A stretch of 64,000 nt of DNA. Origin: Octopus vulgaris (lineage: Eukaryota). How positions within the stretch are numbered: the stretch's first letter is position 1; each line of letters starts with the position of its first letter. A program made the translations under genes and the position numbers. The stretch lies in contig OX597814.1 in assembly GCA_951406725.2 (NCBI GenBank), positions 31,992,001 through 32,056,000 of the forward strand. The letters are read 5' to 3'. Of this stretch, positions 1 to 64,000 are shown piece after piece. A model generated the notes under the pieces. That model was given only the letters and a program-made list of their open reading frames with translations, ran no database searches and was not told the origin of the DNA.

Positions 1-1010
1 AGTTTGTTCTACTGATCATACTGAATTATTGCATCCCACAGGATTTTGCAATCTTCATTCCTAGTAATTCTTTCTGGGATTTGGTCGCACCACATCTTTG
101 CTCTCTGCAAGCCGTAATTTCCACAGATATCCCGATGGATCATTCTTGCCATATTGTCATGTCATATTTTGTATTCTCGTTGTGCCAATTTCGGGTTTCC
201 ACTAACAATATACCATACCGCTTCACTCCTCTCGCCACACGCTCTGCGTTTGTCATTCTCCGTCGTGTTGTCAATTCTGTACTTTACATTGTTCGTCCTT
301 AACGCTTGTTCTTGTGATTCTATCTGTATCTTCAGGTCACTTCTCCACGTCCATAACTACCGGTCTTCTGTATCAGTTTTGGTTCTCGTATCTCTTGCAA
401 AATGACCGTACATATTTTTTCTTACCAAGCTATATCTGCTTTCATGTTCTTTTCCTCTTTAAGTTCTTTCTTTACGTAATTATCAATTCTTCTGATGCCG
501 GACTTCTTCACATGTTTTAGCAATGTTTCAACGGCATATTTACACACTACCTTCAGCTGTTTTCCTCTGCGCCAACTCAGTCCTGGCAATTGATCAAACC
601 TCTTCTAAACTTTCTTCTGGATAGGTACAATCTATCATCTTCATTCTTGGGATGGAATGCTCTGTGCACTGTCAATATTTTCTGTCTTTCTTTTGTCAGT
701 TTATGATTCCGAAGTAATGTGATCGCCCATTTATTTACTACTTGAATTTTATTCCATTCAGTGAATTTTGAGCGGAACACTAATCTTGGTCTTCGAAATA
801 TTCTTCCATTTCCTTCTCCATGATATTGTTGAATTTTAGTATACCAAAGTGTTTAAAACCTCCTTTTCAATTTGTTTCATCCCTTCTTTATTTGGTAATT
901 ATATCCCTGTCAGGGACTATAGCTTGCCTCTTTTCAGGATCATTATACCGCACTATTTGAACCTCAATTCCATCATAATATAATCACTAAAACAGTGGGC
1001 CGTGTTTACC
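1..1010 (-). mobile_element. Decayed R4/Dong-type (RLE) non-LTR retrotransposon fragment: RT C-terminal part, zinc knuckle, start of RLE region
   Basis: Minus-strand translation gives LTVHRAFHPKNEDDRLYLSRRKFRRGLI (post-RT HPKSDVDRLY..RKEGGRGL motif), a decayed CCHC region (EAVWYIVSGNPKLAQREYK), HDNMARMIHRDICG and ENEDCKILWD. Stops and frameshifts present. Runs off the window start. Confidence 0.85.
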
Positions 1011-1173
1011 GAACAACTCACTTAAACATTTTTAATCATTATACACTATGTATATTTCCCTTCCGCTTCATTTTATACCGTGCATACTTATTTTTTATTA
1101 CTATTTTATCATTTCCTTATACATAAGTCCGCACATTTGTGTCTATCTTTGTATTGATCCCCCTTATCCTCCC

Positions 1174-1520
1174 ATGTGGTAAGTAGATTGTTTACCAACC
1201 ACATGGTTCCGGGTTCGAGTCAATGAAGCTTTATGCGTGGATTTGGTAAACGGACACTGAAAGAAGCCCGTCGTATATATATATATATATATGTATGCGT
1301 GTGTGTATGTATATGTTTGTGTGTCTGTTCGTCACGCCAACATCGCTTGGCAATCGATGCTGTGTGTTTACGTCTCCGTAACTTAGCGGTTTGGCAAGAG
1401 AGAACGAAAAAATAAGTACTAAGCTTACAAAGATTAAGTCCTGGGGTTGATTTGCTAGAATATAGGCGGTGCTCCAGCATGGCCGCAGTTAAATGACTGC
1501 AACAAATAATAGAATAACAG
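1174..1520 (+). mobile_element. SINE family A (tRNA-like head, internal microsatellite), slightly 5'-truncated
   Basis: Matches the full-length copies at 12858 and 50794 (aaccacatggttccgggttc ... ggcggtgctccagcatggccgcagt). Confidence 0.85.
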
Positions 1521-1528
1521 AAAGAAAA

Positions 1529-1797
<269 letters not shown>

Positions 1798-2185
1798 TGG
1801 CAGCATCCGCATCACATTACTCGCAAGTATTAGTATTATATAGTTTGCATATAGCATGGGATGTTATCTTCGGTGAAAGTCACTAGTGTATCAATGTAGG
1901 CACTTAATTCTATTACTTCATCAAAGCCTTAAGAACAGAGGATAGATATTTTAAAAAAGACCTTCCAAAATCTTGTTGAACATTAAATATATTTATAGCT
2001 ACAAAATTTCACTGTTTCAAACATCTACATCATAAATGAATTGTAAACTTTATTCTTTAGTGTGTTAAAGATTATGATAATATCTTTTTGATTTAGCTGC
2101 AGGAATTAATGAAATTTAATGTGTATCAGCATATATGTGTGTATGTATGTGTGTCTGTGTGGGCGTGTTTGTATGTACATAGATG

Positions 2186-2295
2186 CATACATATATAGTT
2201 GCATGTATGCATACATGCATACATACATACATACATGCATACATACATACATACATACATACATACATACATACATACATACATACATACATACC
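2186..2295. repeat. (CATA)n tetranucleotide microsatellite
   Basis: Directly visible. Confidence 0.95.
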
Positions 2296-2640
2296 AATAT
2301 ATTAAATGAATAAGAAGATTGAAATCGTTAATTTGTGCGATTCTGTTCAAGAAAATAGGACACACGGAAAACTTAATCATCACTAAAATATTTTATGTAA
2401 TCCTATTAAATGATATGCTTATCAGCTATATACACACCTGCCTAAACATACAAAACAAACACCCATACATAAGTAAGTATATATACAGATATCGTGCATA
2501 AATGCGTGCATAGATATTATATACATATACACACTCATATATACATGTATGTATATATATATGAATATATATATGCTTATGTATACATATATACATATAT
2601 ATAGTATATATATATATATTATATATACATTATATATATA

Positions 2641-2715
<75 letters not shown>

Positions 2716-2717
<2 letters not shown>

Positions 2718-3287
2718 ATAAAATCTTTTTCGAGAAAAAAATTTTTATCAATGGCCAGCATATCAAAAAATGCTTTTAAAGGTAACATTTATACATAATT
2801 TACAAGATAAGGGCAGAAGAAAAATTCTAATGCCAGATACGCCGAAAAAAAATTGTCGATAACCATTTAATTTATGCGTCTCGAAAAAAAACCGATAGAA
2901 ATCTCTAAAAAATTCGTTATTACCGTATTGGTCCAATTTCGGGGTTAATTCTATTTTCGGATATATTTGAGATGCTTAAGTCTGCTCGGGATTTGGTGCT
3001 TGCTTCTTCCATGGGTATGAGTAAGTATTTCATTTATATCTCGCGTGTTTGCCGCTGAAGAGGGGGAAATTTCTTGTGAATTAACCCCGAAATTGGACCA
3101 ATACGATAATAACGAATTTTTTAGAGATTTTTATCTGTTTGTTTCGAGACGCATAAATTTAATGGTTATCGACAATTTTTTGTATCGGCGCATCTGGCAT
3201 TAGAATTTTTCTTCTGCCCTTATCTTGTAAATTATGTATAAATTTTACCTTTAAAGGCATTTTTTGATATGCTGGCAATTGATAAAA
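2716..3287 (+). mobile_element. Fold-back PLE-like remnant: inverted arms 2743-2951 / 3078-3287 next to a (TA)n tract
   Basis: ~210-bp imperfect inverted repeat with a hammerhead motif at the inner edge of the right arm. Confidence 0.8.
3049..3109 (+). ncRNA. Minimal type I hammerhead ribozyme motif
   Basis: ttgccg-CTGAAGA-ggggg..cccc-GAA-ATTGG a CCAAT-A-cgataa. The inverted arm preserves cggtaa, which pairs with ttgccg as stem I. Cleavage triplet AUA. Confidence 0.7.
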
Positions 3288-3292
3288 TTTAA

Positions 3293-3376
3293 TGGCTGAT
3301 GATTGCTCAACATGATAAAACTGTTGTAATACTTACAATATTTAATAAAATGATGTAGTGTGAAACGATCGTACCA
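3293..3376 (+). ncRNA. Type I hammerhead ribozyme motif (long stem II family)
   Basis: tgg-CTGATGA-(59 nt)-GAAAC-GATC-GTA-cca, with palindromic GATC loop. Homologous to the motifs at 6325 and 6743. Confidence 0.7.
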
Positions 3377-3414
3377 AATTACCGAAGTCATTCTTGTTGC
3401 TTATTTTTGATTAT

Positions 3415-3465
<51 letters not shown>

Positions 3466-3469
<4 letters not shown>

Positions 3470-3923
3470 TATAGTAAAGAATGGAGCTGAACGAAGATTT
3501 AACCAAATTCTTTTATTTTATTTTCGACATATGTCTATCTAGATAGACATTTTGTGTCATTAATTTCATGGGCTCCCCGTGAGCGTTTTTCGAAAAGCTT
3601 GTTGTGCATTTTGTTGGAGAATTAAGTTCCTGGATTTTCCTGAAGAGAAAGCTGCAAAATGGGCTCCTTATTCAATCGGAATTAGGGACTTTGCAGACTT
3701 CGAAACATATGTCGAAAATAAAATAAAGGAATTTGGTTAAATCTTCGTTCAGCTCCATGCTTTACTATACTTAATATATAAAACTTCAAATTTCCGCACT
3801 AAGGCACGGATTTTATGCCCCATGGTCGTAACTTCAACCGTGCTCTTTCTGTTGTGATTTTTGCTACCCAAGTATCGGTTATCATTTGAATTATCCGTAA
3901 TAAGATAATTCATTCATCTACTT

Positions 3924-3930
<7 letters not shown>
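3466..3930 (+). mobile_element. Fold-back PLE-like remnant between two (TA)n tracts (arms 3466-3534 / 3705-3773, plus 3' tail)
   Basis: Inverted arms visible. The tail 3774-3930 is homologous, in reverse complement, to 7752-7914. Confidence 0.8.
3634..3719 (+). ncRNA. Intact-looking type I hammerhead ribozyme
   Basis: attttc-CTGAAGA-gaaagctgcaaa..tttgcagacttc-GAAAC-ATAT-GTC-gaaaat. 6-bp stem I, extended stem II, palindromic ATAT loop, GUC triplet (cleavage after 3713). Confidence 0.85.
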
Positions 3931-4009
<79 letters not shown>

Positions 4010-4396
4010 ATCAAACTACTACTACTACTACTACTATACGAACGGCGTATACGTATATAGACACACTCTATGGTATTATCTGTAAGTTGGTGATTGAAAG
4101 GAATCTATTCCTCTATTTTCTTATTTTGTATTATGAATTTTATGTAAAACATTTTACCTTCGCCCATATAATGCAATAAATGAACTAATTGCATTGCAAT
4201 AGTAAGCATTTATGTATTAGCCTTTTGGGTACTTCACTGGCAGTATATTGGATAAATGATATCCCATAGTGGGTTACACTCATAACCCCTATCTCACTTT
4301 GTACTTATATATATATATATAAAACTTAGATAAAACTTAGATATGTTTCGACCAGAGATTGGTCCAGGCCATGTCTAACTTAATAGCACCACCTGT

Positions 4397-4599
4397 ATAT
4401 ATAGAAAATAGTAAAAAGTGAAAAAACTACAGAAGGCTTGTTTTAAAAGGTTAAAAAATATATATTTGAGTCATTATGTCAGAAGAATGGTATAAATTTT
4501 TTATAACATTCTTCTGACATAATAACTCAAATATATATTTTTTAACCTTTTAAAAGAAGCCTTCTGTAGTTTTTTCACTTTTTACTATCTTCTATATAT
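4397..4599. repeat. ~100-bp-arm near-perfect hairpin (fold-back) between (TA)n tracts
   Basis: 4397-4497 is the reverse complement of 4500-4599 with a few mismatches. Confidence 0.9.
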
Positions 4600-4634
4600 T
4601 CAACCACGTGCTTTCACACACCAATTTTCTCACC

Positions 4635-4670
<36 letters not shown>

Positions 4671-5454
4671 AAATGCTGGAGTACATTTGTGATACATCAT
4701 AACTTCGTGTAGAGTGTCACACATTTTCCCAAGTAATCTATGAATGAATCACATATTTTATTGCTAATTAGTCTTGTTATGAGTGGTTGCAATATTCTAT
4801 TTCCGGTAGTGTGTTCTCTTTAAGAAAGTAGTTCGCGTTATATATTGTTTACAAAGACCTATTTATACCCATGGGCGTTTAAATATATCGAAGATGAAGA
4901 AAATGCAAAACTTGACTAAAGGAACATAATCGGTAAATTATAAGCGTAAGAAATGTTAAGAAAATGTGGACTGTTTATTTATTGTTGGTATATTCAGTAA
5001 TGTACAATTTTGCTTTATGTAAATTAGCATCAAGAGGTACATCAAAAGTATAAAATGACAGGATTGTATACGGTATATAATATACAATTTGGAATACGTT
5101 TAGAATTCGAAATTTAAATTAAAATTGATATTACGTACATAGTTTAAAAGTGTGAGCATGATTAGTTTAAACGAGGATATTTTAAACGTCCAGACGTATG
5201 AAAAATATCAAAATAACAAACCTATCCAAATATGCTTAGAGTGTGAAAGCGTATGTTAATAATTACAAACATAGAATTATAACGTAAACAGCCAAAACAG
5301 AAAATGGAAAACGCCAGTGCATTAAACATTACTAAGAAGTGTCTCAAGCACAAAAGCCTTAATTAATCTACAAAGTGTGGGCCAGATTACAATGCTCATA
5401 TACGCACAAATTATTTTATTGATCTTGTTCTTTTTTCTTTCAATAATTATAGTG

Positions 5455-5835
5455 CGACCAGCCTGTGGTGCCGCTTTGAAGGGTTTAGGGGAACGAATCG
5501 ACCCTAGAAATTTTTTCTTTTCTTTTCTTATTCTTTTTTTTTATTGTTAAGCCCTGTACTAATTCCATGGATACCTTTTGCAGAACCAGTAGGTTACATG
5601 GACGTAAGACAAACAACATCGGTTTTCAAGCGTCGGAAGGGAAAAAGCTATAGCAAAATGACGCATACATACACACACAGACACACACATGCGCGCGCGC
5701 ACACACACACATATAAATGGCATCTTTCAGTTTCCATCTATAAAACCCACTCACGAGACAATTTGTCTGCCTGGAGCTAGAGTAGAAGACATCTGCCTAA
5801 AATTCTATTCAGTGGGCGTGAACCCGGAGTCAGGT
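5455..5835 (-). mobile_element. Degenerate SINE family A copy
   Basis: Reverse-complement similarity (tctttcagtttcc, aatcgacccta, ggacgtaagacaaacaacatcggtt). Confidence 0.65.
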
Positions 5836-6147
5836 GTTTGGAAATTAACACACATACACACACTTACACATACATGTGTGTATCTGTGTGTGTTATTCTC
5901 TGTGTGTGTTATTCTCTGTGTGTGCATGTACGTCTATACGCGTACGTGTGTGTGTGCGCGCATATGTGTTTGTGTGTGAGTCAGTGTGTGTGGTGGGGTG
6001 CAGCGAGCCTGGATGTGTTATGTATTTTCAATATCCAAAACAAAATTTTTACTTAACAGATGTCTCGTCTTCACTTTTTCTCTAGTGTAGTATACCAAGA
6101 AACCACACTTTACGTTTCTCACTATATTCACGTATATGTATATATAC

Positions 6148-6229
<82 letters not shown>

Positions 6230-6324
6230 ATTAAGTTAAGGGCACCAGAATTTGGTATGGTATTATCCATATAAATCAAATAGGGTGATTATAATCAAAA
6301 TAAGCAGCAAGGATATCCAAAGTA

Positions 6325-6413
6325 GTATAGTACAATCGTTTCATGCTACTTCATTTTATTAAACACTGTAAGTATTACATCAGTTTTAAAATGTCGAGAA
6401 ATCTTCAGCCACA
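6325..6413 (-). ncRNA. Type I hammerhead ribozyme motif
   Basis: Minus strand: tgtgg-CTGAAGA-..-GAAAC-GATT-GTA-ctata. Confidence 0.7.
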
Positions 6414-6742
6414 TATAGAATGTTTTAATTAAATGGACAATGTACATTTTTATACTTATTTCATTTGCCAACAATACAAAGAGGGTAGATATATAGACAG
6501 AGAGGAAAATTTCATCATTAAGAACATGGTAGTAGAATGTTCTTCTCCATCTGTAGATTTATTATCACTGAGTTCTCTTTGTTATTTAGATCTATCAGTG
6601 GGGAGGGGGTTTCTTTTCTTCTACTGCCATGTTCTTAATGATGAAATTTTCCTCTCTGTCAATATATCTACACTCTTTGTAATGTTGGCAAATGAAATAA
6701 GTATAAAAATGCACATTGTCCAGTTAATTAAAAAATACTATA

Positions 6743-6830
6743 TGTGGCTGATGATTGCTCGACATTTAAAAACTGAGGTAATACTTACAGAGTTTAATAA
6801 AATGAAGCAGCATGAAACGATTGTACTACA
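6743..6830 (+). ncRNA. Type I hammerhead ribozyme motif
   Basis: tgtgg-CTGATGA-ttgct..agcat-GAAAC-GATT-GTA-ctaca. 5-bp stem I with one G-U pair. Confidence 0.75.
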
Positions 6831-6846
6831 CTACATTCGATATCCC

Positions 6847-7418
<572 letters not shown>

Positions 7419-7594
7419 ATATATATCTATATATATTCACATATACACTCAGAATTGTTCAAAATAAATAAATAGGCATGATTTATTGTCTAACAGTTGA
7501 TGCATACTACCTCAGGATCACCTCCATTTTCTTCTCCCCCCCCATATATATATAATACAAAATTGGGCAAGAACGCAGAATATCGTTCTCTTAT

Positions 7595-7650
<56 letters not shown>

Positions 7651-7751
7651 TATAAATAAATATTTTTGTGCGTCTATATGTATATACATGTATGCATATA
7701 TATGTGTGTATATATACATCTATATATATATATATGTATATATATATATAA

Positions 7752-8414
7752 TTTATGTGAAATAGAAAGATGAATAATCTTGTAGTAGATTAATCAAAAG
7801 TTTAACCGATACCTTAGTAGCAAAAATCACAGCAGTAAACAGCACGGTTGGAGGTACAACCATATGGTGTTGCAACCGTGCGTTGGTGCGGATAATTGAA
7901 ATTAAAATATTATTGGTGAATTGAAGAAATGGAGCTGAACGCAGATTGAACAGAAATCGTTTTATTTCATTCTACACGTGTTTCGAAAGTTTAAGAGAGC
8001 TTGTTTTGTCTATTCCCATCCTCATTGCTAAGGATCAGGGACCGCGAATCTATGCACCACTCTCCAAATGACTCCTGCCACTGACCAAGTCTTTTAGTCC
8101 ATTCTTTGATGTCATCCAACCAGTGTTTCCTTCTTGATCTCTTCTACCTCATTTCCCCATTGACCCAACCTCCACGATATGGGTGTCAATGTTTTGGCCC
8201 CTGATCACATGCCCCACAATACATCAGCTTAAGCTTCCTGATATTTGCCAAGAGTTCTCTTTCCATTCCCATTTCTCTGAGTCCTGACTCATTTGTTCAA
8301 TGGTCAGTCCAGCTGATCCTCACTACTCTTCAGTAGTGCCTTTCGAAACACGTGTAGAATGAAATAAAACGATTTCTGTTCAATCTGCGTTCAGCTCCAT
8401 TTCTTCAATTCACC
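7752..8414. mobile_element. Fold-back PLE-like remnant with 75-bp perfect inverted arms (7915-7989 / 8340-8414) enclosing a LINE fragment
   Basis: Each arm begins with the 3' half of a hammerhead (GAAAC-ACGT-GTA). Family related to 3466-3930. TA-rich tracts on both sides. Confidence 0.8.
8010..8338 (-). mobile_element. RTE-like LINE 3' ORF fragment
   Basis: Minus-strand translation shows RVVRISWTDH, GHVIR and KHWLDDIKEWT, typical of the RTE-clade ORF C-terminus. Confidence 0.75.
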
Positions 8415-8450
8415 TATATATATATATGTATAAATATATATATATATATG

Positions 8451-8507
<57 letters not shown>

Positions 8508-8611
8508 AAATATATATATTTATAGATATATATGTATATTTATATATATATATATATATATATAAATATACATATATAAATTATACATATATCGGTATGT
8601 GTGCATGTGTA

Positions 8612-8643
<32 letters not shown>

Positions 8644-9735
8644 CTTAGTTGCATACATACATACATGCATGCATACATGCATTCATACATACATATATGC
8701 ATTCATACTGACATAAATACATTCATACATATCTGTTTTGAAACATTTATTATCTTATTTTCAATTCGATGAACTCTCTAAGCATGAGGATACAATAACA
8801 TCATGAAATACCGAATGTTGGCGAAAGGGCAAGAAATATCATATGCAATTCAGTTATAAGCAGTGCATTTTTTATGTCGATGATGTAGTTGCTGTTGATG
8901 TGACAGCGTCTTGTTATTTTTTTATATTTTCCTTTATTAGCTATTTATTTTTATTTTTATTTTCATATAGGGTTATTTTGAAAATTTTCTTATGATTTTC
9001 TTTTTATCTTCCGTCAGCTCTCAATGTGTCACTATACTGCAATGTGTCGATGTTTTTGTTTATTGTTTATGTTATTCTTTGTTTTTCTTTTCCTTATTTA
9101 AATGTTCATTGCAATAGCAAAGGCGGCAAAATATCATGCATATCACATGCCACAAGAAGGCAGTGATATCCATATATAATTGGTGCTGTTCAGCAAAATA
9201 AACATTTAAAACGAAAAACTAACTGAAAAATCGATAAATACAAACACATTTCCAATAAGCAAAAACAAAAGCTAAAGCTGTGAAATGAGAGATTCCAGAA
9301 TAGTAATGCCAAGATTTTATTTCATTATATTTTCCCTAGAAATTTTATCTACTTTTTCTTTATTAATGCTTCGATTATTTTTTTTTATTCTATGTAGTGA
9401 ATCTATTCCATTTTTGTTTTTTGTTTCTTTTTTTTTTTTTGTACAACAGCTCCTTATCAACTATCTTTAAAAAAATATCTTTAGGAATATTTAAGAATTT
9501 TATCCAATCAGAACCTTCGATGTTACTTTCTTCGGGGATCGCCGCATACAAATTCGCATGGGAGATAAAACCAGCCAGCAAGAATACATAATACATGTCT
9601 TTAGAATTATTTGCTAGCCTGTCTTCTTTTCGTTTTGTTCTATAATTGTTCACACAACGTTTTTGTTTTCTTTTCAATACACACATTCTTCCATAGACAT
9701 TTAACTGACAAAAACAATGTGGACATATGTATATA

Positions 9736-9798
<63 letters not shown>

Positions 9799-10291
9799 CT
9801 GTGTGTATACGTATGTCCACACTAATATATACATCCATATATCATACATATACATATATGTATGTGTCAGTATCTGCATTTAAATTTGTTACATATTATA
9901 TATATGTCTGTAAATGTGTGGATGTGTATGTATGTATGTGTGTATGTGCATATGTGTGTGTGTGTGTGATTCTGAGTGTCTGTGTGTGTTGCATCGTCAT
10001 TTATATAGATGTAAATTAATGCGTATATATAGACATCAGTCTATAAGTATTTGGATTTCTATGTTATATTAACATGGGCATATGAATGCACGTCTATATG
10101 TGTATATAGGTTTGCATATTTAGAGAAAGTAAGAAAGAGATTGAGTGATAGGGAGATAGACAGATATAAGCATATGCATATTTATATATATGCATATATA
10201 TAGGCATACATACATACGTACACACACATATATATATATATGTATGTATACAGACTCACAGACACACATATATGTACACACACATATATGT

Positions 10292-10359
<68 letters not shown>

Positions 10360-10979
10360 ATGTATATATACACACACACATATAAACATAGATAAACAGA
10401 TGGATACATATACATATATGCATGCATATAATTATATGCAGTTAGATATAAATCTTTGGAAAATATATGTAAATGTTCCATCAGCATACATTACCTACCA
10501 AATATATTAGTTATTCACAAAGAATTCATTCTCCGATTATTCTAGCATCTCCAACTTTCAAAGCAACACGTATGTATACACAAATTTGCGCAAATATATT
10601 CCAGTAGGCATATATATGCCTGTTTAAATGCAAACAAATTCTAAACACACACATATACGCAGTTTATCTATATATATGTGTATGTGTGTGTGCGTGCGTG
10701 TGTGCGCGTGTGTTTGGGTATATATGTGTGTTCGTGTGTATGTATGTCTGTGTGTGAGTATAAGTGTTAGCATCACTAATTGGATATGGAGTAGAAATGT
10801 TTCAATCCTGAATACGTTGATGTGAGAAATTATGTTGGAATGAGTGTTCGGAAGTTAATGCGTTGCTGCTGCTCTGCCACAATTCAAACTTACTGGTTTG
10901 GTCCTGTAAACATAAACAGTATTGTCGTAACAAGACGTGTTCACTGATTTTTTTGTTTTTAACATCACGATATTAAAAA

Positions 10980-11103
10980 CGCAGGAGTGGCTGTGTGGAT
11001 AGGCGCAGGAGTGGCTGTGTGGTAAGTAGCTTGCTAACCAACCACATGGCTCCGGGTTCAGTCCCACTGCGTGGCATCTTGGACAAGTGTCTTCTGCTAT
11101 AGC
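10980..11103 (+). mobile_element. SINE family A 5' head with a duplicated first ~20 bp
   Basis: cgcaggagtggctgtgtgg occurs twice, followed by the tRNA-like head. Confidence 0.85.
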
Positions 11104-11305
11104 AGGAAAGCAGGAAAGCACAAAACACAAAAAAACACAACAACGCGAGGACGTGGAACAAATATAGTATTATTGGACGCTCAGGAAACAAGGAGGGTTT
11201 AACGTTTCGAGCGGAGCTCTTCGTCGGAAATATAGGAGTAGGAAAGATCCAATGAAGGGTAAAGAGAGGAAAAAAAATCGCCAACGGTACACACGCGGTC
11301 ACATT
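11104..11305 (-). mobile_element. Hammerhead-bearing repeat (same family as 50261-50402). Motif at 11198-11230 has a U4C change
   Basis: Minus strand: ttt-CCGACGA-a-gagc tcc gctc-GAAACGTT-aaa. Ends at (TA)n. Confidence 0.7.
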
Positions 11306-11389
11306 TATATATATATATATATATATGTGCATATATAAAATGTGTATATATATATATATGTGTGTGTGTGTATCATATGTATACATATG

Positions 11390-12215
11390 TTTGAAATCCT
11401 GTTTGTGGGTGTGTTTGTGGAGTTGTTAGCTATCTCTTCCTTCATCGTTTCATCGATTTTGATGAAGTTTGACACGAGAGTATAATTCATGTCTGGAAAC
11501 CTCATGGCTTACTCAGATTGTTGGAGAAACCGATAATAGGGCCCCTAGAAGAGATCTTTATATATATCTAATATATTTGATTTTAAAAAGCAAGGGAAAT
11601 ATCCCATTCGCCTCTGGAAGGTGCCTTATATATAGCCAAGTGAAATAACCCATTCATCTTCCAAAATTCTTTGGTAAAAATGAAATTGAGTATGTTTATT
11701 CCTTATTATTTGAACTGTTATTTTGGTAATTTATCCAGTACAATCTTTCAACAAGTAAATAGAATTTTCCTAATCAGTAGATCCACTTATTTCGGTTAGT
11801 GACTTATTCGCGAATATACCAACACAAGCGCCTCTGAGGTTAATATTCTCTGGGAACGCACGAAAGCCCTGTTCAGGGTTATTTACTTTGAATTTTTATT
11901 ATCTCATATCTGATTAGCTTGTTATTGCGTAACATGCTTCACGATTTTAGTATACATAACTAAGTATACTCTGGGAACGCATTAAAGCCCTTTTCGGCTA
12001 CTTTATTTGAATTCTTACAATTGGGTAACTAATTTCATGTTACTGCAAAACTGACTTCACAATCATAACTTATTGGGAATTCCTGTAAATGCACAAAAAC
12101 AGTTTTAAGGGCTACATAATTTGTATTGTTGTTAATGGATTAGCAGAACAATAATGAGAACGGAACCGAGGGATAAGCCCCGATTTTCCCGGGAATTACC
12201 GGGTACGTCAGCTAA
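11390..12215 (+). mobile_element. Possible decayed non-autonomous Helitron-like element(s) with ~120-bp internal tandem repeats
   Basis: atcgattttgatgaagtttg motif, repeated ctctgggaacgca..aaagccct units at 11848 and 11969, and a ccgggtacgtcagcta 3'-like end. Confidence 0.4.
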
Positions 12216-12857
12216 CGTGTGTGTGTGTGTGTGTTTGTCTGTCTGTCTGTCTGTCTATCTGTTTGTCTGTATGTGTATGACGTGTACTCCCGCTTATTCG
12301 CAGAATTAATAATTGTTCGCGGAAACCACCGCATATTCGAGGATCCATAAATATCCTCCGCGATTTTGTATGGCTGTTTTCGAGGCAATATATACCTTTA
12401 CAAACTTTTTAAGGCTAAATTATTAATAACAATATACCTATTTGCCACTTTACTGGACGGCCCTTCGCAGCTGAATGTCCCCCTGATTAGAATAGCTGCG
12501 CATCACGTCACTTGATTTTTTTTTGCAGATACATGTACACTGTATCTTCTATCTCTTATTCTTGCTTTCAATCAAACCTAGCTAATTGATATAGCGACAT
12601 CTATCTATATTTCACACATACACGCCATACAGACATATAAAACTCTCCTCTTTACCAAGAAAAAAAGACAGCAAATTCCCATTACGATATTCCTGAAGTC
12701 CACCAAGAAAGCCTTGCATGAAGATATGACATCCCCTAAAACACCTGAAGAAATTTAAATATTCTTTGCTGTGCAGTCATTACCTCTTAAATAAATATCA
12801 TTCATTATTGGTGAATAACCGTACACTTTATTTTTTATTAAAATATAATTAAATATA

Positions 12858-13268
12858 GGCGCAGGAGTGGCTGTGTGGTAAGTAGCTTGCTAACCAACCA
12901 CATGGTTCCGGGTTCAGTCCCACTGCGTAGCAACTTGGGCAAGTGTCTTTTACTATAGCCTCGGGCCGACTAATGCCTTGTGAGTGGATTTGGTAGACGG
13001 AAACTGAAAGAAGCCTGTCGTATATATGTATATATATATATATATATATATGTGTGCGTGTGTTTGTGTGTTTGTCCCCCTAGCATTGCTTGACAACCAA
13101 TGCTGGTGTGCTTATGTCCCCGTCACTTAGCGGTTCGGCAAAAAGAAACCGATAGAATAAGTACTGGGCTTACAAAGAATAAGTCCCAGGGTCGATTTGC
13201 TCGATTAAAGGCGGTGCTCCAGCATGGCCGCAGTCAAATGACTGAAACAAGTAAAAGAGTAAAAGAGT
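12858..13268 (+). mobile_element. SINE family A, full length
   Basis: A-box-like tggctgtgtgg, B-box-like ggttcagtccc, CORE-like cttgggcaagtg, internal (TA)/(TG) microsatellite, (taaaagag) tail. Confidence 0.92.
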
Positions 13269-13509
13269 ATAGCGTTATATATTACAAATAACAGCACCGA
13301 ATATCTCCACCAGTTATAACTCCTTCGGCTAATACTGGCGGTCAAATAATCATTGTCCTCACTTCCTGCTTCATGCATCTAATGCAGGAAACTACAAAGA
13401 CATGGAACCCAACAAGTTACTAATATGTAAGCCTAAAGATTTATCGAACGTTTTTCCCTTTTTTGCTTTTCTTTTCCTTTTATTTCCTTCCCTCTAACAT
13501 CATTCTGAA

Positions 13510-13701
13510 ACACACAAAAGCCGTTCGATTCACTTCAACATTTAAGTTTAATTTGTCAAAATATTTTCGTCGCTAAAATCCGCGACCTGTTCACTGACAA
13601 AAATCCGTGCTGGCTTATAAACACCTTCCACGCTGCAATTGTTTTCGTTTCAGCACATGATTTCAGATCAAATTACTTGCTATGCGAGTACATCTCCGTA
13701 A
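13510..13701. mobile_element. 5'-inverted (twin-primed) copy of the 14816-15022 element, flanked by an 11-bp TSD atcattctgaa
   Basis: Order is B + rc(A), versus A + B at 14816. TSD at 13499-13509 and 13702-13712. Confidence 0.85.
13552..13601 (-). ncRNA. Variant hammerhead ribozyme with G3-C8 compensatory core (GUGAACA)
   Basis: Minus strand: tttgtca-GTGAACA-g-gtcgc ggatttta gcgac-GAA-AATATT-T-tgacaaa. 7-bp stem I, 5-bp stem II, palindromic stem III. Confidence 0.7.
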
Positions 13702-14070
13702 ATCATTCTGAAGATATTTGTCAAATGTAACGAGGTAAATATAAATTTACTCCGATTTGATGAACAGAAACAGCTGCTGCAAATGGTTCCGAACTACAAT
13801 TAAATAGTGGCTTTTTAATACCAATGATCAACTTCTCATTGTTAATTATTGCTCCATTTCTTTTCTTTTCCCTTCTTTTCTATTTACAGAAATATGAATA
13901 TATTCATATGTTGACATTCTCCCTCAATCTATTTATATATATATATAATATCCTTTCAATTCGTTTAAAGTAAACGTTTTGTATATGCATAAAAACACTC
14001 ACATTTTACTATGCCGGTTACGACCTAGTGTTACCAACTGCCAAGAACAGTTTTTGGGGTTGCACCATTA

Positions 14071-14097
14071 AACCCGTCGTATATGTATGTGTGTGTG

Positions 14098-14153
<56 letters not shown>

Positions 14154-14370
14154 CTTATGCGTGTGTGTCTTTGTGTCCAACCATCGCTTGTTTGGGCGGT
14201 TACGTCCGTGTAACCAAGCGGTTCGGAAAAGAGAATGATAGAATAAGTACTAGCCTTCCAAAGAATAAATCCTGCGGTCGATTTCTTCGACTAAAAAAAA
14301 AGGACTTTTTAAGTGGGTGCTCCAGCGTGACCGCAGACAGATACCTGAAACAAGTAACAGAGTAAAAGAG
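14071..14370 (+). mobile_element. SINE family A, 3' two-thirds
   Basis: cccgtcgtatatg, microsatellite, gcggttcggaaaagag, gtgctccagc, gaaacaagtaa. Confidence 0.8.
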
Positions 14371-14782
14371 AATATGTAAGTATAGATGTATGTATTTATG
14401 GATGTATGTGTGTGCGCATGCGTGCGTGTTTGTATGTGTGTGGCTGTGTGTGTGTGTCTGTTTGTGTGTGTGTGTGTAGCCACATATATTCATATGTATA
14501 TGTATTTTTAATTGCTGGCATGACAACGCCATTTGATTTTGTATCTATAATACACTAGTAAGTATATTATAGATTCAAAAGTTAATATTGTGTAAAAAGT
14601 GCTACATAATCATTTTAGCGTTATTTCTATAGCACTTGAAAGTGGTTGTCCTTTCATCAGCATGACATGTAACCCATCAACTATGGGTGAAATTATCTCT
14701 TATGATAATAAGCTGATAAAAGGACAATTCTCCTTAAAATATCGCATTGTTCCTTTAAACTTTATACACACACGTGTATAAG

Positions 14783-14814
<32 letters not shown>

Positions 14815-14815
14815 T

Positions 14816-15019
14816 TACGGAGATGTACTTGCATAGCAAGTGATTTGATGGGAAATCGTATGCTGAAACGAAAACAATTGCAGCGTGGAAGGTGTTTGTA
14901 AGCCATTTAAGAAACACACAACAGCCGTTCGATTGACTTCAACATTTAAGTTTAATTTGTCAAAATATTTTCGTCGCTTTAAGACTGCGACCTGTTCACT
15001 GGCAAAAATCCGTGCTGCA

Positions 15020-15022
<3 letters not shown>
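14816..15022 (-). mobile_element. ~205-bp element embedded in (TA)n, carrying the G3-C8 variant hammerhead (14956-15006)
   Basis: Same GTGAACA core, stem II gtcgc/gcgac and AATATT stem III as at 13552, with a different stem II loop. Confidence 0.75.
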
Positions 15023-15062
<40 letters not shown>

Positions 15063-15538
15063 CAGAGAAAGAGATAGAGATAAAGGGCTCAGCCGTGAGC
15101 CGTAAATTTGACGTAGTAACTTATACTACACACTCAATAACTGGTTTTGATGCATATATAGAATGAAGTAGAAATTTGGTTGAAGCATTTTAATCGGCAA
15201 ATAAAATAAAAGCTTGATAACAAATTTGTGTAATGTAGGAAAAATAGAGAAAGGCCAAAATGTTACGTTAACTTTAAAATCCTGTAATACTTCGGGAACG
15301 TTCACTTTATTAAATAGAGGCAAACATCCAAAGTGCAGAGAAATGTGTTATTCCCAGGATGTTCAGACGAAAAAATGAATTTATATTTGTGGTTGGTTCA
15401 AATAAAAAGTATCAGTAACAGCGAATAGTGTGTGGGTCATGCCATGTTAGAGCAGATGATTCAAAGAGTGGTGAGAGAGTCACTGAATAATACCTGAACA
15501 TTACAGAAATGTTAAGCAATTTGTATTTTGGGTTTAAA

Positions 15539-15750
15539 GGTGGCGAACTGACAGAAACATTAGTACGCCGGGCGAAATGCTGAGCGGTATTTCGTCTGCC
15601 ACTACGTTCTGAGTTCAAATTCCGCCGAGGTAGACTTTGCCTTTCATCCTTTCAGTACGCCCTTGGGTTGATATAATCGACTTAATCTGTTTGTCTGTCC
15701 TTGTTTGTCCCCTTTGTGTTTAGCCCCTTGTGGGCAGTAAAGAAATAGGT
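15539..15750 (+). mobile_element. SINE family B
   Basis: ggtggcgaactgacagaaac...gagttcaaattccgccgagg...gactttgcctttcatcctttc (B-box plus a Nin/Deu-like conserved domain). Confidence 0.85.
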
Positions 15751-18630
15751 ATTTTGGGTTTAAAAGCAACATTTTTGTAGTAAGCTCTCAGACGTTGCAA
15801 AATATGTTGTAGTGATACAGTGAATGTGTCCGAGATATAAGCGAGAACGTTGAGAAAAGGTGAGTTGGGAAAGAGTATTTGAAGTGAAGTAGTTAGAAAA
15901 CTCATATTGCTAGAAAAGACAGTGCTGTTCTATTGTTAAGTTCTCATTTATGTTACTTGGCGAGGATATCCTTGATTATCAGTTACTAATATCACCTTTA
16001 TTCGCTAAGATGGATATTGCTCCCTCATATTTTTCAATGTTTGCGCGCGCGTTTTCCTTAATCCTGGTATGTAGTTTTCGGAGAGTGCTACCAATATAAC
16101 TAGCCTCACATTGATCTCATTATACTTTGTACACAACATATTCATGTAGACATGTTTGTACCATGAATAGAAAATAAGTCGGTAACACACACTTGTTATT
16201 GGTCTCGGCGAGTTGTGTTTATTAGCAAGAGCTAAATGTAAGAAAGTCAAATGAGGGCCAGGCGTATAACTAAATCTCACTATGAATGACTTTCCGAACG
16301 ACAGTAGCAGTAGTCACGCTAAGATATTTATCTTTAGGAAGCAAGGGATTGTGATGGCTATTTTATATGTTACAATCTCTCGAATTTGTTGGAACAGATG
16401 AAAGATATGGGTAGCAATTGATTTCCAAAATAATTTTGGAAATGCACGACAAAAATGGTCAGTTGCTATGTTACATTTGTTAGAGTGTGGGCAAACTGAC
16501 ACCTATCTACTCACCAGTATTGCTCAAATGTTCCCTCAAACATTTGTATGTATTTGTGTGTGTATGTATGTGTATGAGTGTTCGAGGTGTGTCTTAGTGT
16601 ATGAATATGTAATAAAGTCAAACGGCAAAGTAAAAAGTAAATCCGTAAGCATTTGAGATATAATTAATCAGTTTGCACTAATGTATTAATGCGGCTCTAT
16701 GGTATTCAAAACCATTTTGATCTCAGATGTGTCACTCCTAGAAATGTATCCGCTTTACAACCCATTACTAAGAAGTAACTGCTCTTTGATCTCCTTATCT
16801 GAAATATCTATTTTCCCCTTATGTCACCTCTTAATTAATCTGGAGTCAGTTCTCTAGTTTTTAACGTTCATTATATGAATTAATACTGGACGATATCTTT
16901 AGATTTCTATATGCTGCTTTTTGTTCAAACTATATCCTATATCCTTGAGAAAGATATCAAATACAACTCTAATACTTTTAGAAAATTATCTCACACTCAC
17001 CGTGTTCATATCCTCTACTTAAAATCTGTTCGACTAATCCGTTAACAGGGGAATTTTTGGAAGCCTATTATATTTTTTCTCTTTACTCTTGGAACACTAC
17101 ATGGCATTAGTTTAGATTGTAGATAATTTGTTATGTATAAATACTCAATATAAAAGGCAATATACATCACACAAGGTAGCTGATTATACAAAATATCTAA
17201 ATTACAATTTAAAATGTGTGGATTCAAATTCTCCCTGCTTATTGTATATTTTATTTTTCTAATATTAATGAAGTATGCTTCAATAATATTCTATGCGTGA
17301 TTCATTCAGTTCCTCTGCTCCTGTAAAAGATCAATGCAACATGAAATATCAAACTCAATATTTAATTTATAACATTGCCATAGAGGAAAATATGATTGTG
17401 TGAAATTTGGGAACCTTAAATATGCCAGTAGCATGTGAGAATTTAATTTGCTAGAACAGAATAATGAAACCGGATCATACACTCAGATTGCTAGTGGCAT
17501 GCCTAGACCTCTCTACTATGCAAAACAGCATAATTACGTTTTAACTCCAATTTATTCATTTTTAAATTCAATTTATTGACTTCAATAAAAAATGGAAAAT
17601 GGCTCAAGAGAAAAAATAAGTCCGAAAAACGCTTTGAGAGAGGTTATTATAATAACTACATCAACAGGTGATGTTAATAGCTAATTTATAAGAGGCTCTA
17701 TGCAAGAAAAAATATTTTTGTTACAACGTCGATCTGTTGGACGCCAAAATCTTGATATTTCTGTGAAAGAATTATTCTTTGCACAAACGGTGCTTATTTT
17801 TAAATGTATTGCAAGAATACACATATAAAGTTTTATCAGGATGTATTTTCCACAAAATGAAATATTAATGTTAAAGAAGACATTTAAGTTGTTTTTCTTT
17901 TAACTCTTTCTCATCACTAAGTGAACGATTTCTAGTAGAAAAAAAACGAACCTAAATTGAATTGGAGATGGAATAATGAATAACTAGACGAAATTGATTC
18001 TATGCATGAGTTTATGAAGGCTCGAAGATTGCTTTTTTTTAACTATTCATAACAGCATTCGATTAATGTTAAACATTTTCTTTGAAGCTGTTGATATTTA
18101 AATAGATAAATTTAGTTAGCGTTATGAGAAACTATATATTTAGATGAGATAAGAGTAAGAAAATGCAAACTATCAGTTGCCATTGAAAACTTTCCTTCGA
18201 AAAGCATCCCAAATTATTTATAGGGTAATTCCCTCGCTGTTTAGAGACAATTACTTCACACTACAAATACTTGAAAAATAAGCAAACAAAACCGGAAACT
18301 TCAAACAAAACAAAATACATTGATTTTTTTACTCGGTTTATTTTTCTTATTATACTTTATTATTTAAACGAATTCTCGTTTCAAATTGAGAATGTTGTTT
18401 TTATTCTTTCTATTGACTTCAATTTTGATATTTTTTATTACTTATACCTTTTGACGACAAAGAAGGATAATTACTTAAACATTTCGTGATAGTATATATT
18501 GAATTAAATGCCAAATTATCTAGTTGTTTCTAATTTGTTTATCCTATATTTATTAAAATTTCATTCCTTATTCTTTTATTCTATTCTTCTTTAGTGATGC
18601 CATTCTTTGTCATGACACATGTGCACTTTG

Positions 18631-18680
<50 letters not shown>

Positions 18681-18707
18681 ATATTTATATATATATATGT
18701 ATGTCTA

Positions 18708-18765
<58 letters not shown>

Positions 18766-18785
18766 TATTCATATATATATGTCTA

Positions 18786-18846
<61 letters not shown>

Positions 18847-19142
18847 GGGAGAGTGAAAGAGTGACAGTACGCATATATCTTAAAGAGACATGTTGGTAAG
18901 TGTGGAACAATGCGAGAAGATACAAAGTAAATTACAAAAAAGAATGTCCTGATGAAGGTACCATAGCTCCGAAATATAGAAATATAAGGTAAAAGTACAA
19001 TTTTGTTTTCGTTTTATCTTTTTGCAGTTTACTTTATAACATCTCGCATTGTTCCGCCCTTACATAACAAATCTCTTAAATTGATATCACACACTGCTTC
19101 ACTAAAACTACAATTTAATTTCTCTTTCTCTGTATATCTCTT

Positions 19143-19179
<37 letters not shown>

Positions 19180-19208
19180 ATGTGTATATGTGTGTATCTA
19201 TGTATATA

Positions 19209-19252
<44 letters not shown>

Positions 19253-19572
19253 ATATATATGTATAAATATAAACAGTTATTTGCAATGTTCTACCGTCAA
19301 AGAAATTTATAGTCATCAACCAAGCGTGGCAAAGGGTGTCAGGTCACCTGCATGGCTAGAAATTGGAGCTAAAATCCACCAATACTGTTACAAAACACAG
19401 CATACATTTTGATTGAGTCCGCAATCGCTCCGAACACCGAACCGAGAATTCTCTAGACTGACCGGCCAGTTTTGACTATTTTCTTAGCCATCGTCAGTAA
19501 GCCTCGTTCTGCTGATTCCGGGCTACCTCGTTCATCAGAATACATGTTTACAGCATAAAAAAATTATGGATA

Positions 19573-20180
19573 AGGTGGCGAGCTGGCAGAAACGTTAACG
19601 CGCCGGGCGAAATGCTTAGCAGTGTTTCGTCTGCCGTTACGTTCTGAGTTCAAATTCTGCCGAGGTCGACTTTGCCTTTCATCCTTTCGGGGTCGACACA
19701 GTACCATTTACGCATTGGGATCGATGTAATCCACTTAATTCCTTTTTCTGTCCTTGTTTGTCCCCCTATTTTTTGCTTCTTGTGTGCAATAAAGAAATAA
19801 GAATCGTTAACACGCCGGGCGAAATGCATAGCCCTATTTCGTCTGCTGTTACGTTCTGAGTTCAAATTCCGCTGAGGTCAACTTTGCCTTTCATTCTTTC
19901 CGGGTCGATTAAATAAGTACCAATTACGCTCTAGGGTCGATATAATCGACTTAATCCGTTTGTCTGTCCTTGTTTGTCCCCTTTGTTTGTAGCCCCTTGT
20001 GGGCAGTAAAGAAATAAGAAACGTTAGCATACACGTTCTGAGTTCCAATTCTGCTGAGGTTGACTTTGCCTTACATCCTTTCGGGGTGGATAAATTAAGT
20101 ACCAGTTGCGTAGTGGAATCGATCTAATCACTTCCCTCCTACCCGAAAATTTCGGTCTTGTGCCTAGAGTAGAAAATTAA
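19573..20180 (+). mobile_element. SINE family B, three partial units in tandem
   Basis: Repeated acgttctgagttcaaattc..tttgcctttcatcctttcggggtcga blocks. Confidence 0.88.
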
Positions 20181-20282
20181 AAAAAATTAAAAATTATGAA
20201 TGATTCAGCAGATCGCTTATATATATACAAAAATTAAAACAGCTATTTACAATGTTAAACCGTAAAGTGAGATTATAGTAGC

Positions 20283-20447
20283 CAACTAAACGTGACTAAG
20301 GATGTCAAGTTCTACACTGCTAGAAGTCAGTGCTAAAATGCTCCAGTACTGTTATAAAGCACATACCATAGAGTTCTGATAGGGGCTGAATTCGCCCCGA
20401 ACACCGACCGATGTAGGTGTCTTAACACCCTTAGTCACGTTCCGTTG
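20283..20447. mobile_element. Small MITE-like element with ~27-bp imperfect terminal inverted repeats; related decayed copy at ~19320-19445
   Basis: caactaaacgtgactaaggatgtcaag / cttaacacccttagtcacgttccgttg. Both copies share tactgtta..cgc.ccgaacaccga. Confidence 0.5.
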
Positions 20448-21219
20448 ACGACTATAACTTTGCCTTCTTATAGCTTGCTGGCAATTTCAAATATTCAATG
20501 ATGTTGAGAGTGAAACCTATATCACAATGACTTTTTTGCATGATACTATTTTGTGCCTTTTTTTTTAAGCATATGGAGGAATAAAAGATCAGTGGACATT
20601 TAATTTCGTTTGAGTATCTGCGACAATGGAATTGCACTATTTCTATAATTCAGTCACTCAGGAAAACAAAGAGCGTTTTGTATAAACAGCAGGTGTGTTT
20701 ATTTTCTGGTCTATTGGTGCACAACTTGCATCCTTCTTTGAGTTATTATTGAGACCCAAGATGTCCATCTAATTCAATTATAGGTTCAAATGATCGAGTA
20801 TTCTTACAAAATAAAATTAGCATGGTCTAATTAAGAAGTTTGACACAGGAGTAATTCGTCCAGTGTTTCTATCTACACGATACTCGCCCCTGTATTCGTT
20901 TCATTTCACGCATTTAGTCGACTCTTCAGTATAGTGGATGCACTCACCAAACGTGTCCAAGGTGAGGTCGAACCCATCTATATTCATATGTGTGTGGATA
21001 TGCATGTGTGTGCATATGCATGTGTGTATGTGCATATGTGTATGTGTGTGTGTGTGTGTGTAAAAGAAAAAGAGCAGATAATACGAAATTACTCTCAAGC
21101 GCTGATATCTATTTCTGCTATAAGTAACCGGACATCCAGGGCTAAATGGCACTATAATATAACACTATTTGAATGAAATGGCTCTTTGATGGGGAAGGTT
21201 TCTATATATATATATATAA

Positions 21220-21250
<31 letters not shown>

Positions 21251-21315
21251 GCTAACGACATCGAAACTGACAGCTAATAATTAGAATGTGGAAACATTAG
21301 ACCCCTCCGCTACCC

Positions 21316-21372
<57 letters not shown>

Positions 21373-21749
21373 AGCATAAACTTTTAAACACTTTCAAACG
21401 TTATTTAACATTAATTCAAGTGCCTTCTTATTTCTTTTCAAATGTCGATTCTTTTTGTGAATATGCTTGTGTTTTGTTCACATACACAAGTACAAAATAA
21501 CAAACAGTTTTTTTCTTTCTCTGAGAGAACTTACTGATTTGAAATGTTCATTTTACTTCAATAACAGTAAACTTTTAATCATTACAAACCAGTACATAAC
21601 TCCTACATTCTTTTTATTATGGACATTGTATTTTTTGACATGGATAAAATAGCAGCTTAGTTATTATTACGTTACAATGAATCTTTACATCAAGTAGAAA
21701 TATTTGTTTCAGAGAAATTATGTATGTGTGCGTGTGTGCTTGTGTGTGT

Positions 21750-21807
<58 letters not shown>

Positions 21808-22217
21808 CCTTGTGTAGAGCAGGTATGCTCTTAATTTAACTGCTCCTTCTCAAACTGTACAATCCTGTCGGAAACCAGGGGTTCAATGAGCGCAAAATCT
21901 ATGTTATATGATTCTATTTAAGTTTTAGTTAAGAAAGTGTCATTCATTAGTTTATTGTATGAAAAAATGCTAACAAGTATTGCTGATTAAAAATATATGC
22001 TTCTTGTGAATTGCCAGAAATTACAATATGGTTGAACTCACTTATTAACGCGGTTTTACGGAAGATTATGCCTGAAGCAATGTTCCAGTATGGAAGAAAT
22101 GTGAATCACATAAATTGAGAATAATTAACGAATTAGCTTTAAGTTCCGGGACAGGGTATGACTTGGTGGATGATGAACGTTTCCACGAGTAAGTAGTACA
22201 TTTGGCTGCAGGTGTAA

Positions 22218-22256
<39 letters not shown>

Positions 22257-22494
22257 GTGTGCATTTTATATATATATACATATACATATATATATATGTA
22301 TATATATATATATTATAAATCTGTGTGTGTATATATGTATATGTATGCATATATATATATGTATATATACTTATATATATGTATGCAAACACACACATAT
22401 ATTTATATACATATATAAAATTAGATACATACATATTCATACGCATGCACATGTATATTTATCCATATGCTTATATATGCATATGCATATATAT

Positions 22495-22552
<58 letters not shown>

Positions 22553-22641
22553 GTGTGTAAATATTCTATGCATATCTCTCCAATACAATTATAGTTGCAG
22601 ATACATATTTGTATGTATGCTTCATTCTATACACGTAAATA

Positions 22642-22713
<72 letters not shown>

Positions 22714-23446
22714 CTTTCATCGATATGGGTAATATTAAATATCGTAAACTAAATATATACGTGTTTGTACGCGTGTGCGTGAGTGCGTATGTGCTTGTGT
22801 AGTGTGTGTGTGTACGTCTTCGCGTTTGTGAAGGAAACATTCTGAGAGACTTAACATAATATTTTGGTCCCTAACTTCAGCTACTGTCCTCATCCCTTTC
22901 TCTATTGAAATATACTATAACAAAATCACAAAATTCCTCCAAAGTGTGTTTACCTTTTAATAGCATTTATTACTCGATAGAGAATATTATTCAGTACGCC
23001 CTCTAACAATCTTCTAATAATTCATGAGGCTACACACATTCAAACGTACACAAACACACATATTTTAGCACACACACACACACGCATAATTTGGCTCGCG
23101 CACACACACACACGCACTCTTACGTCTCTGTATATTAGATATGCTAAGATTATATTTCTCTTCTCATGACATTAAACTATACTGTGACGATGGATTAGAG
23201 ATATCTCATAGCTGTGATGTTCATACCCTTGATATATTTAGGAAAAATTTAATGTCTATCTTTGATAAATAAAAACTTTAAAATGGCTGTCGCTACAAAC
23301 TTATAGAAAGTCAGTTACTTAGATGCTTCCCGAGAGATAATCCTCTACTCTTACATCCCTACAATACATTCGGAGAAAGGCTTGCACATATACATAAACC
23401 CTCTGGTCAACGCCACCTTTGTTTTTAACTATAACATTAAAAAAAA

Positions 23447-23755
23447 ATATTGTTGTATTTAGGGATGGTCATGTTGCCAGTTTAGCCAATAAAAACACAC
23501 GCACTATATATTTGGTGTTAATTTTCTCACACAAATAAGAAAGAAGAAATAACGGACCACTGATGAGGTCACAGAAGTGTAATGAAAGAATTGTGGCCGA
23601 AATACGATTAATGTAAAAAATAAAATAAAGCTGAAGCAAATTAACACAAAAATATATAGTGCGTTTGGTTTTATTGGCTAAACTGGCAACATGACCATCC
23701 CTAAATACAACAATATCTGTTTCAATACACGAATTCATATCAAGAATCTTGCAAG
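23447..23755. mobile_element. Fold-back element (arms 23447-23524 / 23638-23716) with a hammerhead core at 23560-23602 (+)
   Basis: CTGATGA-ggtcaca..tgtggcc-GAAA in the spacer. Homologous in reverse complement to 47721-47880. Confidence 0.75.
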
Positions 23756-23789
23756 ACAAATATATAAATGTAACTTTTTAAAAAAAAAG

Positions 23790-24140
23790 TTTATAGCTAA
23801 TACCAGGATATATCTATCTTGTAAGAAATTATTTGATAAAACAGCTTATACTGTAATAAATGCATGTCTATCGGTGGCTTCATTGAGAAAATAGCTCCTA
23901 CAAGAAAGTGTATGAAGTTTAAGAATAAACCTACTTAAACGGCTCACTCCACATTTCTCTTTGAATACTAAACCAAAGGTATGTAGAAAATTCCTTGCCC
24001 CATAGTGAAGATTCTTGTTTCTTGACCCAAAATGAAGAATACTATTATCCGCAAATCACACCAGGTGTCTACACCAAAATGTAACTATAGAGATCAAGAT
24101 ACTTGCCTACTCGACCAAGCATGCCAGAATATCTCTATCG
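23790..24140 (+). pseudogene. Decayed Penelope-like element ORF fragment (RT thumb to Cys-rich linker)
   Basis: Translated pieces RIYLSCKKLFDKTA, RLTPHFSLNTKPKVCRKFLA, PKMKNTII and CNYRDQDTCLLDQAC match, in order, the PLE pattern RIS.LS.....F..A / WFNPPFS.NVKT..G..FL / SC.PNMK.II / CNCR....CPL...C. Confidence 0.7.
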
Positions 24141-24287
24141 ATAACGGAACTGAAGTTGCAGTACTATACAATAACGAAGCAAATGAAACAATGGTCAATT
24201 TACAGAACATTGGTCAATGTTCTATATATATATATATATAGAACATTGTTCAATGTTCTATATATATATATATATTTTTATATATGA

Positions 24288-24619
24288 ATAAGGATAAATT
24301 CGTTAATTTAATTATCTTCTTATCAAGTGGCCAGCATGGGAATAAAAACCTCCAAAGGTAATAATTATTATTAAAATTATAATTTACGGTATCTAAGAGA
24401 TACCTCCACGCTGGAAATATCACCCAAAACTTGACTCTTGAACCACATTAAATGTTCATACAGCACCAGGAAAAGATGAACTAGCAAAAAATTTGCTAGA
24501 TCATCTTGTCCATTCGTCTTTTCTCCTGGTGCTGTATGAACATTTAATGTGGTTTTAGAGTCAAGATTTGGCTGCTATTTCCAGCGTGGAGGTATCTCTT
24601 AGATACCGTAAATTATAAT
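24288..24619. mobile_element. Fold-back remnant (arms 24376-24480 / 24513-24619) preceded by the conserved PLE-like 3'-tail motif
   Basis: Inverted arms visible, with a nested hairpin at 24473-24507. Adjacent to (TA)n. Confidence 0.75.
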
Positions 24620-25076
24620 ATATTTTATATGCATGTATTTAAATATCTTATATATATCATTATATATTATATTGCTTTATATATTTTTACACATTTTTCT
24701 GTATATTATCTTTCACCCTACATTTTTTGTGAATAAGAAATAATCGTGTGCGTATGGGTATATATGTGTGTGTGTGTGTGCGTTTATGTATATGTGTACG
24801 TTTGTGTGTGTGTATGTGTGTGCGGGTATGTATATGTGTACATGTGTATGGTTGCATATATATGTACGCATATAGACGTATTTGTGGGTGTGCATGTATG
24901 TGTTTCACGCGAGTCTGAGTGAGCATACGTATATAGTCACATGTACATGAGTGTGCGTGCGCGCATGTGAACGCATGTATATGCGCGCATATGCAAATTC
25001 TATGAGCATTTTTACTTTCTCCTTTCGGGTTTTCCCCTTTATTTAACGGTCATTTTCATAGCATTTTTTTTTGTCT

Positions 25077-25139
25077 TAATAACTGACAAGATGCCGGAGC
25101 AGATTTCCGCCCCGACATCCGAAACTCGGAGTTTTATTA
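25077..25139 (+). ncRNA. Hammerhead ribozyme motif with a G8A core mutation (probably inactive)
   Basis: taataa-CTGACAA-gatgccgg..ccgacatc-c-GAA-ACTC g GAGT-T-ttatta. Confidence 0.6.
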
Positions 25140-26144
25140 TGACGACCGAATAATTGTCACATATTATATTACAGATAAATTCCTCTATTTACATAATATC
25201 GAGGTCTCATTCATTCTTTTGTTGTCATACTATTAGTATTAACATATATATATCAGGGGTTTTCGGGGTATAAATAGCCAAAACGGTGTATAACTGGAAA
25301 ATATTCCCAAAATTATTTAATCCCGAAAGGGAAGAAACTCTTACGTTTCGATCAGACAGTGTCTTGACAACGAAAAAATACGATTTGTGTTTACAATAAA
25401 TGTTCTTATTTTCGGTTTTGTTAAGCAATATTTTAATCATTTAGAAATATTTTTAAGTGAATACGATTTCAAAAATCAAGCTGGTGTTTGTACTGTAAGC
25501 ATTTATGTCTTAGCTTTCTTTAAACTAACAATTTTAATGTTTTTTAAAATTATTTTCAAGTGAATATCATTACAAAAAATTGGGGGCGGGCATATTAAAA
25601 AATATTTTAAATTGAAAATGAGTTTTAAATACGGTACATATTTCGTAACCTCGGTGTGGAATAATTTTTTTCCAATAGGTATTTTTCGAGTGCATTCAAC
25701 GTAACTCACAATCAAAGATTTGGCTACTATTTCTGTCACGCCCTGCTACCGCGTAATAACTATTTGCGATAAAGGACTCCAAGTACTTGTTACGTGGTAG
25801 TAGGGTGTGCAAGAAATAACACGCAAATCATTCCTTTTCTGGGGAAGGGAGCCGTTTACGCGTGATTTCGATGTCACATTCGTTGAAAGCATGCGAAATA
25901 ACCTGGTAAAGAAAAAAAAATTACGAAACAATACTCTATTGCTGAGAAACTCAGACTTTCCCAGTGAGCCAGCGGGTCACTGGTAGTCTAATATATATTA
26001 AGTTAGGCGATGTCAGAGGCGAATATATTTATAATAGATTTATTGTTTCTATATGATTTCCATATGATTACAATCGGTTCGTATCCCTATTCATGTAGCT
26101 TTATTAATTATACGTACATTTTTAATCACTATATATGCTGAGTA

Positions 26145-26775
26145 AGGCGGTGAGTTGGCAGAAACGTCAGCACACCGGGCGAAATGCTTAGTGGTATTTC
26201 GCCTGCCGCTACGTAGTGCGTCCAAATTCCGCCGAGGAATTCTACTTTGCCTTTCATCCTTTCGGAGTCGATAAATTAAGTACCAGTTACGCACTGGTTC
26301 GATGTAATCAACTTAATCCGATTGTCTGTCCTTGTTTGTCCTCTCTGTGTTTAGCCCCTTGTGGGTAGTAAAGAAATAGATATTTCGTCTGCCGCTACGT
26401 TCTGAGTTCAAACTCCGCCGAGGTCGACTTTACCTTTCATCCTCTCGGCGTCGATAAATTAAGTACCAATTGCGTACTGGGGTCCATCTAATCGATTGGA
26501 ACCCTCGCCCAAAATTTCGGGTCTTACCTAGAGTAGAAAAGAATGTGCATGCTGAGTATAAAGCAGTGAGCTGACAGAATCGTTAGAATGCCGGTCAAAA
26601 TGATTATCAGCATTTTGTCAGTCTTTATGTTCTGAGTTCAAGTTTCGCCGGGATCGATTTTGCCATTCGATCATGTGTGGTTGATAAAATAAATACCAGT
26701 TGAGTACTGAGGTCTCTGTGATCGCCTTAACCTCGCCTTCGAACTAGCTGGACTTGTGCCAAATTTTCAAATAAT
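26145..26775 (+). mobile_element. Cluster of SINE family B units
   Basis: Family B head at 26145, second unit from ~26380, diverged unit from 26562. Confidence 0.85.
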
Positions 26776-26785
26776 AATTTTGCAT

Positions 26786-26960
26786 TGCGGAGGCATGGCT
26801 ACGTTGTAAGAGGCTTGCTTCCTAACCCTATGGATCCCGGTTCTCTTTTACTGCGTGGCACTTTGAGCAAGTATCTTCTATCATAGCCTTGAGGCAACCA
26901 AAATCTTGTGAGGGGATTTAGTAGACGAAAACTGAAAGAAGCCCGTCGTATATATATATA
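26786..26960 (+). mobile_element. SINE family A 5' half
   Basis: ctgcgtggcactttgagcaagt...actgaaagaagcccgtcgtatata. Confidence 0.75.
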
Positions 26961-26981
26961 CCCAGCCTCCTTTATAGATAA

Positions 26982-27372
26982 CTAGCAGTATCGCCCGGCG
27001 TTGCTCGGGTTTGTAAGGGAAATAACTATAAAGCATTTTTAGAGAGTTATAGCAAAAAAAATAGCAAAAATTGCATAAAATATGGAAAAAAAATTATGGT
27101 AAATTTTTTTAATCGTTGACTCATCGTAGACATTTTTAGAGAGTTACTTCCCTTATATTTTAAAAAATATGCATTAAAATGGAAAAAATGAAGGTAAATC
27201 TTTTTTTAAATCGTAGACTCATCGTAGACGCGCGCTAATACCCAGAAGGGCTTGATATGAATCACGACTATAAGATACCCGGTTTGGGTTAAACTGCACC
27301 GCAAAATGTAGGAGTAGTTAGGAATCTAAATCGGAGTAGACAGACACACAACCTTTCTTTTATATATAAAGA
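26982..27372 (-). mobile_element. Non-autonomous Helitron-like element
   Basis: Minus strand begins 5'-TC(tttatatataaaag) and ends CTAG-3', with a subterminal hairpin cccgagcaacgccggg. Inserted between A and T with no TSD. Confidence 0.75.
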
Positions 27373-27698
27373 TTACTTATATGTTTTCTAAATCCTGACA
27401 ATATTTATGACCATACCCAACTACGAACAGTCAACTCACTCTGTCTATCCATTCAAAACAGACACTGTCCTCTAGCCTTAGATTTGGTAGTCGATAAAAA
27501 AAAGACTAATAAATTAAAGGCGAACTAAAATCATTTACAAGTTATGACACTAACAAACTTCATACAGCTCTTAGAAGTGTAGAATGTTCTGAATGACATT
27601 AGTAGCAATATGAACTTTCTTCCACTTCTTGCTCTATTAGAGATTTTGAGTAAGATTATATTAGTATAACCAACTGTTTAACAACATTCGATTTATCT

Positions 27699-27787
27699 AT
27701 GCAGCTGATGACAGCCCTGCATTTAAATTGATGTAAATCATTGCATTGTTCAATTAAATGGGGCCGCTTGAAACGGTCGTACTGCAT
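27699..27787 (+). ncRNA. Intact-looking type I hammerhead ribozyme with long stem II
   Basis: atgcag-CTGATGA-cagccctgcatttaaattga..tcaattaaatggggccgctt-GAAAC-GGTC-GTA-ctgcat. 6-bp stem I. The tail (atatcctgttgcttatgttgat) resembles the 3293/6325 family and runs into (TA)n. Confidence 0.85.
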
Positions 27788-27822
27788 CCCCTTTTAATAT
27801 CCTGTTGCTTATGTTGATCATA

Positions 27823-27890
<68 letters not shown>

Positions 27891-28181
27891 ATTTCAACAA
27901 TTGAGGGTAAAATTAATTAATTAATTATTAATCAATTTCACCAAGTGTTCAGTATGTAAAGGGACCATTTAAGGCGAATTCAAATTATTACATTATATAA
28001 AAGGGCTTAGTAAAATAAATTACTTTGCCACATACTGAACTTATTAGAAATAGTAGTTAAAAAAACTTTTTTTAAACTATTTCTAATACTTAAAGAAAAT
28101 CTCTCTCATATAGTGTTTGCTCAATTCAACTCACGAAAGTATGGGGGTAAAGACATTAAAAAATCAAATGCAAAGGTTATT

Positions 28182-28234
28182 TGAGAACGTACGTTTCAAG
28201 ATTAGTCAAACTCGACATTTCTATCATCAGCTCA
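28182..28234 (-). ncRNA. Type I hammerhead ribozyme
   Basis: Minus strand: tgag-CTGATGA-tagaaatgtcgagtttgactaatctt-GAAAC-GTAC-GTT-ctca. Confidence 0.8.
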
Positions 28235-29004
28235 GAACTCCTTGGTTTGGATTTGAAAACACTGAAAGTGGGAGCATACCCTTTCGGCTTCTTATCGCTT
28301 CTGAAGATCTGCTCGAAACTAACAGTGCCAGCACACCCAAAATATGCAAGCGAAGAATTTCTGCTCTCCCCTTTCCACCAGCGTGGGTTAAAATCAGTAA
28401 ACACTATGCCTTTTCGGTAAATCCGAAACATTAAATATTAAATAGAGAGAGATGAATTATAATTTCAACAATTGAGGGTAAAATTAATTAATTAATTATT
28501 AATCAATTTCACCAAGTGTTCAGTATGTAAAGGGACCATTTAAGGCGAATTCAAATTATTACATTATATAAAAGGGCTTAGTAAAATAAATTACTTTGCC
28601 ACATACTGAACTTATTAGAAATAGTAGTTAAAAAAACTTTTTTAAAACTATTTCTAATACTTAGAGAAAATCTCTCTCATATAGTGTTTGCTCACTTAAA
28701 TGGTCCCTTTACATACTGAACACTTGGTGAAATTGATTAATAATTAATTAATTAATTTTACCCTGAATTGTTGAAATTATAATTCATCTCTCTCTATTTA
28801 ATATTTAATGTTTCGGATTTACCGAAAAGGCATAGTGTTTACTGATTTTAACCCATGCTGGTGGAAAGGGGAGAGCAGAAATTCTTCGCTTGCATATTTT
28901 GGGTGTGCTGGCACTGTTAGTTTCGAGCAGATCTTCAGAAACGATAAGAAGCCGAAAGGGTATGCTCCCACTTTCAGTGTTTTCAAATCCAAACCAAGGA
29001 GTTC

Positions 29005-29057
29005 TGAGCTGATGATAGAAATGTCGAGTTTGACTTATCTTGAAACGTACGTTCTCA
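29005..29057 (+). ncRNA. Type I hammerhead ribozyme (inverted copy of 28182-28234)
   Basis: tgag-CTGATGA-..-GAAAC-GTAC-GTT-ctca, with palindromic GTAC loop and GUU triplet. Confidence 0.8.
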
Positions 29058-29248
29058 AATAACCTCTGCATTTGATTTTTTAATGTCTTTACCCCCATAC
29101 TTTCGTGAGTTGAATTGAGCAAACACTATATGAGAGAGATTTTCTTTAAGTATTAGAAATAGTTTTAAAAAAGTTTTTTTACCTACTATTTCTAATAAGT
29201 TCAGTATGTGGCAAAGTAATTTATTTTACTAAGCCCTTTTATATAATG

Positions 29249-29306
<58 letters not shown>

Positions 29307-29308
29307 CA

Positions 29309-29340
<32 letters not shown>

Positions 29341-29395
29341 CATACATATATATATATATACATATATATATATACATATATATATATACATATAC

Positions 29396-29440
<45 letters not shown>

Positions 29441-29501
29441 CATATACATATATATATACATATATATATATACATATATATATATACATATATATATATA
29501 C

Positions 29502-29557
<56 letters not shown>

Positions 29558-29574
29558 ATATGTGTGTGTGTGCG

Positions 29575-29790
29575 CGCGTGTGTTTTTGTGTTTGTCCCCA
29601 TCACCACTTTACAACCAGAATTGGTGTGTTTGTTTACGTCCTCGTAACCTAGCCATTCAACCAAAAAGATCGATAGAATAAGTATAAGGCTTTAAAAAGT
29701 AAGCCCGGTGTTCGACTTACTCTACTAAACCCATCCAAGACTGTGCTCCAGCATGGCTGCAGTCAAATGACTGAGACAAATAAAAGGAAT
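29575..29790 (+). mobile_element. SINE family A 3' half
   Basis: tttgtcccc...gatagaataagta...gtgctccagcatggctgcagtcaaatgactga. Confidence 0.8.
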
Positions 29791-30001
29791 TAATAGAGTA
29801 CATTGACAAATCGAACCGAATAAAGAGAGCTAACTCTTCAATTGATTGGAACATAATATTTACATCTGCGATTCCATACACACGTACATGCGTGTATCAA
29901 TCTATGAAATATTATTTGTCTACTTAACTATCTTTGCGTTTGTATTCCTGCCTGTCTAGCAACCTGTCCATTGTGTGCGTATGAGTGTGAATAAATGTGT
30001 G

Positions 30002-30047
<46 letters not shown>

Positions 30048-31628
30048 CATGGGCATGTGTAGAATGTGTAAAGTGAGATGAGGCAAGACAGTAAAGAAGC
30101 AGAGAGTTTGAGAGAGGCTATTTAGTCCCAAATTAGCAGGTTCTGGACAAGCAGTTTTAGATTCAGAATTATTAGTAGAAAAAATGTAGTCTATTCGTTT
30201 TATATATAAATCGAAACAAAATCTAGTGTCATCGAGCATTTTATCATTTTTATAATTTCTTTATTGATAAATGACTTCTTTTCACAACATAAAATGCTGC
30301 CCCTGCATTCTGTCGATTTGAACTCATAACAATGACTCATCAAACTTAATGCACCTTGTCAGCACGAATAATAGCACACAATACCACCATGTAAAGCTAA
30401 ACGTCATGTGAACATGTATTTAAATAGAAGCGTACAAAGTACATAGTGTATATAGATGGCGAAATGAATGTTCGCTTACTGAAAATCTTTTTAACTTTCC
30501 TCCAGATGTCCTTCTCTGTTCTTCTAATGAGAAAATCCGAAGAAAATGTTGCTATAATTTAGAGCAAAACGGAAGAATGAAATACACTATTACAATAATG
30601 CTTCTGGTTATCAATCCAGTGTCTTTGATGCAGAAATCAGTACTTATAGCTCGGGGATTCTGTCTCTTGTTTAGAACAGCTGCAATACATTAAGTACAGA
30701 GATGACTGAAAAACAAAATGTTCAGAAAATTAATGTCATATAGCATTGGGAATACAGTATTACATAAAAGCTGGACACGCCTGGAAGCATGTTATCTCAG
30801 ATCTACAAAATAACAGATGCAGATTGGCTCGCATTCTTTGTAACTGAAGATGATCTCTTGGGGAATCTACTACTTACATTGCCAAAGGTAAGGGCTGAGC
30901 AAAAGAAAATAAAGAATTCGTGTGTCCTATTGTCCGGTGAAGCTTCAGTAACAGAAACATCGATAACAAAGATTATTTACTAGATATGTCAGTGGGATGC
31001 AGGAATTCGAAATCGTTTTTACTGGTGGGCAATATACCATCTACCCAGTGGTAGTTGAATGCAGATAACATTTATGTAAGGAACTTGACTCTCTGGTAGT
31101 AGGAGGAATTGTTGGTTAATGTCTAAAGAATAGTAATCATTGCTAGAAGAGTGAGGCAGACAGACAAGTAGATAGAGAGTAAGAAAGGGAAAGAGGGAGG
31201 AGAGGGAGAGGAATAAGTAAGAATTAATGCTAAGTGGAAGCATCGAATACGTTAAATAATTATAATATTCAATAAAAACATGTGTTCTTGCTGTCTGAAA
31301 TAAGAATTGCAGAGAGAATAATTGTATTATAACTGGCATCGCAGACGCATCGCTATGTTAATGATCGAGAGAAAAAAAAGAATTTATAATCGTTTCTTCC
31401 AGTTCCTATGACACTAAGTGTTAGATTATATGTCGAATGCTGTAGATATCATTATGACTTATCCAACTGATCTTTCTGATATTCGATCTCAAAAATCTAT
31501 TATTGATTTATTTTCTTTATTTTGTAGTTGTGTATGTATACATGTATTGCCAGTTAAAATCAATTTAATCTTTTATATGATATATCTAAAAACTAATCCA
31601 TATCAGATGAATTAATATATTTTTAAAA

Positions 31629-32012
31629 GGCGGCGAGCTGGCAGAATCATTAGTAGGCTGGACGAAATGGGAAGCCGTATTTCGTCTGCCGTTACGTTCT
31701 TTCATCCTTTCTGGGTCGATTAAATAAGTACCAGTTACTCAGTGGGGTCGATGTAATCGACTTAATACCTATGTCTGTCCTTCTTTGTCCCCTCAATGTT
31801 TAGCCTCTTGTGGGTAGTAAAGAAATGGGTATTTCGTCTGTCGTTACGCTCTGAGTTCAAATTCCGCCGAGGTCGACTTTGCCTTTCATTCTTTCGGGGT
31901 CGATAAATGAAGTACCAGTTTCGCACTGGGGTCGATATAATCGACTTAATCCGTTTGTCTGTCCTTGTTTGTACCCTCTATGTTTAGCCCCTTGTGGGCA
32001 GTAAAGAAATAT
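31629..32012 (+). mobile_element. SINE family B, dimeric
   Basis: Two successive units ending tagcc.cttgtggg.agtaaagaaat. Confidence 0.88.
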
Positions 32013-32933
32013 AAATATATTTTTTAAAGAGATTTCGTGCATGAATATCTAACTGAATTTTATGGATACAGTTTAGAAATAAAACATCTGTCTCTTAGGT
32101 GTATAAGTAAACCCAACATGTTATATTTGATCTAGGCTACTGTACCACTAATCTTTGTGTATTCTTAGTTGTCTTTTATGACTTAAATGTAGTTAATGCA
32201 AGTTGAACTCATTGAATAAGATATTCTTCAGTCACACCTAGTGTGACACTCCTGTAATATAAAATGATACTACTACTAGTATGACTAATACGACGACAAC
32301 AACGATGACATTGACAACAACTAATACTGCTGCTGCTGCACCTATTATTGCTCTTTCTTTTGTTGAGTTTCAGACCAGCAAGTCATTCAAACAATGGCCA
32401 TCCTGTATTTTAAAGTGTCTTTCGGACTACGTTAACCAGTAAGTTTTTTTTTTTCTTTTTTGCTTTGTGTAAAACTGTGTGGTTTATCTGAATGGAGTTT
32501 GATTGCTAATAATAGCAGACTGAGGTACTATGTAATAGCTCTCCAATATCTTCATTATAATAATTCAATATGGTAAAATTCACATGTGTGAAAAATACCT
32601 TTGGTATTTTATTTTCATCATTTATATCTCTTTCAAAACAACGTAATCTATAAGCTAATTATCAGGGAAAAAGCTACTTCAATTTTAAACTGAGACAGTC
32701 TCCAGGGAATCACATTTACATGTTGTAGTTTTTTATGCATCTATATTGATTATTCTATCGGTAAAGTGGAACGTACTCACCTCCCCTTGGGGTTTTAGTT
32801 CAAACTCCATTTCATTTGACTAACTTTCATCCTTCGTAGTTGCTCAAAAATAATACTCGACTTTATGAAAAGGAATATACTGTTTGGCATTAACGAATAT
32901 GTCAAAATATACTGGTTACTTTTAGCAGAAATG

Positions 32934-33427
32934 GCTACAAATACTTTTGCCCTTGTAGCTATCTATTGAAGTGAAATTTCACTTCATTTCCCAGGCCAGA
33001 GCTTAAACATTCTACAAAGCATTCAGACCCTTATGCATATTAGCCAGAACAATTTGTAGTATATTTGAGAAAAAAAAGTCCTTTGATTTCCTCTTACAAC
33101 GACTTGCATTCGATTCTGATTTAAGCTGTTTCATTTATATTGTTTTTAATAACTACACCCACTTGATAGACTGTTACGAATGTAACATAATTGGAAAATA
33201 GATCCAGCTCATTATAATCGGAGTTTAAATTCTGCTGAAGTCAACTTTGCCTATCATCTTTCCAGGGTCGTTAAAATAGTAGAAGTCTGGGCTCGATACG
33301 GCTGCTTTAGTAGCTACAAATATTTCTGTCTATTGAAGTTTCTTCGTTTCCCAGGCCAGCGCACAAACTTTCTACAATGAACGCGTATCCTTATGCATAT
33401 TAGTCAGAACCATTTGTAGTATATATT
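32934..33427 (+). repeat. Diverged direct duplication (~130 bp, copies at ~32934-33067 and ~33313-33427)
   Basis: Shared tctattgaagt, tttcccaggccag and ccttatgcatattag.cagaac.atttgtagtatat. Confidence 0.75.
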
Positions 33428-33524
33428 TAAAAAGCAATCCTTTGGCTCGGTACAGTTGAATAACATGCATCCAAACTGTCTCCGTGCCAAATTTCAAATA
33501 ATTTTTCCTAGCATACCTAAGAAA

Positions 33525-33725
33525 AAGTTAGCACGTTAAGTAAGACGCTTGGTGGCATTTCATCCGTCTCAACGTCTTAAGATAGCATTCCGCCGTGGTC
33601 AACTTTAACCTTTCTCTTTTCGGTGTCGATAAAATAAGAACCAGCTTAGGACAAGGGTCGACATAATCGACTCACCCCCTCCCCAGAACTTGCTAGCCTT
33701 GAGCCTAAATTTGAAACCAATATTC
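33525..33725 (+). mobile_element. Degenerate SINE family B
   Basis: ttccgccgtggtcaacttt..gtcgataaaataag..ggtcgacataatcgac. Confidence 0.65.
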
Positions 33726-34043
33726 CTAAGAAACTTCGTGATGGATGAAACGTATTTTTCTTTTTCTTGGGCAGAGTAGCTAGATTGTTCCTTGTCAAAA
33801 GCAACTGATATTACTAACACACCTGGTTTGACGAGTATTCATATCTCATTTTAGATTTCCGGTTGATGGTAATTTGCTTTGGTAGCACAGATATCATCCT
33901 CCATAAATTATGTGAATATCTAAAAGGGATTTAGAACTAAATAGCAAGCTTAAAAACACTGCATGTCAATAAGGTAAGATGTTGTTTAGCACGGGTATGA
34001 GTGTCTAACATTGAAATACTAAGAAAAATATCAGTTTTATATA

Positions 34044-34195
34044 TGGCTGTGTGGTAAGAAGCTTGATTCCCAACCACATGGTTCCGGGTTCAGTTCCACT
34101 GCGTGGCATCTTGGGCAAGTGTCGTCTAATTTAACCTAAGGCCGACCAAAACCTTGTGAGTAAATTTTGTAAATGGGAAATGAAAGAAGCCCGTC

Positions 34196-34247
<52 letters not shown>

Positions 34248-34612
34248 AACTGACTACCCTATATTTTACGTATATTTAGCGATTTTAAAAGATTATTTCG
34301 GCATTTATTCATTTACTGCAGACTGTAACTGCGCTTGCGCGGTGAATTTGAAAAGTCATAATGTATAACGATGAGACAGGTGTTATTCGTCTCTTAATTA
34401 TATGTTAGTGTTATGGCGAGGTCACTGACGAGAAATTTCGCCTAGAAAATTATTTTATTTGCTAAAAAAATTTGAAATCTAGGTCTGACCGGATTAAAAT
34501 AACAAGGTAAAAGTACTTGGCTTCCAAAGAATAAGTCTTGGGGTCGATTTGTTCGACTAAAGGCGGTGACCCTGCATGACCGCAGTGATATAATTAAAAC
34601 AAGTAAAAGACA
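34044..34612 (+). mobile_element. SINE family A split at its internal (TA)n by a hammerhead-bearing insert (~34245-34510)
   Basis: 5' half at 34044-34200 and 3' tail at 34511-34612. Confidence 0.8.
34420..34490 (+). ncRNA. Type I hammerhead ribozyme
   Basis: ggtca-CTGACGA-gaaattt..aaaattt-GAAA-TCTAG-GTC-tgacc. 5-bp stem I, near-palindromic stem III, GUC triplet. Confidence 0.78.
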
Positions 34613-36972
34613 AAATGAATGCATATATATATAGTAAGGATATCCAAGCATACAACGAATTTCTCAGTGTGTAAAATGCCAAGGCTGGTTCCTTCCAGTG
34701 ATGTGTTTAATAGTAAAATTCATTTACCGAAGTCAGTTTTTCCCGAGCTACTTAGAGTGTAAAGTACACTATTGATAAGAAGAATGAAGAATTCGAACAA
34801 TCAAACTTTGTTTATTTACAGTTGGTTTATTCATAATTATCCAACACATTTCCGGTTGCATTAATTGCATATTGTTGCATATTTATTTGCAGTGATTTAT
34901 GCATTATTAGTACGATCTCTTCAGGGTGTATAAATATAACATTGTTCGAATAGGAATTATTCTCCGTTATTAGTCTAAATTAGGCTTGATAACAGTAGTG
35001 GTGAACCATGACGTTCATCGATAAGCCGTTTTGCACAACTGATTGTTTGGGTGAAATTCAGCAGCACGAGGAGCAGTTGTTCACCAGGCCTTTCGTGATA
35101 ATCTTAAAGCCAGGAAATTTTCGGCACATCTCATATACGGATGTATGAAAATGTGTGAGTGCGTGTGTGATTATAATATATGTATTTATGAAAATATTTT
35201 ACGATTTCGCTTAGACACAGCGATAATCATAACCTGTTTTTAGAAACTAATATACAAATGCTTCAGAATAAATCGTTTGTAGAATACGGAGCGTAATATG
35301 CAAGTCGTGAAATGAAAATGGTACAGGCGTTATGTAATCAACTTCATTATTTTAGAAGCAGTACACTCACAGGTCAGTGCTGATGCAATACCTTATTGTA
35401 CATTCAGAGATTGACATGTGTATATAAACAAAAAGATTATTAGCAACAGAATCCGTATTAAAACCAATATATGTGTGTGTTTTCGTGCGTGTATGTGTTC
35501 GTGTATGCCGGGGTGTATGTGTATGTCTGTGCAAGCACAAGCACACACATATGTTCAGTGAGAACCATAATAATTCAGTGAAAAATGTATAATAAAGAGA
35601 ACTTAGAAAAGTTAATTGGCAAAGTTTTATTAGAAACATCGGAACAATTTAAGCTGGTTCCATTGGTTATACGGAACACGATAAAATACCATAAATTTTT
35701 GAAGTTGTAAGGAAAATTTATGAACAAGTTGCATATATATTTTTCTTCATGTTTCCTTGCATATCATATTCAGTATCGGCAACAAACACTTTCGAATAAA
35801 AGAAAAGAATCAACCATATGCTTCAAGACATTTCTCCGAATGCCTCGTGCTCACCAATATTGAAACGATTGCATTTGAGTCGATGTTTTGTGAGGAAAAT
35901 TAATATTATTTAAATACACTCATGTAGAAACAAAGAGTTTTAAAACTAACTTTGAACAAGCGATTAATATTTGATAACAATCACAAAAACACATGTGGTA
36001 CTCATGTAATATATCGTATAATATAGATTAAAACTACGTATGGTTATTCTATTGACAATTCTCATTATTAAAGATCAGCTGTGTCGAGAACGTTTTCATT
36101 ACATTCTAAGATGATTACAACAATTTTGCTGTTAATACATATGCTTCGTAACTCTTTGAATTTGATATACATACCTATATATATATACATGAATAAATAT
36201 ATACATGAATATATATATATGAATATACATATATGTATGTATATATATATTAATATATATATATAGATATAGATATGAATATAAACACACACCTGTGTAT
36301 ATAACTATAATGTATACGTGTGTGTGCGAACATCTCTGTGCTTGAGTGTACTTATATTTGCATATGTTTGTATATATATATACATATATATATATGTATA
36401 GATATATGTGTGTGTGTATATATATAGAGAGAGATACACAGATAGATTGTCACACATATTTGCGTCTTCATATACATGTACATACATACATACATATCTA
36501 TCTATCTGTCTATATATATATGTATATATATATGTATGTATATGTGTGTATGTATGTACATTTATACGCACGAATGTATTGAATATGTGTAGACATTTAG
36601 CCTGAGAGACTAAAAGTTACATCAATTATAGTTAGATTCGTAAATGATTTTCTGAACTGAAAAACTTACAGTTAATCTTCTGCTGAGAAACTTGCACAGA
36701 AATTTGGTTGCAATCTGCTTTACATGTGTTCAACGCGCGCACTACATCTTTTTGCTTTTTGTTTTCATTATATATTTACGAGTTGATTTCTCTGCAATTG
36801 TGTCGTTTTATCCGCTTATATGCTTTTTCCTTTATAAGTATTAAAGAAAATTGTGTTTAATATAAGAGTGCTCCCTTTCTAGATCTATCTCTTTCCTCTT
36901 CTCAGCTAAGTTTTTATTAGAATGCGTTAAAGGATTTCATTCGCAAATGTCGAACATAACTTTTAGCAACAC

Positions 36973-37188
36973 TTTTGCTCTTTTACTTGTTTTTGTCATT
37001 TGACTGTGGCCATGTTGGAGCACCGCCTTTAGTCGAGGAAATCGACCCCAGGACTTATCCTTTGTAAGCCTCGTACTTATTCCTTCGGATCTCTTATGCC
37101 GAACCGCTAAGTTACGGGAACGTAAACACACCAGCATCGGTTGTCAAGCGACGTTGGGAGAGGGGCAAACAGAAACACAAAAACGTAC

Positions 37189-37249
<61 letters not shown>

Positions 37250-37373
37250 TACTGATAGGGCACAGAAAGTGTGTCTATGGCCAGCTGGAGGAGTGTGTCT
37301 TCCTGGGGCTAAAAACTACAGTAGCATCCACCCTCAGGGGTTAGCCATATTGAAATGGCAAATATACGTCACG

Positions 37374-37424
<51 letters not shown>

Positions 37425-37572
37425 CACACGACGGGCTTCTTTCAGTTTCCGTCTACCACATCCACCCGAAGATATAGTAGAAGACACTTGGCCAAGATGC
37501 CACGAAGTGGGACTGAACCCGGAACCACGTGGTTCGTAAGCTAGCTACTTACCACACAGCCACTCCTACGCC
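36973..37572 (-). mobile_element. SINE family A with a ~120-bp foreign insert (37251-37373) in its internal (TA)n
   Basis: Reverse-complement family A head at 37572 and tail at 36973. Confidence 0.85.
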
Positions 37573-38389
37573 TTGTATATTCCATTTCACCTTCAGATCT
37601 TAGTTGACTAAGAATTTAACCTAATATAATAAACGTACTTGACATCTCCAATTACAAGAAGAATTTTCATGGTTTTCTTTCTTATACGACCTATATGCAA
37701 AATAAGAAAATGTCAACAACCTATGAAGTCAACTAGGAAGTTTTTATATTTTTGCTCGATGAGCCAGATATAACAGCCAAATGTTCTTCATATTATAACT
37801 TATCTACTGACAAAAAAGTGAAGATTACCGCAGATATTATAATCCTAATGTATTCTGCCTATAGAAAAAGACCTGATATTCATGTTTGGAATGTCTTTCA
37901 TGATTAAGTTTGAAGTGAATTAAGCAACAACCTGGGGGTACACACTCACCTGCTACTTGGAAAATGAATTGATAAATGCATGCATCAAGTGCGCCAGCGC
38001 CTATTTGTGTTATTCAGTAACATCGTTACTAAATTTGTATCTTGAAGTTGCTACGGTGTTAACTTTGCCCCTAGTCCTTTTCTTATTCGATGAATCACTT
38101 ATATACTGGTTTGGTTTAATCGAACCTATTTGTTTTAAAAATGTTGTAACCTTGAGAAACTGTTCGAAATTAAGATTAGTCATCGCCCTATTCAAAGACA
38201 CGCTTCTATCTCAGCAGCAAAATTTTCATTGCCATGTCATATATTTAACTCGTTTATCATAACGGATTACTTTTTCATTCTTTTTTCGATATCTCCATCC
38301 AGTATTGAAATATTACGAAAAATAACTAAGCAACCACCTGTTCTTGAGAATATGTAATTTGAACGCAGTATGTTTATTTCAAATATGGT

Positions 38390-38774
38390 GGAGGCGCAAT
38401 GGCCCAGTGGTTAGGGCAGCGGATTCGCGCTTGTACGATCGCGGTTTCGATTCCCAGACCGGGCGTTCCGAGTGTTTATTGAGCGAAAACACCTAAAGCT
38501 CCACGAGGCTCCGGCAGGGGATGGTGGTGATCCCTGCTGTACTCTTTCACCACAACTTTCTCTCACTCTTACTTCTTATTTCTGTTGTACCTGTATTTCA
38601 AAGGGCCGGCCTTGTCACTCTCTGTGTCACGCTGAATACCCCCGAGAACTACGTTAAGGGTACACGTGTCTGTGGAGTGCTCAGCCACTTACACGTTAAT
38701 TTCACGAGCAGGCTGTTCCGTTGAATCGGAACCCTCATCGGAACCCTCATCGTCGTAACCGACGGAGTGCTTCC
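38390..38774 (+). mobile_element. SINE family C (tRNA-derived head), full length
   Basis: tggcccagtggttagggcagcgg (A box) ... ggtttcgattccc (B box). Possible TSD atttcaaat. Second copy at 42047. Confidence 0.88.
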
Positions 38775-38859
38775 TTCATTTCAAATGTAACTTATAATAA
38801 CAGTTTGCTCATGTACATATAAAGATGCAAGATTTATTTTAATGTATAATATTTGTTTC

Positions 38860-39015
38860 AGAGTTTGGCACCAGGCGAGCAATTACCGGATAAAAGTCGA
38901 TGACATTGATTTTATCGACCCCAGAAAGGAAGAACGGTAAAGTAGACCTCGGCGGAATTTGAACCCGCAAAGAGTTTTGACCGACGTGCTAATGATTCTA
39001 CCAGGTCACCGCCTT
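38860..39015 (-). mobile_element. Degenerate SINE family B
   Basis: tttatcgacccc..gacctcggcggaatttgaac..gtcaccgcctt. Confidence 0.7.
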
Positions 39016-39378
39016 ATTTTAAGCTATAAAATTAAATGCCTATTTATTTAGATTTTCAAGCTTCAAATGGTATATAAGCAACATGTTTCACGGAAGAAAG
39101 GCCTAATATTTATATTATTTTTGTTAGACCTGAACTATTACTATTAGTATTATTTGATTGCACGAAAATCAAATGACATTCTGAGACCTTTTTACACTGC
39201 TAAGAACAGCGTGGTAGATTCATTCGATGGCAGTAAAATACTGGTATGATCATTGCTATATTAATAAAATCATTGAGTGACAGACACCTGTTTTCAAACG
39301 CGAGACATTGCACCTGACGATGTATAACATTACTTATTAATTTTGAATATTAGAGGTTATTAATTTGGAAGAAATATA

Positions 39379-39603
39379 CTCTTTTACTCTTTTAATTGTT
39401 TCAGTCATTTGACTGTGGCCATGCTGAAGCACCGCCTTTAATCGAGCAAATCGATCCCAGGACTTATTCTTTGTAAGCCTAGTACTTATTCTACCGGTCT
39501 CTTTTGCCGAACCGCTAAGGTACGGGGACGTAAACACACCAGCAGCGGTTGCCAAGCGATGTTGAGTGGGGGGCAAACACAGACACACAAAGGTATACAC
39601 ACG

Positions 39604-39641
<38 letters not shown>

Positions 39642-39781
39642 TACGATGGGTGTCTTTCAGTTTCCTTCCACCAAATCCATTCACAAGGCTTTGGTCGGCC
39701 TGAGACTATATTAGAAACACTTGCCCAAGTTGCCATGTGGTTCGTAAGCAAGCTACTTACCACACAACCACTCCTACGCCT
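39379..39781 (-). mobile_element. SINE family A, near full length
   Basis: Reverse complement of family A. Confidence 0.9.
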
Positions 39782-40052
39782 ACGTCTATGGCATCAACTA
39801 AATCGGTTTCAACACTTGAATGATACCTTATTTATTGGCTTCAGAATGTTGAGAACAAAATGTGTATTTGGAACTCATGACAGGTAAGGAACGTAATTGC
39901 ATAATGTCCTCTGTGCAATCTGTTATCCCTTGCATGCGGTGTCACCAGCACCTTCACTACTATAATAATAACTCTGTTCGTAGTAGGTGTTTAGCACTCA
40001 GCAAGGATCATCAGGAGGGTTCTAAGCACTTGAGAATCCACATAATGCCTAC

Positions 40053-40373
40053 AATTTAGCCGTCCCAGTTATAAGTTACAGCTACAATATCCTTAAGTGG
40101 ACACTAAAGGAACTAATCAAAATAGACAGGAAAGCAAGAAAAATAATGACAGGATTTAGAATCTGACATAGAAAGTTTATATATACAACGTATAAAAGGT
40201 GGTAGAAGCCATATACAGCTAGAAAACTATTACAAAATAACAAGCATAGGACTGCAAAAATAACTACTTGAGAAGTAAGGAAATCTAATACAAATAGCCA
40301 CAAAACACAAGCAAAACGAAAAAAAATGATTTCAGTCTTTTAGGAAGCTGACAAATACAAACAAGAAGTCATT
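40053..40373 (+). mobile_element. R4/Dong-type LINE post-RT fragment
   Basis: Translates to LAVPVISYSYNILKWTLKELIKIDRKARKIMTGFR..LYIQRIKGGRSHIQLE. Confidence 0.8.
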
Positions 40374-41589
40374 GGTTTTGTAACAGGGTGCCAGGTTTAT
40401 TGTATTTATACTGATGTTTTCTCTCACAGAAATCCTTATATGGAGCACTCATCACTCTCACATAGAATCATGGAATTTACTGTGACAGGAATCATCATGA
40501 GACGGAGAAGGATCAAGTTACAAATTTTGAACTCACAACCAGATCTAGATTTCTGGTGGGAGGTGAAATGTGTTGTATTGGGGAGAGCAAGGCCTAAGAA
40601 GATTTTCACTGGAAAACTGGGCTGGGATGGGGCTGGAGATTTAGATTCCGGTGAAACCTGGGATACTGAGCAGGATTCCCGACGTAATCCCCTTTGGGTA
40701 GCAATAGAAGGAAACGGTGAAGGATAGAAGTCCAAGCTGTTATAATTTTCGAAACACCAATAGCCGTAAGAATTTTCGTCCAAACAGCAAGATAAAGAGA
40801 CAGTTGAAGAGAAGCCTCCGCTACTAATATCATATCAATAACAACAACCACAACGGCTACAATACCAACAGACATAATAGAACCTACACACAACCTTAGT
40901 AACTGTCATTGCCTTAATTGTGGAAAGAAGGCCAACAATGACAGCAACATTAAGAGTAATAAAAACAAGAAAAGAAGTACCGCCTACAGGACTTAACACA
41001 TCCCGATGCACATCACGATGCATGACAAATTCAGATCAAGCGAGATGTGATCGGCAACTAATACTTATTGGCTGTTAAGGCAGCGAGCTGGCAGAAACGT
41101 TAGCGCGCCGGCCGAAATGCGTAACCGTATTTCGTCTGCCGTTATGTTCTGAGTTCAAATTCCGCCGAGCTCGACTTTGCCTTTCATCCTCTCGGGGTCG
41201 ATTAAATAAGTACCAGTTACGCACTGGGGTCGATGTAATTGACTTAATCCGTTTGTCTGTCCTTGTTTGTCCCCTTTGTTTGTAGCCCCTTGTGGGTAGT
41301 AAAGAATCGTAATACTTATTGGCTGTCCTCACAGCAGCCGGTTTCAGTCCTTCTTTCAGACTAAATTGCTGTAACGTACAATGGCATCTGCTTGATGGTT
41401 AGAGAGAATAACTACCTAACGTCACGATTCAGTTTCATTTGCCCGGTGTGTCAAAGATCTCTTCTGTATGTTCTGTCTTTTCGGTATGTTCTGTCTCTTC
41501 GGTATGTTCTGTCTCTCACGTAACTACAGCGCAAAGAACAGATTTTGAGTATCCTGTGCGAAATAAAATACGGAAGATTTTTATCGGAA
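40368..41589 (+). repeat. Left arm of a ~0.9-kb inverted duplication (partner 44237-45157); decayed LINE ORF1-like sequence
   Basis: Ends gtcattggttttgt.acagggtgccagg and aaaatacggaaga.ttttatcggaa are shared in reverse complement. Frame ENWAGMGLEI*IPVKPGILSRIPDVIPLG is followed by a Thr-rich stretch. Confidence 0.8.
41079..41307 (+). mobile_element. SINE family B with 17-bp TSD taatacttattggctgt
   Basis: TSD at 41059-41075 and 41310-41326. The empty site is present in the partner arm at 44464-44480. Confidence 0.92.
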
Positions 41590-42046
41590 AATGTAGAAGT
41601 TGTAGTCTTTCGCGAACTACTCAGAGTGTAATATTCTGCAAAGAATGACAGAACTTATATAACTATTTTTAAAAAATTAAAAAAATTAAAAATTTACTAA
41701 TCAACCTATCCATCTCTGATAAAGCAGATTGAAGTATATTTTCTTTAATATTGTTGGAAATTCGACCAATCAATTAATTTGAAAGAAGAAAATAAAAGTT
41801 GAAAACTCGTGTATAACAAAGTTATCCATCTACGATAGGATAGAAATTGAACGGAAATTATAAAAACGGGGTTTGGAGATAATGAATATTTGAGGATCAG
41901 TAGGATTGTTAGCAATGCTGATAAGTGAAAATATTATTCATTTACTTCTTAGTTAAATCGACTAGGAAGTGCTCAAGAATTTTGTAAAAAAGCCTTCGTG
42001 ACTGATAAAGAATAAATATACTCTATAACCGATAAATATTGACTAC

Positions 42047-42433
42047 TGGATGGAAGCACTCCGTCGGTTACGACGACGAGGGTTCCGGTTGATCCGAATC
42101 AACGGAACAGCCTGCTCGTGAAATTAACGTGTAAGTGGCTGAGCACTCCACAGACACGTGTACCCTCAACGTAGTTCTCGGGGATATTCAGCGTGACACA
42201 GAGAGTGACAAGGCCGGCCCTTTGAAATACAGGTACAACAGAAACAGGAAGTAAGAGTGAGAGAAAGTTGTGGTGAAAGAGTACAGCAGAGATCACCACC
42301 ATCCCCTGCCGGAGCCTCGTGGAGCTTTAGGTGTTTTCACTCAATAAACACTCACAACGCCCGGTCTGGGAATCGAAACCGCGATCCTATGACCGCGAGT
42401 CCGCTGCCCTAACCACTGGGCCATTGCGCCTCC
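42047..42433 (-). mobile_element. SINE family C, full length
   Basis: Reverse complement of 38390-38774. Confidence 0.88.
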
Positions 42434-43340
42434 ACGAATTATGGACTACTACATGTATAAAGAAGCGCACCAAAATATCAATCTAAGCTGTTTTCCGACT
42501 GCAAATACATCTCCTAAAGTTTACAACAAAGTGAATACTGCAAAAGACTTGATCTTAATCCTATCGGCCGGTGCACTTGGGTCGAAACGTTTTTATTTCT
42601 GTACAGGAAGTGTAGGTATGAGATGATTAAATATATTGGGAGTTGTTATTGTGTATTAAAGAATCCAACATCGATAGAAGGAAATCGATTTTGATAGGAG
42701 AAGGAGAAGGAAATCGATTTTGATAACTCACCTCACGAAACTGCAGTAAATCCTAATCTAGAAATATCTCTTCAACTTGATTTAAGATATTTATTTATTT
42801 GACTTAGCGGCCAGCGTTATGCCGTTTTTGAAATAAGCGCATGCACATCAATAGCAACGTAAGTGATGTTAAAATCGCGATGCTTTCTTCACACTCAATA
42901 AATAGTTGTAAATACTTTATTCTCAATATGCAAATGCGATAGTCAATGAAAACATTTACTACTTCAAAATACAATAACAACAACATTGTTTTCGTACAGT
43001 GTTCTAAAGAATAAAACGAAAAAAAAAACAACAACAACATAATAATAAATAAATAACGTCGGTAAGTGAAAGAAAAATAAACAATTACCGTTAGAAGTAA
43101 TGGTGGAAAAAATACTTTTATATTTAAACACTGACGCTTCTTAACGATATATGCTTGCTGTAGGCTAAAATTTAATAAATGATTCAACAGACATGTTTCT
43201 TGAAGCAACGTTTCAATGCAGATGAGAGGACGTAGTTCAAGACGAAGAAGTAATCGAGAAAGATGAAGTAGAATGACACCTACGACAACAATCGCTTCAG
43301 AAAGATAATAGTAATAACAACAACGATGGCACTAATGATG

Positions 43341-43371
<31 letters not shown>

Positions 43372-43557
43372 AGTTGCACGTATTTTGCAATTTCCAATTC
43401 CTGTATTACTAAATCGGAAATGAGCAAACTAAGTGTGCCTCTGAGGAACATGGTTGCTACAGATAAAATAAATTTTCCATTTAAATTGATTTCAGCTTAA
43501 ACTTAAAACAAATATTCGTACGGTCTCACCTCCAGATGATTATGCTCGGAATAGATA

Positions 43558-43659
<102 letters not shown>

Positions 43660-44110
43660 CTGAACAATAAAGATAAAACTTTGCCTTTCGGGCTCTTTTC
43701 ATTAGAATTGGACTTCATACATTCTAAAACAGTTTTATTTCTATTCCTGCCTGCCATTTCCCTTCTTCTTCTTCTTCTTCTTCTTCCACTACTACTACAA
43801 CTACGACGACGACGACCACCACCACAATCACCACCAGCGCCACCACTATACTACTACTACTACTATTACGACTACTACTATTTTATATACGCACAACAGA
43901 TTAGACTGTTGGAAAAAAATTCCTAGCATTGGGCTACAACAAGTAACCACTCATTTGGTAGATTCTACGAGAGCGGATAGCAGACTGCTGTCAGAGGTCT
44001 CACAGGGTCTCTTTCTGCACTTTGTAATCTTTGATATTTGATTGTTAATTATCGTGAAAGACATTCAACATCCAAGTACCAATCTCAACATCTTAGTTGT
44101 CCTCAAACAA

Positions 44111-44240
44111 GGCGGTAAGCTGACAGAATCATTAGCACGCCGGACACATACTGAGTAGCATTTGGCCCATCCTTACGTTCAGAGTACAAATTCCGTCGAG
44201 GCCGACTTTGTCTTTCATCATTTCGGAGTCGATAAATTCC
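44111..44240 (+). mobile_element. SINE family B 5' part
   Basis: ggcggtaagctgacagaatc..aaattccgtcgaggccgactttg. Confidence 0.75.
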
Positions 44241-45157
44241 GATAAAAGTCTTCCGTATTTTAGTTCGCACGGGATTCTCAAAATCTGTTCTTTGCGCTGT
44301 AGTTACGTGAGAGATAGAACATACAGAAGAGATCTTTGATGGACCGAGCAAATGAAACTGAATCGTGACGTTAGGTATTCATTCTCTCTAACCACCGAGC
44401 AGATGTCATTGTACGTTACAGCAATTTAGTCCGAAAGAAGGACTGAAACCGGCTGCTGTGAGGACAGCCAATAAGTATTAGTGGCCGATCACATCTCGAT
44501 TGATCTGAATTTGCCATACATCGTGTTGTGCATCGTGATGTGTTAAGTCCTGTAGGGGTTACTTAAGTTCTGTGATATGTTAAGTCCTTCTATTCTTGTT
44601 TTTATTACTCTTTCTTCTACTGTTAATGTTGCTGTCATTGTTGGTCTTCATTCCACAATTAAAGCAATGATTGTTACTAAGGTTGTGTGCAGGTTCTGTT
44701 GTGTCTGTTGGTATTGTAGCTGCTGTAGTTGTTGTAGATATGATGTTAGTAGCGGAGGCTTCTCTTCAACTGTCTCTTACGGCTGTTGGTGTTTCGAAAT
44801 TTATAACAGCTTGGACGTCTATCCTTCACCGTTTCCTTTTATCGCTACCCAAAGGGGATTACGTCGGGAATCCTGCTCAGTATCCCAGGTTTCACCGGAA
44901 TCTAAATCTCCAGCCCCATCCCAGCCCAGTTTTCCTGTGGCAATTGTTTTAGTTGTTGCTCTCCCCAATACAACACATTTCACCACCCACCAGAAATCTA
45001 GATTTGGTTGTGGGTTCAAAATTTATAACTTGATCTTTCTCCGTCTCATGTTGATTCGTGTCACAGTAAATGCCATGATTCTATGTGAGAAATTCTGCGA
45101 GAGAAAACATCCGTATAAATACAATAAACCTGGCACCCTGTCACAAAACCAATGACT
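44237..45157 (-). repeat. Right arm of the inverted duplication (partner 40368-41589)
   Basis: Colinear reverse-complement match. Lacks the SINE insertion. Confidence 0.85.
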
Positions 45158-45884
45158 TTCCAGAAGCTTTTCAAGCTGAGTTCAGTATGATGTGGGCATA
45201 TCACTTTCATTCTCTCCTCAAAAGAATAAATCTTTTCTTGGTCCTGTTCTGATGTTTTATTTTCTGCTTAATCCAGGCGTTGTTTTTTAACATGGCTTTC
45301 ACTACTTTTATTTACTTTTATCTACTTTTATGTAGTTACTTGCAGTAATTGATTATTATTTGTCAAGTGTTAGTTGTGGTACTGAAATTTTTCTTCAAGC
45401 TTGTGATTTTAAGTGCGACGTCGGTGGTCTTCCTAGTACTCTCTGTAGCTTTGTTCGATATATTGTAATTATTGCTGCTGTTGTAGCTTTTGCTATGGTT
45501 GGTGTAACTGTTAATTTAGCTATTAATACTGGTTATTATTACTGGTTATTTCTAAGGCTAAAATACTGTGTGGTGGGAGGTCTTGACTGCAAAATTTCTC
45601 TTTTAAAATTACTTAACCTCTGTCTTGCTGTCCAGCTGCATATGTGGAATCTATTTTGAAAATTTTTACTTTGCTTTGGAAAAATTCTTTCATTTAAAAC
45701 TTAACATCATGGGGCGAGTAAAAAACAGCTGATCACTCCTTCATATATCTAGTCAACGTAATTCCGAGATGATACAATAAATAATGCAACCATTTAATAA
45801 GAAAAACAGTACGCCAACTCATGGAGCTTCCACAATAAGTGACAAGCAATCGCAATAAAAACAACAGTTATAATAAAAATACAG

Positions 45885-46470
45885 TTCTTTCTAATTTGGG
45901 CACAAGGCCAGCAATTTTATGTGGTGGGGGCTACTCGATTACATCAACCCCAATGCTTAATTGATATTCATTTTATAGATACTGAAAAGATGAAAAGCAA
46001 AATTGACTTGGCTGGGGCGGAAGGAAAGCTACTGAAGATTTTGCCCAGCATACTAGCACCTCTGTCAACAAGTCAAGGATGATGATGATGATGATAGTAA
46101 TAATAACAGTTACAAATTCTGTCACAAGGCCAGCAAGTTCGGTAGAGGTTATGTCGAGTACGTCAGCATCAGTGCTCAGCTGGTACTTATTTTATCGACC
46201 CCCGAAATCATGACATGCAAAGTAGATATCGGCGGAATTTAAACTCGGAATGTAAAGCCGGCATAAAAAAAACCCCTGCTAATCATCCCCTGCGGGTTCT
46301 CTATTCTGTACGTTTGTGTCTGTGTTCGTTTCCCATCACCACTTGACAACCGGTGTGGGTACATTTACGTCCCCGTAATCTAGCGATTCAGCAAAAACAT
46401 CTATAAAATCTATACCAGACTTTAAAAAATATAAGCTCCGGTGGCAATTCATTAGACTAGGTATTCTTCA
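45885..46470. mobile_element. Cluster of degenerate SINE fragments (two family B on -, one family A 3' piece on +)
   Basis: cacaaggccagcaa, ttttatcgaccccc, ggcggaatttaaactc; cttgacaaccggtg..tttacgtccccgtaa. Confidence 0.6.
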
Positions 46471-47720
46471 ATATAATCATTATCTATTTATTTTATTTTA
46501 TTTTATTTAACTATTCCCTTTATTTGCTTTCTGTATTGTTTTTGTCTTTTTCTCTTATTCTATGAAGAATTTCAGTTAAGTTCATACAGATTTCATATTT
46601 CGTCTTGTAAAATATTTCAATAGATTTTCACAAGCGACAATTCTCAGACAAATATATTTCTCTTTTTTCCGTAGTCACTATACTGGAAGAAAGACACCTC
46701 TAGAGATATAATGTACAGCCTAAGGCAAGGAACGCATATTTAAACATATTACACATACCTCTTTCTTAGAAAAATTTCCCACGAGAACAAAAAAATGATG
46801 TCTAATGTATTTAATATCAAAGCACTAAAAAATAAGATAAAATATTTAGAAAATTTACTTGGGACTTATACTGTTCTCTTCATTTATTTTTAATGAAATT
46901 CTATTAGAAGTAACAAATTCTCAATAAAATTAAAGTTAGCATAAAGGCATACTTAACAGTTAATGGAGGAGGGGAGCAAAAGATAAGAAAGCGAATTAGG
47001 AATCTGTGTTTTCAGTGAAACATTTATATAAATTTGTCCCAGAAATTTTATCAGAAAAATTAAAATATTGAAAATCTGTAGGAATCCTAGTGTATTCAAT
47101 TGCCATTAATACTATTCTCATTTAGAATATTCCAGGTCTTAAATTACATTTATTTTTTAGAAAATTACTGACTTGCCTTTCGCTTAAGCTCTAATAATTT
47201 CATTTATTTTCTACTGTGCTTCAATTAACTGGAAAAAAATGAAGTTGACACAGAAGTTATCTAAATGCATTAACATATTAGATCAGGTGAGGCATACATC
47301 ATGAATGAAGATAAGTCACCTGGCGTGGTTCGAAGCAGCTACGTGATAGGGATAGATTCTCCGGTGGAAACGTTGCATCAGAATGGAGAATGCAGCATCG
47401 CTTTCCGAATCTTCATTTTATTTCCTGTTATGTCACAATCGCTTGAAATCGTATTTATAACAGTATCTAACTTTATTTTATCTAAATGTTAACACAATAC
47501 TCATGAAATAAGATTCGACGATGAGTAGACCAGCATTAGCGATAGGAGAGATTTATATTAATATCTTTCGTTAGCCTGCAGTAAAGAATCTGTGCGTCGG
47601 TTTATTATAGAGCACCTGAAAGCAATACATATGTATGTACGTTCAGTCATAAATACATGCACGGAAATACATGTATATGTGCGTGGATTTATGTGAAAAC
47701 ACATATATAATTTGTGTTCT

Positions 47721-47880
47721 GAGATTCCCGATGAGAAACCGTGTGTTGAAACAGATATTGTTGTATTTGGGGACGGTCATTTGCCAATAAACACAGGCAC
47801 TATTTGATTTATACTACAGCTTTTTTATTAATAGTTACTGCATATTTTGTCAAAGCTCTTTCGTCAAACTTTCTGCGACC
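47721..47880. mobile_element. Second, decayed copy of the 23555-23755 element, with a hammerhead-like motif at 47721-47768 (+)
   Basis: gagattc-CCGATGA-gaaaccgtgtgtt-GAAAC-agatatt-GTT-gtattt, then gacggtcatttgccaataaacac. Confidence 0.6.
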
Positions 47881-47892
47881 TACTCAATAACT

Positions 47893-48140
47893 AGGGATGG
47901 TGGGGTTGGAATATGAGGGTGGAGTAACGAGGGAGGGAGAGAGTCGAAGGGAGAAGGTGGGTAGGAGACAAGAGAGGAAGTAGGTGTCAGAGCAAGAGAG
48001 GAGAGGTGGTTGGGAGGAAGTAGGTGTGAAAGGAAGAGAGGAGAGAAGTGGAAGGTTGGATGAAGAAGGGAGGAGAGTTGAGACCATGTGGAGCAAAAGA
48101 GAGAAGACGAGCGGGGGTGGGGTGGAAGCTGTGTGGTGGT
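47893..48140 (+). repeat. Purine/G-rich low-complexity tract
   Basis: Strong G/A strand bias in an otherwise AT-rich window. Confidence 0.7.
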
Positions 48141-48255
48141 GTGTGAATATGTGTATGCATACATGTATATGTATGCCTATATTTCACAGATGAGATCCAA
48201 AAGTGTCTTGTATATGAAGAAGTTTTGAATCTTTTGAGCACTACTATATGTATAC

Positions 48256-48316
<61 letters not shown>

Positions 48317-48324
48317 CAAACGCA

Positions 48325-48600
48325 TATATAAATGGCAATTTCTGTCTTACCATCTTACCGGCTACACCAGTGAGCCAATCTTCACTAAACTTTGCATATA
48401 TGTTAAAATAATATCCAGTTCACTTATAGGCTAATTGGATGTCAATAAAACTGGACAATGGACCTGCTACGGGGGTTGGGCTATTGCATGATAAAATGAG
48501 AAGTGTGCAAAACGTGTTTGGTTGAGGGAAACATAATGAGGGTGGCTAATATCAGGGAAGGGAAGGAGACAGGAAGAGACTGAGAGACGGAATGAATGTG

Positions 48601-48637
<37 letters not shown>

Positions 48638-49850
48638 AAGAGAACGAAAGACAGGCACATAGCGGAAGAGAGAGAATATGTTTACTGAAGGGAACAGTGA
48701 ATTTTAATAATTTGTTCTTTAACATTTACCTATCACTTAACGCATACGCTTCAGTAAATTAACTATCGTATACTCAGTCAATACTTATACAATCTGTCCA
48801 ACAACAGATATAAAACTAACAAGCGAATGGTAAAGTGTTTTTATATTTGTTTTTTAATCACTGAGTTAAGATTTTTTAAAACTTTACCAACGTACTGAAA
48901 CAATGAAACTGTAATGTCTTTCATTTTCTTCCATAGATGAACCGCTCGTCGTTGTGAGGCAAATTTTACAATACAATGGCTTGTATAAATTTTTGTTTGT
49001 TCCAGGTCAAACCATGCTTTCCCCGACAGATAGTCCTCTTGGTCAGGAAAGATTTGTGCAATTTTTCGAAAACAAATTCCTTAACGATCTTTTTCCATTT
49101 AAACATTTTTTACCTGTTTGTTCGACCGTTTCACATAACTTTATTCATTATAAAAACTTCAGAAATTTTTACAGCTTTCGTCATCGTGTATACTTTGCTT
49201 TCGTTTGTTTAACAAAAATTCCTCCTCCTAATGATTTTGCTTTAATTTTGCCATAGACAGCTATCACGCAGAGAATATTATCTTCCAAATCTTGTTTTCT
49301 GATTAGGTAAAATTTATTAAACTTTAAATTTCAGTATCAGGAAAGGGAACGACACAGGATGAGACAGAGAGGCAAGAAATGTGTGTGTGTATGAGAAAGA
49401 GGTGGGGGGGGGGGGGCAGGGACATAGCGGGAGTGGGAAGAATGTGTTTTCGGAAGGGAACAGCGAATTTTAATACTTTGTTCTTTAATATTTACCTATC
49501 ATTTAACGCAAAAGATTTAGTGAATTAACTATCGTATGTTCAGTCAAAACTCTTACAATACGTCCAACAACGGATGTAAAACTAACAAGTGAAAGGTAAA
49601 GTGATTTTCTATTTGTTTTTAAATCACCGTATTAAGATTTATCAAAAATTTTCCACCGTACTGAAACAATAAAAAATAATGTTTTGTATTTTCTTTAATA
49701 GTTGAATAGCCCATCGTTTTCGGGCAATTTTTACAGTGGACTCCGCCTTCCTCGGCAGATAGGCCATTAGACAGATAGACAGCTATCATGCAGAAAATGC
49801 CAACTTCAAAAATCCTGTTTTCTCATTAGGTAAGATCGAATAAACTTTAA
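48325..49850 (+). mobile_element. Helitron-like/unknown repeat with a diverged internal direct duplication (48657-49330 vs 49422-49850)
   Basis: 5' part has ccaatcttcactaaactttgcat. Duplicated blocks: acatagcgg..gaagggaacag.gaattttaata..tttacctatca and tagacagctatca.gcaga. Confidence 0.5.
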
Positions 49851-50260
49851 ACCACAGTAATATTTTACTGCAATGTTTGTTTAGAACAAATATCTTTCAA
49901 AATCGGATTTAATGTGGAAATTTATTTCAGTATACCAAATTTGAAAATTTTGAAGTAATTTTCAGATTTCACAATGTGACAGCAACAAGAAAGACCATCA
50001 CAACTGATAATAATAAACACTCAATCTACTGTTTCATAGTCGCACATTGTCAATCCTCTCATCCTTCCAATCTTCCACGAAGTTAACTTTGATTTTTACC
50101 TTAACATTACAAACAATCAATTTTATAATTCAACTTTATTACTTGCCAGCATGTGTAAATCAATCCCACGTCACCGTGTACTTGTAAATCTATGTGTAAT
50201 TGAAACGGGAACTGAACAGGGAACGGGGCAGGATATAAAACAGTGTAATGGGAACGGGAA

Positions 50261-50399
50261 GTGGAAATACCCTCCACTTTTCGAAAGAAAGCAGGAGGAT
50301 TTAACGTTTCGAACGGAGCTCTTCGTCAGAAACATAGAAAAAGGAAAGTTCCAAGGAAGGGAATACGGAGAAAGAAAATCGTCAACGATACACACGCGG

Positions 50400-50443
<44 letters not shown>

Positions 50444-50512
50444 GTGTGTGTGTGACCGCGTGTGTATCGTTGACGATTTTCTTTCTCCGTATTCCCTTCC
50501 TTCGAACTTTCC
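50261..50512. mobile_element. Hammerhead-bearing repeat folded back around a (CA)n(TA)n(TG)n centre (arms 50343-50410 / 50445-50512)
   Basis: Arms are near-identical reverse complements. Same family as 11104-11305. Confidence 0.85.
50300..50332 (-). ncRNA. Minimal hammerhead ribozyme (zero-loop ACGU stem III)
   Basis: Minus strand: ttt-CTGACGA-a-gagc tcc gttc-GAAACGTT-aaa. Confidence 0.7.
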
Positions 50513-50519
50513 AGGTAAA

Positions 50520-50690
50520 TGACTGAGCAATTCACAGACTCGTGTACCCTTAACGTAGTTCCCAGGGAGATTCAGCGTGACGCAAAGTGCGACAAGTCTT
50601 GCCCTTTGAAATACAGGTACTATTCACTTTTGCCACCTGAGTGGACTTGAGCAACGTGATATAATGTGTCTTGCTCAAGGACACAACGCG
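50520..50690 (-). mobile_element. SINE family C-related fragment
   Basis: cgtgtacccttaacgtagtt..ttcagcgtgac..gccctttgaaatacaggtac is shared with 42047-42433. Confidence 0.75.
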
Positions 50691-50793
50691 TCGATTTGTT
50701 GGACTAAAACCTTTCAAGGCCATGCCCCAGCATGGCTGCAGTTAAATGAGTGAAACAAGTAAAAAACAATATATGATAAAAGAAATATACATA

Positions 50794-51186
50794 GGCGCAG
50801 GAGTGGCTGTGTGGTAAGTAGCTTGCTAACCAACCACATGGTTCCGGGTTCAGTCCCACTGCGTGGCACCTCCGGCAAGTGTCTTCTGCTATAGACCCGG
50901 GCCGACCAATGCCTTGTGAGTGGATTTGGTAGACGGAAACTGAAAGAAGCCCGTCGTATATATGTATATATATATATGTGTGTGTGTGTCTGTGTTTGTC
51001 CCCCTAGCATTGCTTGACAACCGATGCTGGTGTGTTTACGTCCCCGTTACTTAGCGGTTCGGCAAAAGCGACCGATAGAATAAGTACTGGGCTTACAAAA
51101 GTCCCGGGGTCGAGTTGCTCGATTAAAGGATCGGTGCTCCAGCATGGCCGCAGTCAAATGACTGAAACAAGTAAAAGAGTAAGAGT
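50794..51186 (+). mobile_element. SINE family A, full length
   Basis: Complete head, internal microsatellite and tail. Confidence 0.92.
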
Positions 51187-53544
51187 ATACCATAAGAGAA
51201 CATTTTCTCCACGGTAATTGCTGTTGGAGACGTGTACCAACATTCCTGAAGTGATTAAGAGATTAGTCTTCTACTTCAAGGTCTAAAAATATTTCAACTT
51301 CCGATTTTTCCTCGTTTTGTACAAGACTCAAGCTTACCAAACATGTCCACTTCTAACATATTTGCTTCATTTCTTCATGCTACACAGTCAAAAGCTGCAT
51401 AGAACAGACTAAATTGCTCTTAGCAACCTGCAATCATCACCCTTCTTTCTTTCTTTGGTATCTTTTGTTGTTTTCACTCTGTAGTATAAGTAAGCTATAT
51501 GCTCCTTTTCATTTGAGCCGAACAGATTCTAATTACATTCTAATTAATTTCTTTATTCGTATTTTATTTTGATGTTTATTAGGCGGATCTCACACACGAA
51601 ACATTCGGAAGAACAATAATTTGCAATGGAATCTCAACTCAAATATTCCCTGCATGTTCCACTTTACAGATATCGAAAGTGAATATCAGTTTTGTCGTCT
51701 GTTGATCGACTATATCAAAGGTAATTTCCCCACCTTCTCGCACTAATACCTACACATTAATCTTCTACTTTTGACTAAGTATAAATACATTTAAGAACGG
51801 GAACGGGCTATTTGCATCTAAGGCCAAGAAAGTACGTCCGTAGGTTGTTTCTTCTTTTAAAGGCGCTCTCTAATATAGTAAATATTCTTGAAGTTATATT
51901 TGTAGTTATTTGAATATCATTTAATTTTGTTGGCATCAATAAAGTTTAATAAAGTGAAAATTAAATACATTTTAATACATTTCAGTTATTACGTTACGTA
52001 GCCGTAACAATTTCCCCCTCTCCAAAATCTCTCAATCTCTATCTCTCTCTGGTTCTTAATCACACATTTCTCACTCTGTCTCCCTCTTGTTCATATTCCC
52101 TCACATACAATGTCTCTTTCAGATGAATCGAATTAGAAGTATATGGTTTGTTTCAATACTTTACAGAACAAAGGACCATGTAAGTACACGTTAATGGCAA
52201 GATGCTTTGAATTTTTTCAAGATAAATCCGAGATTTCATATCAAAAGGATATTAGATTGATTATATCTGTTGAAGTAGGCATCATTATTGCCCAAAATTA
52301 AGTAAGACATATTTCTTGCACTTTTTCCCGTCAGGTATTTCGTCTACATTAAAAGGGACCTAGCTGACCAACTGCATAACCAATGGGCAGCTATCAACAA
52401 GGCTTTGAAGTAATCGTGTTATTACAACATTAATTTCTGCCCGAAGTAGCTGGTATTACTGAAATATAGTTACGATTATTGTAAATGCCTGTCAGAAGAT
52501 TCTGAAATATGAATTCCATGATAATTATCGAAAATACATTTGTATATAATTATCTAAAATACATTTACAGGTAAGTATATTTGCATATTACCTTAATGAT
52601 ATGTTTAAATATTCTGGTTTATCTTGGTAAGGAAGTACGATATTTTAAAAAGAAATTACTACTGCAACTTATATGACATACAGGAATGTAACGGGCTAAT
52701 TATAGTGATAACTATTTCAATTGGGTCTTGTCACCAGACTAATTTTTCAGGTATGTTAACTGTTATAAGCATGTATGAGACCAAGGATATCACAACGACT
52801 TAACTATAATAGACTTGGTCAAGCTTGTCTAGGTTAACAAGTAGTTGACAAATCAAAACGAAATATAAGAGTAACCTGCAATGAAAATCAGTGTACTCTG
52901 ACAGTCATTGCAATGGATTATCTTTTAATATTTTTTTCAGTCATTGGTCTGCCGTAATACGGAGGCAACTCCTTGAAGTGTTGTAGTTGAATAGATCGAC
53001 ACTAATACTTTGTTCTTATATTTTCAATCTGGTTCTTGTTTTATCGGTCACTTTCCTTGAAAAGATACATACATACATACAGGCTTTTCACGATACTCTT
53101 AAAGTGATGAACTGTTCAGCACCAACTCTCATGTTTAAAATAAAAGAAATTGTCATGAATAGTATTATAGATAAATTCACAGAAACTACCTGAAGTGTGG
53201 TTGTTCAGTATAGAGATATATGTAAGGTATTTTGAAAAAAACTTAATGGCTATCCGTTCTTTTTAGATCAAACATTCTAAAACCTACACGTTGCAGCTAG
53301 CCATGACTTAAAATTGTATGAGCGCTTATATGCATATGTGTTTGCATAGCACGCAATAAGTTTCAGATAGCACAGCTAACAGTATAACACTTGTATACAT
53401 ATAAGCACATACATATATCTAGCAATGGAAACACGCACGCGCACAATCACATTTATTCATGAAATGCATTTTAAGTATAATATGAATCTACGTAAAATAT
53501 CATACATCAGGTCATTCCAGAAGTTCTGTTATTTATATATTTAT

Positions 53545-53645
<101 letters not shown>

Positions 53646-53670
53646 CATAGAAGCATACATATATTTATGC

Positions 53671-53703
<33 letters not shown>

Positions 53704-53877
53704 TATATACATACATCTGTGTATTTGTGTGTGAGTGCAGACAATAATGTGTACATCTGTGTGCTTGGATGTGTATATGCATGAATGCATATACACATCC
53801 AAGCACGCAGATATATATATTTATATATATATGTATGTATGTATGTATATGCATGAATGCATGTACACATCCAAGCA

Positions 53878-53913
<36 letters not shown>

Positions 53914-55245
53914 TATAGACATAATCTTCTTTTCAGATTTATCAAAATATTCACCTGGTTGCTCACTTTCTGAATACTTATTGTGGTCATCTTTATGTAT
54001 TTATGAAGTAGTGCTTACCGTGCGAGATTAAAAGTACATTTTGTTGAAGAAGCGTCTTTTAATCTTATCCGTTGTTTTTGACATGGCCATGAAAGAATAT
54101 TAAAAATTGTATGCATTTCCTTTCAAGTTTATGAGTTTTTTGCATGCATCTAGTATTAATATTGTATAATATAATGTTTATGTTTTGATGTTAAAAGACT
54201 TACTTCTGCTAAGTCAAATGAAATGTTTCTTTTAAGATTTGTAATTCTTCCGCTTAGTGAATAGTTAGCGTTTATTTGTAAGAGATTTGGATTGTGATGT
54301 ATAGGGAAATTATTGTTGATTTATTGGCGAAGCTGTTTTATAACTTTTTATCTGTTTATCGAGTTAATTTTATAAGGAACCGCCCTAATAACGCAGATTT
54401 TCAATTCTACATCTCATGAAAGCGATTACCAATAATGCAGATTAATCTCTTCCTGCTGCAATTTGTGAACAGAAAATTTTTAAAAGGTGTTTATTTATAT
54501 CTGTTCGATTTAAAATTAGATTTGCTTTCTTCTTCAACCGAGAAGGAATATTGGAATATATGTCAAATGACCTTCAATCTTAATCATTTTATAAAATCTT
54601 ACCGAGTGTTTGAGGTATCTCTGCAGTCCCGCTATACAATAAGAGACATTAGAGATACTTACGCACATCTCTATAAACACACATCCCTAGCGTGACTATC
54701 AGCTGGAAATAAAGGTCTATATCACACAGAGGTAGTTATTACAAATCTCGGTAAAGTTAGACAATTCAGTGGTATAATGGTGCGAGTATTATCGTAGTAT
54801 TTATACTCACAAATATTTTGCATATGTACAGGTACACCAGATTTCACTTATTCCAATGCACATACGACATTTTTCTTCGCCTGTTACTCAGATTAATATA
54901 ACACATAATCTTGCCGAATTATTAATTCCTTTTTCAGTTAGTGATGTGCATTCAGAAAGTCTTTGACATTGGTCACAAACATTCTCATAAGCAAGTCTTC
55001 AAATTTCCATGTTCTGTAAGAGATTTAAATTAAAATGTAATAGTCCATGTGTCTTATCGCTTAATTAAATATTTTGTCCGACAGTCCTCTATAGATATGC
55101 ATGAAAGTACAGAGAATCCAAATATCTTTCTTTTGCTGTTGAGGTTGTTTTATTTTACATTTTCTACTGTTTTTGTTGATATTTCACAGTATTAACTCCA
55201 TCACATTTGACTATTACCCTAACTAGTGTGTATTTTACATTTTAC

Positions 55246-55846
55246 ATCATCATCATCATCATCATCATCATCATTTAACGTCCGCTTTCCATGCTAGCAT
55301 GGGTTGGACGATTTGACTGAGGTCTGGCGAATCAGATGGCTGCACCAGGTTCCAATCTGATCTGGCAGAGTTTCTACAGCTGGATGCCCTTCCTAACGCC
55401 AACCACTCCCAGAATGTAGTGGGTGCTTTTAGGTGCCACCCGTACGAGGGCCAGTCAGGCGGTACTGCAAACGACCACGTTCACATGGTACTTTTTACGT
55501 GCCACCAGCACATGAGCCACTCCAGCGGTATTGGCAACGACTTCGCTCGAATGTTTTTTCACGTACTACCGGCACAAGTGCCAATAAGGCCACACTGGTA
55601 CCGATCATGCTCAAATGGTGCTTTTTACATTCCACCGGCACGGAAGCCAGTCAACTGCTCTGGCAACGATCATGCTTGGATGGTGCTCTTAACGCTCCAA
55701 TAGCACGGATGCCCGTCATCGAATTTGATTTTGATTTCACTTGCCTCAACAGGTCTTCGCAAGCAGAGTTTTTTGTCCAATGAAGGAATGGTACGCATAA
55801 GTGGGCTGGTCTTACCCCTGGCATAGGTCACCAGGTTATGGTCTCT
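55246..55846 (-). mobile_element. SINE-like retroposon with a (GAT)n RTE-type 3' tail and internal degenerate tandem repeats
   Basis: (cat)n followed by ttaacgtccgctttccatgctagcatgggttggacg and ggatgcccttcctaacgccaacc. Repeated atggt.ctttttac.tgccacc.gcac units. Confidence 0.7.
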
Positions 55847-58358
55847 TAAAAAATATTATATTGATATTGAACTTGTTAGTGTTGACTCAAATAATAAAAC
55901 TAAATATTGATACATTAGTGAATGTTATACATGTAATAAAATGACGAATACACTAAATGCTTTCTTCATTTTATTTATCTCTTTCACAATAGAAAAAAAA
56001 ACCCTGTCACAAATTTGGGAACAGTTTGAAAAAGTGACCAGCCGCACTATAATGAAAGAATTTTCTGATGCGATGACATAAAGAAGTGGAAAGTAGCAAG
56101 TTTCTACGCGCCTAAAAGAAAAATTATACGCATAACAATTGTTACTCACACATCGCTGTGAGAATAACATGAAGGAAACAAAAAAATGCCGGAGAAAAAA
56201 AATAACCAACAACGATGAAGATATGTGATACAAGCTAAGGTATCAGTGGTCTTAAACCGGTAACAACCAGCAATGATGACTGTATCATTCTTAAAATGCC
56301 ATATTTTGAGGGCGATATGTAGTCCCTTTTGAGGAATGTAACATTACTTGTTCATAAACTACGAAAATGAAACCAATTTCCCGATTGCTCAATAGAGTTC
56401 AGCTTCTGTCCTAGCCTTCAGTCTGTTTCACGACTCTATCAGAGTGTTCGGTGTGCAACAAATAGAAGTTTCACCTACTCTTTCACTTTGAATCCTAAGT
56501 GTACGTTGAGGCATTCTTTAGCAATTTCGTTACGTCAACCGATAATGTAAACAATGCGGTATTTTGGATACCAGATACTGTTGATGTTGCTAGTTTGCTG
56601 CTCTGTACTGCATTTTCACACTTTCTCCCTCACACCGTTTCGTTTGGCCTTCCAAAATTGTTAGGATAAGATGTTCTGAAGTGGTTTTGCTGCTACAGCT
56701 GTTACAGCGGGTATTTCTGGTCACACTGTTTTTGTTTCCCCCACCACTCCAGCAGCGTACATATCCAGAACGCCTTGTGGTTTTGGAAGTGTTAGTACTT
56801 GTGCGTCATTACTTCCGACGTGTCATTTCTCGTGACTACTACATTCAGAACCTAGGCATAATTGCGTGACCAACGAAACAATGAGAAAAGAACTCATTAT
56901 CACTGCTAATTATTATTGCGTTAACCAGTCACTGTGTCTTATGAGCCTAACAACAAGTGCAAATCAGACAATTTTCACTTATTACTTTGCATCGCCCTCA
57001 AACTTGAATACCAAGCTTATATTTCCATATGAATCTTCCCCCCGTCCATGGAAAACACCCTGCTCTATTGAAACTACGCTCTGAACATTCTACTTTTCCA
57101 AACCGGATGTTTATCACTTTTCTCGTTATGAATTTTTGAAAAGCTATCTCTGGCAAAGAGACGCACTATCACGTTTCATTCTATGGCTGAATATTTTCAT
57201 GTCTGAATATTTCGTAACAAAAGTAACGATTATGGATGGCAACAGATAGCCTAAACCGAGCCGGTGCTCTACTCAACTTTTAAACACACAAATCGACTTA
57301 TACCTATTAGTCTAAAATATTTATGATATATATATATACATATATATATATATATCATTATGAAATATGTTGAAATTTTTATAAAATCAATAGTATCGAA
57401 TTATGTAAATTTACTATATATAAATGAATCATCTCAGTTTCAAATGAGGAAGTTTAAATGAGCACCATTTCTACAGAGAGTAAGGCTACATAGTTAAGCG
57501 TATACAAAATAGAAATTTAAAAATCCATATATATATTTAAGAAAGAAAAAGCGAGATATATAACCAAAACATAGGATTTTTGAAAACCGTAATCAAATTG
57601 AAAATTGTATATTTTCTAAGGCAATTATGGTATCATCTAGAACGCGCTGACATTTAAGATTATATTTTTCAATGTTTCATTTTATATACATATATGCTTG
57701 CTTACATTCATACATACATGCATACATACATACATGCATGCATACATACACACTCGTTTATGTACATACATATATATCCTTTTCATTTAAAAATTTGCAT
57801 GTTATTTGAAGGGGGTGCTTTTATATTTTATTTAGAAGAGAGTTAATACAGAAGACAAGGGTTAATACCCTCCCCCAAGTGCAAAACGGAATTACATCGT
57901 AATTCTGCATACTGATAAAATTTCTACAAGGCAGAAACGTCTTTGGTGGTGCTACGAGTAGTAGTAGGAGGAGGAGGAGGACGAAGAATGCAAGCAGCAT
58001 CTGAAGTTGTTGTTTTCGTTGCTGTTGTAATATTCATCATTAAGATGTTATGATGGTGGGAATAATATTAGTGACATTGATATTGATGACGATGGCAACG
58101 TTGAAAGTAAAAGCGTAATATCAGAGTTGCAAGCAAACATGTTCGCAAAGCCATTGAGCTGAAAATAACTTTTTCTGTACCTTTCATTTTTTTTTTAAAG
58201 CCAAAAGCAACATCAAGATAAATAGATAAATAATAAATAAATATAATTAAATATATTTCCTCCCACCTTCAGAAAAAGTAAAATATAAAAAAATAATAAT
58301 AAGTAACAAGAAAACAAGAAAGAAAATGGAAAACAAATCAAAACAACAAGGAAAATAG

Positions 58359-58389
<31 letters not shown>

Positions 58390-60457
58390 TAATAATAACC
58401 AAAAAATAATATTACGCAGTGATCATTGGTCTATGAATAAAATCAAATTTGCATGATAGCTTTAAGCTTAGTTTAAAATGTGTGGAATAGAAAAATATAG
58501 AGAGAGTGGGAGAGAGACAGAGAGAGTAACAGAAAGAGGGAATTATTGCAGGAGCGGGTTTTTAAAAAACTCAATTATAAAATATCAGACCGTTAGCAAG
58601 GAGCCGGCAGTACAAATGCTTTACTTGCAATTCGACACGGATTTGCACATGATAAAGTAAGATCATCATCACTATCCTCACCCTCACCTTCATCACCATC
58701 ATCATCATTATCATAATCATCATCATCATTATCACTTGTGGTGAAGGATTTGTTTTGTGTTTGTTCTTATTGATGTTGGTGTTTGGGATTTTTCTTTTCT
58801 CTTTTTTGCATTGGCCGTCCTAAAGCAGAAACTGCAAGGTAGCTTATGCGGTGTACGAGTTCACTACGAACTTTATTAATTGTCTCTTTGGGCACATAAA
58901 AAAAAACTACTTGCTTCTCGCAGAATTATTTCTTTTCTAAGATAGAGGGAAAAAAATATTATGAAAGATGCAGAAAAAGAAATTAACATGGACGAAAATA
59001 AATAAATAAACTTAACGATTCAGCAAATGAAATAACGAGATAATTCATATTTCGTTTTTTAAAAATATTTCTTATTCTAGAAAGAGTTAGTATTATCTGA
59101 GGTAGTAGAGCGCTGGGATAAAGGCAGTGCACTATTTCCTCTCCTATATGTTGATTTCAGATATTGCCGAGATCAACATTGCTTCTGTTTCCTCCTTGAC
59201 TTCTAAAACATACCAGTAATTTCCTAGTATGAATTCTTTTACGCAAATGGCTAAGATGTTTAATTGCTTCTCGTAAGGTCGTGGTTTCGATTTCCAAACT
59301 GGCCGGCTTATTATGCACTTGAGCCTGATATTTCATTTAATTTTTCTCTATTCAACTCAGTGGAAAATGACTACCTGAAGCAGATGGGAGTTAACCATCC
59401 GATGGACTTGCATCCCGATCATGTTAGATGACAGTTTTATAACATCAGCCTCATAAACATGTGCCAATTCGTGATAAGCTCTGTCCTAATGAGCAAAGAG
59501 GCCCGAGTCAAATTCTAATTTTAAGAGTCTAGTTATTTCTAATGCAAGCACAATGTCAAATTTAGGTTATATATCCCATCAACACTTCTTCTAGGGGCCT
59601 CTAAATTCGTAGAAGCTTATAGTTGGTCGTATTGGCATCAGTATTAGACTCGTAATTATTTTATTGATATAACATTTTAAGAATGCAAATAAATGCCACA
59701 ATGCATTTTACTAGCCCCTCTAAATTACCTCATGTTTTCAAATCCGATGTATTCTAATTACTTCAATTCAATTATATGAACTTATCCTTATTTACGTAAA
59801 ATTATCGACAGTGTCTTCGGCCATTTAAGACATCTCTGGACTGCGATGCATTGAAGTCTATGTTGGTTAGACTCAGCTGATTTAAAATATTCTTTAGGTA
59901 TGTGGCCTTGTGTGGAGTGGTAATTCGGTTTCAGTGTGTGTCCTTATGGAGAGAGAGATGATTTGGAAAATTTTTTATTGATTAAATTTGATATTGCATG
60001 AAGAGACTAGTTCCGAGAATTGGTTGCAAATTTGGTGCATGAATGTGAAAATGTGATAGGATTCATTGGTACAAAGTTGTCAGTTTTTTTTTTTGTTTTG
60101 GTACTTTAGACACTTCTACGTGCATAAATATATTCGAAATAATGACAAATGTAATTACCGTTTTGTCCAAAACTCCACTCCATAACAACCCACATTAAAA
60201 CCTAATTACCACTTGATTCAAACCCACATACCCAAGGAGGATTTAAACTGAAGAGGGGCCATATAAAGATGAGATTAAATTCCCTGTATCGCAGTCCGAC
60301 AATAGCTTAACTCACAGAAAATTCAATAATAAATTTGTTTAAGGATAATAATTTTGTACTCTACAAAGCGCATCAGATTAATGTAAAATTGTTTTTACTA
60401 TAGCTGAACAGAGAAACGAGCATTTACACATATATACATATGTGTGTGTGTGCGTGC

Positions 60458-60515
<58 letters not shown>

Positions 60516-61079
60516 TTGTCTGTGCCTTCACTGAAGGATATAATGAATGCAATTTTTATTAATATTTTTTTCTCGATATAAACAATAATCCTCGTACATC
60601 AACTTTTCATAAAGGCAGTACCATCTGTTGCACAAGCCATAAAATTTCCATGTGCAGCATTGTTTTCCTTGAAAAATACATAACTGATTAAAAAGTTACT
60701 TCATCTTTTGTAAACGTTTTAAACAATCGGGCGAAATAGTTTATTCCTGCAGAGGTTGTCATAAAGAACACATAACATGCTAATTCCGAAGTGTTTCCTG
60801 ATCCTAATGAGTAATTGTTTTATGTTCAGGATTTACTTGCAATTGTTCAACTTGTTTTAATACTTACTCAGATATTTTTAAATGAGCCATGATACAAATG
60901 AGTTATTGAGAAAAATATTCTTGTAATTTTACGCCAAAACTGCTAAATAACAGTTGTAGTATTAACACATACCACTGGGCTAATTAAAGTTACCCCGATG
61001 CTTTAGCAATGAACTTTAAAATATCTTAGGATGCGATTAAACCGTAGTCTACTCCAGATACTTCTTTACACGTCACATC

Positions 61080-61525
61080 TATTTTTTAATAATTATAAGT
61101 CTGAGGAGGGAACTGATTTCCAACAAAGATACAAGGCTCCATCTTTGGGATGTTGTTAACAAAGACAACATGGCATTTGGAACACGAGAGAAGTCTTGAA
61201 TATTTTTACTGTTCCACTCACAGATTGCACTTGTAATGAACGAATTAGCCGGCTGATTTCTCTTCCTGAAAATCTCAGTTTATGCAAATTCTTATTTAAG
61301 CATTTACTAACAAAACCAGTATTCTTTGAGTTGGTGTTTATGAATATATTCCATAACAAAAGGATTTTCTAAGTTTATATCAGGACAGTCCTTTTTGCGG
61401 ATGACATTGTAAATTGTTTTAACAACTTCGTGCCGCATAGGGACGAAGTACCGTGACAACATTTTAAGACATCTGTTAATCACTTGCGTAATGTCTTCCA
61501 CAGAAACATGACATAGCCTACATGG
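61080..61525 (-). mobile_element. R4/Dong-type LINE 3' end (zinc knuckle, truncated RLE region, 3' UTR)
   Basis: Minus-strand CRLCHVSVEDITQVINRCLKMLSRYFVPMRHEVVKTIY..KEYW and SVSGTVKIFKT, then a short UTR ending in a taattattaaaaa tail. Confidence 0.8.
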
Positions 61526-63790
61526 ATGTATGTATGTATGTATGCACAAATATAAATATAAGTAATCATACATACATACTTACATATATGCATACCTACA
61601 TACATAAATGCTAATGCCAGCGGTAGTACTGCTGGGATAGAGGAACGTCTAAACTGTGTTTTTAAAATCATGTCGTTTGCAACTATCGTGACCTAAAGAA
61701 GCCTAATATATGTTATTCTTTTTCACATCTGTTATGAATAAGATTAACACTTTCATACAAGATTTTTGAGTTTTTTTTCAATATGAGGCTATTCCGCTTC
61801 AACTATAACGGTTAACATCAATAACAATAGTTATATCATTACAACCGTATTAGTGACCATTTCACTTGATCTTTGCAATTAAGTCATGGTGTTCTCCGTC
61901 CCTGTGAAAAGGGATGAGATCTCAAGATCACCTATATATATATATACTGGGACAAACCACCCAAATTTATGTCACTTTGTTATAAAACAGTTGCGGCAAC
62001 AGACAACATTCTATGCTCAAAAACCTACTGTCACAGGCAGCACTCTTTATTACGATTCATTTAATATCGGTCCAATTGTGCACTCCTCGCTTCTGAAGTC
62101 ACTGCAGCTAGCATAATATCTGCTGTATTAATTGTTGTCATTGAATGACATACCAAGATGTCGTCCACAATCAGCATACTTGAAATTGAAAGTGTAACAA
62201 TTGTCTCGAATTTGATAAATATTACAAGAATATTCAATGACAACAGTCTGTCTGTATTCTCTTTATTTTTGGCCCTAAATTTACTGTTGTTTCTTTTACA
62301 TACACTGGATATGGAACAAGAGACATGAGACAAAAATAGTACACATACTTTCTTTATGGACTGCCTTAAGAACCATACCCGAGATATTTACAATGCAGAA
62401 GTATAGTCGTATTCAATTAGATGTTTCATTGATAGAGGTATGACGTCTAGACCCAATAAGTACAAAGAAAGTAAAAAGAAATATTCATATTTAACAATTG
62501 GAAATGGGAAAAAACTGTTCTTCAAACCACATATATATGCATTACTGGTCATATATATGCATCACGAATACGAAATGTACCTAGGTACTGAGAACAATGA
62601 TACATTATCGTAGGAGTATTGTAAGCGACTTAAATAGATATGGTAGTCAAAGCTTTCAGTTTACAACTAGATTAGTTGTAAATGCACTTGTACTATGCGT
62701 ACTAATACCAACGTATAGAAACACACTTTGCTTAATAAATACATACATATTAAACTCTCTAGATCCTGAGAACCACAGCAAATTTTCAACGCACAAGTGA
62801 TAAGGACAGAAAGCCAGGAGAGATAGAAATAGGCTTTAGAATAGCACAAGATGACTACGAACGCCGTATGATACCACTTAGACAGCACCCTAAAATATTA
62901 GCAGCAAAAATAAATGCAAGCAAGTCTTGAAAAAGGTAAAGTGAATAACATCCTGTAGGTTGGTAGAGAACTCAAGAAATTCTTACTTATTGATGGCCTC
63001 TCATATGAATTCAAATATACAGGGCTTACATATCTCAGCAAAAACCTGGGAATGAGTCATTTAGCATTCCATAAAACAGATTATTCATGGGCATGTTTCC
63101 CGTAAAATTGAAGAGGGTAATAATATTAACAGGAACGGTAACGTTTCGTAGACTTGTAATCGTACATCGCATCGCATCACGAAGAATACGCTTCCGCAAA
63201 GCACGGGCAGAAGAATAGTTAATAAATATCAAATTAACAGCATAGGGACAGCAAAATAACAGCAAAGTGACAGTAAAAAAGAAGGGCAGCCAAGCATTTA
63301 GAATCCCAATATGCAACTACAAATCTCAATTATGTCACTCTTCCCTCGAGATTATAACGCATGTAGTCAGAAGCTGCTTCAACATATTAACTCCATGTTA
63401 TTGAAGCTAAAACGAAATAGAATGCCATCCGCAGTAAATACTCTCCGTGGATAAAAACAAATTTTACATCTGATATAGAATTCATACACATCAATTTTCA
63501 TATGCGTATATATTGTTGGAATATTACCATAAAAATTTTTACCAAGTGCAAACATAAGTGGTCAGACAGCTATTTCGAAAAGAATAGAAAACCTAGTGTG
63601 GTCATAGATTGATCTGAGAGATGGCTTTGTGTTACTGTTATTTTCTATAATTTTGTTCCTACAATATATATACACATATATACAAATGATTTTCTATAAT
63701 TTTGTTATTTCTATAATTATATTATATATATGTATATTATATTTATAATTACATATTATATAATTATATATATATATATTATAATTATAT

Positions 63791-63839
<49 letters not shown>

Positions 63840-64000
63840 ATTTTCTATAATTTTGTTCCTATAATACTCGTACTATTATATACAAATGATCCCCCTTCAA
63901 AGTCCAACCGTTCTCATCACCGTGGTGCTGGGGGTGGCAAAGGCATATAGTAACTATGCTGGTTAAACATCTCTGGCCAGGGGAAAGACCTGGTCACCTA

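Follow-up and report, generated by a model that had tools for sequence, protein, structure and literature searches.

Diverging arms of a hammerhead-bearing, protein-free repeat between (TA)n tracts in Octopus vulgaris: a retrozyme-like unit with the build of a Penelope-like insertion

Whether animal retrozymes are mobilised by Penelope-like elements (PLEs), and in which form their RNA serves as template, is stated to be open in the available text of PMC7229834, and a preprint (10.64898/2026.07.22.740005) reports limited evidence on the retrozyme life cycle. For PLEs themselves, the formation of tandem and inverted copies and the bias for microsatellites are listed as unexplained (PMC8557442). 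Herein we examine a locus of Octopus vulgaris that bears on these questions. It lies in a microsatellite-rich, animal-genome-like stretch of 64 kb (64,000 nt, hereafter the window), where a 571-nt unit with a hammerhead ribozyme runs head to tail into a partial second unit and is then joined to an inverted copy. How did this arrangement arise, to which class does the unit belong, and which RNA was copied into it?

Architecture of the locus and its predicted ribozymes

A preliminary description of the locus had claimed a period of 571 with about 1.4 tandem units, a permuted inverted near-monomer lying across the unit junction, scattered differences between the copies and (TA)n on both sides, all of which was borne out (Table 1). 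At an offset of 571 nt, positions 27887-28123 equal 28458-28694 with two differences (28073/28644 and 28093/28664). The inverted arm is the reverse complement of 27989-28544 with seven differences in 556 nt, spans the head-to-tail junction at 28461/28462 and is only 15 nt short of a monomer. Taken together, the copies differ at eight scattered sites (8 changes over 1364 nt), and six of the eight private changes fall in the inverted arm (P=0.055), an excess that may hint at a second template molecule. Followed on the ribozyme strand, the two arms run outward from the centre, and each 3′ end borders on (TA)n; in unit phase these ends are separated by 102 nt and lie 197 and 299 nt downstream of the predicted ribozyme cut. 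No further copy of the 571-nt unit was found elsewhere in the 64-kb window. Read-through of the locus would produce a 556-bp RNA hairpin.

Table 1 Features of the focal locus and of other hammerhead insertions in the window (strand is that of the ribozyme sense)
Feature	Position	Strand or core	Remarks
Long (tandem) arm	27887-28694	minus	808 nt, 1.41 units; 3′ end at left (TA)n
Single full unit	27891-28461	minus	571 nt, 32.6% GC
Partial second unit	28462-28694	minus	5′-truncated on ribozyme strand; without ribozyme
Short (inverted) arm	28695-29250	plus	556 nt; 3′ end at right (TA)n
Head-to-tail junction	28458-28462		found again in inverted arm and in diverged contigs of public runs
Inversion join of arms	28694/28695		blunt; exact microhomology absent
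Left (TA)n tract	27820-27890		TATA overlap with long arm, 4 nt (27887-27890)
Right (TA)n/(TACA)n tract	29240-29561		putative target part 29250-29561, with 1-nt overlap with short arm
One-sided extension between arm ends	27887-27988	minus	102 nt
Predicted hammerhead, tandem arm	28172-28243	minus	CUGAUGA 28230-28224, GAAA 28197-28194, GUU 28188-28186
Predicted hammerhead, inverted arm	28996-29067	plus	CUGAUGA at 29009, GAAA at 29042, GUU 29051-29053
Hammerhead family, two copies ~76% alike	3468-3929, 7750-8423	core 3640 plus	diverging arms between (TA)n
Third hammerhead family	6228-6845 (relative 3293-3414)	cores 6408 minus, 6748 plus	each diverging arm has a core
Near-perfect palindrome	7218-7418	core 7348 minus	centred in stem I; hammerhead with long stem III
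Inverted pair, 93%, 214 nt	2716-3290	hammerhead-like core ~3056 plus	palindromic stem III, AUA triplet

Each arm carries one predicted type I hammerhead, the two lying on opposite strands (28230 minus, 29009 plus), and the cut of the tandem-arm copy is predicted at 28186/28185. Stem I consists of 4 bp and an interrupted extension, stem II comprises 26 nt and stem III has 2 bp, set within a perfect 10-nt palindrome (28195-28186). Two core features are non-textbook, namely the GUU cleavage triplet, which is permitted but slower, and a U.U mismatch that opens stem II. The latter (U10.1-U11.1) is a known natural variant that supports cleavage (PMC3088659). The ribozymes were identified with a hand-written descriptor, which matched none of 2000 shuffled monomers. 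Rfam returned no match at the gathering threshold across the whole window and, at E<=10, five weak matches, none of them to a ribozyme family, so the assignment rests on the descriptor and the literature consensus.

Short palindromic stems III are described as the design by which metazoan and PLE hammerheads depend on dimers (PMC4209133), and in our calculations the 8-nt stem III palindrome reaches -9.8 kcal/mol as a duplex versus +2.4 kcal/mol as a monomer hairpin. Such modelling suggests that efficient cutting by the focal ribozyme would be limited to dimers within tandem arrays. The earlier claim of one intact hammerhead per monomer holds as one per arm but fails for the partial second unit, which contributes none, and each strand of the locus thus has a single ribozyme. 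Release of a monomer by double self-cleavage is therefore impossible from this locus, which for the same reason is likely a dead-end copy.

Two side observations concern hammerheads nearby. An unrelated, intact-looking type I hammerhead occupies 27699-27820 (core 27705 plus, 6-bp stem I, GUA) and stops ~30 nt short of the focal locus's left (TA)n, so that one tract is common to two elements. In addition, a pyrimidine.U in place of G-C opens stem II in four unrelated hammerhead families of the window (6748, 7348, 27705 and 28230/29009); the variant is a known one, and its frequency here is striking.

A multi-copy family without a coding body

The stretch was found in 20 of the 24 public runs listed, which belong to eight studies and carry three organism labels, one run possibly being the source of the window itself. 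Four runs were aligned to one rotated unit (28040-28610), where 4648, 3004, 1871 and 243 contigs matched with identities from below 90% up to 99+-100%, noting that contig depth does not equal copy number, and where all 29 bins of the unit were covered in each of the four. The share of contigs continuing into unlike sequence was 0, 0, 0 and 0.01. Among the 32 pieces listed (there are 9803 further ones), at least five cross 28461/28462, all of them diverged from the window copy; none of those listed has 31 letters on each side, the best having 80 and 23. The junction, whose possible uniqueness to this locus had been named as a point to check, hence appears not to be locus-unique. We read these data as a multi-copy family that wraps on itself and in which most copies have no attached coding body.

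The unit itself gave no sign of protein. Its longest stop-to-stop frames are 106 and 86 aa, none of the five unit frames reaches the Pfam cut-off, and among 11 frames there was no match at cut-off to RT/GIY-YIG or any other Pfam family. The ATG in the ribozyme core can be read for 16 codons only (frame 28177-28437), and single-base, frameshifting indels are common in the family, inside the longest frames. A coding role was rejected on the length of the frames, the Pfam result and these indels, in agreement with the earlier statement that no credible ORF is present. A tRNA origin was likewise rejected, with zero tRNA genes found.

These results weigh on a first alternative, in which the unit is the 5′-truncated terminal repeat (pLTR plus tail) of an autonomous PLE and most copies were truncated from a protein-coding parent. 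Single hammerheads and opposite-strand pairs of them, 100-700 bp apart, have been ascribed to truncated PLEs in Schistosoma (PMC4209133), and PLE start sites lie shortly downstream of the hammerhead, to be compared with the 197 and 299 nt past the cut seen here. However, the 571 period wraps on itself in both arms and in the diverged contigs, almost no contigs continue into unlike sequence, the core ATG has its short reading and the longest frames have their indels, and we regard this origin as unlikely.

By computation the unit is highly structured, its circular fold reaching -149.6 kcal/mol (z -8.8 on the ribozyme strand and -6.8 on the opposite strand, 40 dinucleotide shuffles each). Of 36 family substitutions present at >=8% in at least one run, nine break predicted pairs versus 12.5 expected, a difference short of significance (P=0.096). 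Within the ribozyme core they touch only position 7, which is free, and position 10.1; the two are changed together in a minority of 2-8%, whereby an A-U pair is restored, and none of the 36 falls in GAAA, stem III or GUU.

A second alternative, in which an infectious, viroid-like replicon of circular RNA was integrated as DNA, draws on the size of the unit, on its strong fold in both polarities and on an opposite-strand string, CUGAAGA...GAAA, at 28301. As a second ribozyme of opposite polarity this string was rejected: it is without stem II and a valid triplet, fails the descriptor and is not conserved, being disrupted in two of the listed loose ends. The family is moreover genomic and multi-copy, and one hammerhead pattern matched no viral contigs and two patterns matched no metagenome contigs. 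A viroid-like RNA would be expected to show ribozymes in both polarities and no genomic DNA phase, and the unit shows neither. We therefore consider a viroid-like source very improbable.

The variation within the family also speaks to how the two arms are related. They differ at 1 of 35 family-variable sites versus ~9.8 expected for random members (from rough depth-weighted frequencies), which places both arms in one template lineage. None of the 24 loose ends listed (of 343) falls at 28458-28462 or 28560, an absence among those listed that dispersed ends, or arrays that are mostly long, would also explain. The focal inversion joint is absent from the two opposite-strand joints listed (28207/28304 and 28500/28573, one contig each, likeness 85), which may be the inversion centres of other copies and offer too little evidence to be counted. 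Some runs show steps in depth near 28460 and 28560 of the kind expected from fixed 3′ ends with 5′ truncation; they were set aside because contig depth gives no ranking of regions within a stretch and adjacent bins are divergent. Variation within the family is greatest at 28410-28457 (a 7-nt indel, clipped contigs), which adjoins the head-to-tail junction, and we may speculate that this segment was the site of a coding body since lost.

Class assignment, insertion geometry and the template

Judged from its sequence, the unit is a putative non-LTR retrozyme, that is, a non-autonomous PLE derivative, as metazoan non-LTR retrozymes have been proposed to be (PMC7229834; preprint 10.64898/2026.07.22.740005). 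This agrees with the preliminary reading of a retrozyme-like element, non-coding and ribozyme-bearing. Like the retrozymes in these sources, it is a short, non-coding, head-to-tail unit of a multi-copy family with a type I hammerhead per full unit, a GC content below 45% (32.6%) and high self-pairing (z -8.8). Its 571 nt exceed the 170-400 nt of characterised circles and fall within the 51-972 bp of the preprint. The focal locus differs in having only 1.4 units and one ribozyme per strand, whereas two consecutive complete hammerheads on the same strand mark an “active” retrozyme in the preprint. In the available text of the two sources, an inverted arm, a tail or a (TA)n target is not described for retrozymes, and the word “inverted” occurs nowhere in PMC7229834 and once in the preprint.

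These very features have counterparts in EN+ PLEs (Penelope/Poseidon, Neptune and Nematis, with Naiad/Chlamys for the (TA)n bias), as described in PMC8557442, PMC11167929 and PMC4209133: partial tandems, an adjacent inverted 5′-truncated copy, a one-sided tail, a microsatellite target and a hammerhead whose small stem III is palindromic and which lies upstream of the 3′ ends. The focal unit differs from them in having no RT or GIY-YIG frame, so that the ORF with both domains that defines an autonomous PLE is absent, and in its tail of 102 nt versus 30-40; Naiads, unlike the focal unit, are without hammerheads. Non-autonomous Chlamys elements such as MRC1 are similar as protein-free PLE dependants with pLTRs and multi-copy head-to-tail insertions, but are algal (Chlamydomonas) and belong to a clade without canonical hammerheads (PMC8557442).

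In the literature searched (open papers, main texts), neither this family nor any retrozyme that has an inverted arm and a tail was described. No such family appeared by title or abstract for octopus and hammerhead ribozyme, the main text of the Octopus vulgaris repeat annotation (PMC13282606) contains neither “ribozyme” nor “retrozyme”, and a search for twin priming with Penelope and inversion returned unrelated papers only. The family may already be catalogued in Repbase or Dfam.

According to PMC8557442, PLE insertions are built of partial tandems with an adjacent inverted, 5′-truncated copy at the 5′ end, carry a tail of 30-40 bp on one side only and, in Naiads, prefer (TA)n as target. In vitro, a lizard PLE protein cut and extended both strands and favoured DNA rich in AT, its RT used two internal RNA start sites whose spacing equals the tail, and its main substrate was unprocessed RNA (PMC11167929). 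At the focal locus we likewise find a partial tandem with an adjacent inverted 5′-truncated copy, and 3′ ends joined to AT-rich or (TA)n target. By analogy, the 102-nt extension would be the equivalent of the PLE tail between two RT start sites, and each (TA)n tract would have been nicked target and primer, the left one for the long arm and the right one for the short arm. A PLE-type insertion as such, whether from an uncut tandem or a circular template, is in our view highly probable; the link to PLEs made in the preliminary description was right and is stronger than claimed there.

Diverging arms also arise in L1 twin priming, where both target strands prime on the RNA. The focal locus differs in being without poly(A) or a definable target-site duplication, and in arms that exceed one unit and ends that overlap by 87-141 nt; placed on one linear RNA, its arm ends would need an 87- or 141-nt overlap under classical twin priming.

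The more specific scenario that we favour, with about even confidence, is a single-event insertion by a PLE RT/GIY-YIG protein acting in trans, which used two internal priming sites on an RNA of more than one unit, most probably an uncut tandem. This RNA would have come from a tandem source array at another place, and the PLE protein would have bound the structured RNA in trans and nicked (TA)n, with both target strands priming at internal sites ~100 nt apart. The left target strand would have copied 808 nt starting at phase 27887 and the right one 556 nt starting at phase 27989, and blunt joining of the two cDNA ends would have set the arms back to back. The ribozyme would not have cut this template, or the template would have been re-ligated, because both arms read across the cut site. 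Against this scenario count the 102-nt tail, longer than the published 30-40 bp, and the negative result for an autonomous partner or an RT/GIY-YIG frame among the 11 frames compared with Pfam. Reverse transcription of a multimeric or circular RNA with a strand switch had been proposed before; a more-than-unit RNA is still likely, and the strand switch is better understood as two-strand priming at two internal sites.

Which more-than-unit RNA this was is a further matter. Both arms run through the cut site as well as the junction, which excludes a cut linear monomer as template, yet junction crossing needs only a template of more than one unit, and a re-ligated circle or an uncut tandem RNA fits equally; our preference for the linear form is one of analogy only. 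In the circular version, the same PLE two-strand priming would have used a ligated 571-nt monomer, the long arm being a rolling-circle product with ~237 nt of strand displacement. Both arms do cross the unit junction as well as the predicted cut, and the long arm is more than one unit in length, with near-identical repeated parts. In the predicted fold, a long paired arm carries the ribozyme at its tip and would keep the cut ends together, and the active fold is computed at only 5.3 kcal/mol above the circular MFE. Retrozymes of coral, mussel and axolotl accumulate as circles (PMC7229834), and mobilisation of circles by PLEs is a published hypothesis (PMC7229834; PMC4209133).

Several points pull the other way. 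The core looks weak (GUU, U.U, 2-bp stem III), only one of nine Xenopus dimers was cleaved in vitro (preprint 10.64898/2026.07.22.740005), and the PLE tested did not need ribozyme cleavage (PMC11167929). In addition, at 28073 the first unit carries a minority allele of the family (7-15% by depth), the majority allele being found in the second unit and in the inverted arm, a difference that different units of a multimer could explain, at a site on the edge of a homopolymer. We thus regard the circular template as possible but doubtful, and it is only tentatively that the locus might be called a direct genomic record of a PLE RT rolling round a ligated 571-nt ribozyme circle from the two strands of nicked (TA)n.

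Further hammerhead loci of the window and what the family may tell

The PLE-type build is not confined to the focal locus. Outside it, the strict descriptor matched at five positions in the window, compared with 0.017 per 64 kb in block shuffles. There are 12 other inverted pairs, half of which (6/12) have a hammerhead core or homology to one. Five of the hammerhead-bearing pairs can be oriented, and all five have diverging arms like those of the focal locus, so that six of six hammerhead insertions, the focal one included, share the same orientation to the ribozyme strand (one-sided P=0.016; two of them are one family). The tally left out 23441-23722, with its core between the arms, and the six pairs without a core. 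One-sided extensions of 65, 149 and 157 nt were measured in the pairs with both ends on TA runs. The neighbouring elements have no real similarity to the focal unit, the best local match being 20 nt of AT-rich sequence.

Most informative is the family with two copies, at 3468-3929 and 7750-8423, whose two end phases are identical within 1-3 nt, beside (TA)n and with a one-sided extension of ~150 nt. Equal end phases in both copies point to fixed priming sites rather than random circle phases; the evidence for fixed ends comes from this neighbouring family and not from the focal one. Hammerhead elements of this genome thus generally insert with diverging arms, likely from fixed priming sites.

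The shared orientation also bears on an origin at the DNA level, be it fold-back repair at fragile (TA)n, by which a satellite-like repeat was locally duplicated and inverted, or an artefact of assembly. Long (TA)n and AT sequence rich in hairpins break easily and are difficult to assemble, and the contigs listed include none that spans the focal locus or its inversion joint. Nevertheless, fold-back repair would not give equal orientation in all six hammerhead insertions, the eight scattered differences are unlike a collapsed or mirrored assembly, and diverged contigs cross the junction. Such an origin is quite improbable.

Further details of the neighbouring insertions were as follows. In copy 7750-8423 the arms are separated by ~350 nt (7990-8339) that belong to neither of them. 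The element at 6228-6845 has its left end at (TA)n and its right end interrupted by an interspersed repeat, 7218-7418 lies between TA runs with a 65-nt one-sided extension, and in 2716-3290 only the copy in the left arm has an intact stem I. Further hammerhead or hammerhead-like cores lie at 34420-34490 (34425 plus) and 23441-23722 (23560 plus, flanked by the inverted arms). No recognisable core was seen in further palindromes or inverted pairs at 4394-4602, 24376-24619, 13611-14905, 50343-50512, 53746-53821 and 38909-41207; three of them (4394, 24376 and 53746) have TA runs within ~100 nt and could reflect the same insertion mode with the ribozyme truncated. Among repeats of other kinds, a short element at 26982-27375 has internal direct repeats of ~98 nt and ends that we take to resemble those of non-autonomous Helentron/DINE-type elements. 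Short interspersed repeats are abundant, in places with ~184-nt tandem spacing (26193-26730, 29541-29706, 31680-31998 and many others), and presumably resemble cephalopod SINEs.

A protein-free hammerhead repeat with the insertion build of a PLE ties retrozymes to the PLE mode. With 8 changes in 1364 nt, this multi-copy family is young at the focal locus, and the window contains several further, unrelated families of like build. The cycle proposed for retrozymes runs from tandem RNA through self-cleavage and a circle to more-than-unit cDNA; should the circular reading be true, the young insertions here and in the neighbouring families would be the first genomic proof of this cycle in an animal. 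The ends and lengths of arms across the genome could serve as a computational test both of fixed priming and of circle against multimer. None of the individual ingredients is new, and the family is a good test case for the mobilisation of retrozymes by PLEs.
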